Shown: piece by piece, positions 1-64,000 of the stretch
Layout: the number at the start of each line of letters is the position of its first letter
Position numbering within the stretch: position 1 is the stretch's first letter
Source of the DNA: Hyphochytrium catenoides
Taxonomy: Eukaryota > Protista > Hyphochytriomycota
Assembly (NCBI GenBank): GCA_900088475.1
Contig: FLMG01000988.1
Location: 1 to 64,000, forward strand
Direction of reading: 5' to 3'
Length of the DNA stretch: 64,000 nucleotides
Notes under the pieces: generated by a model
What the model saw: the letters and a program-made list of their open reading frames with translations, nothing else
What the model was told of the DNA's origin: nothing
The model's database searches: none
Position numbers and translations under genes: made by a program

Positions 1-988
1 ATCCTACCTGTCTGCTCTGTAAAGCTGCTTAAAATGACAAACTGGGAAATAGTTTGGGTCTCGTAGAAGGCTGAGCACACGCCGAAGCCCAAAAAGAGGA
101 AGCACGTGCTTCCCATTGATACACCAATCCATACAATGAGACTGCCTAGGAAGCCCAGAAAAGAGGAGACTAACAGGATGAGGCCAGGATCATACTTCTC
201 TGATAGAAGTCCAGCTGGGACCAGGGTGACGATTGCCGCGATGCTGTATACTCCGTCTATCATTGCATACTCAGTGTTGGAGAGCTGAAAGCAAAGATGA
301 TAAGAGGAGATCCGCGACAAGGTGTTCAAGGAGGAAGAGAGGTGGGGGAGTAAGGTTGAATGTGGAAGAAAAGAGGAGCAAGGCCTTAAGGAAAAGGGAA
401 AAGATACATAGTCCGCGGACATAGGGTTACACATGGCACTTCAACCGTAAGGCATGCGCTACCGGCTGTGACCTTACCTTGAGCTGATGCTGGAGTTCTT
501 TTTGCAGACTAATGGGCACAGAATGGACATAATATGGCGCGAAGGTTGCCATACATAAACATAAAAGAAGTACGAAGGACGTCAGCGTCACTCCTTCATC
601 ATGGAACTGCTGCACAGCACTTGAGAGGAGCTTGTACACACGTTTAGACCACGAAGCGCCACTCTTCTCATTCCTCCGGTCTTGACATGCACAAGTACAC
701 GGCCCCGGCTGATGACAGGTGAAACAGCGTCAGTGGTCCCCACCGTAGACTTTCAATATGTCCCACACATACCGGCACTGTTCTTGCTTCATTAAATGCC
801 AACCCTAGCGCTAGACCACACGCTGGACAAAAGGAACTAGAGTCCTGGCTGTCATAGGATTCTCCAGCTCCAGGTCGGCTACGGTTATTGATGGCAAGCT
901 GCGAGCTTCCTGCTGTACCATTGTACCCATGAAAGCGCGGCACCGTCGTCGCATTGATAGAGGTGTATTGGTACTCGGAGTTGGTCAT
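1..988 (-). CDS. MFS transporter, MFSD1-like; multi-exon, 3' part lies outside the window
   Basis: An exon ending at 478 (LLLCLCMATFAPYYVHSVPISLQKELQHQLK, GTAAGG donor) splices to exon 284-8 (LSNTEYAMIDGVYSIAAIVTLVPAGLLSEKYDPGLILLVSSFLGFLGSLIVWIG...). These give the first TM helices and a motif-A-like G-x-L-S-E-K-Y loop. The start at ATG 988 is tentative. Confidence 0.75.
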
Positions 989-2186
989 GGCAAAGAGCCA
1001 AAGAGGAACATACACGTGCGCTTAGGTTGATGTATTTGAATCCAGCTTTACGAAGGCGCGAAAGTCCGCCTCAAGACCAAATGCTTAGCTTAAGTGTGAG
1101 GTCAGCCCAGTATGGAGACTTAGGATAAGAAGAAACGTAGACAGATCACAGAATGTAGACGTGATCCATTGTCGCCTAAATGGGGTAACTAACCAAAAGC
1201 AGAGTCGCGTGGCTTGACCTGCCACTAGATAGTACTGCGATGCAACCCGATTGCTGGTTCAGTTGCGGCCGAGAAAAAGTAGAAGAGGGATCAGCGTCCT
1301 GGTCTTTTTTTAATTTATGAACTTTCTGAGCAGCAGTTCAGGTGGAGAGCGAAGGGTCAAGAGTCATGGTGCGGCTTCCAAAGGCCACCGCGGCAGCAGC
1401 AACTTCAAGAGCCCACACCGCCAGAGCTGCGAGCTGCTGAGTCTGCCTGCTGCTCCTCATACATAATAAACGGCCGACAGCTGGGCCTGTAGAACAACCT
1501 TCAAGGCTCTTCCTCCCTTCCTAGCGATCTGTGCTGCTCTCTATCTCGTGCGGGCGACGCCGGTGATTGGAGAGCTCAGGTCAGGGCCGCACAGTCAGGC
1601 TGTGTTGCCCTTCATGGAAATGGTGGGTGGGAGAGGGAGGTGGCCAAACACATAGCGCTAAGGGTACAGCGCCAGCCATATTACTACCAAGAAGCAACCT
1701 GATACACCTACTGAAGTGGAGCGCTTCGGTATTATACGATCTGAGGAAGGCTGTTCGATGAGTTTTTGAGAAAGGATCTCGAGAGGCCCACCCATCCGTA
1801 TCCATTCACTATTTGGCTGTACCCGCAAATCAAAACGCAAAATCATTAAGTATGATTACTAACCAGAAAGATCCTATCAAGTCGCAGTAAATTTTCGGTT
1901 CTGAAAACGGCAAATCTAGTGGAGGGCTCACGATGGATCTTGGCGGGTGGCGCGGAAGTGGAATTCAAGTCTCTGTTGAAGCTTCAACTCCATGACTTCG
2001 GCACCAGATGAAATACTATTCTGCTATAGAGCCTTCATGATGGCGGGAGGCAGAAGAGCCGACGCAAGGTGCAATATAAGGATTTGAGGACGACCGCGTG
2101 ACCAGCCTTGCTTGAAATCTCGCATCTAGGGATAAGAGTGCAAAAGTCCTTAATAGAGGTCTAACGATAAGAGTAGGCGTGGCCCG

Positions 2187-3749
2187 ATGAAGGAAAGGAC
2201 AGGTAGGCTCTTTCTTTGCTTACAATATGCAGGGAGTTTATTATGATTGACACGCCACTCAGGTCCTTTAAAGGGCATCCGGGTTCTTGAGTTTGCAGGT
2301 CTTGCTCCTGGCCCGTAAGGAACATTTTACTTCTTTCTTCAATGGAGCTGGGGCCCATGATTTTGACATCTCTGCAGCTATTGTGGGCTCATTTTGGCAG
2401 ATTTCGGAGCCGATGTCATCCGCGTCGATCGCCTCCGAGGAGGAGCCGGGCCTGTTCAGGACCCTCTATGTCGAGGCAAGCGCTCCCTTGCCGTGGACAT
2501 GAAGCACGAGGGCGGCATTAAGGTTGGGTTACAATTGCTTCGCAGTACTTCTTGAAGCTGACTTCCCTGTATTGCCTAGCTTCTGCTGCAGGTAGCTAAG
2601 GGTGTTGACGTTGTCATCGATCCATTCCGTCCTGGAGTAATGGAGCGGTTAGGACTAGGGCCGGAAACTGTGAGGGCTGTCAACCCCCGGATTATATATG
2701 CCCGTCTGACAGGATGGGGACAGTCCGGGCCCTATGCCAAAGTCGCAGGTCAGTGCAGTCTAACGTCTGCTTTATCAATGCTTGACTCAGTTATCTGGAT
2801 TTCTATTGACTCGTCAAAGGCCATGATATCAACTACATTGGGCTTTCGGGGGCTCTTTCCCTGTTCGCCAGAAAGGGGGAGAAGCCGCTCTTTCCTGTGA
2901 ACATTCTCGGAGACTTCGCAGGCGGCGGTATGTTGTGCGCTATGGGAATACTTCTCGCTCTCTATGAAAGAGAAAAGAGTGGTTCAGGCCAGGTGATTGA
3001 TGCAGCAATGGTGGATGGCGCCTCGCATCTCATTACGTTCGTCCAAAAGTTTCGTGCAATGGGGCTGTGGAATGATGAGCCAGGTATAAGGTTTTGTGGC
3101 TCTTAACAAAGCGCATTTTCCTGACCCTGCACATGGTCAGGCACTAACACGCTGGACAGCGGAGCCCCTTTCTATGACACATACCGTTGTGCAGATGGCA
3201 AGTTCGTGGCAGTTGGAGCTATTGAGCCTCAGTTCTATGCACTACTTCTTCGAGGACTCGGCTTAGAGGAGGAAGACCTCCCTGCTCAACTGGATATGGA
3301 CGGCTGGGATACTCTCCGAAAGCGTTTCGAGCAAGTATTTGGATCCAAGGTACGGCTCACTGTTAAATAATTATACAGAACGGGCTTTCCATGACGGTCC
3401 GAGTAACGCTGCTTGCCACTAGCCACGGGCAGATTGGGAGAAGGTGTTTGAAGGAAGTGATGCCTGCGTCACCCCGGTCCTTTCGCTGGATGAAGCCCCA
3501 AAGCACCCGCACAATACAGGCAGACAAGTCTATCAAACACTTCCAAAGCAGCCGCTTCCCCTTGCTAGCCCTGCACCGCGACTGTCACGAACGCCTGGCC
3601 GCGTAATGTCTGCAGAGCCAGTGCCTGGAGAGCACACTATTGAGGTTCTGACGGAGATTGGATTGGCCGTAGAGGAGGTAAGCAAGCTACTTCGTGAACA
3701 GGTTATTCGACAAGAGACAGATGCGAACGTGACATCATCGAAATTATAA
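2187..3749 (+). CDS. AMACR: Alpha-methylacyl-CoA racemase (CaiB/BaiF CoA-transferase family III), 7 exons, C-terminal PTS1
   Basis: The spliced product contains [86 protein letters not shown] and VGAIEPQFY, and ends SSKL*. All six introns have GT..AG ends that keep the frame. Confidence 0.95.
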
Positions 3750-4312
3750 ATAGATGCTAACTAATCTAGAATGATATATCCTTTTACCGGATATATTCGG
3801 AATAACAGACAAAGGGTCATGCAAATTGATGACAAGCCTCATAATGACGCCTATTATCAAGAATGATTGAGACCAACGAGATGCCAACGTGCCACAAGCG
3901 AAGAAGGTTGTGATCTTTGGATTCTTTGACTTTTTGACTGACTTGCCCGGCTTGGGCTGCTCACTCTGTCTGCCGCCTCCCGATCTTTCTAGCCTTCGCC
4001 TCTTCTTACCGCTCACACCAGCCTTCCTTCCTTTGGCCTTCCTTTCATTCCCTTCTCGCGAAAGAGGCGCCAATTCTCTCTCTGCCTCCACGGCTTTCCT
4101 CACGAAAGTACGAGCTGAAGGTTCGCAGTCTCCGTCCAGCTCCTGTCGCTCTTCTTCATATCGCTGTGGCTTTTGGTTGTCTCGGTGGTCAAGCAGGCTG
4201 CCTTGTTAAGAACGTGCAAGACAAAGCAGGTTGCAAAGATCGCACGAGCGTTATAAACAGCCTATGTGGATCAGGGACCGGGACCTCAGTTGAAAGCATA
4301 CTTGCTAGACAT
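3744..4312 (-). CDS. Possible small Lys/Arg-rich protein with a PIP-box-like motif
   Basis: The frame is open from 4205 to 3744. ATG 4312 with a GTATGC donor and a TTAAC..GGCAG acceptor gives MSSNLLDHRDNQK...KKRRR...KKSKNPKITTFFA. No homology recognised. Confidence 0.3.
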
Positions 4313-4435
4313 TCTCCGGCCAACCTAGGGTCACAGCAGCCCCCGAGGAGAAGGCGATCCAGAGGATGATCAGTAAACTTAACCGCTAGCTACCGTGCTC
4401 CTCTTCCTCCTTCCCTCAATTCCTCTACATGGAAA

Positions 4436-7400
4436 ATGACGGCCTTGCTAGGTCGGATAGCAAAGTCCAGGATAAGTAAGCTCGCCACAGCTGCATCGGT
4501 ATTATTCGTTGGCGCTCTAACTCCCGCCTCGCAAGCCCTAGGGTTACTTCTCTGGGCTATGCCCTTTAGTCATCTGGGAGCGTCTCTCGGAGTACGCGAG
4601 ACGGCACTGCAGTATGAGAGTAAGAAGCCTCCTTATTCTTATAAATATCTCCTTGCGCTCCTTATGAGGACCCTGCACTCCTTACACTTGCTAACTGCAT
4701 ATTGTGTCAATCTTTACAGAGGCGAAAGCTATGCAGATATCGTTACAGCGGCAATTGGGAGAGCTTATTCAGCAGACCGCTCTCACACTCCGTCAATTGA
4801 AGGAAGATAGACTCCAACTTCTCACTGCTCTAAAGGCGGAGGAGGAGAATTTGGGCGATAGTCGAGGTTATCTTCATGGATATCCCTTCCTTATCATGGT
4901 AGGACCTCGGGGAACAGTTGTCACCTCTCTCTCCCCCCTGCTTCCAGTCAGGCGTTTGGCTGTGGGGAAAAACCTTATTTCTCTCAAATCTCATATTCAA
5001 AACGCACATTGCTTTCCGGTCACGAATATCCTAACCTGCCCTGCCTGATGCTCTGCAGGGGAGCTACATTGCCCTAGACAATGTCCTCGTGGCCCTTATC
5101 CTCCTACTCCTTATCATCTTAGCTGCTGCATATCTGCTGGTCAAGCTTCGACGCCTAGTTTTGTCCCTATCAGCTAGACCCCAAAGGAAGAAAAATATCT
5201 GGCAGCAGGCTCTTGGTAGGCATCAGCCACGATGCATTGTGGCCGTCATCCCCTTCTCTCTCGTTCTGTTCACTGCCTGTTAGTCCTTAAATCCCAAGCT
5301 GCGCTTCTCGACTCTTCGACCTAGATATGAGAACAACATTCTTAATGAGTCCTATATGAAGCTGCCACTAACTCCTTGCATTTCTCTGTCCTGATGTGGA
5401 CGTCAAGCAGTCAGGACTGACCGTGATCCTATTCAGTTTTGCACCAAGGTGGGTTATACTTGTATCTTTCTGTCGTTTATAGCTACGAACTATTTCAATC
5501 GTATCACCTCTCACACCTGGGAACCTCTTCCAAAGCTTTTCCTCTCTCTCCAGGTTCCTGCAATTTTCATGATTGTTTATGAATGTCATCTTCTTTCCCA
5601 TCAGGTGGACCACCCGTTGTCCTCATGTGATGATGACCCTCACAACTCTTCTTGATCCTACCAGGTGCTGCAGCATGAGATAGTGTCTGAAGCTGAGTTC
5701 ATAGAGAATGTTAAGGAAATCTACTTTGAGCTGGAATACTTTCGAAGCCAGAGAGAGAAGCAGGACGATGCTATAGATAGCTATGATAGAGTTCTATCGG
5801 CTATGCTGGTATGTGGTCCGTGTTCCTAGCTGTGACGTCACCTGTGTGGGTTGATTGCCTTCCTCCTCATACCTACCTTCCTCGGCACCCAACTCCCGGC
5901 GCCTATCACTTGCCTCGCAGCGATTCCGTCCCATTTTATACGACATCTCTCTCTCTTTGCGATAAACTTACCGAAGTGGTCGCTATGCTGCAGCACGTTT
6001 TTCGCGTCCTTGTCAGCGATCACCCTTCGTACCATCGGAACCAAGCCTCTCCCTTCCAACTTAATGACCTATTGTAAGATGGACCAGCTTCAACGGCGGC
6101 TGCTATATGCCTTACTACTTGCTTCCCACTAACTTCCACCTCTATTCCCACCCTTAATATCCTGTTTGCAGTCGATTGAGAGGGATTCTGATGGAAGCCG
6201 GACTTGACAGCCCTGTGCGCCTCCACTGCCTGTTCGCACTGCTTCTTTCTTCTAATTTGCCCAAGGTAGGGCCAATTTGCCACTTTCTATTGGTCATCTT
6301 AGCTAAGCGCCTCATCTTATCCCAGTTGGTAGCCTTTTCAAAAGATATCATAGTTGAGTGCGCGCGCTCTAGGCGGGAGCAAGAGCCAGATCCCACGCCT
6401 TTAACTGACGTAGAAACTGCCGTCATCAGCGCTTTGCGTACAGTGCCTTCCTCTCCCTGTGACATAAATCAGGTGAGAGTATAAAGCATATTTCTATCGC
6501 AGAATGCTAGATAAGTAGGGTCTACCGGTTCTACGGCATTGATTGTTGAAAAGTAATGGAAGAGCTGACCCTGGTCCTCTGCCCGTTTTTTGCCAGATTG
6601 TCCGCCTTGGCCTACTCTACTGTCCCACTTTTCTTCCAACTTTAGAAAGCACAGGAGGCGCAGTCAGGGACTTTCTGCTTACCTGTTTCCATTTAGACTT
6701 TGAACTTGAGAGCTTTGTGGCGGTAAGAGAGAAAGAAAAGCGGTAGCGCTTGGCAATAAAAGACAAATATAGCTGGTAAAAAGACCCAGTTGGACTAGAA
6801 GTAGAGATGTAGAGGGTATTAGGTTCGGACTCTCAATTTATTCCATTCCGGGCTGCACTGACCGTCGTGGCAGGGCGAATACCCAGCAGGAAGCCTTGTG
6901 GCCTTACAGGATATCGCATTGGCAGGACGTGAAGATATCTTATTTCTGCTGGCACTCTCTCTATTTCAGCAAAGTGGTGAGTATGGTATGGTTGGCGCTT
7001 ATTTTGTCTTAAGGGCGAGGGAGACGGGTTATAAAGGCTCCACGTAGACATCAGGATCAATATTTAGCAGGAGAGATCATTATAACCTGTCGCACTTGAG
7101 GTGTCCAAACGAAGGAAGTAAGCACCACAAGCTAGATGTGCGTTCCATTAATGTTCCTGTTCATGATTTCGTGGTGGGTTTGCAGATCTCTGTCTGGACA
7201 GCAAGCTAGTGACAGATAGTCTCCTGGTGGCCGACGCCTTAAAGCTGTTGGAGAAGGTGAGGATCGTCGTCTAAAGAAGGCAGCTCAACACATTTTTCTT
7301 GTCCTGTTTACTTTACAGTTACTTTCAACTTCGGCCGCAACTGCTTTATCTCGTTGCTGTTGGACCAATAGTTCCTAGTTACTTCGACCCTCCTATCTGT

Positions 7401-9405
7401 CTAACTGCTCTTCTGCAATATGAAGCATGAGCCGGAGGATGTACTTGAAAGCTTTCTTTCGATGAGGTGGGCAGGACTGCAAGCAGATGTGCCCTTCAAC
7501 TCCTTTTTGGCTCGATTAGGCTGCCTGTTGAGCCTTGAAGACGGGCCCGTTTCCGCCCAGGTGCCATTCGTCCCTGTCTCTTTCTCCAAGCTGCTCTCTC
7601 TGACATCATTTCACTCATTGTAACCCAGCCCGAACCTCCTCCACTAACTCATTTAGATTACATTATACCAATCCTCGTCGCCCTCTACTCGTCCGCTCCG
7701 GCATTCCTGACGACCCGCCTAATTCTCGCTCGTCTAACACTCGCTGATTTCTCTGCTGTTCTGGCAGCTTTACCAAGCGGTGGAGGCCCTCAATGACAGC
7801 GATAGGGAGATGCTACGTAGAGAACTCGCAATCTCAGGGACCGGAGATGAGGTAGCCCTAGTCTTTAGGCATTTCTCACAGGTGAGTTAGGTGAACCAGA
7901 GACCATAGAACAGTTCCGATCGGTCGTACATTTGAAACTGTGATCTTACCCTGTTCCTTTCAGCTTTTTGACAACCTCACTCAAGATCTGCCTTCTCTGC
8001 AAAGACTGGAAATAGGTAAGTCTTTGGCTTCAGGATTGATAGTTCCCTTGCTGTTCGTCGAGAGCAATAAGTGCTGTTGTCAAGTCATGTTGCCTACGGA
8101 GCGTTGTGTCAACTTAAATTGAGCTACTGCTGCTATCACTGGTGGTCCTTTTCGTTGGCCCTGCGAAAGTTGTCTCCGTTCTATCTCAACTTAAGCCTTC
8201 TCTTTGGCATCTCCATAGGGGTCCAGTTGCTGGTGAAGCTGTACAAGGCAGGAAGAGAGTATTGTGTACAGACGCTGGGGCAGAGACGGGGAGGCCTTTG
8301 TACCGTCAACTGCCGCCCGGCAGCGGAGGAAGCCAACGTCATGCGGCCCAGGGCTCTCAGTGCCCTCTCAGCTCTTGATTTCATCATCCGTAGTAATTTG
8401 TTGCGCGTCCCCTCCCTATTCAAGGCCCTGTCTCTCTTCAGCGATCCTCTCCTCATCGTCCACTATTCTAGAAGCCCTCCCTCTTCTCCTCGCCTGAGAA
8501 AAAGAGGCAGTTCGGTGGAAGTCCGGCATGCAAACGGCATGGAAAACGGAGAGAGTCTATCACCCAAGAAATGGCCAAACGAAGAGTCTCGGGATAGTGA
8601 CCTCCCATATGCGCTACATACAGCGGAGAACAAAGGGAATGGTCGTCTTAATGGCCACTATCAGACTTCACCAAGAGGAGAGAGGGGCCAGAGTCTTCAA
8701 TCTCTGGACAGTGATTTTGACTCAGAACCCCTCAGTGGCGATGACGACCTGGAAGTAGATGAAGGGTCCGGACTGCAGAGAGAGAGGAAGGAAAGATTAG
8801 GACGAAATGTCTATGGACGTGCGTACTTGCGTCCTTCTCCTTCGTCCTCCCCAAAGATCAGAAGCCCTCCGAGTTCTCCCACCGGCACACCTGTCTACTC
8901 CTCTAGAGAAAGCTCTCCGGAGAGACGGCAGAGCGGCCGCACCACCAGCGATAGTCCTCAGAAGCTCAGTCCCTTCCCTCTCTTCTCCCCCGATAACTTG
9001 GGGGAGCAGTACGAGCCGACACTGAATCTCTCTCCACAAGACAACTCTCCAAGTCGAGTGCAGAGAAGATCGTCAGGGATCTCTCCTCCTCCTTCACCTA
9101 ACCGAAACTCAGCTCAAGTCTCAGACCATTCTCCGTCTCGCCGCACCTCTTCTCCCACCCGTAATGACGGAAAGGAGTTGTTCGGGTCATTGAGCTCTCC
9201 TCCTCGCTCACCTCGAAGAGCATCACCAGAAAGACAAGAGCGTTCAGCTTCACATTCCCCCCGCGGTCGGTCTCCACCTATTTTAGGCAATGGAGGAGGG
9301 CACGATGCTTATTTATCCCCTGTCCAAGCTTTCCAACAGTCCCTTCCAAGCACAAGATCTCCTCCTCGAAGCCCAGGTGCCTCTTCCATGCTAGAGAAGG
9401 GTTGA
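4436..9405 (+). CDS. Hypothetical multi-exon protein (possibly more than one gene): hydrophobic N-terminus, coiled coil, TM helix, helical core, Ser/Pro/Arg-rich disordered tail
   Basis: A chain of + strand coding-like segments is bounded by GT/AG (e.g. LQRQLGELIQQTALTLRQLKEDR, VALILLLLIILAAAYLLVKLRR, QHEIVSEAEFIENVKEIYFELEY, MKHEPEDVLESFLSMRW). It ends in the long terminal exon within ORF 8071-9405. Exon structure is uncertain. Confidence 0.6.
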
Positions 9406-9623
9406 GACGTACCAACGCAGAGACTAAGGGAATGAGGCAGCGAGAGATGATGCTTCCTTTGATAGATGTTTAGAAAAGGGACAGAGACAATAAATATTAG
9501 AATTATGGCACAGCTATCACTAAATAATTGTCCCCGCGTTCAGACTATCTACATCTACTCAGTAACATAGACAGCGAGAGCGTCTACTCTCCTTCTGTCC
9601 CATACACTCTGTCTGTTGCCTGT

Positions 9624-10871
9624 CTATTGGGAGAGGATTGCATTGCCAACACATGCTCCTTCCTGCATCACCGGCCTCATAACGCCATAGCACCTCACAT
9701 TCGTGGCTACGCCTCCTAGAGAGAGAGAGAGATCCGGATTGGTCGAGCTCCTCTGCTGTCGCCCTTCTGGAGCTGTGTACTGCCTCTCGTAAAGCTGATG
9801 GGAGGTAAATTGACAGCGCAGCCCTCCGCCCTGATCAAATCGTCTGCGCATGTAGCTGCTGCCTAATGAACGAAAGCGCGTTCGCTGATAGGCTTCACTC
9901 TGCCTCATTCCGTAGCTCTCCAAGAGACGAAGAAGGTGGATGTAGTCGTTGCCAGTCTCTGTCAGCTTTTTACTCTCTTTCCATCCCAGCCGTCGCCAGT
10001 GCTTTATTCTACCCGTCCACTGATGCCGACATCTTGCCGAGGTAACGCTAATAATCATGACAGTGCTTCCCTCCGGCACATCTTCTTTAGCTAACTGCTT
10101 GAAGAGCTGGTGTACGCTACTTATTCTCCCTTGCGCCTTCATTCGCTCATAATCGTCTGACTCCGTGCTGCTGCACTCACTTGAGATTGGACCAATGTGA
10201 AGCCAGCGACTACTACTCAGCTGGGCGCTGAGACAGCTTTCAGAGCTAGAAACACTGACGGTTGAGGTGCCGCTTGCGCAGCTGCTGGGAGGATGGTACT
10301 TTTCGTCTCTCATTGATTTGAGGCCACCCATCTCTCCGCCCAGCTTGCTCCCAAGAGCACTAAGCGAAACCAGCGAGTGCCAGGAAGACGATCCTCTTAT
10401 GTTTGTGCCTGACGAACGGTTATGAACAGGGAGAGGGGGCTTTACCCCTGAGTTATCAGTCGCAGGTCTCACACTCGTCTCTGAATCCTGGATCACAGTC
10501 CTCAAAGAGTTTCCGGGATCGCTTCGTCGGCGAATGCTCTCTTTCACGCTTTCGGGGAGTTGTAGCAGAAGCTCGTCGTCTTCGTCCTCAAATGCAAAGA
10601 GCTGAGTCTTTGGACAGTGCACGACAACGGCAAAGGAGTAAAGCTTCAACTTCTGCGCCTTCGGGCTGCAATCCACACTGTTCTCCAACAACAGAGGCTC
10701 ATTTAGGTCTAAATTGTGCACATCTACCCCTCTTCCAGCCAAAGGTATCTCCTGGATGAGGTTGCCTCCTCTGTGAGTGAGACAGCTGATTTTGCCTTCA
10801 TCAATCGTCAGATACACGACATCGGCACTCTCACCGCTATGATGCAGAGTGACATAACCTTCGACTGACAT
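9624..10871 (-). CDS. Intronless 415-aa protein, probable split PH domain
   Basis: This is a long ATG-started ORF. The N-terminus has PH-like strands (VEGYVTLH..VVYLTIDEGKISC..GGNLIQEIPL..YSFAVVVH), and a distal strand plus Trp helix follows (VMIISVTSARCRHQWTGRIKHW). Confidence 0.7.
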   Translation of the reverse strand: MSVEGYVTLHHSGESADVVYLTIDEGKISCLTHRGGNLIQEIPLAGRGVDVHNLDLNEPLLLENSVDCSPKAQKLKLYSFAVVVHCPKTQLFAFEDEDDELLLQLPESVKESIRRRSDPGNSLRTVIQDSETSVRPATDNSGVKPPLPVHNRSSGTNIRGSSSWHSLVSLSALGSKLGGEMGGLKSMRDEKYHPPSSCASGTSTVSVSSSESCLSAQLSSSRWLHIGPISSECSSTESDDYERMKAQGRISSVHQLFKQLAKEDVPEGSTVMIISVTSARCRHQWTGRIKHWRRLGWKESKKLTETGNDYIHLLRLLESYGMRQSEAYQRTRFRSLGSSYMRRRFDQGGGLRCQFTSHQLYERQYTAPEGRQQRSSTNPDLSLSLGGVATNVRCYGVMRPVMQEGACVGNAILSQ

Positions 10872-11626
10872 GGTTCCTCTGTCCTGCAGCTTGCCTAAGG
10901 GCCCTCTAGGCCGTGTTGCTGCGCTGCGCGTTGACCAGCAACTTTGCAGCCTTGATATAAGAGATGTAGCGCCGAATTTTCAATGATCAGTGATCAGTGA
11001 ACTACGTCTAGTAAGGACAACGGGAGACATCCGACTCCTTCCAGAAAGAGACAAGACAAGCACTTTTCTTCTTCACGGCCCCACAAGAAGGACCTGCACC
11101 ACCAACAAGCTTCCAGCGTGGCGTCGCGCTAGTCTGCCAACTCACTTGCGTCAAGCCGTTGGTTACAGGCTGTCCAAACTGGGCCTTTGGTCAGCCCAGC
11201 CAGTATATAATAATCTCTCAGTGGCCGTTTGTCATCTGTAGAGTTGATCTCTGTTTATCTGAACTGAGGCTCAGAATCTGCCAGTGAAGAGCGATGTTCG
11301 TTCCAGACAGTTTTTGCCGCTGCGAGGAGACAAAGGGAGGAGAACAGAGAACAAAGGCTAAAAGGGCAGGCGAAGACGCATCAGAGAGAAGAGGAGAGAC
11401 GAGAGCAAGTAGAGGAGGTGGCCAAAGAAGACAGGACGGTGGGGAGAACATGGCAATCCAAACTAGGTAGTTGGAGATGGGAGAAGGGAGAGAAAGAGAG
11501 AAAGCGAAGCGAGATAGAGTGCCTGATAGAGAGAATGAGAGATGAGAGAGAGATACGCGATGGAGAAAGATACAAGAGAGGAAAGAGAGAGAGAGACCAA
11601 GAAGAAGAGAGAGAGACCAAGGAAAA

Positions 11627-11631
<5 letters not shown>

Positions 11632-11672
<41 letters not shown>
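11632..11672. repeat. (AG)n microsatellite within a purine-rich tract
   Basis: About 20 perfect AG units, read directly from the sequence. Confidence 0.97.
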
Positions 11673-11677
<5 letters not shown>

Positions 11678-11894
11678 CATCAGTGGCTTATCTCTTGCCT
11701 GTCCTCCTCGCTGATCTTTCTAGGAAGTAGGACTGGTGGTCTTCCAGCTCCACTGTCAGCTACCCCCGCAGGCAGTTCCCTCACCCACTATCTCCTCAGC
11801 GCCTTTCCTTATTTACCTAACGCAGATACCTTTCTCACCCAGTATACTCTTTTGCTGTGTCTGGTGACAGGGAGTTGCGCAAGAGAGAGCTTTT

Positions 11895-11904
11895 AGCCAA
11901 TCAG
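11895..11904 (+). promoter_or_regulatory. Candidate CCAAT box (AGCCAATCAG)
   Basis: Matches the extended NF-Y consensus RRCCAATCAG in intergenic DNA. The target gene is unknown. Confidence 0.3.
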
Positions 11905-13601
11905 AGGGGGGCCCATCTCAGACAGACAGCCAAACCTTGGACGGGGGACCAGAAGGCGAGCAAGAGATAGGGAGAATTAGGCCGGGATATACAGTTTCCC
12001 ATTACGTTATACCCATTTTCCAAAGACAGAATGGATCGAGGAGAGACAGAGTCTTTGGGCAGGTGGTTAGGTGGATGGTGGTCGATGGCTTTGGAAGGCC
12101 AAAGGTCTGGGGATAAAACAAGTAGGCGAAGAATCGAATGTCCATAGTTTTGAACAGCAGACCAAAGGGGCAGAAGGATAGACGGGAAGAGACAGACCAG
12201 GTGAAATAGTGTGGGATCAACAGTCAGAGTTCCGTCTATTGTATCCGAGGCTGGAGAGATATAAGAACGTGGTGCTTCTCTTGAAGAACTCCGAGAAAGA
12301 GGGAGCCAAGAAATTGTGGAAGGATGTAGAGGTATGAAATTGAAAAAGACGAAACACTACAGTGAGAAAGGGAGGGGCTTCCACTTGGCCAGGAAATTTC
12401 TTTGCCTAGAATTGAGGAGGAAGGAGATTCACAAGGTCTCCCTAAAGCGCCCATCCACCCCTCCGCCTCACCAAAAACCAGCCATTGTAGGTGAAGGAAT
12501 TAGGAAAGTGACAGCTGTCACCTATTGAGTCTGTGTGAGTACGCGAGATATGAACAATGCTAACTGGAATTAGAGGCTCGAGAAGATAGAGTCTCTCAGT
12601 TCATAATGGGTTAGGTTATCAGGCAGACCGAGCCACATTGTGAAATCCGGTACAAAGCTTTACACAGGAAAACCCACTCGAATTCTCCAGCCCTACAGCC
12701 TTTCCTAGGAAATATATGGTCTTCTAGGAGGGTCTTCTGGTGCTGAATTGTCAGGGGTGTGTCATCCATCTAAATCAGTTTGCCTTGTAATCAATGCCAT
12801 GGCTGGGTATGGGGAGTGCCTGTGGCTCCCTACAGCAGCTATCACTATCACGTATCTGATGGGGAGTGGCCCCTCTTACCCACAGAGATAGGCACAAACC
12901 CCCAAAGAAATAGAACTAGAGTTTAGAACTGGCATGCACGACCCCACCTATATCTCATCAAGCTTTGGCATATGACCTCCTGACTCTGTCTCCGCTTCTC
13001 CTAAATGAATACCAAGTGAAACAAGGCTTCGCTCTGCAATGTATCCTTCACACTCTGTCCCTCGGTTTTGGCTCTGTCTCCATACTGCCTACTAGAAAGG
13101 AAGACAAGAAGTGTAGCATCAGGAGGGAAGTGGAAGAGAGGACTGACCTCAGCTTTTTACATTGTACAGTTGTAGCCATGATTGTTGTCAGTCATCTGTG
13201 GTGTTGGAGTTACATACATCCCTCCTAGCCTTGCCTTGTCCGCCCCCACATCAGAACTACCTATAGTTCTACTTTTATGAAAGCCATTAAACATACAGAT
13301 AACTGTACTCCTTGAGTAAGAGACAGAATACGAAAGAGGGATGAATAGCTATACAGCGGGCCGAATAATAGATTGAATACTGTATGAGAAAGAGTCAAGA
13401 CAGAGAGAAAAGAGCTACTCCTTAGTTCATAATGTAAGGACTTTTTGTTAGTGCTAAGAACGCACGATGTCCTTTGAGTGTACCGCAGTGGGGCACTACC
13501 GTTTTACCTCTCGGACACCACCTCTCTTTCCTCCTCTCCTCGCTGTCTGCGCTTTATAAACTCTAACTTTCTCTCTCTTTCTCTCTTTCTTTCTTTCTCT
13601 A

Positions 13602-13605
<4 letters not shown>

Positions 13606-13644
<39 letters not shown>
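13606..13644. repeat. (CT)n microsatellite within a pyrimidine tract
   Basis: About 19 perfect TC units, preceded by a TATAAA near 13555. Confidence 0.97.
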
Positions 13645-13647
<3 letters not shown>

Positions 13648-14471
13648 TTTCTTTTTTCATCGGCCTCTGTGTTTTTCTTGTTAGTTCTAGATTTCAGCTT
13701 TTGTTATGGGCCAGGAGGAGGCGGATGGGAGAGAGTGCCCCCCCTCTCTGAATCTTCTTCCTGGTCATGAGTTTACCGATGAGACACGGAGAGTTAGGAA
13801 GCATGACGACTGCGGACCTCGTGGTTCTGCAAGGAAATACGTGTCTCTCCGGCTCTCAAGAGTGTTTGTGCCTCGGTATGCGGGTGCGCGACAGTCCAAC
13901 GGTCTCTCTAAAGGGTCTATGAGTCATAAGGAGTAAAGCGTAGTAGCGGCACAGCTCGCCACACCGTAGCCTTTCCAACCAATGGATGACGCAGCCCCCC
14001 AACAGTGCGGTCTCTCACGTTGCCAAGCTCTTTTCTTTATGATTTTTTGACAATGAAGCCCTCCGTTTCTCCTCGCCTGGCCGGGTATTAATAAGGGCCT
14101 GTGAAGGAGATGAAGTGCACTTTCTTCGACCACCAGTAGTTTAAAACTGGCGGCATTTCCAGCTAATAATGTACACTGTGGGTCTATTAGAAGCAAAGGA
14201 CAATAGCGAAATGGAAATCAAGTCTTTGATGAAGAGTTGGAGACAAGAGCTGAGAGCTGAGCAGCAATAAGAAAGAGCCAAGAATAGTCCTTAGAGGTGA
14301 TTCCTAGATAGCAATCTCTATTATTAGATAAGGAAAGATGACTAATTGCAAGCACATGCGGCAACAACCAGCCACCGGCTGGCTTGAATGGTATCAGTAA
14401 TGCTCTAAACAGAAACTAGAGGTACTAATGTGTAGCTCACATCCAGCGCTATGAAGGGGCACCTATACTCT

Positions 14472-17400
14472 CTAAGCTGTGTGGCCTTCTTTGCTATTGC
14501 TCTCTTCCTGAGGGAAAAGGTACGGAAGAACTGAGGCTAGGCTCGCTGCTTGTGCGATAGTCTGCGGAAGTGATAGATGCATCATATCTGCTGCCAGACA
14601 GACTTGCATTGGGTGATCATTGCGCGATTGCAAAGTGATAGGCGCAAGCTTAGGATAGCGCTGACTGAAGTGCGTCAAGACGACTGTCTCGGCCAGCATC
14701 TTCACTCCCACGTTAAGGGCTTCTGTCACAGTGCAATGGCGCTTGTCGAGTGCCTCTTGCTCCATTCCATCCTAGAGACCAGGAAGAGAACCACGGAGAG
14801 AGAGAGAGGCGGTCAGTCAAAGCATACTCGTAAGGTGGGAAGGACACACTCAAGGTAGTGAATGGAAGTATTTATCCCAAGGGAGTAGGCGGCCCCAGTC
14901 CGCTTCACTGTCTATTTCGCACCTCGAATGTAGCTTCGTGAATGAGCAAGGATGCACCCTAGTAGTCAGCGAGAGGTTGGGACGTTAGACTTCTTGAAGG
15001 GTGGAAATTCTGAGGATTTTAGGCATTCTGAGGATTGAGGCCTAATGAAGACAACAGCAAGTGATGACCTATATAAAGGGGAAGTGTTGGCGACGCGTAT
15101 TGTGTACAGAGCTTGTGCAAAGAAAGAGAGACTCGTCGAGATAAGATGTGTTTCCTTTACCTGGCCTACTGAAACGAACTCTTCACTGGGTCGACAATCA
15201 CCAGAGTAGGCCAGCTTCGTGCCGTCTGACAGTTGAAAGACCAATGCGTAGGCATGAGAGCAGTGTTCAACATGAACAGTGGTGAACCTAGCAGTGGATG
15301 TGATAACAGATTAAGAGGTCACGTCGTCAGTTGGACGCCATGTCAGGTCAGGAAGCCCATGAAGTAGCAAGCCTCAACGGCAACGGGTCGGCCAGACGTT
15401 GAACAATGACTTGCAAATAACCAGCCTACTAGATTCGATCAAAGCAAAAAAGATAAGCTAAAAAGCAAGGCTCCCAGAGATCAAGGAAGTTAGGAGAGGC
15501 AAGTAGGTAAACAGATGAAAACAAGCCTTACCTAGTAATTCCAAAAGAGTGCAAGCAGTTCAATGTCTCTGTGCATACTTGAGCTTCAAGTTCCGTCCCA
15601 TTCCCGTCTGCTTGCATTACTTGTTGGTGCGAAAGGGTGAAGAGCTCGTTATTCTTGAACTTCCACTTCCCTTTGACTTGTGGTACAACATTTTCGTACG
15701 CCTTCAGCCAGGTCTCCATCTCACGGGGCGCAACCACAAGTAGCTGATTCCTCTGCATTCCAGTAGCGAAAAGGGCCAAGCAAATCAAATATGGAAAGAG
15801 CAAGATCAGTTTATGCCAAACCACTAAAAGTTCAGCACGATGAGAATGCATTAGCGCAGCATAGGGAGAATCGAGACCAGCGACGCTTACATCAAGGCTT
15901 CGTAACTCTAAGAACCTCAGCAGCCCAAGGTGGTGGTCCGCGTGCATATGTGAGATCCAGACTAGGTCTAGGTCCTGTAGGTTTATTGCAGTAGACGTGA
16001 GAAAGAGCGCAAATAGATGTGATTAGTATAGGAAAAGGGTGCGACGTCAAAGTGACGAGAAGCACCGGACATCTTTGGCAGAGCACGTCATATAGAAGGG
16101 AGGCATTAAAATGTTGCTTGAAAGTAGACAGACCTTAGAGAACTGAGATATTGGTGTCTTACATCAACAATAGCATAGACCTCAGGTCCGTACTTCCTCC
16201 ACAGTTGTCCCAGTGTTCCTTCACCGCAGTCTAGAAGCAAATGCAGAGGCCTGCTGCCTGCCTTTCGTCGTACATAGATGCCGGTAACTGGTGTCAGAAG
16301 GGTTAAGTCAGAGCGTGCTGATATCAAAGTCGAAAAATGATGGACTGCAAACGGAGCAGGTTGCAATTCAGGAGGAACCCACCCGGCGACACAACACAGC
16401 CAGAACATAGGAGATTCAATGTGGCATTGACCAAACATGGGATCAGCGGCCTTGCGCCGCATAAGAATCGTTCACTAACCATTGCGATACTTTGAAGGAA
16501 TAGCAGAACCTGTCCCCAGAAACACTATCTCCACTCCCTCTGCTTCTACTTGTTGGGCTAAGAGTTATTGAATCAGCGAATCAATGGCTTATCGGGCTTG
16601 CTGCAAGACAAGAACATGATAAAGGTTGACTACCGATTGTCTCCTTCCTGAAGTGAGAAATTAGCTCCCGTAGCTGCCCATTGTTGAAAAGCTCCTACGG
16701 AGATCAGACATAAGGAGGCATTGGACAGTGAGATTATGGTAAGGGTTCGAGGAAGTCCGAGCTGCGGAGTTCGGCAGACAGAGTTACCATGAACACAACG
16801 AACGGAGGAGGCTGGAAGAAGGGTGGGCCGAGGATAGCGTGAGAATAGCATACAATCAGTCCATCAAACGAGTCGCTAGCTCTCCTAGGTTTGTTTCTTA
16901 CATCCTACCTCTTCAATTTCGGCCATCGGCACTCGCGTAATGACTTTTGAGGTACTATAGCCTTGTTTTGCAGTAGGTACTAAGGTGTACGACAGCAATG
17001 GTTCCTATACCATCGCGAGTTGCTTAAGATGTCAACGAATTGAAAGGCGATAGATTGACAGAGTACGTTCTCCACTATCGACAGACGTACCCCGAGCTTA
17101 ACTCTAGAATTCAATCCTGTCAAAGAATCCTTTCTCTGCTCATCCTCTTCTGATAAGCCCTCACCAAACGGTAGCGTAAAAATGGCATTGTCTACCAAGG
17201 AGAGCCTGCAGTTGGCCAGAGTGGAAGCACGGAAGCTCGAGATGTCCTTTGCAACAGAGCCATGAACCTACAGACATATTGACCATCAGACAGACGTACG
17301 GCTCAACCCAAGGAGGCGAAGGCGGAGGTCACGAGACAAAAGAGAAGCACGGTAGACGTGCTTTCCTTCCTTTTGACTTCATGTACAGGGGTTCTCCCGC

Positions 17401-19725
17401 CGTGTGCTACCAGCTAGAAACTAGACATGAGAGCGCGTTGATAGCGCTACGGAGCTGCTAGACATACCAGCAAATGCTCTGTTCTTTGTCCAAAGCCCTC
17501 CACCCATAGCTGATATTCCCTCGTTTTAAAGACGGAGATGGGAGTAAGGTGCACACAGACAGAAAGAACCGCGTCAGGCTCTGGTTGTCCTCCAACTTGT
17601 ACGGTCTTCAACCTATAGGTTGACAACACTTTGCTGTCTCTCAAGTGCTGGAAGGTATGCATATCGGGGCATTCGAGTATAGCTATGGGAAGGGTTAGCC
17701 AGTGATCAAAAGGCTGCCAAGGCTGGCGTTGTGGGGAGGGTGAGAGAATGCAGAGGGGAGATATAGCAACGCTGACAAATTGATAAGCAAAGAATATGAT
17801 AGGTCAAAAGTGCTTGAGAGCAGTAACGTCTGCTGAGGTTCAGCCGCGTCCATCTACCTATGGCTGGCCCAGGGGTGGAAGGGGCGACTACATCTTTGGA
17901 GTATACGACCGTTCCATCATCAAGCTGGACGTCTTCACCACGCTGCAGTTTTCCCAGTAGTGGTCCTATTTGTGGTAGACGGGTGCAGGTAAGGACGGAA
18001 AGAGGCCAATTTACAGCCTCCATCTCTGCCTTTTTCACTAGCTCTTCTGCCTATTGTGTCACCAACACTTACCGCTGGGCACACCCAGTTCCTTTGCTCG
18101 TTTGACGAGAAGCTTGCCTGGAATGTCATTGAGTGTGCACAGGTAACTCACTAGGCTGCGAGTCTTCTCAGACTGCATGGTCTAAATGAGTCCGTTTCTA
18201 ACGAGACCTTGACTTCAACATAGGTACCTCTAACACTACGGGTTCCGATTGGGAGGAAAGGAGATCCCGACGACTTCTTTTTCTTCCGGTGGATGCTAGA
18301 TGCAGAAGAGAGGTCTATTAAGCGAGCTAAAAAGCAAGCGTAAAATAAAGTGACAAAATGACAGAGTAGATAGCGAAGGAAGACACGGGAATATGACAAG
18401 CTGCATTTGGATCATAAGAGACATAAAACAAACGAGCCTAAGCTTCTTCACGAAGTGTCCAGGATCAACGAAGTAAACCATGGTGGCAGACTATCGCGAA
18501 CAAGGATTGCGCATAAGGTTTGACGAAGAGGCTAATGTTATAGATCCTCGACACCACCATGTACCCACCCTCACTAGGGACCACGATGGGCCTTATCTGA
18601 ACTTCTTCTCTCTGAAACACGGAGTCGGCCTCCTCTTCCTGTCTGGCAGTGGCGTAGCACTCAGACAAGGAGACAGTGATGTCTGGCCTGAGGGACGCGA
18701 CGTCCGTAGAAAGAAGAGTGCAGGGGAAGAGAGAGGGTTGGTTAAGCATTAAACTAAAAGGCGGGAGCCACAAGGGTTGAAGAGGAGGAGGTAATTGACC
18801 CTAACCTCCTAACAAAGGACTTGGTGGCGCTCATGTATTGCTCCAGGCCCTCAGGACCAACTATATCAAATGCCTTCTTGCCCGAATCGCTTAGAGTAAG
18901 GATGAGCCCTAAACGTTGCCAAGGTATATCGCAATCATTGGAGAAAGAAGAAAGGCAATAGGGTGAGGCCAGAGGCGCAGCTTGGAGGTACATCGAAAAG
19001 ACCGACGGTAGCGAACGCTCCGAGAGGAGAAGGGATTGATAAGCGAAGGCTAAGACTCCAGAGAAGAAGCAATGTAAGAGAATGAAAATTGCAACGTAAT
19101 TACGCCTAAAGAGACGGTGAGACCATCAGACAGGCACTAAGACTGGAGCAGGTGGAGATGACTCTCATTAGTCTCCTCACTGGCACCTGGCAAACCGCCC
19201 ACGGTGTCGGCGTCCAGCTTCGTAAGGAAGATTGTGTTCAGTTTCCCTAGCTTGACCTTGTGCTCCATACAGAATCGTTGGGTGCCCTCCGCAACATTGA
19301 AGATGTATCTAGAAGGTATAGGCGGTTATGATGAAGAAAGGAGTAAAGACAGTTTGAGAAGAAACGGCACAAGAGGCAATTATGATAGATGACGAACTTT
19401 GGGAGACAAGCAGACACAAGTGAGACAACAGCAATCGAGCTATGGGAGACAGAAAGGTAGAAGATTGCTACGAGGGGAGAGACAAGAAAGCACAAGTGAG
19501 ACAACAGCAATCGAGCTATGGGAGACAGAAAGGAAGAGGATCGCTAGGAGGGCAGCCCTGTCCAGTCAAAGGAAGGCCAAGGTACAGGCAAAGCGTTAGG
19601 GCAAGACGAAAGTGCAGAGGGAATGTCTCCCTGGCAGCCGTCTACCTGTTTAGGTCAGTGGCGATAGCAATGACAGGAGCCAAATCTCCAGCGCCACTCC
19701 CAAGAACCTGAAGCTCTACCTTCAT
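14472..19725 (-). CDS. ELAC2: tRNase Z long form (RNase Z / ELAC2), many exons
   Basis: Motifs in order: MKVELQVLGSG..RYIFNVAEGTQRFCMEHKVKLGKL..GGLPGLILTL; exosite GKFSSN..GVPSG..GPLLGKLQRGEDVQLDDGTVVYSKDV; FLGTGSAIPSKYRN; LLDCGEGTLGQL; WISHMHADHHLG (HxHxDH); KLAYSGDCRP; LIHEATF; LTHFSQRYPK. Confidence 0.96.
19415..19533. repeat. Two identical 43-bp direct repeats (period 76) in RNase Z intron 1
   Basis: CACAAGTGAGACAACAGCAATCGAGCTATGGGAGACAGAAAGG occurs at 19415-19457 and 19491-19533. Confidence 0.95.
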
Positions 19726-19780
19726 CGTTCCAGAAACTGCTGATGGAGCTGTGGGTTTCTCTTATCCCTTTGCGCTTTTG

Positions 19781-19841
19781 GTATCGCTTACTATCTGGTT
19801 AAGAACAAGCAGTATCGCTTACTATCTGGTTAAGAAAAGCA
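19781..19841. repeat. 31-bp tandem duplication just upstream of the RNase Z start
   Basis: GTATCGCTTACTATCTGGTTAAGAA(C)AAGCA occurs twice, differing by a 1-nt indel. Confidence 0.95.
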
Positions 19842-20500
19842 GCAATGATGGTCTCCCCAAACCAGTGCCTTTACGAAGCTCACGGCGCCTCAATGGTAGG
19901 CCTCCTGAGGGCCGGCCGATGACAGACTGCTGGGCTCTATCTCCTTACTGCATCGCTCCTCTATCCACTACAATGCAAAGCAACATCACTCTGGATGTCT
20001 TCCGTTCCTTGCATCCCTCTCACAACAGCCTTCCTGTGTCGCTCGCCTTCTTTGCCTCCTCTTTCCGTCAGCTTTTGGCCGGCAGCAGGCCAGATCTAGA
20101 GCGCAATGCGGTGCTTCTGAACAGATGTCACGGAGCTCGTAGCAGATAATTCTGCGAAAGGTTGAGAGGCAGTGAAGCTTCTTATCCTCCCAACATCGAC
20201 AAGAAGAGAAGCCAAACGATAGAGACAGACCAGGCAGAGATGTGATCTGTCTAGCAAAATTAGTAGACGCAGGAAGAGCCAGTGTGACCACGAGATAATA
20301 GCAGAAGGCAGAGAGATCCGACACGTCAACCATCAGAACAAACCCATTTACCGACTGGGCGTTAGCGGACGGCTCTTGCTGATTATTAGAGATAGAGATA
20401 GGTGAAAAGGCATGGAGTGTAACAATAATGTCAGGAGGAGAAAGGCTGCTTGCACTGTTTGGAGACAGTCCGCCATGAGAGCGCAACGTCACCTGTCCAG

Positions 20501-21067
20501 GCCCAGAGGAAGGTGAGAGGACGATGAGTTTAGTACCAAGATGCTTCTTGTCCAGAGACACGCTGACAGGTGATCGCTGCCACTCTCAATGGGAAGGCGA
20601 CATATGTCTTCAAGGCCCTTGTCATTGTGAAACAGCTATGCTTTATTGCAAAAGACGTGTACATTTTAGGGAGGAGCTTGTGTCTCTACCAAAGCCTCCG
20701 AGCCGCGTGTATCGCCACCACTAATCTCTTTGGTCTCCATCGGATCAACTGCCAAGACGCTGGTACCAGGCCAGGAGGGCTCTGCCCAGAGGAAGGTGAG
20801 AGGACGATGAGTTCAGTACCAAGACGCTTCTTGTCCAGAGACACGCTGACAGGTGATCGCTGCTATTCTTAATGGGAAGGCGACATATCTTCCAAGGCCC
20901 TTGTCATTGTGAAACATCTATGCTTTATTGAGAAAAGACGTGTACATTTTAGGGAGGAGCTTGTGTCTCTACCAAAGCCTCCGAGCCGCGTGTATCGCCA
21001 CCACTAATCTCTTTGGTCACAATGGGATCTACTGCCAAGACGCTGGTAGCAGGCCAGGAGGGCTCTG
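20501..21067. repeat. 283-bp tandem duplication covering the last codons and 3' flank of the LRAT-domain gene
   Basis: GCCCAGAGGAAGGTGAGAGGACGATGAG...CAGGCCAGGAGGGCTCTG starts at 20501 and again at 20784, with scattered substitutions. Confidence 0.97.
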
Positions 21068-23673
21068 GCTTAACTTGTTCAGGAGCGACGGGTGATCTCG
21101 ACGCAGAGAGGTTATAGTCATCTTCCTCTTCAGGGAAGAACACTCGCCTTTTGCTATCTGGCTGTGAGCTTGCGGAAACGACGCTTCCGGCAGTACTTGT
21201 TTGACTGCTTTCACCCTCTAATGGCGCCTTCGGAGCATTAACCACGAAGGGTACCCTTGGCAGCCCAAAGTAGAACCTTGAGAAGCCCGTTATGGCCCGT
21301 CCTAAGTTTTGAATCAGTCCTGTGCTAGATGGCGTCTGCACTACAGGGGTGCTGAAGGGAGAAACAGGAAGGGGCATCTCACTAATCCACACATTCCACT
21401 CGATCAGCTCAAATCTTGCAGCATCATCTCTGTTGGGCAAATCTATCAAGAGACCGTCTTCATTCAACGCCAGAAACCTGCGGTGCTGTAAGAGCAGGAG
21501 GTGGAAAGTTAGCAGCGGCGATAGCGATGCTTCAGACGAGGTCAACGCAAGCTTGTAAGTGAATGTTAGCGAAACTCTTGGGGGCGAGTCTATGTGGAGA
21601 GGAAAGGGCTCCTCAGCAGGATAGACGCTCGACAAAAGGACTCGATTACTTTGGACAAATGGAGACTGTTGCGAAAAGTACCAAAAGAATGGCAGCTTAT
21701 TACCTGTCTGAGGGCGATAAGGTCACCAAATGGGGTCAGCTCATATTTGAACCCAGTCGGGCTACGAAAGCAGCCACGACGCTGAAGCCCTACCGTCCGT
21801 GGATACTAAGAATATGAGGAAGGAAAAGCGGTGTGAGGCGCCTTCGACAATGTTAATTGTGGGAAGGTTATGAAGAGCGCACTTGGCCAAGAACATCTAT
21901 AGGTCCGCAAGAAGGAAACACATGGCTGAAGGGATCCAAATCGTGCCAAGCAAGACCACTGCAAAGAAGCGCTTTCATAAAGATGGCTCTTATCTCTATG
22001 AGATAGAGACCAAACGACAAGGATAAAGGAGAACGATAATGACCGGACGGCAAGCGCAGAAAACGGGACGGGAGAATCTTGCTCGACGTAGCGATGACCT
22101 ACCTGAGTGAAGGGTTTGCAATAAATATAAGTTAAATGCTCGTCGTGCTGGAACTCGACCACCGTATAGTTATATCCGTCCTGGTAGCACTTTAGCCGCA
22201 GCTTAGCCGCTGCATTGCGAGGAACTTGCGAGATTTTCCGTGCGTAGAACTTTCCTCCTTCCTCGCATAGCACGTAATCGCTATTGACGCGGATCACAGC
22301 TACAAAAAACACCTCTTAGTCCTTGGCTTGGAAGTACTTCCTACAGCCTGGGCTACAATCTATAACACGTCGTGTTCCTAAACTGCTGACACTGTAAACG
22401 CTCACTCAAGGTCGGGTGCTCTCTTCGCCCCTATTCTACCTTGCGTCTCTCTTTTCCCGTGGCATACGTCCATGCATTCTGGCTGCTACTGTCTACCTCT
22501 TACCATGAGAGCCATTCAATTGCTGGACTTTCTTTCCTTCTTCTCTAGCTATCCTCCTAATGTCCTCAATCTCACGCTCAAGAGCATCCAGTCTGTCTAT
22601 ATCCCATTCCCTATCAAAGGGAACCTTCGACGAGCGACGAATGAGACTTTGCTTGCTCCACTGCTTCCCAGTCTTGCACCAGTAACTATAGACCAAAAAG
22701 GATACATGGTGGTAAGCAAGCTGCCTTCAGCGAGAGAGCCCAAGGATGAACACAGAACAAGACCCCAGTAAATCATAGGTCTTGCTAGTTCGGGATAAAA
22801 GTTTAGCAACCAATATTGTCAATCAATTTATCCGAAGGAACGTCAAAGGCTGAGAGGCCGACAATGTGTGGGTTAGATTGGAAGGTAGGCAAAACCCCAT
22901 AACATCACAGCCTGACTAAGAGTAAAAGGAAGATAGAGAGAAGAGTGTCGTTTAACAAGAAGTAGAGCAGCGTATAGTAGTATTTGCTTCTTCCATCGCC
23001 GGCTACCACTTTGCATTCACTTACGCAGCATGCTCGCAGTTTTGTGTCACAATGTTGAAGTTGCCCTTGCCCAGCCCCATCAAGAATCTGCAACGGGCAA
23101 GCACCACCTCTGGGATATCACTGCGCTCCAAATGTACCTCTCCCCAGCGACTGGTGATCTCCAATAAGCCTGACGTGTTATAGTGAATAAGCCTTAGATT
23201 CTCTAGACCTCTGCCATAGATAAAGTCCTTCAGGGTCGAAACGCGCCAGTGAGAGTCTGATTGGGCAGAGGCGACATCTGTGAGCGGCGACCAGACGTGA
23301 ACCACAAGGATTGAGTCTACGTCTGACCCAGACTGGAATACTATGCCATGATGGGTGTACGTGATCGGCCAGCGAGATGTATCCCTAAGACAATGGAAGA
23401 GGTAAGTGATGCGGCGTGGGAGAACAAAGGCAAAGAGTCCAAAAAAATGACCATGAGGGAGCAGTGAACAAGCGAGAAGGAGAGCATTTAGGATCGAGAA
23501 GCAGCAAATTGAGAGCGACATAATCAACCAAGGCGATGCCGCTCTTATTGAGAAGTAAGCGAAACGAAGAGGGGACAAAAGAATTGCTAAAGAAGGCAAG
23601 ACTCTCACCAGATGGCAATATGGTCTGCTGGGCGAAGAGAGGTAACATTGTAAACTCGGGTGAGCTTCGGCAT
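20949..23673 (-). CDS. LRAT/NC-domain (permuted NlpC/P60) acyltransferase/phospholipase-like protein with coiled coil, probable beta-trefoil and disordered tail; 6 exons
   Basis: The spliced product reads MPKLTRVYNVTSLRPADHIAIW|DTSRWPITYTHHGIV..VVHVW..FNIVTQNCEHAA|YWCKTG. This carries the His, His and NCEH-Cys catalytic motifs of the LRAT family. GT-AG junctions keep the frame to the stop at 20949. Confidence 0.88.
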
Positions 23674-25597
23674 CGTAGCTCCTGGACTTCACGCCGATGG
23701 CAAACAGATCTCAGGGCCGAGTGTCCCTTTTCCCATCGATCCGTCTAGTACTGCTGGCAGACGTCTCGCTGCTTGACTTGTCTTCGAGTACGTTCCAATA
23801 ATGTTCAAACCTTAACCCACGTCACCGGTTAAGATCTCGGTACGCTTGAAGTCACCAAGCAAGAAGGAAAGAAGTCGGCGCACAGCACGCTCTAGCTCTT
23901 TGGCCTCTATAGAACTGTCTTTCGCTGCTTTTTTAAGTCGTCTTCTTCGGCTTCTACTTCCGGCTTACTGCTTGCTGCAAGGCAGGAGCTAATGCAGGTG
24001 TTAGGCTGCGGCCACACTTTCCGACGAAACGCATTCTTTCTTCTTGCTGCTACATCGAGTGCCCGCTTCCTCGTTTTTTGATTACCCTCTCATGACTGAG
24101 CCCGTTCTCAATGAGCCGTAGGCCCAAAGAACAGGGCGTAGATGGACGATGCAACGAATGTCCAAGCAACCAAGAGACGAAGAACGGTCAAAACTATAGA
24201 GAACAGACGATCCTTAGTTGAAAGCGAGGAGAGACAGAGATAGACCCGGAACGAGGAGAAACACGCGGTACTTAGGCAGACAGAGAGACGAAAGAGAGAG
24301 AGATCAGCCTCGAGGTAGAGTTAGAAGAACGAATGAAAGATGTCTGGCTCATCACACTGAACAGAGGTGGGGAGGGCATGCCCGTCCCCGCAGCTGAATA
24401 GAGACTGTTCCGCGTATCTCATTTCCTCTCTATCTCGACGGCCCTTTCATCTCTTCTCCCTATCTTCCTGTCTCTTTAAGGTATATATCTACCTTTTTTC
24501 CTCTCTCTTCACTGCTCTTCCTCTCTCCAGCTGCTTACCTCACCCATGCTCTGACTAGAGAACTGTGTCGCCTGTCTCATGAAGTACCTTCCCCATCTGA
24601 TCCTCACACCACGCCCACCCATCCCATCCAAATTATTTACAAGGTTCTTGACACTACCCGTTCGCCCAGTTGCTCTAGTAAAAGCATAGGATGGGTGTTC
24701 AGACTTTCGTACGACCTCGTACTTCGGTGTGCAGTAACTGACATCCGTCGTTGTGGTGGGCGAAAACGAGCGGTTATTATTTTGTTGTCACAAGGGAAGA
24801 TTGCAGATTGGGGGGGGAGGTGGGCTGCTGAGTGTGAAGTGTGAAGAGCAGGCCAAAGAGGTAGAGGACTGGGAGAGAGAGGGAGATTGCGAGGTTTGTA
24901 GGAATATAACTGGCAGACAGAGGGAGCCACAATGAAGCAAAAGAGGGATCGTGATATCCCAATGAGATAGATCTTGAGTGAGAAAGAGCAAGAGAGGAGA
25001 GGGCCAGGACCACAACTTATCTAACAGACAGACAGAGTATGATGGGGTCATAGAACACAATAAGAAGTAGGAACTCAATAGATAGGAGAGCGAGAAAGGA
25101 GGATGAAGCACGATCGCTCTTTCAAAAAGAATCATCGTCATGGCGGCGATGATCTGCTGGCGGCGAAAGATTTTTTGACGGGAGAGGAGTGATAAAAGAG
25201 AAAGAGGTCGGGCCTGGCCTTCCTTGTGGCCGGTGTGAAAGGCCCGTCATTATCCCGCTAGTTATGGACGCTTTTGGACAGATATTATGCTTCGAACAGA
25301 AGAGACGCAGCCGACGGTAAATTAGTCAACACACACGAAGTGCATAGACCTTTTATCAAGAGACAGCTTCTCTGGCAGCCTTGAAAGACTGTGCGGAAAC
25401 ACATCCGTACAGTTAGGAAAGTTCCTTTAGATGTGATGCTCCCTTTGAAAGTCAGATGTGGGCAAATACAAAGACTTCCGGCAATTAATTGCGGATCTTC
25501 TGGCTTGAGCTCCATCAGAGTTGTGAAGAAATTAGTGTCACATCTTTCTTCTTCTACTTGCACAGCACCATTGTTGGGTTAACACTTGAGCCCCTCT

Positions 25598-25993
25598 CTA
25601 CTTCATAATTTGCTTCGCTCTCCCGCATTTTCGCATGGGCCGAGTCCGTCTGCGTTTTTTATGGCTTGAACGCGAATACCCATAATGATTTTTCATGGTC
25701 TCCCAGTGGATGGCGATGATAGGGTCGATTCCATGGTAGAATAGTGACTCGCTATGAAGCTTGAAGCGTAGGACAACGCTTCCTACTTCATCATTGCTTC
25801 GCTCCCGCATTTTCGCATGTGCCTAGTCCGTCTGCTTTATGGCTTGAACGCGAATACCCATAATCCATAATGAATTTTCAAGGTCTCCCAGTGAATGGCG
25901 ATAGGGTCGATTCCATGGTAGAATAGTGACTCGCGATGAAGCTTGATTCAACCAAGGACCAAGGACTAGAGCTTTGATGAAGCGTGGGACAAC
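25598..25993. repeat. Degenerate tandem duplication of about 185 bp
   Basis: CTACTTCAT..GGCTTGAACGCGAATACCCATAAT..GATAGGGTCGATTCCATGGTAGAATAGTGACTCGC..GGACAACG occurs at 25598-25778 and 25783-25993. The copies differ by small indels and one insertion of about 30 bp. Confidence 0.93.
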
Positions 25994-26665
25994 GAGTAAG
26001 TAGTCTCTTAAAGAGAGAAGAATGAAGAATGCTGGGATCTGAGTGGATACGGAAGGGCAGGGCAGGGTCTACAGGAAAGAGAGGAACGACAGTTGAAAAG
26101 AATTCTGACCAGGATGAGCAAGCTAAATTGAGACGTTGCAAGACAAAAGCACTCGTCTCCCTGGTGCAGAACTTTCTATGAAGCCAATCACACAGATGTG
26201 AAGGGGAAAGAAGGAGAGCGATGGCGTAAACTGCTATGATCAGTAGTTACTGTTTTACCATGGACAGATCCATATTCAACAGAGCGGACAGGAATTGCCC
26301 TTGCCTGTCCTCCATGGTTCTTCAGATGGCGAATAGCGCGGTCGTTAGCTGAAAGTCTCATAAAATAGACTAGCAGATAGCTATAAGAAACTGGTTGATG
26401 GAGAGGACGCAACAATCAGCGCCCTCAGCATGAAGCCCTCTCCTCTCACTACAACCATGATAAGGACCCTAGAAGATGCGTACGTCTTTCAAGGGAGCCT
26501 TCCGCGAGATCAATAGGCGCTTTCTCAATCACTTCTGCCGTGCGCTCCTAGCAAGTCCACAGCTAAAAATGGAGAAATGGTAAAGGGAACGAACTCGTCG
26601 TCGAATCTGCGCCTCCATCCCTTGACGTCGCTATGATACCGTTGGCAGGCGGACGGGTCGTGAAG

Positions 26666-27571
26666 TTAGCGGCTGATATCCTCTAGCTTTCTCTTATGCG
26701 AAGACTCCGTGCCGAGCTTGATTTCAATCTGCTTTGGAGCGATGTTGAAATGTCGACTGTGCCGTGGAGATTCAGGCTTTATAGTCACACTGCCGCCGGC
26801 GCCTTCGGCCTTTCTCTGCAATAAGCGAATGTAGCTGTTAGCAAAGAGACCGAATGCCACCCGAAATATAGCAGAAAGGTACTTACACTTCGCATGCTGA
26901 TATTGGGTGAAGCGAGGCAGAGTTCTGGTGGTGGTAAGTGAGGCCCGATCTTGTCGGGAATGGGTGGTAAAGGAATTACGTTTCTCAGATCTGCTAGCTC
27001 TAGGAGAAGCTGCGTGACATCCACAAGATTAGTCATAGGTTATTGTTGCATCCCATACAGCCACCTACATCTCTGGGTGGTGGCTCTTGGGTACTGAAGT
27101 TTGACCTTGACTTGACCGCAAGCTTGACGTCCTCGACATTGATTTCCTACATGTACAATATGAGTCTCTGATGTCGTCTTGCAGGGCAACAACCTGTCAT
27201 GGCGCCCTACCTGTCGGTCGGCGAAGGAAGAGAATTCTTGAGCTTCTGTGAGAACCTCTGAGATGTATCCTGGCAATGAAGAAGACATGAGATTAGCTTC
27301 TCCAAGCAAACCTCAAACCAGCAATAATATAACGTACGATGCATGTACTCAAGGAGCTGATGCACGACTTTGCTGTCGTACTTGGTCTCCCCCATCGTAT
27401 GCAACACATGTGTCTGAAAAATGCACTTTAGTTTCTGGCAGTAGCTATCAGGCAACCCAAGCATACCATCAGTTTTGCATCTATTGGGGCGCTCTTCGTG
27501 TCAATTGTCTTAGACAGAGAAGGTTTGGAGCCTTCAGACTTTGTCGGATGAGCTTTGGGTGACGTAGCCAT
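26666..27571 (-). CDS. TAF9: Transcription initiation factor TFIID subunit 9 (histone fold), multi-exon
   Basis: The spliced product reads APIDAKLM|THVLHTMGETKYDSKVVHQLLEYMHR|YISEVLTEAQEFSSFADR|EINVEDVKLAVKSRSNFSTQEPPPRD|LLLELADLRNVIPLPPIP..GPHLPPPELCLASPN, matching the TFIID-31kDa family pattern. Confidence 0.93.
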
Positions 27572-28206
27572 GGCTCAGCCTTCTCCAGGTTGCCGCCGTC
27601 AATCACGCCCAAAGATTATCAGATCTCGCCCTTTCTTCACTACCACATACCGCTACCGCCGTCAGAGCAAACCCCCGAAAGCTATTGCCCAGAAAGCTCC
27701 ACGACAGGCAAGCTTCAGGCCCAGATGATGACTGATTCGCCGAACATCGAGACTCAAACATGTCTGCAACTACGGGAAGAAGGAGGTGATCATCAAGAGA
27801 TGAAGACCGACTTGCCAACTTGCTACCGTACAGGTACCAAGTACAACTAGCACTTCCTTGTACTTGTACCCCTTGTACTTGAAACAAACGCCAGGCTGTA
27901 CCACGAATGTACCCCAGTACTACGTTCTACAACAACGCGCACTCTTTCTACAGCAAATTGCCCCAAAATGCTCTCAATAATTCCGATAGATTGATCTTCC
28001 CAGTTCCTCAAGAGAGCAATAGTCTCTTTATCGATGTTGTGGAAACATTGAGGCAAATGGCAACTTTAATCCTTAGAACAGCTTTTTTACGAGCTACGAG
28101 TAAGAAAAGTGCTCGAGGCCTTTAAAATAGCTCTTGTTATTTTATACTCCTATTTTACCGTTTGTTATAAAGAGGGAGAATAGCTACTACCTATAACTGC
28201 GAGGTA

Positions 28207-28248
28207 AAAGAAGAAGAAGAAGGAGAAGGAGGAGGAGAAGAAGAAGAA
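28207..28248. repeat. (GAA/GGA)n trinucleotide tract
   Basis: AAGAAGAAGAAGAAGGAGAAGGAGGAGGAGAAGAAGAAGAA, read directly. Confidence 0.85.
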
Positions 28249-28603
28249 TGACAGAAAAATCAAGAAGAAGAGACAAGAGAAGCTATAAAATTTTCGTCTC
28301 GTCCTCAGCTCGATATATTTATGCTGCTCTCTTCGAGGAAATGATGATAAATGAGAGTGACCGTAGTCCGCTGACTGCTACCTTTATTTCCTCCATGATA
28401 GACGAGAAGGCTCTATGAGAACGACGAGGTGGCCAACTCATATTTGCATCATATCACTTCTTTACCGCGACGCCTCCCCTCCATTCGGTAATCAAGAACC
28501 ATGCAGAGGTTTAGAAGCAAACATGAAGTCGCAAAGACACGTTCCAAGACGACAGCAGTGGTAAGGAAACAAGAGAACATAACTTTCTCTATTAAAGCTT
28601 CCC

Positions 28604-28659
28604 TTATTACATCTCCATCGTCATCTATATTATTACATCTCCATCGTCATCTATATTAT
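28604..28659. repeat. Perfect 26-bp tandem duplication abutting the aldo/keto reductase stop codon
   Basis: TTATTACATCTCCATCGTCATCTATA occurs twice, followed by TTAT. Confidence 0.95.
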
Positions 28660-29895
28660 GGTACACAATGCCCCTCTGAAGCAGCAAGGGCTCGGAACCA
28701 GTCCTCGCGACTCATTTCGATGTGGACGCCAGTGGCGTAGTCCGCGACACGAACAAAGTTAGTGCTACCTAGAATGGGTAGGATACCAGAGGGATGCTTG
28801 GCGAGCCAAGCCACACAGAGGGCTCCAACACTGGCATTGTTGTATCGTCCTGACATGTCTTCAAGGGCCTTCCGCAACCGTACAAATCTCTCCTCTTTGG
28901 AGGTAAAAATGCCGCCGCCGCCAAGGGGCGACCACGCCTGAGGTTTAATCCGGAACTTCTGGCACTGATTGAGAGTGCCATCATAGATAGTATGCAAGTC
29001 CGAGACGCTCACCGAAACCTTAGGCCAAAAAATGAGTCAGTAAATTGCAGAAGGAGGTGAGGAAACGTGACGAATGGGGTATGATAGAGTAGGATGGGGC
29101 ACCACCTCACCTGATTAGTGACTAGCTTGAGACCCTGCTGCTCCATAGCAGTTTGAAGCAGGTCGAACTGAATGGGAGTGAAATTTGATACACCAAAGTA
29201 CTTCACTTTGCCATCTTCTTTAAGTCCCTTAAACGTCTCCGCAATCTCATATGGGTCCATGAGCATGTCCGGGCGGTGAATCAGCAGCAAGTCGATGGTA
29301 TCAATCTTCATATGCTTCAAAGAGTTCTCCACAGAAAGCAGAATGTGCTGGAAATGGTGATCAGCAATTCTGGCCAGAGAACACGAGGCACGATCCGGGT
29401 AACTGATCCTCACATACCTCCTTGGAAGTGTCATACATCTTCAAATTGTATGGAACTGGACAATTGGGTCCGTGCAGTATAATGTCGCACTTCGTAATAA
29501 TCTGCACCTGCTCCCGGATCTCAGGGTATTTTGTGAAAACCTCTCCAAGTGCAGCCTCGACTGTGTAGTCCCCATAAATATCTGCCGTGTCCAGCGTCGT
29601 CATCCCTAATGACCAAAACAGACACACTCATTCAACAAACGACAAGCAGTGACTGAGAGGCAGCAGGTGAGGCTTTGTACCTATGTCAATGCACTTGCGG
29701 AGCAGGTCGGCGATCTCATCGGTGCTCAGATTAGAGCCCCAGCTGGAGATGATATAATTAGCTGCTAGCTATTGCTGTACGAGCTGATGAAAAGCATCCT
29801 TACCTTGTAAGATTCATGGTACCATAAATAACCTTAGACACCCTCAAACCCGAAAGGTCTGTATCATCAATCGGAACAAGAGGGATCTTCGCCAT
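28656..29895 (-). CDS. Aldo/keto reductase, YdhF/YcsN-like; 5 exons
   Basis: Motifs: VSKVIYGTMNL..GMTTLDTADIYGDYTVEAALG..QIITKCDI..YDTSKEHILLSVENSL..IDLLLIHRPDMLMDP..GKVKYFGVSNFTP..LVTNQV..AWSPLGGG..WLAKHPS..MSREDWF..GHCVP*. The D-Y-K-H catalytic tetrad is intact, and four GT-AG introns keep the frame. Confidence 0.95.
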
Positions 29896-30899
29896 CGTAG
29901 AGCTGAGGTTCTGGTACTATCTCTTGCTTATCGTGCGGTGAAGACAACTAAAAATCTCTGCTCAAATAGAAAAGTGGCGAGGGTTGTTATAATAGGCAAC
30001 TAAAGCTGCCCTGCTTAATTTAATGAGGTTGCTGGGGCGTATGTCATCTACCCCGTTTGCTTTTGCAACCACAGACTAACGCTGTCATCTTCAAGGGCTG
30101 TCCTGTGGGTGGTCAAGTCTTGCTTTCTGCTTGGAGTGTACGGGTGCCGCCTTCACATAGCCAGTTGCTCCACTCCAACAGGTTAGCAAGCAGGCAATAA
30201 ATGCTGGTTCTAGTGCTCCGCGAAGAAAGACCACCCCCATCATCACCTTCAACAAGTGCTTTCTTCTGCTCTTTTCTGTGGTAGTTCTAAAACACTCATC
30301 TTCACAGGATTTCTCTCTGTCCAAGCAGCGTTGAACGCACGACAAACTCAGCGTTGATGCTATTTCTCTCATTTCTCTGTGTCTCACTCTAGACCCCATA
30401 TTCACTCTTTTTATCAGTAGAGATAAATCTCTTTCATTCTCTGTCTGAACTGCCCTTCGACCCTCGTTTACCTCCTTCCCAAGCCCAATTTTCTGACTCT
30501 CTTGAGTAATCTGCCTACAATCAAGTTCCAACACCCTTTCCTTCCTCCATCAAGATGATTGGACAACTCACGTAACAATACGCCACAGGCACCTATCTAT
30601 AGTTATAGGCCCGGACCATTATTACGACATGTGGATTCTACCTGTCAGAACCTCAGCACCAGAAGACAACCAATATTCCTTTTTACCGGACACTTCCTTT
30701 CTTTCTCACTGTACATTGGGGGGGAGCCCTCGCGTTGTACCAGCATCATCATCACGCTTTCGTTGTCTTCAACCAAAGAAGTCTGAAAGCTTGTTTGCGA
30801 CTGACTTTGAAGGCTTTACCTTGTACGAGTACAATCCTAGTATAGTTCTATAGTAGTAGGAGAGACAATACCAAGAATACTCCTAGGGAGATGAAAGCA

Positions 30900-32150
30900 C
30901 GCGCTTTCACTGTTTATATAACTATGGTGCCATTTGCAACCCTATGAACACCACAGGCAGTGGCAGAATCCAGCCCGCAGGGCTCAGGGCGACAGATGAT
31001 AGAACAGGGAGAAAAGCGATAAGGATCCGCCCAAGCAAAGCACCAACAAGCAACATCATCAGCCAGCTCGATAATCTATACAATTGAACTCACACTTTGT
31101 GATGAAAAAAAGCTCATATGAGCGCTCAACGCCTTTCTTAAAGTTACCTCGAGGCCTCTGCATAGACCGAAGAGGTGGCCGCATTTTCAGGCTGTCTGTA
31201 CTCGCTGCCTCTGCGGTGATAATGCGTTACAACTCCCCTGGCCGCTTATATAAGAAGATACGGCAGCGGGTAGTGCTTGTCGTGAGCGTGATAACATCAC
31301 CATTTTTAATGCTGCTGCAACTCTGCCACCTTTTGAAGAGAATTTTGTTGAGAAGGAATGTGCGGCATGCTGCCGTGAATTGTCACGAAACCACATCAAG
31401 TTACATAGCTGGGACTTCCGGCCTTCAGCTCTCAAGATCGTCCGTTGTAGTGTTATTTGGTGCTCCTCAAATTGCTATTATTATAACGAAAACGAGGAGC
31501 TAGTGGATCATAGGATCTTCTGTCTTCAACGTGATCGCCTCTCCATACCACCAGCTCATTGCCGTATGCCCTAAACTTACCTTTTCACCATGGCATTGCG
31601 TATGAAGAGGCAGAAGAACAATTCATAAGTGGAGACAGTTTGATGACAACTTGGGCAACAATTACTCTCGATTGGGCACTTAATAATGTATTATGCAAGC
31701 TTTCATTAAAGAGAGCGGCATCCGACTTTAGCTCAGGTGTGGGATTGGATCAGATCACGGCGCGAGGCTCCTGGCTTAGAAGCTGCCCGTCTATGATGAA
31801 ATCAGCGTCGATCATAGGAAAGAAGTATCTTGAGATCATCATTTCCAACCCTTTTACCAGAGTTTGCGTACTACCGGAACCGGTAAGCTGTGAAAGGAGA
31901 AGAGGTTGAAGCTACTCTACTACTACCAAGGAGGATGGGAAAGATCAAGAAGATCCCTCAGACCAAGCGTACTCTAGGGAATGGATGGGTATTCACAGAA
32001 GGACCACCACGTAATAAGAGCAGCAGTATTGCAGTAACTTCCATTCACCGGTGCACTCTCAAAGGAAGAGGGTTCTCCTGCTCTTTTCCAATAACTACTT
32101 GTACTCGTTATCGACCGCCGTCTGGACCTGAGACTGCGCTCAGAGATTGA
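30900..32150 (-). pseudogene. Possible decayed coding sequence, tentatively glycosyltransferase-like
   Basis: Protein-like but stop-interrupted minus-strand frames, including RYFFPMIDADFII (a DxD after a hydrophobic strand, 31812-31798). No intact gene could be built. Confidence 0.2.
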
Positions 32151-33592
32151 GCATCAGATGAAAAGTCAGTCAGTTTGACAGAACACGGCTGGAGTAGGAA
32201 CTATGAACTTTTAGAATGAGCTCATGCAATCGGAACTCGGAACAACGATGCCATGACCCAGCATCAAGCCAGCTATCAAGCCTCGTATTACAGCAGTCAG
32301 AAGCCAAGGACAAAGAACAAAGAAGAATGCAAGGAGAGAATAGAAGATTTGATGAAGCTTGAACTGAACCATCCACCACCATCCATCCACTTTCTAGTCA
32401 CTGCACAAGTCCATTATTATTATTGGTGTATGCTGGAGAGAACGAACCTCTTTAGTTCCAAGAGTGATCCGCACGATCTGTACAGAAACTACAACTACAG
32501 TCTCTAATAAAATCTTACCATAGAAGATCCTCTATAATACAGCTCCAGTTGGCTGGGCTGGAGCCGAAGAGGGATGTAAGATGTGTGGCACTGTCTGTAT
32601 GCTCTAACTGTTAGTCATTATCGCCGTTAACGCCCCGCCACCATCACGAAACGGCATTGGGAGAGTGGCCTGTCTGCTGATGGTGAGAGACAGAGGTGGA
32701 GGAGGAGGAGGAGGATGGGACGGAGGAGACATGAGAGATGTGGAGTGCAGGAGAGTGGACTCCGGAGTAGTATGTCATGAGTTGCTGCCGGGACTGTGCA
32801 TTCTTGGGCCTTCAGATGTCGCCAGGGAACGCTGATGATAGATAAGAAAGGAACGCAGGCATTCCGTCGTCCTAGTAGTGCGTGGTTCCTGCCTCTTCCA
32901 GTAACCCTTCGGCTACGGTCGTGTTCGTCCGCTCAGCAGCAAGCTTTGCCATCTCTTCCCTAGCAATTGTGTGCACATGGCTGCCACGACTTCAGGGCGA
33001 TCTTCACCTTATCTTGTTGACGTTGACATCGCCACTACCTTTCTGACCAATTACCACGTTGCTCATCAACATGCTGCTTTGCCTCTTAAGTGAGTAGCAT
33101 CTTACGTATCTGATGTCATCCCGAAGGCAACAAAAAGCCAGGCACGAGGATGATGGCATAAGGGCCTGGTAGAACCATAAGGTGCCAGTAGCCTGGATCA
33201 ACTCTGACCGATCTACCAGTCTACAATCATTAGCCTTGTGCAACCAGCCACCACGAGATCCTAATTTTGAGAGCATACTGTCAAGAAACGAGAGTCCAAC
33301 GCTTGGCTATAGCGCTTTGAAGAAGTCTCGACTTCTGGGGTAGATCGATGCCTTCATCCCTTTTTGGAAGCCCAGAGTGGCTCGATTTGTGCTAGCTCAA
33401 TACGCCTTCTTCCAGTCATGCAGAGATTAAAAGTAGCCTGGAGCACTCTGCTCAACCGCTTAACGCCTGCTTTGGACTTGCCCTTCTATACAGGTATTAA
33501 TAGAGAGAGTACATGAAGGCAATGATGCTACTCTCCCATGCCTTTCTTCAATTTTAACGGGTTCATTCTGCGTTGCACTTTACCTTCTGCGG

Positions 33593-35727
33593 ATGTTAAG
33601 CGAGTCCCATGGTACCCCTGTTACAGTCGTACAACCGCCCACCTTGAGGGCTTGTCCTTGAGATTGGTGATAGTCTTCTAAACCTACCTTCTTGTACATT
33701 ATCTTAGCTTTCTATGGTGGTGACATCTGTGAGGCCGCGTGGGCCGGGGACTATGACCTGGTCGAGACATTTTTGAAGCGTGGGGCTGACCCCAATGAGA
33801 CTCGTGCCTTGGATAGGAACAAGGTGGGGTGATTAATCACTTTCCTGCTGCTTTTGTTCTCCAAAGCTTACTTGACTCAATGATCTTCTGACTGCGGGTC
33901 GTGGTCTGTTTTTCTCTACAACTCCACGTCGACTACTTCTTCATTCCTCTTCTATGTCGACTGCTCCTTCATTCATTCCTTTGCGTCCTAGGATAAGGAA
34001 GGAAAGAAGAAGAGAAAGATGCGTGATTACCAAGAAACTCCCTTATATTATGCGATCAGGTACTTCCTTTCCATGAGCATAGTAAGAGAAGGAACGAGGA
34101 GTATTGGTTCCTAGGCTTATTGGCTGCTGACTCTGGCCGGCTTCTCCTCCTCGTTCATGGTGTTGGTGAAGAGGTAGCATTGACAGAGAGAAGAAGAAAG
34201 TTAATCAACCGTATGAAAGTGAAAGGCACTACAGGACATGTCAGGTCCTCGTCCGTTATGGAGCCAAGATAGAAGCCCGCAACATGGTAAACTCTCCACA
34301 ACAATCACGCTCTTTCGCTTCAGAAAGAGAGGGTGGGAAGCTGGGTCCTTCATAGAGGCGTCTCGCCACACTACGCTCTAATATGTCGCACTAACTCTTA
34401 CTCCTTGGTCATCAGCTGCGTCAAACTCCACTTATGCTTGCATGTGCGGTTGGAAACTTCTCGCTCGTGAAGTATCTTCTCAGCCTGGGTGCGGACGTAA
34501 ACAAGCATGATAACGTAAGCATAATAGAAGAGACTTGAATGCTATGAACAGCAAGGTAGAAGAAGGAGGAGAGGCGGTAAGATTGTCGGGTCGAAGAGGG
34601 GTCGGGGATCATAGCGAAGAGGGATTATGTGAATACTAGCCAGATGCAAGTTGAGGTCCATCTCTGAAGTACAATGCTTGCCAATATCGTTTGGTGCTGC
34701 TAGCATAATTGGCATTATCGTGGCCCAAAGTCACGGCGGAGATCGTCAAGATCATGCCTCATAACAATTGCTAACTGCTTCATTTGTATCCCATGCGGGC
34801 AATCGTCAGGCGAGTTACACTGCCTTGCACTGGGCTCTGTTTGGGGCTGTAGGGAACAAGAAACTGCACTTGCAGGCTTTTGTCGAAACAGAGAAAGCTC
34901 TAACCATAGCTAAGCTTCTTCTGGAGCACAAAGCTCCAACCCTTCCAAGGAACTCAACAAACTGGATAGTAGAGGTAAGTCCCAGTTATGCTCTATGTTA
35001 CCCTTTTGAAGAAAATCGAAGCAGCCCTACTCCTAAACCCTTCCCAACGGGCAGGACTCTGACGTTCTAGAACTTGCGAGGCTCGTTCCAGGAGCTAGCA
35101 AGATCATAGAAGAGGCAAGGTCTAAAGAGACCGAAGCAGCTGGAGCACTGCCTGCTGTCATTACCTTATCACCTTCAGGTAATTGTTTGCAGCATTCCTA
35201 TTGGCCCACAATATCAACCCTCCTCTCTATGTGAGGCTTCTTCGGCACTACCTTTACCTCTAAAATTGTGATGCGGTGAATCGATACAGAGGCTTCTAGG
35301 GCCATTCCTCGGCGGCAAGATGCCTCGAAGGCTAAAACACAAGCAGTACGAGAGATACGGGTACCCGTGAAAGGGCATGGCAAGGGCTCACAAAGAATTC
35401 AAGGACGAAAAGCGTCCATGGGAGTCTTCGAAACTGAAGAGGAAGAAGAGAAGAAGAATGAGACTCCGTGGGCGCAGGGAGACTCTAACAGGCAGTGGAA
35501 GAGACAAGGTCAGAGTCAAGGGCTGTCACTTCACAGATTCCTACTCGTATTAAACATAGTTCCAGCACCCATCGTTGTCTCCTTGGGTCTGACGTCGTTC
35601 TTCTATTCTTCTCCTTTGACTAACAAAAGTACCATTAAATTGGCTCTTTCTGCATAAATGTAGGTTATCTTCAGTGGGTAGCTGCTCGTCATCCTGGCGA
35701 GGCCATTCACCCCGAGATATGGGATGA
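33593..35727 (+). CDS. Ankyrin-repeat protein, multi-exon
   Basis: Exons encode ICEAAWAGDYDLVETFLKRGADPN, ETPLYYAI, VLVRYGAKIEARN, QTPLMLACAVGNFSLVKYLLSLGADVNKHD and YTALHWA..IAKLLLEHKA. The start and the last exons are tentative. Confidence 0.85.
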
Positions 35728-35799
35728 AGCCACCGAGATAATGCGCAAGATGAGGGAGGAGCAAGAGTAAGAGAATAAATATGAACACTACTCTGACGC

Positions 35800-38695
35800 C
35801 TACAAGGTTCCTGAATGGACCTCATTGGCGCCAGATCGGAGCGGACTGCTCGTTCTACTCGACTCAGATTGAGCGCTCGGCTGCGGCCAACCTCCAGGAC
35901 TGAAGAAGTCCTCTTCTTCTACATCTGAGTCACCCATCATAGAGCTTGACGGTGTAATTGTGTATGACGAGTGCAACGTCTGTCCAGCTCCGTTCACCTT
36001 TTGAAGGGCGCTCTAGTATCATAACACCGTCAGTTAAAGACCCAAGATGTCAGGAGATCTCAACGAACTGTTGGATAACACTTACAACGTCACTCCTTTC
36101 GGCGGGCGCTGGATGATGGTGCTCAGAATCCGAGGTAGCAATTGTCATTGCCCTCAGGCTTGACACGTCGGTTGAGGAGACGGAAAAGGTTGGCTTCATA
36201 TAGTAATCTACAATGGTATCCATGAAGCCTTTTTTGGTGGATACAGGGGTCTCTGTTGCGCCCTGTCCCAAGATCCAGCATTTGAGCACATAACAAGGAA
36301 GCCCACTCTGCGCGCTTTGACCTACCGTTAATCTTTGTATCTTCAGCAGGTCCATCACTGTTCGGGTCAAGCCTCCCATCCCAAAAACCGTTATGAGCAC
36401 GATTGACATGGTCGTACAGACGATTACCTGTTTATCGCAGGGTGCCAATAGTCAAAGACACATAACTATGCAGGTGCACAATCAAGGATCTTTGTGACAA
36501 GCTAAATTTTCAGCAGCTAAGTGGCAGCATTCCAGAGTTGACCATCGCTCTGAGCTGAGAAAAGGGGACTCCTACCTCCCTCTGGGCTCCAGGGAAGGTC
36601 AAACTCAGCGCGAAGGCGACGGCTCCCCTTAAACCAACAAACCATAGCATGGTTTGCTGAGACCAGTCCAGTTTCGTTCTAAGAGCCGAGATGATGGCGA
36701 GGTCAATGATGAGGAAGAGGTTCCTCGACACAATATATGGAGCTTACTGGCTGCACAGGTTCAGGCAAAGCGAAATGGGGTAGACCAAGAAAGCTCTCGA
36801 TACCAGGCACGCCATCAGCGACACGAGTATAAGGGGAAGATTCCAACCGATTTGAAGGGAAAAGAATGATAGTCCCAGCCCTGCCAGAGAAATAAGCCGT
36901 TAAATGTAGGTGGCTCGCTATGTGAATTTGCTCACTAATAGAGCAAGTACTTACATAGGAATACCATCGTCTCAGCAAGATACGCCAGCAACTTAAAGGT
37001 GTGAGTGACACTGTCGGGCCATTAGTCAGAAGACTCCCAAAAGGGCAAGGAGAGCTACGTTGTACATGGAGATTGCTTACATGGATCGGCTTTCGGGAGA
37101 GAGATTCTTGTGGGCAAGGTTTCTCATAGTGATAGCTGATAAGAGATAGGAAAAACCCCTAATCAGTAAAACGCAAGGCATCTTGTACAGTATCAATAGT
37201 CCTGAGCAAACCTGCGAATGCCACCGCCACGATGCCACTCATCTCCAATACTTCAGCTAAAAGGAAAGGGATGTACGCGAACAGAACGTAAATGGAGCAC
37301 TGTGTAGGGCAAATGACTCTGTTAGATTTCATTGCCCATCGCTTTGTTCTCAGTCAGAAGGTAGATGGAGAGTTGAGGTTAGGTGGGGCGGTGAAGTAGA
37401 GGCAATAAGATGTAAGAAGAGCCACCTAATCCTCAGCGAGAGTCCTCGGCGTACCTCATGTAGTTTATTGCCCCTAAGAAAGGTGTGCTTAAGCAGCAAG
37501 GCGCAGATGCAACCCATAACAATTCCCAGCGCAGTGGAGCCAATGAAGATCAATAAGAAGTCAAGCCCAGCTAAGAGCAACGACTGCGCCGAATGCGTAT
37601 AGCCGATAAATTTGGCGGAGGTCTCGTAGAGGACCAAAGAAACTGCATCGTTCAAGAGAGACTCGCCGAAAACGATGTAGAACAGTGTAGGTTCCTGCAG
37701 CAAATTATCGTCACGCAAATATAAAAGTTGTCGGATAACATAGGGAAGAGATATCAGGTCCTAGAGGCAGAATAACGGTACGCCAAGGAATCGCAGTAAT
37801 TACCACTTGGTGCTTCTCGAAGACTGAGAGAACCGAGACAGGGTCCTGCAGGACAGGGAATGTGAGTAGTGACTCGTCCAAGAGACAGAACAAAGAGCGG
37901 AGAGTTTATTAAGCGGGAAAGCAATAGAAGAAAGCCATCACAAAGCTGCACAGTTATCTGGGTACGGACCGTCGCACTGATGAGGGCGCCAAACGTCAGG
38001 CATTCCGCAAATGAGAGCGAAAGGCAGAACCCTGACTGCCCGGCGAGCCACAGTAAGGCTCCAAATATCCCGCTGGAGATTAATGGGCCAACGACAGAAA
38101 ACGAGAGAATGGCAGTCAAATGCTCGAACAGGTATCTTCTTTTGATGCTGTATCCTACGCGTCCCGGAATTGCTTGTAAGTGTCCGAACCCTTGAAGCGA
38201 GGTCATATTCCCACTTACTCACCGCCATTGAATAATATAGGGGGAAGCAGAAGGATAAAGAAGTAGTCACGCTTGAAAGACATTAGCTGTGCAGCGCAAC
38301 GGACGATGTTAGTGCGTATCCTTAAGTACTGGTGGCTTAAGGTCCGTCGAGCCTCACCGCATCCGTTGTGTCTGTCCGGATGATCCTAAACAATGCGCTG
38401 AAGGTGATTCCAACCAGTACTGCGGCTATTGCAAAGTGAGAGGTAACGGCTTCAATGATTCAAGGAGATTATGAACCATATCCCAAGCCACGCACGTACC
38501 TCCAGCCTCAGGTAGGTATCGCAGGTTCTTTCTGTGGACCCAATTCATCGCGAACAGCGATAGCGTGACGAGCAGTACCAGCAGGGTGAACAGGGAGCTG
38601 ATCTCATAGCGGTTGTTGGTGCCGAAGTTGTACTCGTTTAGCTGATAAGGGCGATAGGCTGCCCCAGCTGCGTCCGATGCCAAAAAACGCTCCAT
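35800..38695 (-). CDS. Na+/H+ exchanger (CPA1/SLC9 family, NHE8/endomembrane-like), multi-exon
   Basis: Motifs: YLPEAA, FFILLLPPILFNGGY, FGALISATDPVSVL, IVFGESLLNDAVSLVLY, LEMSGIVAVAF, LAYLAETMVF and WFVGLRGAVAFALS, followed by a hydrophilic C-terminal tail. Confidence 0.95.
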
Positions 38696-39189
38696 CTGTC
38701 CTTCAAAAACTCAAAAACTCGACGATGAGAGAGGCTCAGCCAAGTCTTGTGATCAGGATGCAATCAGCAAGGGGTGGTTGCTGGCGATGCCCAACCTCTT
38801 CCAACCTCTCGCCCCTTGGAGTCCGTGAAAAAGAGGCCAGACAGAGGGCAAAGTGGCAGGGCGGTGGTGAGACTTTACACGCTTCTGCGGCCCAAGACTT
38901 ATGCCGGTGGCCTAGTTCCGTGTCTCTCAAAGTGTTTGTCCTAAGGTACGAGTACACGTACAAAGTTCTTCCCCTCTGGATCCCCGCAAACTTGACGTCT
39001 GTCTGACTCCTTCCGTTCCCTTTAGACGGAGCTGCTTATGTGATTACACAGAGGAAGAGGAAACTTCTTCGATGTCAGTCTCTTGGTCTGTTGAAAGAAA
39101 GCAGCAAGAAAACGCAGATTGTACAACTGTACAATCAGAACTACATTGAGAATCCAGTGATTTGCTGTGTATGTTGTGCCCTGATTACG

Positions 39190-39209
39190 GTACGTACAGC
39201 TGTACGTAC
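39190..39209. repeat. Perfect 20-bp palindrome
   Basis: GTACGTACAGCTGTACGTAC equals its own reverse complement. Confidence 0.9.
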
Positions 39210-39619
39210 AGTACTGATATTGAGGAACGTTTGTGCATACAAAAGACATGATGAAGGAAGGGTGTTCTTTCCTTTGTGCAGAAGCAAGAGGCGTCGATGG
39301 TGGATCACGGCACTGCGCTGCCCGCTGAATGGATGTGCTAGTGAAAGGCGGCCCGGCCCCCACATGGAAGGATATGAATACTATCGTAGAAATCCCTTAC
39401 TTTTGCACTAAGTGAGTCGTGCTGCAAAACGAGGTTGAATGAGAATGAGCGAAGACTTAGATTAGCGAAGACCAGGGTCTGAGATGTGGAGCTTTTTTTT
39501 AGAGGTTTTAGGTCATTGTTATTCTACAGGCGTGAGATAGACGTAACTGTGTGGTGTATGCAACATGCTTAGTTGCGCAGGTAAGCACAACTGTACATGA
39601 TACGAGAAGGGCTATGTGT

Positions 39620-40460
<841 letters not shown>

Positions 40461-40726
40461 GGTTCCTATGTATAATAAGCTAACACCTGAACTAAACTTG
40501 TGCTGAGCAAGGTGTCTGCAGATCGGAAAGTCTCTGTCTGACGTCTTAAACGGATGATCGCCATAAGGAGAGGACTTGGAGCGGAGCGGCTGCGGATGAA
40601 AGAGCTCAAAAGGAACAGTGAATTCGAGGAGGGGTGGGTGGGATTGCAACGAACCAAATTAGATATCGCTATGCAACTATAAAGGCCGAAACTGGGTGGG
40701 AGCTCACCTTTGTTTGGAACCTTAAG

Positions 40727-40952
40727 TTGGCGCCAAACGATGAACGAATAGCGTGCGCTTCTTGGGATAAAGCGTTGGACTTTAAGCCTCTCTTTATAAT
40801 AAGCATAAAGCGGACTCATTAGGAAATGAGTTACCAAGTACAGATGAAATTATCCGATATATGGTGTCTCTTTGCAATACACTGTACGCACAATCTTTCA
40901 AAAATCCGGTTTGGAGCTCAACACAATTTACTACCAGAGTTTCCCGCCAAAA
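40727..40952. promoter_or_regulatory. Two E2F-like elements upstream of PCNA
   Basis: TTTGGCGC lies on the minus strand at 40737-40730, and TTTCCCGCCAAAA at 40940-40952. Both fit the TTTSSCGC consensus, 270-490 bp upstream of the ATG. Confidence 0.6.
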
Positions 40953-41393
40953 CCTGGCGCCTGCCTTTCGCATTAGAAGAGCCTCTGTTCTGTGTCCTCT
41001 GTCTTCTAAAACTTCCTCTGTCTTCCGATGAGCTCCTTCAATGCGCTCAAGGTTGAGCAGACCCTGTGTCGTGCCCTGCAGCTTTCTGCTTGTGTTGCGC
41101 CGACCACATTGTTGCTGTACGGAGGTCAGGCTCGGATACTCCTATCCATGCTGTTGATCATATTGCTAGTCAAATCCTACTATGCATGCTCTTGATCATA
41201 CTGGTGGTCAGGCGTACCCTCTCTAACGCGGACAGATCTCGAGTGAGATTAAGAGATACCCTGTATTATTTTATGGCGTAGGTCGCAATTGTCATACATC
41301 GACCTAATAAACTACGTTATCACTTGCCCTTTTCTACTAAATGTAAATAAATATGAGGGAACATATAGTTTGAGTGAGTCGGTGGCTACTCGA

Positions 41394-44300
41394 TCATGTG
41401 ATCTGGACGGGTACCTGCGCTGAACTCTTCTGAGGTCCGCCAAAGCCTTCATGACCATGGTCGTCCACTACGATCGACAGCGAATCCATCTTACTAATAG
41501 CACATGCTGTGCCCGACTCACAGCGGTACTTCAGGGTTGTCAGCACCTGATTCACCATAGAAAGGGTTCCAATAAACTCTAGAGAGGTCTTGGAAACCAT
41601 ATTGACATATAGCCCTGGGAGTCTGCTGACCAGCAGTCTGCCGCTGGTTGTTGTGACTTCCACAGTAATGGTGGAGTTCCGTTCAACACCAAAGCCGTCG
41701 ACCAAGAACTTCTCGTCCAGATCGACATCTGCAATCGAGATCATGCCAACAGTTGTGTCTTCATCCACAACCGCCGTAATGGGCGAGGAGGAATAAGAGA
41801 TAATCGGCGGATCGTTGACGGGGAGGATTTTCACAGTGAGAACTTTAGAAACCGTGAACGAGGGTCCTGTGTTATCCGGCCCAACTGCATCATGTACCGT
41901 CACAGATAAACTGTCGTCACCATTGATGTCGCGTCTTCCAGTGTATTGTACTATCCTCAGGGCTAGGTTAACATCTGTTAATGTTCCCTGAAACTGGATG
42001 CGCCTGGAACTGGTAGAATTGCCTACAAGTATAACTAAGGAGGGGGGCACAATTCCGAGTGTCAATAGACCTTTTTCACAACTGAGCTCTACGGTCAGCA
42101 GCCCGGATCCAATATCCACGTCATTGATGGCGATTGCTTGATCCACTTCGAACTCATCTACGAAGGAGCTCATGGACCAGGCTTCCCGATAGATATCAGA
42201 CAGCTTAGATGACACTGCCGTCACTTTCTTAGCCGGGAAGTACAAACTGGAGCTTAGAGGTGTCAGAGAGATAGGAAAAGCTCTATCCAGGCTTGTTACA
42301 TCTACCACGAAGTCGGCATTCGTTTCCTCAAAAGCTCTTCTTGTACCTGCCTCTGTCCCATCAGTAATCCAAAGCTCTTGGCCGCCAGATTGGCCACTAG
42401 CAACAAAGTATAACTCGGTGGTAGGAGAGCCGCTAAAATGCCATCGCGGCGTGAAGACGGTGAAGTAGGAGGCAGATGAGCTCGCCGACCCAGGGAGCAC
42501 ATCCAGAAGTAGGAAGGTCCCCTCATTGAAGCCATTACTCCGCCAGAGCTCAGAGCCATGAGTGCCATCAGAGGCTTGGAAATATAGAATGCCATTGAAA
42601 CTCGTTAAATACCGAGGGTTCGAGGAGGCAGTCTTTCCTCCAGAAATAGGAGAAGTGTTGATGTCCTTCACCAGCGCAGCAGACTGACTGACCATATCGT
42701 ACTTCCATAACTCGACGCCATGAGTCCCGTCCTCTGCCGCAAAGTAAAGCGTGTGGTCCACAACTAAAAGAGAGCTTGGATCGGAGCTACTTTGGCCTGT
42801 GAGGTCAATCGTGTGGAGGGAGACAAAGGGGACCCTAAGGACAAGTACAAGGGGATGGAGTGGCTAATGGCAAGGGAGGGGGAGTTGACTCAACACCCAA
42901 CTAAATAAAGAGAAGCTTGTGGCACATTTACCTGGGTTGATGTCAACCACAATCCTTGTCCCAGCTTGTGAAGAGTCTGAGAGACCCCTCGCGATCGGTT
43001 CAAATCTGGAGACGCCATCGCTAACCCATAACTCGCGGCCGTAGGAGGGTGTGAAAGCAGTGAAATATATGTGCCCAGCATGTGCTGTCAAGTACAGGGG
43101 GTCGGAGTCCTCTGAGCCTTTATTGATGTCCGCAACCATAATGGTCCCTACACAACGCCGGAAACTTAGTAGCAGAAAGCCATACAGTCAATTATTTTTA
43201 TGCTCACCTGACGCTGTGCCATCTGTACGCCAGAGTTCTCTGCCAAGTAATGAGCTGGTAGCCGCGAAGAGAACGAGGTCGCTGTTTAGTGATGTCATAA
43301 AAGCAGGGCTAGAGCTTCGTGTCCCAGGGTTCAAATCAGCCAGTCGTCTCGTCCCGGCTTCGCTGCCATCGGACACCCATAGCTCCGCCCCTGCCCCACG
43401 TAAGCACGGACTGTCCTTATGTCTTTCGTCAGCTCTTTCTTCGCAGCGGTTGCTTCCTCGCATGCAGACAATGCCAGCAAACTCATTCGTATTGAGCCCT
43501 GCAGGGTCATACTCTACTACGTTGCTGTCCTTTCTCCCGGCATGCTTGAAAGCTTTCGTGTTCACTGAGTCCGAGAACCTGAAATGTGTCCTTTTGAGCC
43601 CACCCCAGAAGAAAGCATCCCATCCGCATTGGTGCCAGTAAACGTACTCCTCCTCATCTCCAGGTCGCCTTCCTGCGGCTTCGTCAGAGTGAAAATAATC
43701 CCTCCCCTCGGAGGTGGACATCCAATGGTAGCCACTGGGGCATTCGTACAAGTACGAGGTGTCCCAAGTGTTGCTTCGTGACACCGCATAAAATACATCC
43801 GAATGAGTACTGCTAAGCCGCCATCCTCCGCAGTGGTCTGCCAGATGCAATGGCAACATCCATGTCGTATCGATTCCATCAGCTTGGAAGAGCAATTGAT
43901 TTTTGAAGATGGTGAGGAAAGAAGGCATGGAGCCCTCAGGACCTAGTCAACATAAGAGAAAGAAGCGGGTCGTAAGCTTACAGAAGTTAAGTCATAGCAA
44001 AGTCATAGCAAAACCCACAAGAACCCAGCCAAAGATGGTATGTACATCAGTCAAAGTGAGATAAGATCGGACAAACCATGGAAGAAGGTGAGAGCATGCT
44101 TTCCCTTCGGGCAAACATAGCTTTTACTGTTACCTGGTTTGAGATCTTTCAACCTCACGCTTCCTGGACCTGTTCCGTCGGATTTCCAGAGCTCCTCGCC
44201 TGCCTCGCCATCACTGGCTTGGAAGTAAAGATACCCATTCCATGCTGTGATGAAGCTGGGGTTAGAACTTTTGGATCCAGGATAGATGTCCTTGACCATT

Positions 44301-47300
44301 TGCTTCCTCCACGTGTGGTCATCATAGCCCCAATCCCCACTGTCGTGTGCTTGTCGTGCCCCTTCTGTTCGCCAGAGCTCGTATCCGGCATCTGCTTCTG
44401 GTATCGGCAGCCTAGCAGCCCGGTCACGATAGAGAGCACCCTTGATTTGTATGGTGGAGTCTTCCCTCAGTTCTACAATGCTGGTCCCGTCCTCTCTGGT
44501 TGGAAGGGTAATAGTTGGTGGATCATTGACGCTCTCAACAGAGATTCGGATAGTTTGGAGATCAAATTTGGGTCCTCCGGTCCCCCTGTTGCCAAGATCA
44601 TTGCAGGAGATATCGACTCTTGTTTCTCCTGCGAAATCCTTGTTGCCCTTAAAAAATAGGTACTGCATAGCTCGAGTAAGATCCTCAAGGTTGCCTGCAG
44701 TCGCATGGTGCCAGAAGAGGTAAGTGACTCAAAGACAAGCAGTGGGGATTTCAGAACACTCATGGTGAGTAGGAACTCCTATCTCAGAGCTGGGACATCT
44801 CACACTCAAACATGAAAAGAGCGAATGGAGACATTAGTGGCAATTTACTTCTCAAAAGCGACTTGTACTTCAGCCACCTACCTTTGATGGAGAGGAGAGC
44901 ACTCTCATACCCGCTTCCCATTGTTATCATGATGTCACTAAATGAAGATGGAGCCGGGCTCGCTAGGCTAATGTTGTGTTGAAAAGCGATGGACTTGTTG
45001 ATTAGGGATATTGTCCCATCTGCGGCGGAGAAGCTAAGCTCGAGTAGGTCTGCAGACGATTTTCCCGTCGGGTTCACGTCCACATCCCTGACCGTTATGC
45101 CCTGAAGGTGCAGAAAGCTGTCCTCCAGCACAGAAAACCAAGTGGACCTCTGAAGGGCAAGGGATTCTTCATCGGGAGTACTCACTTGATGCTCTCGAAT
45201 GGCGAAAGGAAGTCCAATGACTGGCGGGTCGTTGACGCCTCTTACATATACAAAGACATCAGCTGACGCTGATAAGGAAGCCTCATGACCGTCCAACCCC
45301 ATATCGCTGACAGTTAACTGTATTCTATCCGCTCCGTCCTGATCTGAGTTCCAGTTAGGCTCTGGGAGGTAAGACACTGCAGAGAGAGCAGCTTGCAAGT
45401 CCTTCAGCCTGCCCTGGATCTCGAGGGATGACCACAACGCTTGTGGAGGTGATCCACTTGTGTGAGAAGTCGCCGGTGCAGTCTCATCCTCGGCGATAAG
45501 ACTAGCGTTAGCCCGGGCGCCGACGTCCCAGATAGCTGGGCCACCCTGTAACCTCGCTGTCTCTTGCGCTTCTGAGGGGACTGAAAACAATAGTCTTTCT
45601 GTAACAGGAAGCTGCACACTTCCCCGAAAGACTTCCAATCGTACGGTTAACAAAACGTCTACTGACGTATCTCTATCCAAGGGGTCATACGCATCGACAT
45701 CGTCTATCAAAATGGGAGGAAGCAAAAGGGGATGGTCTTCCTCAGTCCAAAGTATCCAGTCGGCGGCACTTATGGTTGGGGCATCATTTACAGGGAGGAC
45801 AGTGATAGCGATGGACACGGAGGTTAGCTGTGGTCCGCCTAGCCCTGTGTAGCCCTGATCATTTGCAGTAATCGTAAAGACGTCTGGGCCATAGAAGTCT
45901 TTCTTGCCTCTATACATCATCTCTGTCAGTGCCTGATTTAGCACCTCCAGGCCTCCGCTTAGCGTTATCGTACCCTCTTGCCACAAGGTAGCACTAGGTG
46001 GCTCCTTACTACCGAGAAAAGTAACGCCGGTGAGAACGGGAAAATTTAGTAAGCCATGCAAAGTGGAGATCTTAAGCATGAGGGTTCCTGTGGTCTCTTC
46101 TACATCGCCATCCTCTATCTGTAATCCGCTGATCTTGATAGGCGTGTCTTCGTAGACTGTCAAATGATCCTGTTCACCCTCCGCCTTGCAGAAACTGCCA
46201 TCATGGAGGGAATTGAATAGACCGTACACGAGGGTATCGCGAGGATCCTTTGCACGACAGTAGTACCCTTTTTCTTTGTATAAAGCCGTGTGTATGATCG
46301 GTGGGTCATTTTTGCCGGACACTGTTATAAACCGGATGACAGCGATGGAACTCTTGGGGCCCCCGGTCCCTCTATGGCCCAGATCGTCCACCGTCAAGAC
46401 AATCTTTGCCGGGTCCTTTCTTAAACTCGTCCACTGGGGCCGCGAGAGAAAGGTGAGCTCTCTCAGCGCTTCATTGAGCTGTTGTAATGTTCCGGACAAG
46501 ATAATATGTGTGTCTGACTCACCATCACCCTCAATGAAGAGCGCTCCGGAGTGTTGGCCAAGCCCAACAACTCCGAATTCTGCGTCAACTTTCAACAGAA
46601 GCCTATCGTCTTTTGCGCTATCGTCCTCTATCTTTATATTCCGCACAATCCTAAGGCTGTTCTCCTCAATTACGAGAGGAAGTTCTGGAACAAGGACCCG
46701 AGGAGGATTGTTCACACCAATGACCTCCACTTCAACTGTCGCGATGTCCTGGAGCGCTTCGCTTTTCATGGTCTCATTCCCAAAGATAAAGGCTTCGGCT
46801 TTCACTTTGCGCACCGTGACCGTAACCGCATCTAAACCGTTCCAGAATGGTCGAGGTCGATAGCAGATATGTCTCAGTGCAGCATTAGCGTTTCGTAACG
46901 TGGCAGTGAAGACAAGGGAGTGCGATTCAGTATCCTTCCCGCTGAAGTAGAGTCCAGCAACGGTAGAAAGCTTCACAATACCCTCCGAGCATTTCAATGA
47001 TAACCGGTACACATAATCAACTACCGACTCTTGCACGGAAACGTCCTCAATCCATGCCCCAAAGCAGCTTGTTGTGTCTTCAAAGAGAGAGAGACGATCA
47101 ACAGCGACGCTTTGGGTGGCTCTACCCTGCTGCAGCTGTTCTTTGGGCGAAAGGGCTGCCCTGGTCATACCCTCGACGTGAAGAATGGGCGCTTGTGCCT
47201 TTTTCCTAGTAAACAAGGTGATCGAGGCAGCGTCCGATCTCGGTAAAAGGTGTTCCTCTACGTGGGTAGCAAAGAAAGCAAAAGTAAGCGCCATGCGCGA

Positions 47301-50300
47301 TTTTCGGAGAGCTTGATGTAGAGGGCTATAGAGCAAGGTCAAGATGCCATAGGCCAAAAAGCTACTAGAGCAGTAAACAGGAGTCAATCGACAGGGGTGG
47401 TGTGAACGCATACAAACTCCCATAAGTAATCAAGCCTTCCCAATCCATAATGACTAAGATCACTCAAAACAATTCTGTACCTTTTGCGGGGCTTTCAATC
47501 TCGAGGAAAATTGCGTCAAACTCTTCGTGATCCGCGTTGGAGTAGGGGTCCGAGGAGTAGATTAAGCATTCCACCGCAGCATTCAATGCTTTCAGAGTTC
47601 CGACGACGGCCAGAAAGGAGTCTCCTCTCAGATCGCCAGCGAGATATCTCAAGCCCGACGTGCTGGAGAGTGACAATTGACCTAGCTGGGCATGCGCTCT
47701 CAGTGTGATAAGCGAACCCGGAGGAGAGGAAGGATCTTCCAAAGAGATGCCGCAAAGTTCTGTGCTGCCGCCATGGATGACCTCAAACCTTCTTTGTGAG
47801 AGAAGAATCTATAGGACAACGGTGGCCAACATTGCGTTAGAATACTGTTTAGTTTAGAGTGTCAAACGCTCAAAGAGAGACGGAAGTCAATTCTAGAGGG
47901 AAAAGACCAACTACGATCTCTACCGTTCACCCTTATGGGGCCCTGCACTGACCTTAGGAGGCACGAGAACCTCATCCACAAAGAGTGGTAGAATTGCTGC
48001 AGATGCCCTTTCTCCGCCAGATCCAACATTCCCAAGGTCATTAACAAAGAATGACAACATGTCTTCCCCGGTGTAGAAAAGATCGCCTGTGTAGCTCAGC
48101 GAAGCAAGCGCTAGGTTTGCTATGTCAATCCCTGCTACGAAATCAACGCAACGACGCTCTAACACCTCAGAGTTTGAACAGTTGCCCTCATTCTGCCTCT
48201 CATCCAGAAGTCGCAGAGGGAGGTCACGTGGGATTTGGAGCTTGCCCCTTCTGCACCTAACCGAGACTCGGAGCTCTCCCGCACTTCTTGTTCGTCGTAT
48301 GGAGATTGGTAAACTGTCAGAGATATCCACATCCCGAACAAGAATACCATCAAACGTTACTGCAGAGCCTGCAGGCACATGAAGAACGTCGACTGCGAGG
48401 ACACTTCCGATAGAGCTTCTTTGATCAGTATTCCCAGCGTAGTAGCGCATGCCAGGGAGATCAATTTCGGGTGCGTCATTCACTGCCTCTACTCGAACAA
48501 AGAGTTGGTTACTATGCTTCCATTCAACGCTCCCATGTTGTAGACCCACCGGCCTAGAAGCCTCTCTTCCACTGATCGGAGATACGACGAGCTGTAAATT
48601 CTCTATATCGAGGCGATAGTTGCTGTTCCAATCTTTTAGAGGCACGTAAAGGAGGTTTCTCCTTAGAAGCCAGTTGACTACGCAACCCGGTCCTGAGACC
48701 TGAAATGTGGTCTTAGAAAGTAGGCGTTTTTCGACCCCAAACTTCTGCCACGATCGTTCGTCAACATCTAGGAGCTGGAACGTGCCAAATTTGGCTCTAA
48801 TTGACAGTTCAACCGGTATTGATGGAGGAAAGCCTGGGATTTTCATGCCCTTAGTGGACCGATCACGACCGCTGAGATATACGGATGCCCGAAATGGATG
48901 CAGTTTGACCCCATACAAACTTTCTCCGCCTTCCAAATCTACGTAAAGGTCACTTCCCGTCCGATCAAACAGCCTCCTCGTTCCACGAGTACTTCCGTCA
49001 CTAGTCCATAGTTCGGTTCCGTGAACATCATCCCCTACAAGGAAGAGAAGCTGGGGAAACAGATCAGCCGGTCTATCCAGTCCCGGCTCAATGGTAGTCA
49101 ATGCCAACGGGAAGGAACTCTTTGATCCTTCGGCAATATCCTTCAGGAGAAATGTGCCACTCAGCGTTCCATCACTGACCCAAAGTTCCGCTCCCACGAC
49201 AGCGTCATTTGCTTGGAAGAAGACTTTGCTTTGGAAGGAGGTAATAAAGGACGGTAGTGAGCCCGCGGATCCAGGATTTATGTCGCACACTAGATGACAG
49301 CTGCTAGCAGCGATGTCTAATACCCAAAGTTCTGGTCCATGTATCCCATCATCGGCCTGCATGAAGAGAAGGCTATCTGAAAGAGCTAGAAAACGGGGGT
49401 TTGAACCTCCTGATCCTGGGCGGATATTGCACACCACATTGGTCCCAATGGCGGTACCGTCCGAAAGCCAGAGTTCTCTTCCATAGATCTCTTCTGAGGC
49501 GGAGAAGTAAAGTAAACCATTTGAAACAGTTAAATCTCTAGGAGAGGAGCTTCTGGCACCGAACTCAATGTCGGCCACTAGCTGGGTTCCCGCGGCCGTC
49601 CCATCTGTCACCCAGAGTTCTTCCCCGTGTTGTAAAGTAATTGCAGTGAACGCCATAATCTCCGAACTCATGACCGTCAGAAAGGATGGGGACGAGGAAT
49701 GGGCACCTGGCCAAATGTCCAAGACACGCGTAGTGCCTCTGACACTTCCATCGGTGACCCAGAGCTCCTTTCCTGCTCGGCTATTACAGTCCTGATCTTG
49801 TTCATCATGGCAGGAGCGCTCTTCTTTTAGACAAATTATGCCGGCAAAGTTAGCGGTCATAGTCCCGTACTCCACCGGATGGTCTTCACTCTTTCCAGCA
49901 TGTTTGAAGGCACCCGTGTTTCCTGAGTCAGAAAAGCGGAAGTGAGTCCTTATCCCTCCCGCCCATGTGTAGCCTTGCCATCCACATTGATTCCAGTAGG
50001 TGTACTGTGGAGAGGACACTTTTACCGAAGCATCTCTAGTTGTCTCCACGAAACGCTCTAAGCCCTCCTTAGTTGATGCCCAGTGGTAGCCCGCCGGGCA
50101 TTCATACAGGAAGTCCACTCTCCAACTAGTCTCTTCGCTGACGACAAAAAGAACTTTTTGGTCCACAGAACTTTCCCTTATACCATGACACCCATCAAGA
50201 CGCCAGGACGGTGGTCTCCAGGACGAGTCAATCCCTTGGGACTGGAAAAAAAGCATATTTCTGAACACCGCGAAATGGGAAGGATAAGAGCCCGCGGGCC

Positions 50301-53300
50301 CAGGCGTTAGGTCCGCCAGAAGACGGGTACCTAAGGAGCGATCAATTAGCTGGAAGTTGCTCCTCTGATGGAGAAAATTGGGATTGAGCTTTTCTGAAAA
50401 ATGAAACAGCGTCCACCTTAGCAATTTCACACCAGGGCTCTTACAAGTAGCGCACTCGAGTATAGTGTCTTACAAGCCGACATTGTTCAAGCAATGCTTA
50501 CCGTCAAAAGTTCCATCTGAGAACCAAAGTTCGGGTCCATGCTTTCCGTCGTCTGCCTGGAAGTAGATATAATCTCCATAGGTAGTGATGAACTTTGGGA
50601 AGGAGCCTTCGGGTCCGGGAAGCACATCTTTCACTCTCCAGACTCCTTCCTGGTTAGCCTCGCCGTAGGATAACACTCTTTCCCCTTTTGAAAGAGACAC
50701 CCTCCAAAGCTCATAGTCTCTGTCTGTACTTTGCAGGGGTTCTCTAAAGCATTCTTGGCGGCTGATGTTCTCAATTTGGACCATGTCCAATGTAAGAGGC
50801 TCATCTTCCTGAATTACCACGAGCCTACTCTTCACAACGACGTGAGGTGCTGCAGGTGCAGCATCTAGATGAATAAGAACCCGGGCGGCAACCTTTTCAC
50901 TCCTAAAGCAGCTCTCCGGCTCTCTTACAATGTTCTGAGAGAGGTTAGGGTTACAAACCTCTCGTACCTCCACCTGCAGACTCGCAGCTCCCTCAACCGG
51001 CTGCCAAGGAGCATGGTACTGGAGAGTACTGAGGGCTGAGTTGATGTCGCTTAGGGCTGCACTCAAAATTGCAGTGCTGAAACCGTGTATTAAATTCCCG
51101 TCGAGCTTCGTGAGATGCAAATGGTCTGTACTCTGTAGAGGGTTAAATTAGCTTACGCGTGGGAACGACCAAAAGGAATAAATGCTGGATAGAGGTTACC
51201 TGGAAAGAGAGCAGTCCTTGAGAGACGGAAAGAGACACGTCGTACAGGTCCGAGGGATCACCATCAAGCACTTGGAACATGGAGAGGCCCAACACACTTC
51301 CTTCAGTGGCGTGGAGCTCTAGAAACTTATCCTCTTCTGCCGTTCTTACGGGCGTTGCACCAAGTATACTTAGACTAACAGGGTCATTAACACGCTCAAC
51401 CAATATTGGGATCATTAGTCTGGCGTGCTTTGGACCCCCAGCTCCTAAGGAATGGAGCCAAAAGATACGGATTATAAGTGAAGGGCAATAGAGTAAAAGC
51501 AGAAACCAAATGGGAAATCGGAACCAAATGTGTAAAGAGGTAATGGTCGGTTGCGTAGTGAGAACAAGATGCTTGGTCAGGTCTGTGGAAATGGCGACGT
51601 TTGAAGACCATACCAGATAGGCCGTTATCAGAAGCAGTGATTTGAACCATGTCATGTCCAAAGAAGTTCTTTGGTGCAAGGTACACTAAAGATGATAGGA
51701 ACGCGTTCATGGAATTCAAGTCGCCCGAGCGATGAAGCTCCATAGTGCCGATCAAAGATGAGTAGTTGAGAATAAGGGTTCCTCTATCAGCGATGACTGA
51801 AAGATTATACATTCCATCTGACCCACTGTCAACATCCTTTAGTGTAGCGCGAGGTAAGAGCTGCGGTGTGTCTTGGTATGTCCTCACTTGACCAGCATCT
51901 GGACAACGGCAAGCGGAGATGGTGAGATCCTAACGCTTGAGAATGCATGAGATGATTTCTCCCTACCTTCAACAGAAAGAACCGGAGGATCGTTGATGGG
52001 TGCAATGCCCAGTGATATGGTGCGGAAGGATAGCGGGGCAGACACCGAAGAGACTCCAAGGAGACCCAGATTCTCCACCCTAACTCCTAGCTGCACCTCT
52101 CCATAAAGATTTGGGCCAGGAGTATATTCAAGCAAAGAGAGAAGGTGATTGACCTCCTTCATCTTCCCACTGACGGAAATCAAGTGACCTGAGAAGGGTT
52201 GAGGAAGGGTTGGAGCTGATCAGTGCATCAAGTAAGCTCTACGGAAGACATATAAGTTGACAATCAGAGTCACTCGGCTAAAACGAGAATGTAGTCCAAA
52301 TATTAGCAGGTAACTACTTGATAAGCTCAAGAAAATGCAGGAAACTGCTTGGAAGCCTTCGCACACATCTAAGACATAAGCAAAATTGATACCTGCACTT
52401 TCCCGCAATTCCACTGCTGACAAAGATCCCTGGTAGTTAATCTTTCCATAGTTAACGCGCTGCAACTCCTCTCCTTTGACAGCTGCGCCAACTCCTGTAA
52501 GTCCCTCACCCCCGAGCAAAAACTTGTGATCCTCCCAAGGGTTCTCGCGCTGAAACGCAATTGTCCAAATTCTTCCACCCTCCTTGTCCACTGGGCTGCC
52601 AGCCACCTCCACTGAAGCAGATGCATTTGAGCCAGAGAAAGGGGTAAGATCACATATCAAGCCCTTTATGTGCTCAGCCGTGGCGTTATAAGGGATAGGG
52701 CTTGTCAGGAATGGGCCGTAAGATAGACTGAACGTTCCGCCAATTGAATTTGCTGGAGTGATAGCGGAGACGCGGGTCTAGATTCGGGAAATTTGTAAGT
52801 GTCTGCTATGATGAGTTGGGAGACGAACGAGATTATGGTAGTTTGATGCGGCCAAAAAGTTGGAATAGCATAAGGATATTATGGTGTTACAGACTTCCAT
52901 GTAACGGTTACCTTGGCATTCGCTCCTCTTAGGCCGTCGATAATGTCAGGGTGTGGGAAGTCAGCAGGTAGTCCGCGGAAGGTGACTCTCCAGCGAAAAG
53001 AGTTTGGCGGGAAAGGCCCTGACCGCACTACAGATACATGGACATCCGATAGCAACGGACGCCACGTGGGTAGAACCGTCAGTTGGTTCCTGAATAAGTC
53101 CATAATGCGGCTTTCAACGCTTTCTCCAGGTCGTGCGCCATTCTCTAGCGACTCGCCTTCATCTTCTCTCCTTGCAACAGCATTAAAGGCTATAGGGTCC
53201 GACGAAAAAATCGCACCACTGTCACTGCGGAACCCCCTCAAGTCAAAAGACACTATAAAATGCCCCGAGATGACAGATTGCCCGCTTGTAGATATCTCAT

Positions 53301-56300
53301 AAACTGGGTCTACATGCTGGGCCTGTGTACGGATTTGATATAACCTGGGCAGACCGATGCCTAATAGACAATGAGGGTAGAGGAAACCGATGACTGATTT
53401 AGTCAGACCACCGATATATTATGAACAGCAACACGGAATGCAATCAGTTAAGACCCTTCGTGCGCAAAAGCCAAAACATTCAATGTGGCCAAACAAATTC
53501 CCCTCGGCTCACCTCTCTGTATTTGACGTATCTGGACCGCAGCTTTGTGTCCTTTGGTTTTCGACGCAGAGTCATCTCCAGTCTGTACGGGAACAGTCAG
53601 GAGTTCTGAAGTCTCTGCAGAGAGCAATCCTCCCCAGCGCTGAGACAGGAACGTAATAAACCAAGTGAGCTCTCCATGTAGACCTTTTAACGACCTGGTC
53701 ACCTTGATAGGCCCAAGGATCTTCAGCTCCTGACATGCACGTGGGATTGCGTAAAGGGGTTGTTGAGTGAAAGGTGGTCTAAGTGGAAGTACGCTGGATT
53801 AGGGCTACGCTTAGACAAACCTGGAGAGCATCTTGAACTTCCTCAGCTCTTGCGTTATGAGCTATTGGGCGACTAATTAGTCCGCTAAGAGACAGACGGA
53901 AACTCCCTGACAATGCCGTAGCGTATCGCTTAATTGTCAGGCTGATACTGCCATCGGACAAGGATGCCTGGTTGCCGATAACTAATGGGGCAGGGGACGA
54001 ACCCATAGAGTAAAACGTAATCAACCACAATGACTCTCCGATCTGTGGTTTGTTCTCTTGACGGGAAACAATAAACTTAGCCGGAGATCCTTTATCTAGT
54101 AGGCTGTTGAGCTTGCTCATTACCGACTCCCCTTCGCCAATCCCAGGACCACCTCCTGCGCCAGATAACCGTCAGGCACGAGATCAACTTAGCTGTCAAA
54201 AAGGAAGAAGTATGCGCTAAAGCAAGAGAGATTTCAGTAGAGCGAGCCCGGTGGACACTGTCTTTCACACATTACCCATAAGTTCTTGCATATCAGACCC
54301 CACAGCGTTCACAGCAATGGGTCCAGTCTCCCTTTGGGGGTCTGTCTTCCAGCGCAGGGTAAAATGACCCGCAACAGGTGCCGACCCGGTCCTCATGATT
54401 CGCAGAGCCATGATTAAATCCCTAGAAGACACAGAGGTGGACACCGACTGGACCTCAAAAGTTGAGACGTATCCAAAGCCAAAAGTGACGTTAACGATCC
54501 GATCAAGCTCTGGATGCTCCTCTGTGACGGAGAACTAGTCAGAAAACAATCTGCAATAGAAATACGACGGCTAACAAACTGTACCTTCAATGGGAAGAGG
54601 AGTTCGTAGCAAGGTTAAAGACCAAGACAGGTTAACGATTGGCAAGCTATTCAATAGATCCAGGTGCTCAGAAAAAGGATGAAAACATCACAGTGCAGGA
54701 AGCATAGGACGCGGTGGGATAAGCCGTTCGAATTCTTACCATACGGTCTGCTCTCTTGCTCAGGAAGCACTGGGAGGGAAAGCGATATCGGAACGGATGT
54801 GCCTTTATCCTCGTCCAGGCTAAGAACTGCTGGAGCCTGTATTGTTACCCGTTGTTCATTTTGTTGAACCTCTAGAGCCAGAATCTCCTTCGCAGTGCTA
54901 CTCCTACCATTAAGAGTCTTCTCTACCGAGAGATATACCTCCTGAGGCAAGCCAAACCCGAGCCTGACGGCAAAACTAACTGAAGCTAGGACTTCCGTTG
55001 CCTGGCGCCACTCTGCGATATATGTCAGATTGGAAGTGGAAGTCAAAGGGTTGTTGACCCAGAGGATGTCCGAAAATTCCTTCATAGGGAGAAACAGGGA
55101 CCCAGGAAAGGAAACGGAGATGGAAACGAGATAGGTGGCTCCATCCGGAGTGTTATCCGCAAGCCGGAGTCCAAAAAGTGGAGCAAGTAGAGTAAGCTCT
55201 CCGTCTGTCACCTTAGCAGACGGCGAGTCCAAAACTATCGTCACATTTTCGTTCGGAATGACCTTTGCCATAAGTGATAATGTGGCACCGCTAAGGTCGT
55301 CGTTGCTGTAGGAGTGTCCTTCTGTCAAATGCAGGTCGATGTTGTCTGCGCCTAGAAAAAAAGGTTGTGGAAAATAATATATGTGTGACAAAGCGATGTT
55401 CATCGCCAGGGGGCTTCCTACGAGCCTTAATGAGGAGTTACCCCTTGGTTCTTGAGTGTTAAAAATGCCAATTCCTTCCAAACTCGGCGATGCATGGAAG
55501 ATCCCATGGCTGCACGATATATTCAAGACCATCACAAAATCTTCCGGAGGTAGTTCCCAGTCAGGATACGTGAGCTGCACATGCGTCAAGCTGAAAGAGG
55601 CTCCACTTTCTACTTCTACAAAGGCCTCTCCATTCAGGACTGGCTTGTTCGTAAAGGTAAGCTGGGGCGCTCGTTTCAGCCTCTCTATCGCGACTCGAAG
55701 GTACTGAATCTTCGATACTCCACAGGCTGTCACGTTTAGTGACAGTATCTCCACTCCGTGGAAAGAAGTATGCGGCATATAGTGCAGACGCTGTACTGTT
55801 TCATGAACCTCTCTTAAAGCGCCATGCATGGTGTACGCCGAGTGAGAAGCTTCTCCTTCATAGACCCCTTCGGCGTCTAACATTACTATCCGACCGGACT
55901 TCTTTGCGAGTTCGAACGCGATCGTCCACGGGCATTTCCGCGTGTGGTTATTGTGAGGAACCACTTGCATAGAGGACAAAAAGAGTAACTCGCCCTCGAT
56001 ACCTCTATACCCTTGAGGTGGAGCCAGGATGTCGAAACTAGGCAGTTGGGCAAGACGTCTTACCCTCCAGGTCATTGTCGCGTTTAGGTGTCGCAACGGT
56101 TCGGAGGACGTTTCCAATGAAAATGAGGGCCCATTGGCGGGGAATCCATCGTCCCACACAACAAACGACACGACTTCATCTACGTCTTGGTGCTCCGTAA
56201 TAGGCAGGTAAGCCAGCGAGCTGAAGTAGGTGTTTAGCACATCCAAAGGGGCAGCAAAGGAGAGGACACCATGCGAACTGAGAGATGGTGTATTCAACCC

Positions 56301-59300
56301 GGAAAGAGGACTTTTGCCGTCAAACAGAGGAGTAAAGCTGCGCACGTCCCGGTTACCCATAATGCCCAGTAGACCTTGGTGTGATTGTATCTCAACCCTG
56401 ACGTTTCTCCAGCTGTTGGGTGTATAGTCTGGATCAGATACTGTTATCGGAGGTATCGGGATGAGACCTTTTGCATGTTGCGTGGTTGCTTCTTCCATAA
56501 GGGGTCTTACAATCTTGAGCCTTGGACTGTGATTTACTTCTTTTACGTACACCAAGAGTTTGGAGGTATCCAGCAGGATTGAGGATGTTAAAAGGTCACT
56601 TTCTTTCGTGAAAGAAGCTGAAAGGGAGAGTGGCATATGCTGGAACAAGGATATCTGGACGGAGTCCATATGGGATGCCTGTAGAGCTGCGGCTTGCCCA
56701 ATTTCGTAGTAGACTTGCTTTATCAATCCATTAAGGACTTCGACACTTCCAAGCAGATGAAGCTCAGTCCCGTTTTCCGACAGTAACATCCTGTACCCTT
56801 CACTCTCTACATTCTGAACAGACGTCCGCATGAACCCTAGCTGTCCGAAGGATGAAGAGAATTGGAGGCGGCAAAGCATATTGGAGGAAGCCATAATGCG
56901 ATAACCTAAGGATATGTGGTAAGAATACACGCGATAAGGATAGATTTCACAATGCGAGAGGTCGGACACGACGTTAGCTCAGAACTCAAGCCTCATTATG
57001 CAGTAGAGATGGAATAGAACCAGAGCGAGACCAAGACTGGGCAAGTAAGGAATGTGGACTCTTCGGCTTCACATCGCAGGAAGTTTAGTCTTACCTTTTG
57101 GAAAGTAATACAATTCCCCTTCAGAAATAGTAAGAGCTGGTGGCAATCCTACAAGGGATGGAGCCACGTCCTCAACGCTTACCACCAGATATACGGTTGA
57201 TCGAGCGGTCAAGGGGCCCCCAGATCCAGTGTTTCCATTATCGGTCACCCACAGAGACAGAGAGACATTTCCTTCTTTTGCTCCAAAGAGGAACAAGCCC
57301 TTGCTGAGTACGTCATTGACTGCTCCTATGGTCCCGGATATCTGCACATCTCCGAACCGGCTCCCTGCATCGTCCATTATCCATGTGCCTGGAAATGAAC
57401 CCTTCACTACCAAGTGGCCCACTGAAGACTTAAGCCTAGCCGTTAGAAAGCCTTCTGACGACTCATCCAGGTCCGGGTCGTAGAGAGTGAAGAACGAACA
57501 TGGAAGCTCTCCAGCACCCAGCAGCGGGAGAGTTTGTGGATGGTCTCCACCGTCGTCATCATTTTCTGTGAAAATAACTGGAGGGTCATTTACAGGATTG
57601 ACCCAGACGGAAATGGAACTTTGACTCGCTTGTCCCGTACCCCTTGCAAGAAGAGAGACTGAGAGTTCATCGAACCCATTAAAGTTTTCTCTTCCCAAAT
57701 AGTGGAGGGTAGACAAGACATGAGAGGCCCCGAAAAGTGAAATGTTCGTACGTAGAACTCCCTGATCTGACACAATGCGAGAGTCAGATCCTGCCAAACT
57801 CTCTCCGAAAAGGAACCGAGGAGAAGCAGGTCCCGCTAATCCTTCTGGGTGTAGGGTCATCGCCAGGGTCCCTTGAGTACATGAAGCAGTGACTTCTATG
57901 AGTTCATCCTCCTCCGGCCAGTAGTTGCATTCTACTCCTATCTCACCCACAGCAAGCAGCACGTCTTCAGTGCCCTCTATAAAGTCTGAATTGGTACCGG
58001 AGACAAAGCGAGGCGAGCAGTGCAAAAAGGGCTTTGACCCCCACTTTATCTCTAGCGTTTCGGTGGCCAAACCCCCGTTTTCGTCGTCCGCTACAAGATC
58101 GACAGCCATGAGCTTGGAGTATTCCTTGGACATTGGAAGAAATGCCATAGAGGAGAGCAGCCTATTGATACTTCCAAGCTCCCCCCGAAACTGCAGGAAG
58201 TTTACGGTCTAGGGAGGTAAATACATAAGAATTCCAGTAAGTTTGTATGTTTAGAGCTCTAAAAGAATATTAGAGCAAAAGGAAGCTAACTGGACACCAA
58301 AGACGGACAGATGGGTAGCTAGAGTCAATTCGTGGAACAGTTATGAGAGAGAAGCTGAAAGAGGGGAAATGAGCGCCGCGGACAGTACCGTATTGCCATC
58401 CCAGTCCAGAAAAGTAAGTCCGGCGGTGGAAGCGAAAGGGAAACTGAGTAACCCTCCTGTACTAGCAAGGGAGACTTTCAGCTGCAGATAGGGCTGTAAG
58501 TGTGCATCTACATCCATAACTTCTGAAGGGATCGTAAGAAAACCTTCTTGCGCTTCTTCCACTATGTGGGGTGAGGAAGCGACCCACCGAACCTGTGGCT
58601 TATCGTTAACGGCGTTGACTGTGAAGGCCAGATCCATTGTAAAGTGGCGACGAGAAAGGTCACTATCCTCATATGATAAAGAGACCTGACATTCTGTGAG
58701 GCCAAAGAAATCTTGACTGGGCATAAACTGCAGCGTTGTGAGTGCGGAGTTAATGTCTACGACGGAGCCTGCGACCTGCAGTTGATGATTGTCGCTATCT
58801 ATCTGGTTCAAGAAAACCTGTAGGTTGACTACGGATAACAGAGAGAGAGAACCATTTACACAATTAAAGCTCGCGTGAATCACCCTCTGCATGGTCTCTT
58901 CCGCGTTGATATCCACGCTCAAGCCTGTGACAAGGACAACTTCATCTTCGTCCACGGTCCAGATCGGTGGATTCTGATGAACCGTAAGGTGGGGAGGTTC
59001 ATGTCCAGGTTTTCCTATAACGGGTATAGCATATGATGTCTTGGCAGTCGCTCGCAGCGCGTCATCGTCTGAAGGACGGAGAAAAGAAAGATTACAGCCA
59101 CTTAGTGCTATTTCTTCCGCAGTACAGGAGCCAAAGAAGTGCAATCGGTACGGCTTGAAGTGGCTTGTTCACTTCTTTCAGGGCAGATGAGAATCTTAGA
59201 GACTGTAGCACGGCTAAAATGGGCTACTAAATACCGAAAGGGACAGCTATGAGAGCAAAGGAAATTTTTAAGGATGCTAGTCATGCATTGATGCGACGCA

Positions 59301-62300
59301 GGGGAGGAGGGAGGGGGTTAAATAAGGGTTAGATCTTACTTTCTTCGACCTCCATTGACAGATGTATATGTATTGTATCCACTCCATCAAAGCGCGGCTT
59401 GGGAGAGTACAGAGCTTTCCCTAGGCCACAATTGACACTGGCCAGGGTGCCCTTCATAATAAAGGGGCGAGAAGCGGAAGCCGCAGTGGCGGAATTGAGC
59501 GCAGGACTAGGCATGGTCTCAGGAGGAATAGCCAATAGACCCTCGCAATAGCCCACCACATCGATGGTGCAGTTCCCGCAGGACAGGGTCAGTACTACCG
59601 TAGCGTCGGAATGCTCATAGTTTGACTTTAACGCAACTTCTTTCAAAGCAGCAGCCTATAGGTGCGAATGCAAAGGATGTTTAGCCATGTTGTCTGTGGG
59701 ACCGAGGGAGAAGGGCTGGAAAACCATATGATAAAAATTTTGCTATCAAACGTTTGTTGCATCCAAGACCTAGTTAGGTGTAGAAGGTTAAGCCGCCAAA
59801 AGGGTCCTAGTAGCTGTTACGCGGGAAACACCTTTACCTTAGTGCCCCTGACAAAAATAGACTCGGGCACGTTAAGGGTCAGTTCTTGACGAAGCTCCTG
59901 AACCCAGATATCAACTTTTAATCGCGTTTCTTGTAATCTTCCACCATCCAACATTCGGCCCGAAACCGTAAAGAGAGCTTCGACTGGCCCATGTTGCTGT
60001 GTTGAGGGTACAAAGCTGAGGGTCTTGAGGACTCTGTTAATGTCTTTGGCTGTTCCTTGGAAGAATAGCAGAGAGTTGAGGGCAGATGAGGAAGTGGTTG
60101 ACGAGATCACCTGCACACCACTTTTGTCCAACAGCATGATGGAGCCAGCAGGCCGAGTGACAATGGTGAGATCGAGTACGTTGGCTTCATCCTCAACAGT
60201 CACAGGACAGGGTGCGATGGACGGCAGTGGACAATGATCCTCAAGTCTAAGAGTAGAGAAGTGCAAAGTCTCATTCTGGGCCACCAAGTAAAACTCTGAG
60301 TCAATGGTGAGGGCTAGAAATGGAGCAGGAAATTAAGGTATGTATTAGCCCGGCCCCAATGCCCATGCGGCCGAAAAAGGTGGTGACTTACTTGGGGCTC
60401 TTGTAAATGGCAATAAAGCAAGAAATAAGACCTTCGTCGTAGTTGACAATGTCTGCCCTTGCTCATCCTCAGCCGTCATGACTAAGTTCAATATCCTTTG
60501 TGACACAGGGCCCGGGTAGAGTTCACGAACCTCCCATGCTAACTTCTCTGGAGATAAGGCAACAGACGAAGGCTCAACTAAAGGAATGTCACCAAGGGTT
60601 GGGGAGAAGCTGATCACCCAAGTTCGTGTGTGCTCTTGCCTGAGGGAATGGGGGATTAGCTCAAAAGAAAGTATAGGCGTTATAAACGGAAGGCATTTCT
60701 GGAAGTTTCAGTCGGAGCTACGGTGCTCGAAAAGAAATATGCGTTAAAAAACACCTCGTTCCGATCCTTACGAATCAAATCTTTGGATGCCTCGAACATA
60801 ATCTGGGAATGGGAATTCTTGGCGAAACAGTGCCAGAAACTCGTCCGACGAGGCATTGACAGGGACAGCAGGAATAGAGATGGTGTGCCCATTCAGCTTC
60901 AGCGAGATACTGCAGGATTAGAACCCAAGAAGGGAGAAGGTGAAAGCCCTTAGCGATTCGGCGAGTGATATGGATTCTTTCTGAGTTAGTCTCCGAGCGT
61001 GGCAACGGACTAGGTCGGAGGGGTCATTCCGAGAAGCAGAGGCCAAGAGCTCAAACACGCACCTAAAAGCACCAAAGCGATCAAGTCCGGCCATATCGTT
61101 CTCAATCAGGACATTGGGAGTCTCAGTCCCTCGCAGCTGGACGAGGTCGTTCTTGACCAAAGTGAACGACAATGCCGTGAAAGGCACATTCCGGAGCTCA
61201 ACCCCCCAAATGTACTCACCATCCATCGATTGTAGAGATCTAGTGACAACCACGCGCTGTGAAGAGGATCAGCTAACAAGCAAACGCTAAGGACGGCGTC
61301 ACAACAGCACCAACCATGCCGGGAAAGACGTCGTCGGTCCCTCCTTCTTGTATAGTAGTGACAGCAACTTCGCCATGGGGAAGGGATGCGACGCCAATTG
61401 AAAACTGCTCAGAGTCGCCTAACTCAAGAGGAAAGGTGATGCGCCAAGAGAATCCTCCTTGACTGTTGATTGAGCGCTGAGTTAAGGTTGAGTTAGTACC
61501 TTGTCTGATCAGCGACAGAAGCAGGATAATACCATACCTCGATTTGCAAACCCGCAAAGACATCTTGGAGGGTATTGAGTGCATCCCGCAATTCGTCGCT
61601 CCCTGTAAAGCATCATATTCATCATTAACTTACTGCTAAGCTTCGAACGGGTCTCAGAAACAGGACATCATATAACGTATGCAAGCGGTGGAATAACGAT
61701 GAAGAACATTGAGTAGTAGTTTTTAAAGTTTCGGGAACATCTTGACATTCCTCACCTATGTTGTAGGGTAGAGGACTGGTGCTCTTGCCGTTCGCATAGA
61801 CCGTGAAATAGCCAGAAGTCACTTCTGAGGCTGGGGCAACAGCTTTTGTGGTGATCATCTACGTGCCGTTTAGCATCATCAGGAATACGGTAAACAGAAG
61901 CAAGTTAGCCCACCGAGCGTAAACAAAGGGAGAATAGGCCAATCGAGGACGTTGCTTTGGAAGGTTCCGGTAATGAAATTATACAGACCTGAATCTCAGG
62001 CACACTGCTATCTCCGTAGATACCATCTCTGCCGGCGAAACAAGACATTCCAAGGATGCCCTCTTGTAATGATAACGCTTGGTCTGGGCCAGACCTCACG
62101 GGCAAAGCATTAAAAGGTATGGGAGGAGAGGAACAGATGGCGTCTTCGGGTCTGTCAAAGTGCCGGTTCGGGTAGGAAAAGAAAAGAGTCCGGAGGTCTA
62201 TTCCCAGAGAGAAAGATCCACCCGCAATGCCAGCTTCAGAGGAAGTATGGATTTTCATCTTGAATCTATCATCTGGGACACGGACAGTAATTTCCTGAGA

Positions 62301-64000
62301 TTCTCCCCTGAGATTTCCTTCTTCCCCAATCCTTCTCCGACCCACCACATAGAGGCGACCAAGATCTTCCATTACGCTCTCTAGAGAGCCAAACACATCA
62401 ATTGTGCTCGCATTGCATTGTAAGGCGGCTGTAGTTGACTGGTGAGGAGGAGCCTCACAAAGAATATCGGTTCCTGCTTCCAACCGCACCTACAAGAACA
62501 AAAAAGACATGAGAAACGACGGCTGGAATATGTATACCCAACACTACTGAACATACCCGGAAAAGCTCGGAACTCCTTCCAAACTTACTAGACAGGGAGA
62601 GAGAAGACAGAGAAATCAGGGTGTTTTCTTGGCCAAACATCATTCCAGGACCGAACAATACAGGGATGACGGGAGCTGAGGTCATCATAACGTGTAAGCC
62701 AACCGTGGAAATCTGCTTTCCTGGAAGTTGCAAACTAACATTCACCAATCCTATTAGTGGCTCTTGCCGAGCTAGTTCGCTGTTTCGTACAGGTAACAGC
62801 TCCAGGGAGGCCAGTGTTCGATTAAGATCAAGGGCCGTTCCTTCGACTGTGAGCGTAGTCCATAAAGGATCTACGGCAAAACTTAGACCCATCTCCTCAA
62901 TCTTTTCCCATCGTAGCTGACTCAAAGAGAAAGGACAGTGGCTCTGAAATATCACCTCTGCGTACTCTGAATCCCTTAGCTCCACGAATGAGAACTCGCG
63001 CTCGGCACGTTCCCCAAGGACAGAGCCGCATATGGGCACCATGCTATCCCTGATCATTCTAGCAACCACTTCCACTGAATTAGCGGTGGGATCTTCTAGT
63101 CTAAGAAGCCCTGCCTGGACCAATGGAGTCTTCTCGGAAGGTGGTGTTATCATCAAAGAGAGCCCGTTCCCGCCGACCTTCTTCCAAGCCTCAGACAAAA
63201 TGAGGCCATCAGCCGGTGTCCTGACTACGAAGTATATCCTAAACGTCGATTGGGCCTCCTCAGATTTTGCCCCTTCCATTCTTACGAACGCCTGTTCCGA
63301 GCCCAGCGTTTGATCCAGGACTTCTTGCAATTCTGCAAGGGTAGCGTCAATGCTGAGAGGGGGAGACACGATTGGCTCCCTCCCTCTGTGCAAAATCTGT
63401 AAAGCAAACTGTCCGAAAGGAGGACTGGAACCATCGGCAACGGAGCGCACATGCAATCTGGCGCTTTGAGGTTGAGACAGGGAGAGCTTTGAAACATGTA
63501 ACAGGGGTACATCACTACAATGGTTGACGAGCGTAGTGGGAGGAAATGGTAAGCAGTAGAAAGGTCAAATAAGAAGAACGTGATTGGGAGAGGGAAAAAG
63601 TTAGCTCGTTCTGATTTGGGGTGGGTCCTCATCTTTCGTACCCGCGCTTTGATAGGAAGGTAACGGTCCAAGAATGGAACCCTTCCCTGGTGGTGCTTCG
63701 CTCTACGGATACTCTTCCAGTGTTTGGAAGATTCTCCAGCGCAGCTCGCAACTCATGCGAGGATGCTTCCAAGGAAATTGGAGTGGTGACTGCAGACTCC
63801 TCCCAAGGGTAACAGGGAAACTGCAGCTGGAATGTGCCCCAAGGCTTCACTGATCCCATGGAGATCACCTCGGTCGTGCTTTCCAGTGAGCCTGTCGTTT
63901 GATGATTACCCAATTAATCTCAGAGATGAGCTCAAGATACTAATCACTTCAAGTACGCGGGACCGAGACCAAAGATTACAATAAAGGACAACACTAAACG
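41394..64000 (-). CDS. Giant extracellular adhesin-like protein: cadherin-like repeats, two ELWxxDGT beta-propellers with Cys-rich inserts, and N-proximal beta-rich repeats; about 30 exons, 5' end outside the window
   Basis: There is a continuous chain of minus-strand ORFs. Frame-preserving GT-AG junctions were checked by hand at the 57095/56905 junction and for the introns between about 50500 and 42800; the rest are plausible but less rigorously checked. The protein has many (V/I)NDxP..ED..DxD..G.L..LN.AL..L.Y..G.D..V.D.G..G.GG units and 16 ELW motifs. It stops at 41394 after VPVQIT. Confidence 0.9.

Follow-up and report, generated by a model that had tools for sequence, protein, structure and literature searches.

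The minus-strand open frames at positions 41394-64000 of the window, a 64,000-nucleotide stretch of Hyphochytrium catenoides contig FLMG01000988.1, join via GT-AG introns into one frame; judged from sequence, they belong to one real, intron-rich eukaryotic gene that is predicted to encode a secreted protein of ~8,500 aa. We infer that this giant gene is the orthologue, in this genome, of an old stramenopile family and that its architecture was not built in this lineage. In the reading that we propose for the whole and hold with moderate confidence, this single stramenopile-family gene would encode a secreted protein with a rod body and two heads, each a propeller with a lectin-like unit, that serves as an extracellular fibre or adhesin.

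The original prediction, made from the window alone, described co-oriented exons encoding an estimated ~6,000 aa and left the gene open at the window edge; both statements hold. A single frame runs from an ATG at contig position 73171, with 9.2 kb of the gene lying beyond the window end, down to the stop at 41394, a span of ~31.8 kb. The gene model is an ab initio exon chain obtained by dynamic programming, with exon borders predicted from sequence; it comprises 8,537 codons in 47 exons, separated by 46 GT-AG introns (55-423 nt; median 128 nt), and its in-window coding sequence of 18,455 nt corresponds to ~6,150 aa. With the start fixed at 73171, the model recovered unaided the 66-nt first intron that had been derived by hand. 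At least one exon border is wrong: homology favours an acceptor at 50331 over the 50393 of the model, and the true acceptor of this propeller-1 exon is most likely at 50331/50330. Four upstream exons of a first model (73183-75028) were dropped as spurious after the signal-peptide ATG at 73171 was found. All search and fold queries were single exons or ORFs. Elsewhere in the genome, a search for eukaryotic SSU rRNA retrieved a single kind of match, an organellar rRNA of bacterial type on the last contig, and seven organellar ORFs gave no exact match when looked up. The features in the window are collected in Table 1.

Table 1. Features of the giant gene within the window, in order of position.
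Feature	Position	Strand	Evidence
In-window part of the giant gene, model exons 19-47, ~6,150 codons	41394..64000	-	Exon chain from dynamic-programming model; colinear tblastn chains with giant relatives
Stop codon TGA, the conserved C-terminus of the family	41394..41396	-	Relatives align to 1-12 residues from their own ends
Two terminal rod modules, the last one ending the protein	41397..42170	-	Rod-core HMM (iE 8.5e-23 and 1.4e-17); alignment
ELWxxDGT beta-propeller 2, seven repeat matches over four exons	42336..44236	-	TIGR04534
Six-cysteine module copy 2, after first blade of propeller 2	43364..43880	-	48% identical to copy 1; own-genome search E 8e-62
Rod-module run between the propellers, including the sole Pfam Cadherin_4 match	44883..48483	-	Pfam, NCBIfam, rod-core HMM, alignment
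ELWxxDGT beta-propeller 1, seven repeat matches	48964..50571	-	TIGR04534; AF2; Foldseek
Six-cysteine module copy 1, after first blade of propeller 1	49745..50238	-	AF2, VIA-align, Foldseek, Atlas
Second WxVTF array, ~5 copies	52319..54521	-	Profile matches
Central rod region, including a 2,166-nt exon	54740..60313	-	Rod-core HMM matches
First WxVTF array, in-window part; continues to ~contig position 65000	60392..64000	-	Profile matches

The sequence upstream of the window, where a signal peptide or anchor was originally to be sought, supplies the only good signal peptide of the gene region: at 73171, a basic stretch is followed by a hydrophobic core of ~10 residues (short, and judged by eye). 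At the other end, the plain beta-strand noted in the original prediction is the last strand of a rod module, and the predicted protein has no C-terminal hydrophobic tail and no TM or GPI-type end. The relatives described below end at the same point, and those that are full-length have a similar N-terminal start with a signal peptide, likewise without a C-terminal anchor. Because a cleavable-looking signal peptide is combined with the lack of a TM or GPI-type end, the protein is predicted to be secreted and to have no membrane anchor; of the two options first offered, anchoring at the N-terminus or secretion, the latter is retained.

The body of the protein consists of ~30 related beta-rich rod modules, each ending in a VNDPP-type linker of the kind first noticed in the window; matches to an HMM of the rod core extend from exon 2 to the final residue. 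The repeats recur as originally described; their likeness to tandem-95 or bacterial cadherin-like domains is weak. Pfam searches with twenty ORF pieces gave one Cadherin_4 match, one marginal Big_9 match and almost nothing else. The Cadherin_4 (PF17803) match, in ORF 44787-47423, scores 38.3 bits (gathering cut-off 25.1) over profile positions 3-42 of 71, and the other nine ORF pieces have no match to this family. The best score with the tandem-95 model (NF012211), 45 bits (E 8e-12), is below the curated cut-off of 90; the others are 13-30 bits, and coverage is mostly of the C-terminal half of the model. No classical cadherin (PF00028) was matched in the ORF pieces scanned, and the rod profile retrieved from the PDB only CELSR1 (E 1.2), in an alignment that covers only the final strand plus the ND linker. 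In this respect the rods differ from the oomycete ‘cadherins’ reported with the Pythium ultimum genome (PMC2926784), which, like the present family, are oomycete adhesion-type repeat proteins of debated horizontal origin; those genes have true cadherin EC domains with LDRE/DxND motifs. Two oomycete relatives of the present gene have only marginal Cadherin_4 or Big_9 matches.

The two ELWxxDGT propellers of the original prediction are confirmed. With TIGR04534 (a model of 47 positions; curated cut-off 65), five ORF pieces score 315.4 bits (E 2.8e-96; ORF 47923-50430), 142.9 bits (ORF 41397-42761), 88.1, 77.8 and 52.8 bits, the last being below the cut-off, and the 14 single-repeat matches fall into two groups, 50571-48964 and 44236-42336. 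The blade number is 7 plus or minus 1. Propeller 1 is modeled by AF2 with pLDDT >90 over residues 187-445, and its Foldseek matches are the TolB and LRP6 propellers (E ~1e-7). Each propeller sits inside a rod module in the C-terminal third of the protein, and each carries one disulphide-rich insert of ~150 aa with six cysteines.

The fold of this insert is probably C-type-lectin/Link-like. The AF2 model of copy 1 has a pLDDT of 86.8 and a pTM of 0.80; when it is compared with known structures by VIA-align, the best match, a weak one, is the Link domain of LYVE-1 (Z 4.6, 95 aligned residues, rmsd 3.9), and nearly all of the 40 rows are structures of the CTLD superfamily. Foldseek (E ~1) and Atlas (TM 0.44-0.47 to Fib_succ_major clusters, which we take to belong to the C-type-lectin fold class) give weak matches. 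No Pfam family (Lectin_C, Xlink, etc.) matches the module even at E<=10; the diatom family DUF7495 (Atlas score 0.81) was rejected in the absence of Pfam support. The module occurs nowhere else in the genome. The head of this protein is triply nested: the probable lectin-like unit is set into a propeller, which is itself set into a rod module.

Three points had escaped the original prediction: the true gene size, the fact that the WxVTF arrays make up a module family of their own, and the existence of uncharacterized orthologues. A profile of the cysteine module gave 380 matches, 52 of them at E<=1e-30, with many giants among them, and all of the named relatives are stramenopiles. The giants, of 4,600-8,000 aa, include Aphanomyces invadans XP_008864276 (6,747 aa), Saprolegnia parasitica XP_012204860 (5,656 aa), Thraustotheca clavata OQR99178, Aphanomyces stellatus KAF0693387, Pythium oligandrum TMW60407, the brown alga Choristocarpus tenellus CAM9142464 (a partial model) and the thraustochytrid Hondaea fermentalgiana GBG25535 (7,534 aa). 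With XP_008864276 and its relatives this gene shares an ELWxxDGT propeller, located towards the C-terminus, into which the six-cysteine module is inserted. Full-length orthologues that are already characterized were named at the outset as a finding that would refute the prediction; the colinear giants are all annotated as hypothetical, and literature searches with four orthologue locus tags, ‘ELWxxDGT’ and giant stramenopile proteins found nothing relevant. One metagenomic relative adjoins a VPS13-like gene, so its contig is eukaryotic.

The giants share with this gene the order WxVTF arrays, rod run, propeller with six-cysteine insert, two final rods and C-terminus, at 25-45% identity over hundreds to thousands of residues; scores of the cysteine-module profile against them are 130-266 bits at matching positions, and exon-by-exon BLAST agrees. 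Since colinear giants are spread over oomycetes, one brown alga and one thraustochytrid, the architecture is old in stramenopiles. The Hyphochytrium gene has ~46 introns and, with its ~8,500 aa, marks the upper end of the family size range; many of the relatives of 5,000-8,000 aa are from intron-poor organisms. Two propellers are present here and in the oomycete relatives; a single cysteine module was seen in Hondaea, in the incomplete Choristocarpus model and in each of several giants from metagenomes. In a provisional tree of the cysteine modules, with an unresolved backbone, copy 1 and copy 2 of the oomycetes group apart from each other.

Two arrays of small modules, together about a dozen, interrupt the rod chain. 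The module (~80 aa, here named WxVTF) is laid out as a strand, a loop, a helix with an ALExLP-like motif and two strands, and it showed no relationship to the rods in a profile comparison; a word search with one module, using a length window that excludes giants, returned no match. When the WxVTF profile was searched against the PDB, matches at E<10 came from two sources only. The first is a protein of a phage tail tip (E 2e-10 to 1e-12), the ‘tail tip cage gp23’ in PDB 9d93, a significant match with three tandem copies (E 1e-12). The second is the stramenopile tubular mastigoneme entry 9ufe, with four chains (OCM5, OCM6 and a pair labeled ‘Tubular mastigoneme protein’) at sub-threshold E 0.25-0.9; the OCM5 alignment covers the whole module. 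The ~80-aa WxVTF-type module is thus shared with the phage protein and may be shared with the mastigoneme chains. These proteins are 366-748 aa long and contain neither rods nor propellers nor the cysteine insert. EGF-like motifs are a feature of tubular mastigoneme proteins (Ocm/Mas type), and none of the twenty pieces searched with Pfam gave an EGF-type domain.

These matches raise the alternative that the protein is associated with the hair (tubular mastigoneme) apparatus of the flagellum or the zoospore surface instead of with a general wall or matrix. The known range of the family (oomycetes, this probable hyphochytrid member, a brown alga and a thraustochytrid) matches the groups with tinsel flagella, and Hyphochytrium retains a tinsel flagellum (PMC5795050). 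However, the matched mastigoneme chains, being paralogues of one another, do not count as independent matches, and at least seven other loci in the genome, including other giants, contain the WxVTF module, so sharing it is not specific; we consider this alternative unlikely. We give equally little credence to its extension to the whole family, in which all stramenopiles would use this structural protein at the surface of the zoospore or flagellum (e.g., in the base or terminal filaments of the tubular hairs, the defining feature of the group, or in the first adhesion of settling spores) and it would have arisen by early fusion of a bacterial-type propeller, a lectin-like insert and a hair-protein module.

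A second alternative is that two or more neighboring, co-oriented genes have been wrongly joined, given that the modeling procedure had to return a chain in any case. The longest gap, 423 nt at 61063-60639, exceeds the others; a word search with the 721-aa product of exon 31 (54741-56903), using a length window that excludes giants, retrieved nothing; and homology to the relatives is patchy upstream of ~67.4 kb. The 423-nt gap, however, lies in the middle of a WxVTF module and probably hides a small exon; a further start with a good signal peptide is absent; and tblastn chains from the relatives to the DNA are monotonic, continue in subject coordinates across exon junctions and reach 41397-41412. 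We conclude that the frames form a single gene, as was originally proposed, because copies of one kind of rod module are found all the way from exon 2 to the stop codon and because giant relatives of 5,000-8,000 aa are colinear over the C-terminal half, with the WxVTF arrays in the same order, to their own C-termini; a split is, in our judgment, rather less likely than the flagellar alternative.

The remaining alternative, a recent bacterial transfer of the gene or its propeller part or bacterial contamination, is very improbable: a word search with the propeller exon found only bacterial ELWxxDGT proteins (30-47% identity) within an allowed length range that leaves the giants outside, and no other ELWxxDGT repeats occur in the 61-Mb genome, but the gene is on a 250-kb contig and has 46 spliceosomal-type introns, several of them within the propellers, the bacterial matches do not extend into the rod flanks, a pattern scan of limited sensitivity found no confirmed locus for the cysteine insert in ~185,000 bacterial and archaeal species genomes, and the presence of orthologous propeller-plus-insert heads in other stramenopiles contradicts a recent origin. 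A bacterial origin of the propeller repeats themselves, at an undated time, is plausible. The suggestion that the gene was assembled from horizontally acquired modules remains plausible for its bacterial-type propellers and is given up for the architecture, which predates this lineage.

The bacterial ELWxxDGT proteins (TIGR04534; e.g., in Archangium, Microcystis, Planctomycetota and Acidobacteria) are intronless and mostly 1,000-1,500 aa within the searchable length range. In precomputed Pfam lists, some also combine the propeller with cadherin-type domains; those seen lack the six-cysteine insert, and their flanks are unlike the rods described here. Invasin/intimin- and RTX-type adhesins have a similar design, that is, beta-sandwich rods tipped by a C-type-lectin-like head, and the heads of invasin, InvE and intimin are among the fold neighbors of the cysteine module (Z 2.2-3.3). 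However, these adhesins have no sequence relationship to this protein, in which the lectin-like unit is placed within the propeller and no outer-membrane anchor is present.

In the preferred reading of a secreted, rod-bodied protein, the long rod of ~30 modules and WxVTF arrays would act as an extracellular fibre or adhesin, perhaps stiffened by Ca2+ at the acidic linkers, as their motifs suggest. The two propeller-plus-lectin heads are putative binders of glycan or polysaccharide; the candidate ligands are the wall of the cell itself, where binding would retain the protein, and an outside surface. The more specific roles suggested at the outset, such as prey capture, stalk or scales, are speculative.

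Giant ELWxxDGT-propeller proteins, putative repeat adhesins, are common in bacterial genomes, and this gene is a counterpart in eukaryotes that has been conserved over a very long period. It offers a clean case for studying the entry of bacterial-type surface modules into eukaryotic genomes and their establishment there. A testable lead comes from the weak resemblance of the WxVTF module to mastigoneme proteins. The size and conservation of the protein suggest an important role at the surface in a group that includes major pathogens of fish, crops and algae.

On the minus strand, co-oriented open frames lie in a row from 41394 upward (ORF listing), with introns of the ordinary GT-AG type whose junctions can be read in the sequence (see table). 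The window covers the first 64 kb of a contig of 250,654 nt; we also examined the next 20 kb of the contig, where the open frames of this giant gene go on to about 73 kb. Exons were chained by dynamic programming, using codon usage from long ORFs and self-trained splice matrices and forbidding in-frame stops; the chainer joined the whole stretch between ~73 kb and the stop codon (TGA, 41394-41396). Among ATG-led hydrophobic starts, a scan gave a single clear signal-peptide-like one, at contig position 73171 (a basic stretch, a core of ~10 hydrophobic residues, then small residues). Placing a donor (G/GTATAA, 73029) and an acceptor (TTTAG, 72964) by hand gives a 66-nt phase-1 intron that links this exon in frame with the first region of VNDPP-linked rod modules; with the start set to 73171, the chainer picked the same intron, and four weak exons upstream of ~73 kb in the first chain were superseded. 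The resulting model has 47 exons, a coding sequence of 25,611 nt (8,537 codons), and 46 introns with a median length of 128 nt (range 55-423 nt), for a total span of 31.8 kb. The original prediction had estimated by hand ~6,000 aa in the window, for a gene still open at its edge; the modelled in-window share, 18,455 nt (~6,150 aa), agrees with this size, the exons do extend beyond the edge, and the upstream look for a signal peptide or anchor that it had proposed leads to the start at 73171.

Features of the giant gene (positions above 64,000 in contig numbering)
Feature	Position	Strand	Detail
Intron	50501/50331	minus	GTAAGC...TTAG; splits ELWxxDGT repeat
Intron	43207/43148	minus	GTGAGC...TGTAG
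Intron	42931/42797	minus	GTAAAT...CACAG
ELWxxDGT repeat group	50571-48964	minus	six-frame genome search
ELWxxDGT repeat group	44236-42336	minus	six-frame genome search
WxVTF array	about 65000-60400	minus	
WxVTF array	about 54500-52300	minus	

This model is ab initio, and at least one exon border is wrong: repeat homology favours an acceptor at 50331/50330, with which the ELWxxDGTxxGT repeat spanning the junction is perfect, over the modelled acceptor at 50393, which brings in ~20 residues without homology. The longest modelled intron (423 nt, window 60639-61063) cuts a WxVTF module, the N-terminal half of which is absent from the model; a small exon is probably hidden within it. The next minus-strand gene upstream is an uninterrupted 992-aa ORF (contig 77002-79977), and the ~3.8 kb between it and the start of the giant gene contain no convincing exon. 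Elsewhere in the assembly, the last record (C4759, 48,127 nt) is organellar, with a bacterial-type SSU rRNA (1,140 bits) flanked by tRNAs; seven of its ORFs, looked up by exact sequence in the protein collection, gave no match.

Each search or fold query was one exon or one ORF. A profile of the six-cysteine module, a ~150-aa insert located after the first blade in both ELWxxDGT propellers, identified 380 proteins at E≤1e-3, of which 52 reached E≤1e-30; among the matches are many of 4,600-7,982 aa, with the module close to the C-terminus. The named relatives are from oomycetes (Aphanomyces invadans, A. stellatus, Saprolegnia parasitica, Thraustotheca clavata and Pythium oligandrum), the brown alga Choristocarpus tenellus and the thraustochytrid Hondaea fermentalgiana, and all are annotated 'hypothetical' or auto-named; the best relatives are those from oomycetes, the sister group of the host. 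In exon-by-exon BLAST and relative-to-DNA tblastn, the relatives match the exons in colinear, monotonic chains; because their coordinates are continuous over the modelled junctions and run out at the C-terminus of each relative, the exons appear to form one message, and these alignments are the best available evidence for it. A relative from a metagenome that bears the label 'ELWxxDGT repeat protein' adjoins a VPS13-like gene, so its contig is eukaryotic; a second giant of metagenomic origin has the brown-alga protein as its closest match. On a JGI metagenome contig (L007:1-18577), the relative beside the VPS13-like gene is called as two genes on the same strand, 400 nt apart, of at least 4,011 and 2,858 aa; the gene caller has probably divided a single giant gene. 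A pattern scan of limited sensitivity confirmed no locus for the six-cysteine module in bacterial genomes. The giant gene belongs to a stramenopile family that is uncharacterised though already sequenced; we found no literature on the gene or its family.

The two predicted ELWxxDGT propellers are borne out: ORFs 47923-50430 and 41397-42761 match TIGR04534 (NCBIfam; cut-off 65 bits) at 315 and 143 bits, respectively, and the 14 ELWxxDGT matches in the whole 61-Mb genome are all within the giant gene, in two groups. In an AF2 model of a 792-aa exon product (alignment of 21 relatives), the propeller region has pLDDT >90 and matches the TolB and LRP6 propellers. As read from the sequence, each propeller is inserted between the 'I.I.D.D' and 'L.L....G.L' strands of one rod module.

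The two copies of the six-cysteine module are 48% identical; the module has no match in Pfam, even at E 10, and an own-genome search found no other copy. Its AF2 model (44 short relatives; pLDDT 86.8, pTM 0.80) matched best, by VIA-align, the Link modules of LYVE-1, CD44, TSG-6 and aggrecan, together with CTLDs, the aerolysin/pertussis APT domain and invasin/intimin heads, all at Z of 4.6 or less; Foldseek returned snaclecs and langerin (E about 1), and the Atlas returned Fib_succ_major clusters (TM about 0.45). These scores are weak, yet all point one way, and the modelled fold is probably C-type-lectin-like. A 1,431-aa metagenomic protein (P0121, ENA) has seven modules in tandem (519 bits), and ~10 matches of 180-195 aa resemble single-module proteins with a short leader, so the module is also found outside propellers.

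An HMM grown from one rod unit found 31-36 copies of the C-terminal core ('GTL..LN.AL..L.Y ... D.G..G.GG ... V..VNDPP'), spread from exon 2 as far as the last residue, and 11 complete units can be aligned across ~140 columns. The recurrence of VNDPP-type units thus stands, but the predicted likeness to cadherins is weak: similarity to tandem-95 reaches 45 bits (cut-off 90), Cadherin_4 has one match (38 bits), and the PDB gives CELSR1 at E 1.2. The AF2 model places a helix at the 'LN.AL' motif, so the module is not a plain cadherin fold.

About a dozen WxVTF modules (~80 aa each) form two arrays. They have no Pfam match; in the Atlas they match unnamed eukaryotic clusters at 0.97, with diatoms the commonest source. 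In the PDB, their profile matches the phage 'tail tip cage gp23' (9d93; three tandem copies, E 1e-12 to 2e-10) and four chains of a tubular mastigoneme entry (9ufe; E 0.25-0.9), and no other entries; the OCM5 alignment covers the entire module. The link to mastigonemes is a weak lead. The module occurs in at least 40 further places in the genome, in at least seven other loci, including other giant genes. A second giant gene with many WxVTF modules (C4192:21,900-71,300, minus strand) has stop-free frames of 11,308, 3,045 and 1,939 aa and so is largely intronless, within an intron-rich genome (PMC5795050). More clusters are located at C521:130-161 kb, C441:77-87 kb, C1316:62-67 kb and C2121:45-48.6 kb, the last with an open frame of 4,984 aa.

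What the original prediction described is confirmed and extended, and its interpretation holds in part; it raised a possible assembly from horizontally acquired modules. A bacterial source of the propeller is plausible because database entries with the ELWxxDGT repeat are overwhelmingly bacterial and, in this genome, the repeat is unique to the giant gene; however, the full architecture is common to distant stramenopile lineages, so any transfer was ancient and the assembly did not occur in the host's lineage. Bacterial repeats are up to 47% identical, no lower than the orthologous propellers (about 40%); these values reflect the strong repeat consensus and do not indicate the direction of transfer.

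The giant protein is very long, modular and conserved, with two propeller heads that each carry a disulphide-rich insert. It is secreted, one of the two options that had been proposed: it has a signal-peptide-like start and no C-terminal anchor, as do the full-length relatives. We regard the giant gene as a variant form of the giant repeat adhesins. Its product would be an extracellular fibre or adhesin in which the acidic linkers may bind Ca2+ and the propeller heads may bind carbohydrate; because the protein has no anchor, retention, if any, would be through wall binding.

What the first reader, a model, noticed from the sequence alone, without database searches (positions are those of the whole stretch)
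41815..50860. Russian-doll architecture present twice: a beta-propeller inserted inside a cadherin-like domain
Seen: a normal repeat runs VNDPP..ED..I.I.DxD..L.V.L..G.L. In the 3' unit the repeat begins VNDPPTITLP..LREDSTIQIKGAL (about 44530-44435), is interrupted by 8 ELW motifs, and resumes at IAINDVDIGSGLLTVELSCEKGLL (about 42135) with no new start motif. The 5' unit does the same: APHVVV..IQEDEPLTLDMVQIEN (about 50850-50770), 8 ELW motifs, then PVELSIRAKFGTFQL (about 48815). The propellers match blade for blade: YELWR first, a non-canonical sixth motif (ELWVLDIA / ELWKYDMV), and GTRRxF at the end. Inference: a duplicated super-module in which the propeller projects sideways from the rod rather than sitting in series.
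Basis: partly seen in the sequence, partly recalled or inferred. Interest (0 to 1): 0.75.

Follow-up and report, generated by a model that had tools for sequence, protein, structure and literature searches.

The report
Propeller nested inside split cadherin-like domain
A giant secreted, adhesin-like protein of a water-mould-like protist carries two copies of a module in which an eight-bladed propeller interrupts one rod domain, a layout known so far from bacterial giant adhesins.

Summary
On the minus strand a multi-exon eukaryotic gene (GT-AG introns) encodes a long row of cadherin-like (tandem-95/Cadherin_4 type) repeats and two ELWxxDGT propellers with eight ELW motifs each, at the stated coordinates.

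A profile built only from canonical repeats matches the stretch before each propeller to the first about 30-40 positions of one repeat. It matches the stretch after the propeller to the remainder. The two units are collinear with each other, flanks included.

The same split is seen in 27 related proteins from oomycetes and unnamed relatives. The first repeat match after the propeller is N-truncated in 25 of 34 units against 48 of 311 other matches (p = 4e-12). Bacterial ELWxxDGT proteins have complete repeats on both sides.

AlphaFold2 on an intron-free orthologue (Pythium insidiosum) gave an eight-bladed-type propeller. With the better alignment the N-half formed three strands at pLDDT 64-75. 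The tools give no coordinates, so contact between the halves was not verified.

The closest known principle is the "split domain" of bacterial RTX adhesins. Sideways projection is an inference from that analogy. I rate it a new variant of a known kind.

The parts
50767..50862 (-). 5' unit, N-half of the split cadherin-like domain (strands A/B, APHVVV...IQEDEPLTLDMVQIEN)
   Evidence: Matches positions 8-41(51) of the local 139-position repeat profile, i-E 0.006. Aligns with the N-half of the 3' unit.
48862..50715 (-). 5' unit ELWxxDGT propeller: 8 ELW motifs plus closing strands, interrupted by the phase-1 intron 50331-50501
   Evidence: TIGR04534 at 315 bits and 52.8 bits on the two exons. Motif list. 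Intron GT..AG.
49772..50235 (-). Cys-rich module inserted in a blade of the 5' propeller
   Evidence: Aligns with the 3' copy. A profile of the two copies finds it only in the stramenopile-type relatives, usually twice per protein. No Pfam match.
48496..48813 (-). 5' unit, C-half of the split domain (VELSIRAKFGTFQL... up to the next VNDAP)
   Evidence: Matches profile positions 49-116, i-E 0.0011. The next full repeat starts at residue 659 of this exon.
44787..48495 (-). About seven canonical cadherin-like repeats between the two units, on several exons (the last of them finishes on the exon 44054-44728, up to about 44540)
   Evidence: Full-length profile matches, i-E 1e-26 to 1e-37. Cadherin_4 E 1.9e-9. 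Orthologues have the same number of repeats here.
44438..44539 (-). 3' unit, N-half of the split domain (VESVNDPPTITLP...VELREDSTIQIKG)
   Evidence: Matches profile positions 2-40, i-E 0.006. Aligns over its full length with unit-2 N-pieces of oomycete loci.
42225..44383 (-). 3' unit ELWxxDGT propeller: 8 ELW motifs plus the closing strand SSLYFPAKK; phase-1 introns at 43943-44133, 43148-43207 and 42797-42931
   Evidence: TIGR04534 at 88, 78, 69 and 143 bits on the four exons. Motif list. Splice sites read.
43388..43877 (-). Cys-rich module inserted in a blade of the 3' propeller
   Evidence: The exon carrying it is 47% identical to the 5' unit over 246 residues. Profile matches in relatives. 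No Pfam match.
41829..42137 (-). 3' unit, C-half of the split domain (AIAINDVDIGSGLLTVELSCEKGLL... up to the next VNDPP)
   Evidence: Matches profile positions 32-128, i-E 9e-17. NF012211 positions 39-94 of 98, E 8.9e-5.
41394..41828 (-). Last canonical repeat and the stop codon (41394-41396), taken as the C-terminus of the protein
   Evidence: Profile positions 2-137, i-E 1e-36. Pythium and Phytophthora orthologues end in the same way. The next gene downstream is PCNA, at 39623-40324.

Best explanation
The window holds the 3' part of a giant, secreted, adhesin-like gene of a stramenopile, an intron-rich relative of the oomycetes. The protein is a rod of cadherin-like beta-sandwich repeats.

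Near its C-terminus two of these repeats are split domains. After the first two or three strands (about profile position 31) the chain leaves the sandwich. It builds a complete, ring-closed eight-bladed ELWxxDGT propeller, which itself carries a Cys-rich module in one blade. It then returns to finish the same sandwich.

The two super-modules are duplicates of each other and are separated by seven ordinary repeats.

Shown: the homology of the two flanks to complementary parts of one repeat, the duplication, and the conservation. Inferred: that the halves pack into one sandwich, that the propeller therefore projects sideways from the rod, and that it is a ligand-binding head.
For: - Profile complementarity. 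The profile was trained without the flanks. In the 3' unit the N-flank matches positions 2-40 and the C-flank 32-128 (i-E 0.006 and 9e-17). In the 5' unit they match 8-41 and 49-116 (0.006 and 0.001).
- No room for separate domains. Only about 10-20 residues separate the N-flank from the first blade. No start motif precedes the C-flank.
- Duplication. The units are collinear over the flanks, the propeller, the insert and the following repeat.
- Conservation. In 24 relatives (34 units) the first repeat match after the propeller starts at profile position 26 or later in 25 of 34 cases, against 48 of 311 other matches; Fisher p = 4e-12. Where an upstream match abuts the propeller it covers positions 1/2 to 31-42.
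- Aligner test. MAFFT aligns N-parts of 47 canonical repeats to residues 1-30 of the Pythium insidiosum unit and C-parts to residues 622-733. It splits all 47 whole repeats across the propeller.
- Not a gene-model artefact. An uninterrupted 2784-codon frame in that species carries both units.
- AlphaFold2. The N-half forms three strands at pLDDT 64-75 and the C-half seven strands plus a helix at pLDDT 75-90. Together these are the same elements as in the neighbouring canonical repeat.
- Propeller. It spans model residues 207-762 and matches propellers at Z about 20, among them 8prj (v31Bagel8) and 6g6o (Ika8), whose names mark eight-blade designs, and BamB and YxaL, which I know as eight-bladed. 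The secondary-structure string fits a closing blade built from both ends of the propeller.
- Secretion. Signal-peptide-like N-termini in four full-length relatives and no hydrophobic stretch typical of a membrane span.
- Bacterial contrast. Bacterial ELWxxDGT proteins have complete repeats on both sides of the propeller.
Against: - The N-half matches are short and weak on their own (i-E about 0.006).
- The first AlphaFold2 run left the N-half unstructured at pLDDT about 30.
- In the second run its confidence is only moderate. No coordinates or contact maps are returned, so pairing of the halves is not demonstrated.
- The structure searches were filled by propeller matches and did not test the sandwich.
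- In the window's 5' unit the C-half is a weak match and lacks the I-x-I-D-x-D strand, so its split point is uncertain (profile positions 31-48).
- The exon joins in the window are inferred from splice signals, reading frame and homology, not from RNA.
- The folded protein is an orthologue (about 30-45% identical), not the window's own protein.
- The bacterial contrast rests on only 6 downstream and 3 upstream cases.
Confidence: 0.72

Rival explanations
1. In-series arrangement. The stretch before the propeller is only a decayed remnant or linker. The stretch after it is an N-terminally shortened sandwich that folds on its own. The propeller would then sit in line with the rod.
For: The N-half matches are weak. 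The first AlphaFold2 run left the N-half disordered while the C-half folded at moderate confidence. Bacterial relatives place the propeller in series.
Against: The N-half keeps the VNDxP start and the hydrophobic E-D strand pattern across distant relatives. The boundaries are complementary and conserved. A sandwich lacking its first strands would expose its core (general knowledge of Ig-like folds). With the better alignment the N-half is predicted as three strands at pLDDT 64-75.
Confidence: 0.17
2. The N-half strands dock elsewhere, onto the preceding canonical repeat or onto the closing blade of the propeller, rather than completing the C-half.
For: The tools cannot show which partners the three predicted strands have. 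The junction region is the least confident part of both models.
Against: The N-half is homologous to the strands that the C-half lacks. The preceding repeat already matches through to the end of the profile: positions 83-137 in the window's 3' unit and 2-137 or 1-138 in several relatives.
Confidence: 0.08
3. Artefact: a misassembly or wrong exon chaining makes two unrelated genes look like one interrupted domain.
For: No RNA data were available for this genome. The exon joins are inferred.
Against: The same order occurs in an uninterrupted open frame of Pythium insidiosum and in near-intronless genes of other oomycetes. Splice sites are canonical and keep the reading frame and the repeat register.
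Confidence: 0.02

Closest known systems
Split Ig-like domains of bacterial RTX adhesins (MpIBP, Vibrio cholerae FrhA, Aeromonas hydrophila AhLap)
   Same: A giant rod of beta-sandwich extender repeats. Near the C-terminal end single sandwiches are interrupted after the first strand(s) by a complete ligand-binding domain whose two ends lie side by side. This projects the domain away from the rod axis (PMC12077191, PMC10865825). Nesting within the guest domain is also described there: an insert inside the vWFA domain.
   Different: Here the protein is eukaryotic. It has a signal-peptide-type N-terminus in relatives, and no RTX repeats appeared in the Pfam scans that were run. The host is a tandem-95/Cadherin_4-type repeat. 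The guest is an ELWxxDGT propeller of about 560 residues, far larger than the lectin, peptide-binding or beta-roll guests described. Binding and projection are not shown here.
Bacterial ELWxxDGT-repeat proteins with tandem-95, Cadherin_4 or Big_9 repeats (for example P0209, Magnetococcales)
   Same: The same two building blocks, at up to about 45% identity in the propeller. There were 38,849 matches in the representative library.
   Different: Where the local repeat profile could be applied, the repeats on both sides of the propeller are complete, so the arrangement is in series. None has the Cys-rich insert.
Integrins: the alpha-I domain inserted in the alpha-subunit propeller; the beta-I domain inside the hybrid domain inside the PSI domain
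   Same: Classical nested extracellular adhesion domains, including a domain inserted into a propeller blade (PMC12422189 for the alpha-I domain; the beta-subunit nesting is from general knowledge).
   Different: In integrins the propeller is the host, not the guest. There is no sequence relationship.
[quoted passage not shown]
   Same: Two conserved regions about 500 residues apart in the chain that act together (abstract of PMC7066176). That they form one Ig-like domain is from my memory of the paper, which I did not read here.
   Different: Intracellular enzyme. The intervening region is largely disordered rather than a folded guest domain (from memory, not checked here).

Membership tests
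ELWxxDGT repeat protein (NCBIfam TIGR04534) | Tandem repeats of about 47 residues scoring above the curated whole-protein cut-off (65 bits) | tested here: met
   315.4, 142.9, 88.1, 77.8 and 69.1 bits on five exon pieces. The sixth piece, with only two repeats, scores 52.8 bits.
ELWxxDGT repeat protein (NCBIfam TIGR04534) | The repeats fold into a closed beta-propeller | tested here: met
   Tested on the orthologue only. The AlphaFold2 propeller is mostly at pLDDT 85-96. It matches solved propellers at Z 20-21 with about 300-325 aligned residues, including 8prj (Bagel8) and 6g6o (Ika8).
Bacterial cadherin-like domain (Pfam PF17803 Cadherin_4) / tandem-95 repeat (NF012211) | Score above the curated cut-off for the canonical rod repeats | tested here: inconclusive
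   Cadherin_4 at 38.3 bits against a cut-off of 25.1 on the 879-residue exon: met. NF012211 at 45 bits against a cut-off of 90: not met. The repeats are a divergent branch of this superfamily.
Bacterial cadherin-like domain (Pfam PF17803 Cadherin_4) / tandem-95 repeat (NF012211) | The split domains themselves match the family over both halves | tested here: inconclusive
   With library models only the 3' C-half matches (NF012211 positions 39-94, E 8.9e-5). With the local profile both halves match, in complementary ranges.
Classical (metazoan-type) cadherin, Pfam PF00028 | Match to the cadherin EC repeat model | tested here: not met
   No PF00028 match at E up to 0.1 in any exon tested, nor at E up to 0.01 in the full Pythium oligandrum orthologue. 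Not filed as a true cadherin.
RTX-adhesin split-domain architecture | One beta-sandwich domain whose sequence is interrupted by a complete guest domain | tested here: met
   Met at the level of profile homology. Three-dimensional pairing was not verified.
RTX-adhesin split-domain architecture | The two ends of the guest domain lie next to each other | tested here: inconclusive
   The secondary-structure string suggests a closing blade built from the first strands (207-230) and the last strand (755-762) of the propeller. No coordinates were available to measure the distance.
RTX-adhesin split-domain architecture | [quoted passage not shown] | tested here: not met
   This is a eukaryotic gene with spliceosomal introns. 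The protein ends directly after a cadherin-like repeat. No RTX family appears in the Pfam scans that were run. It works like these adhesins but is not a member.

The most novel reading that the evidence does not exclude
A three-level nest (beta-sandwich containing an eight-bladed ELWxxDGT propeller containing a Cys-rich module), present twice, is the ligand-binding tip of a giant secreted adhesin conserved across oomycetes and their relatives. It is assembled from bacterial-type parts, possibly after an ancient gene transfer. It arrived independently at the same 'split-domain projection' solution as bacterial RTX adhesins.
Probability: 0.3. Interest if true: 0.65.

Novelty: new variant of a known kind. 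Interest (0 to 1): 0.5.

Why it matters
If the halves do pack together, this extends the split-domain rule to eukaryotes. In bacterial RTX adhesins that rule is used to pick out ligand-binding domains.

It would also mark two propellers, each with a Cys-rich insert, as the likely binding heads of a conserved and so far uncharacterised protein of about 5000 residues. The protein occurs in oomycetes, a group that includes plant, fish and human pathogens.

It would give a first structural context for the very large ELWxxDGT family. That family had 38,849 matches in the representative library, no solved structure detectable by sequence, and no mention in the searched literature.

Tried and rejected
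- **Folding the window's own super-modules.** Both are broken by introns. I folded an intron-free orthologue by reference instead.
- **Enriching the alignment with N-part and C-part fragments of canonical repeats.** Each set aligns cleanly alone in local MAFFT runs. Mixed sets misalign in any proportion tried. In the alignment tool the N-parts also misaligned without any C-parts. Alignments A3, A4 and A5 were therefore not used.
- **Using whole canonical repeats as alignment rows.** Rejected for folding, because it would feed the answer into the prediction. It was used only as an aligner test.
- **Minimal target with whole orthologues (A7).** This misaligned the N-half. Adding the flanking repeats fixed it (A8).
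- **Structure searches of both models.** The lists were filled by propellers and did not test the sandwich.
- **Sequence search of solved structures.** No match.
- **Pfam on the Cys-rich insert and on the other upstream modules.** Nothing found. The ESM Atlas gave only weak leads.
- **Look-ups that failed.** P0110 is not on record. P0140 is too long for the contig look-up.
Full report
**What is in the window.** The region lies inside a very long minus-strand gene of a eukaryote. Open frames are short and scattered. The frame changes between neighbouring coding pieces coincide with canonical GT..AG introns of 60-191 bases. The assembly has 61 Mb in 4759 contigs. Coding pieces of this gene are recognisable from about 64000 down to a stop codon at 41394-41396. 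The next gene downstream is PCNA, at 39623-40324.

Most exons encode a divergent cadherin-like repeat of about 139 residues. It scores 38.3 bits on Pfam Cadherin_4 (above the cut-off) and 45 bits on NCBIfam tandem-95 (below the cut-off). No classical cadherin model (PF00028) matched.

**Check of the observation.** The repeats are ELWxxDGT repeats (TIGR04534, up to 315 bits). After the eighth motif comes one more strand pair without an ELW motif (SSLYFPAKK in the 3' unit, ASVYLSGRD in the 5' unit). By its sequence pattern this is the second half of a blade whose first half is the N-terminal YELWR segment. No VNDPP-like start motif lies between either propeller and the segment that resumes the repeat. 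The genome holds only these two propeller units of this kind.

**Test of the split.** I built a profile from 16 canonical repeats of the window and kept all four flanks out of the training set.

| Unit | Flank before the propeller | Flank after the propeller |
|---|---|---|
| 3' | profile 2-40 (i-E 0.006) | profile 32-128 (i-E 9e-17) |
| 5' | profile 8-41 (i-E 0.006) | profile 49-116 (i-E 0.001) |

In both units the next full repeat begins directly afterwards. So each pair of flanks adds up to one repeat.

- In the 3' unit the I-x-I-D-x-D strand is clearly the one after the propeller (AIAINDVDI). The weak overlap before it (GALYRDRAA) is probably the exit linker.
- In the 5' unit that strand is missing after the propeller. 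Its split point is therefore uncertain, between profile positions 31 and 48.
- The two units align collinearly over N-half, blades, Cys-rich insert, C-half and the following repeat. This fits a duplication of an already nested module.

**Relatives.** A full library search returned 38,849 ELWxxDGT proteins. Only five of the best 150 shared the Cys-rich insert. They are giant hypothetical proteins of Pythium, Saprolegnia and Thraustotheca. Further searches added Globisporangium, Nothophytophthora, Phytophthora, Albugo, Aphanomyces and several unnamed metagenome or read-archive proteins. That makes 27 proteins in all, most with two units separated by about seven repeats.

- The first profile match after the propeller starts at position 26 or later in 25 of 34 units, against 48 of 311 other matches (Fisher p = 4e-12).
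- Where a match abuts the propeller upstream, it covers positions 1/2 to 31-42.
- In one distant relative (P0256) the boundaries are 1-31 and 33-124.
- In Pythium insidiosum a single open frame of 2784 codons carries both units. The arrangement is therefore not a splicing or assembly artefact.
- Twelve non-stramenopile ELWxxDGT proteins could be scored with the same profile. The repeats next to their propellers are complete: upstream matches end at position 138 in 3 of 3 cases, and downstream matches start at 1, 1, 1, 5, 17 and 24. That is an in-series arrangement, on a small sample.

**Aligner test.** I cut 47 canonical repeats at profile position 31|32 and aligned them to the P. insidiosum unit 2. 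N-parts alone went to residues 1-30 and C-parts alone to residues 622-733. Whole repeats were split across the propeller in 47 of 47 cases.

**Structure prediction.** I folded the uninterrupted P. insidiosum unit 2 instead. It is the orthologue of the 3' unit, about 30-45% identical.

- *Run 1* (739 residues, 23 alignment rows, many of them fragments). The propeller was good and the C-half moderate (pLDDT 60-83). The N-half was unplaced at pLDDT about 30.
- *Run 2* (1033 residues including both neighbouring repeats, 17 full-length orthologues in the alignment; one search shows the N-half well aligned). Mean pLDDT was 78.
  - The N-half forms three short strands at pLDDT 64-75.
  - The C-half forms seven strands and a helix at pLDDT 75-90.
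  - Together these are the same set of elements as the canonical repeat that follows in the same model.
  - The propeller spans model residues 207-762. By the strand pattern, its last strand and first two strands share a blade, and the Cys-rich module interrupts the third blade.
- *Structure search.* Z was 20-21 against solved propellers, among them 8prj (v31Bagel8) and 6g6o (Ika8), named as eight-blade designs, and BamB and YxaL, which I know as eight-bladed.

The tools return no coordinates. Contact between the halves, the distance between the propeller's ends and the angle to the rod therefore remain unverified.

**How it most likely works.** Four full-length relatives begin with signal-peptide-like sequences. 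No hydrophobic stretch typical of a membrane span was found, and the proteins end right after a repeat. The protein is therefore probably secreted.

I infer a long rod with two laterally mounted propellers near its C-terminal end. Each propeller would present its far face, and a Cys-rich module, to a ligand. This is an inference from the architecture and from the analogy below. No binding has been shown.

[quoted passage not shown] The guest's N and C termini lie adjacent, and guests can themselves carry inserts (PMC12077191, PMC10865825). The present case works like that but is not a member. It is eukaryotic, and the Pfam scans that were run showed no RTX repeats. Its host is a tandem-95-type repeat and its guest is a propeller of about 560 residues.

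The Pythium ultimum genome paper reported 'true' cadherins in oomycetes (PMC2926784). The repeats here do not match that model. No paper in the searched library contains the term ELWxxDGT. I found no description of this layout.

**Verdict.** The nested reading is well supported by homology and conservation, and only partly by structure prediction. The sideways projection is an inference. It is a new variant of a known kind, of moderate interest.

Noticed in passing
43388-43877 and 49772-50235 (-): A Cys-rich module of about 130-150 residues interrupts one blade of each propeller. It is found only in the 27 stramenopile-type relatives, usually twice per protein. It has no Pfam match. The ESM Atlas gave only weak leads (a rotifer 'antifreeze' cluster at 0.91, diatom DUF7495 at 0.89).
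   Followed up: partly
50331-50501, 43943-44133, 43148-43207, 42797-42931: All four introns inside the two propellers are phase 1 and split a Gly codon at a repeat-equivalent spot (after D-x-x-P or D-G-T-x-x). In oomycete loci L001, L002, L004, L005 and L006 the open frame breaks at the same point of the unit-2 Cys-rich module. I take this as a conserved intron. It is absent from the Pythium insidiosum locus L003.
   Followed up: partly
52223-54534 and about 60900-63913 (-): Upstream exons of the same gene carry another repeated module of about 90 residues, with the pattern G-x-F-x-L ... W-x-(I/V)-T-F. It has no Pfam match.
   Followed up: partly
39623-40324 (-): The next gene downstream encodes PCNA (PCNA_N and PCNA_C, E 1e-36 and 5e-52).
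   Followed up: yes
L001, L003, L004 (oomycete loci): The orthologous giant gene is flanked by a Biotin_lipoyl-domain gene downstream in Pythium oligandrum, P. insidiosum and Phytophthora fragariae. In two of the three it is also flanked upstream by a CNNM-domain gene. This looks like conserved synteny. It was not checked in the window's genome.
   Followed up: no
window 47974-50328 (-) as query: The ELWxxDGT family is very large (38,849 representative proteins at E up to 0.001). It has no solved structure detectable by sequence, and the term appears in no paper of the searched library.
   Followed up: partly
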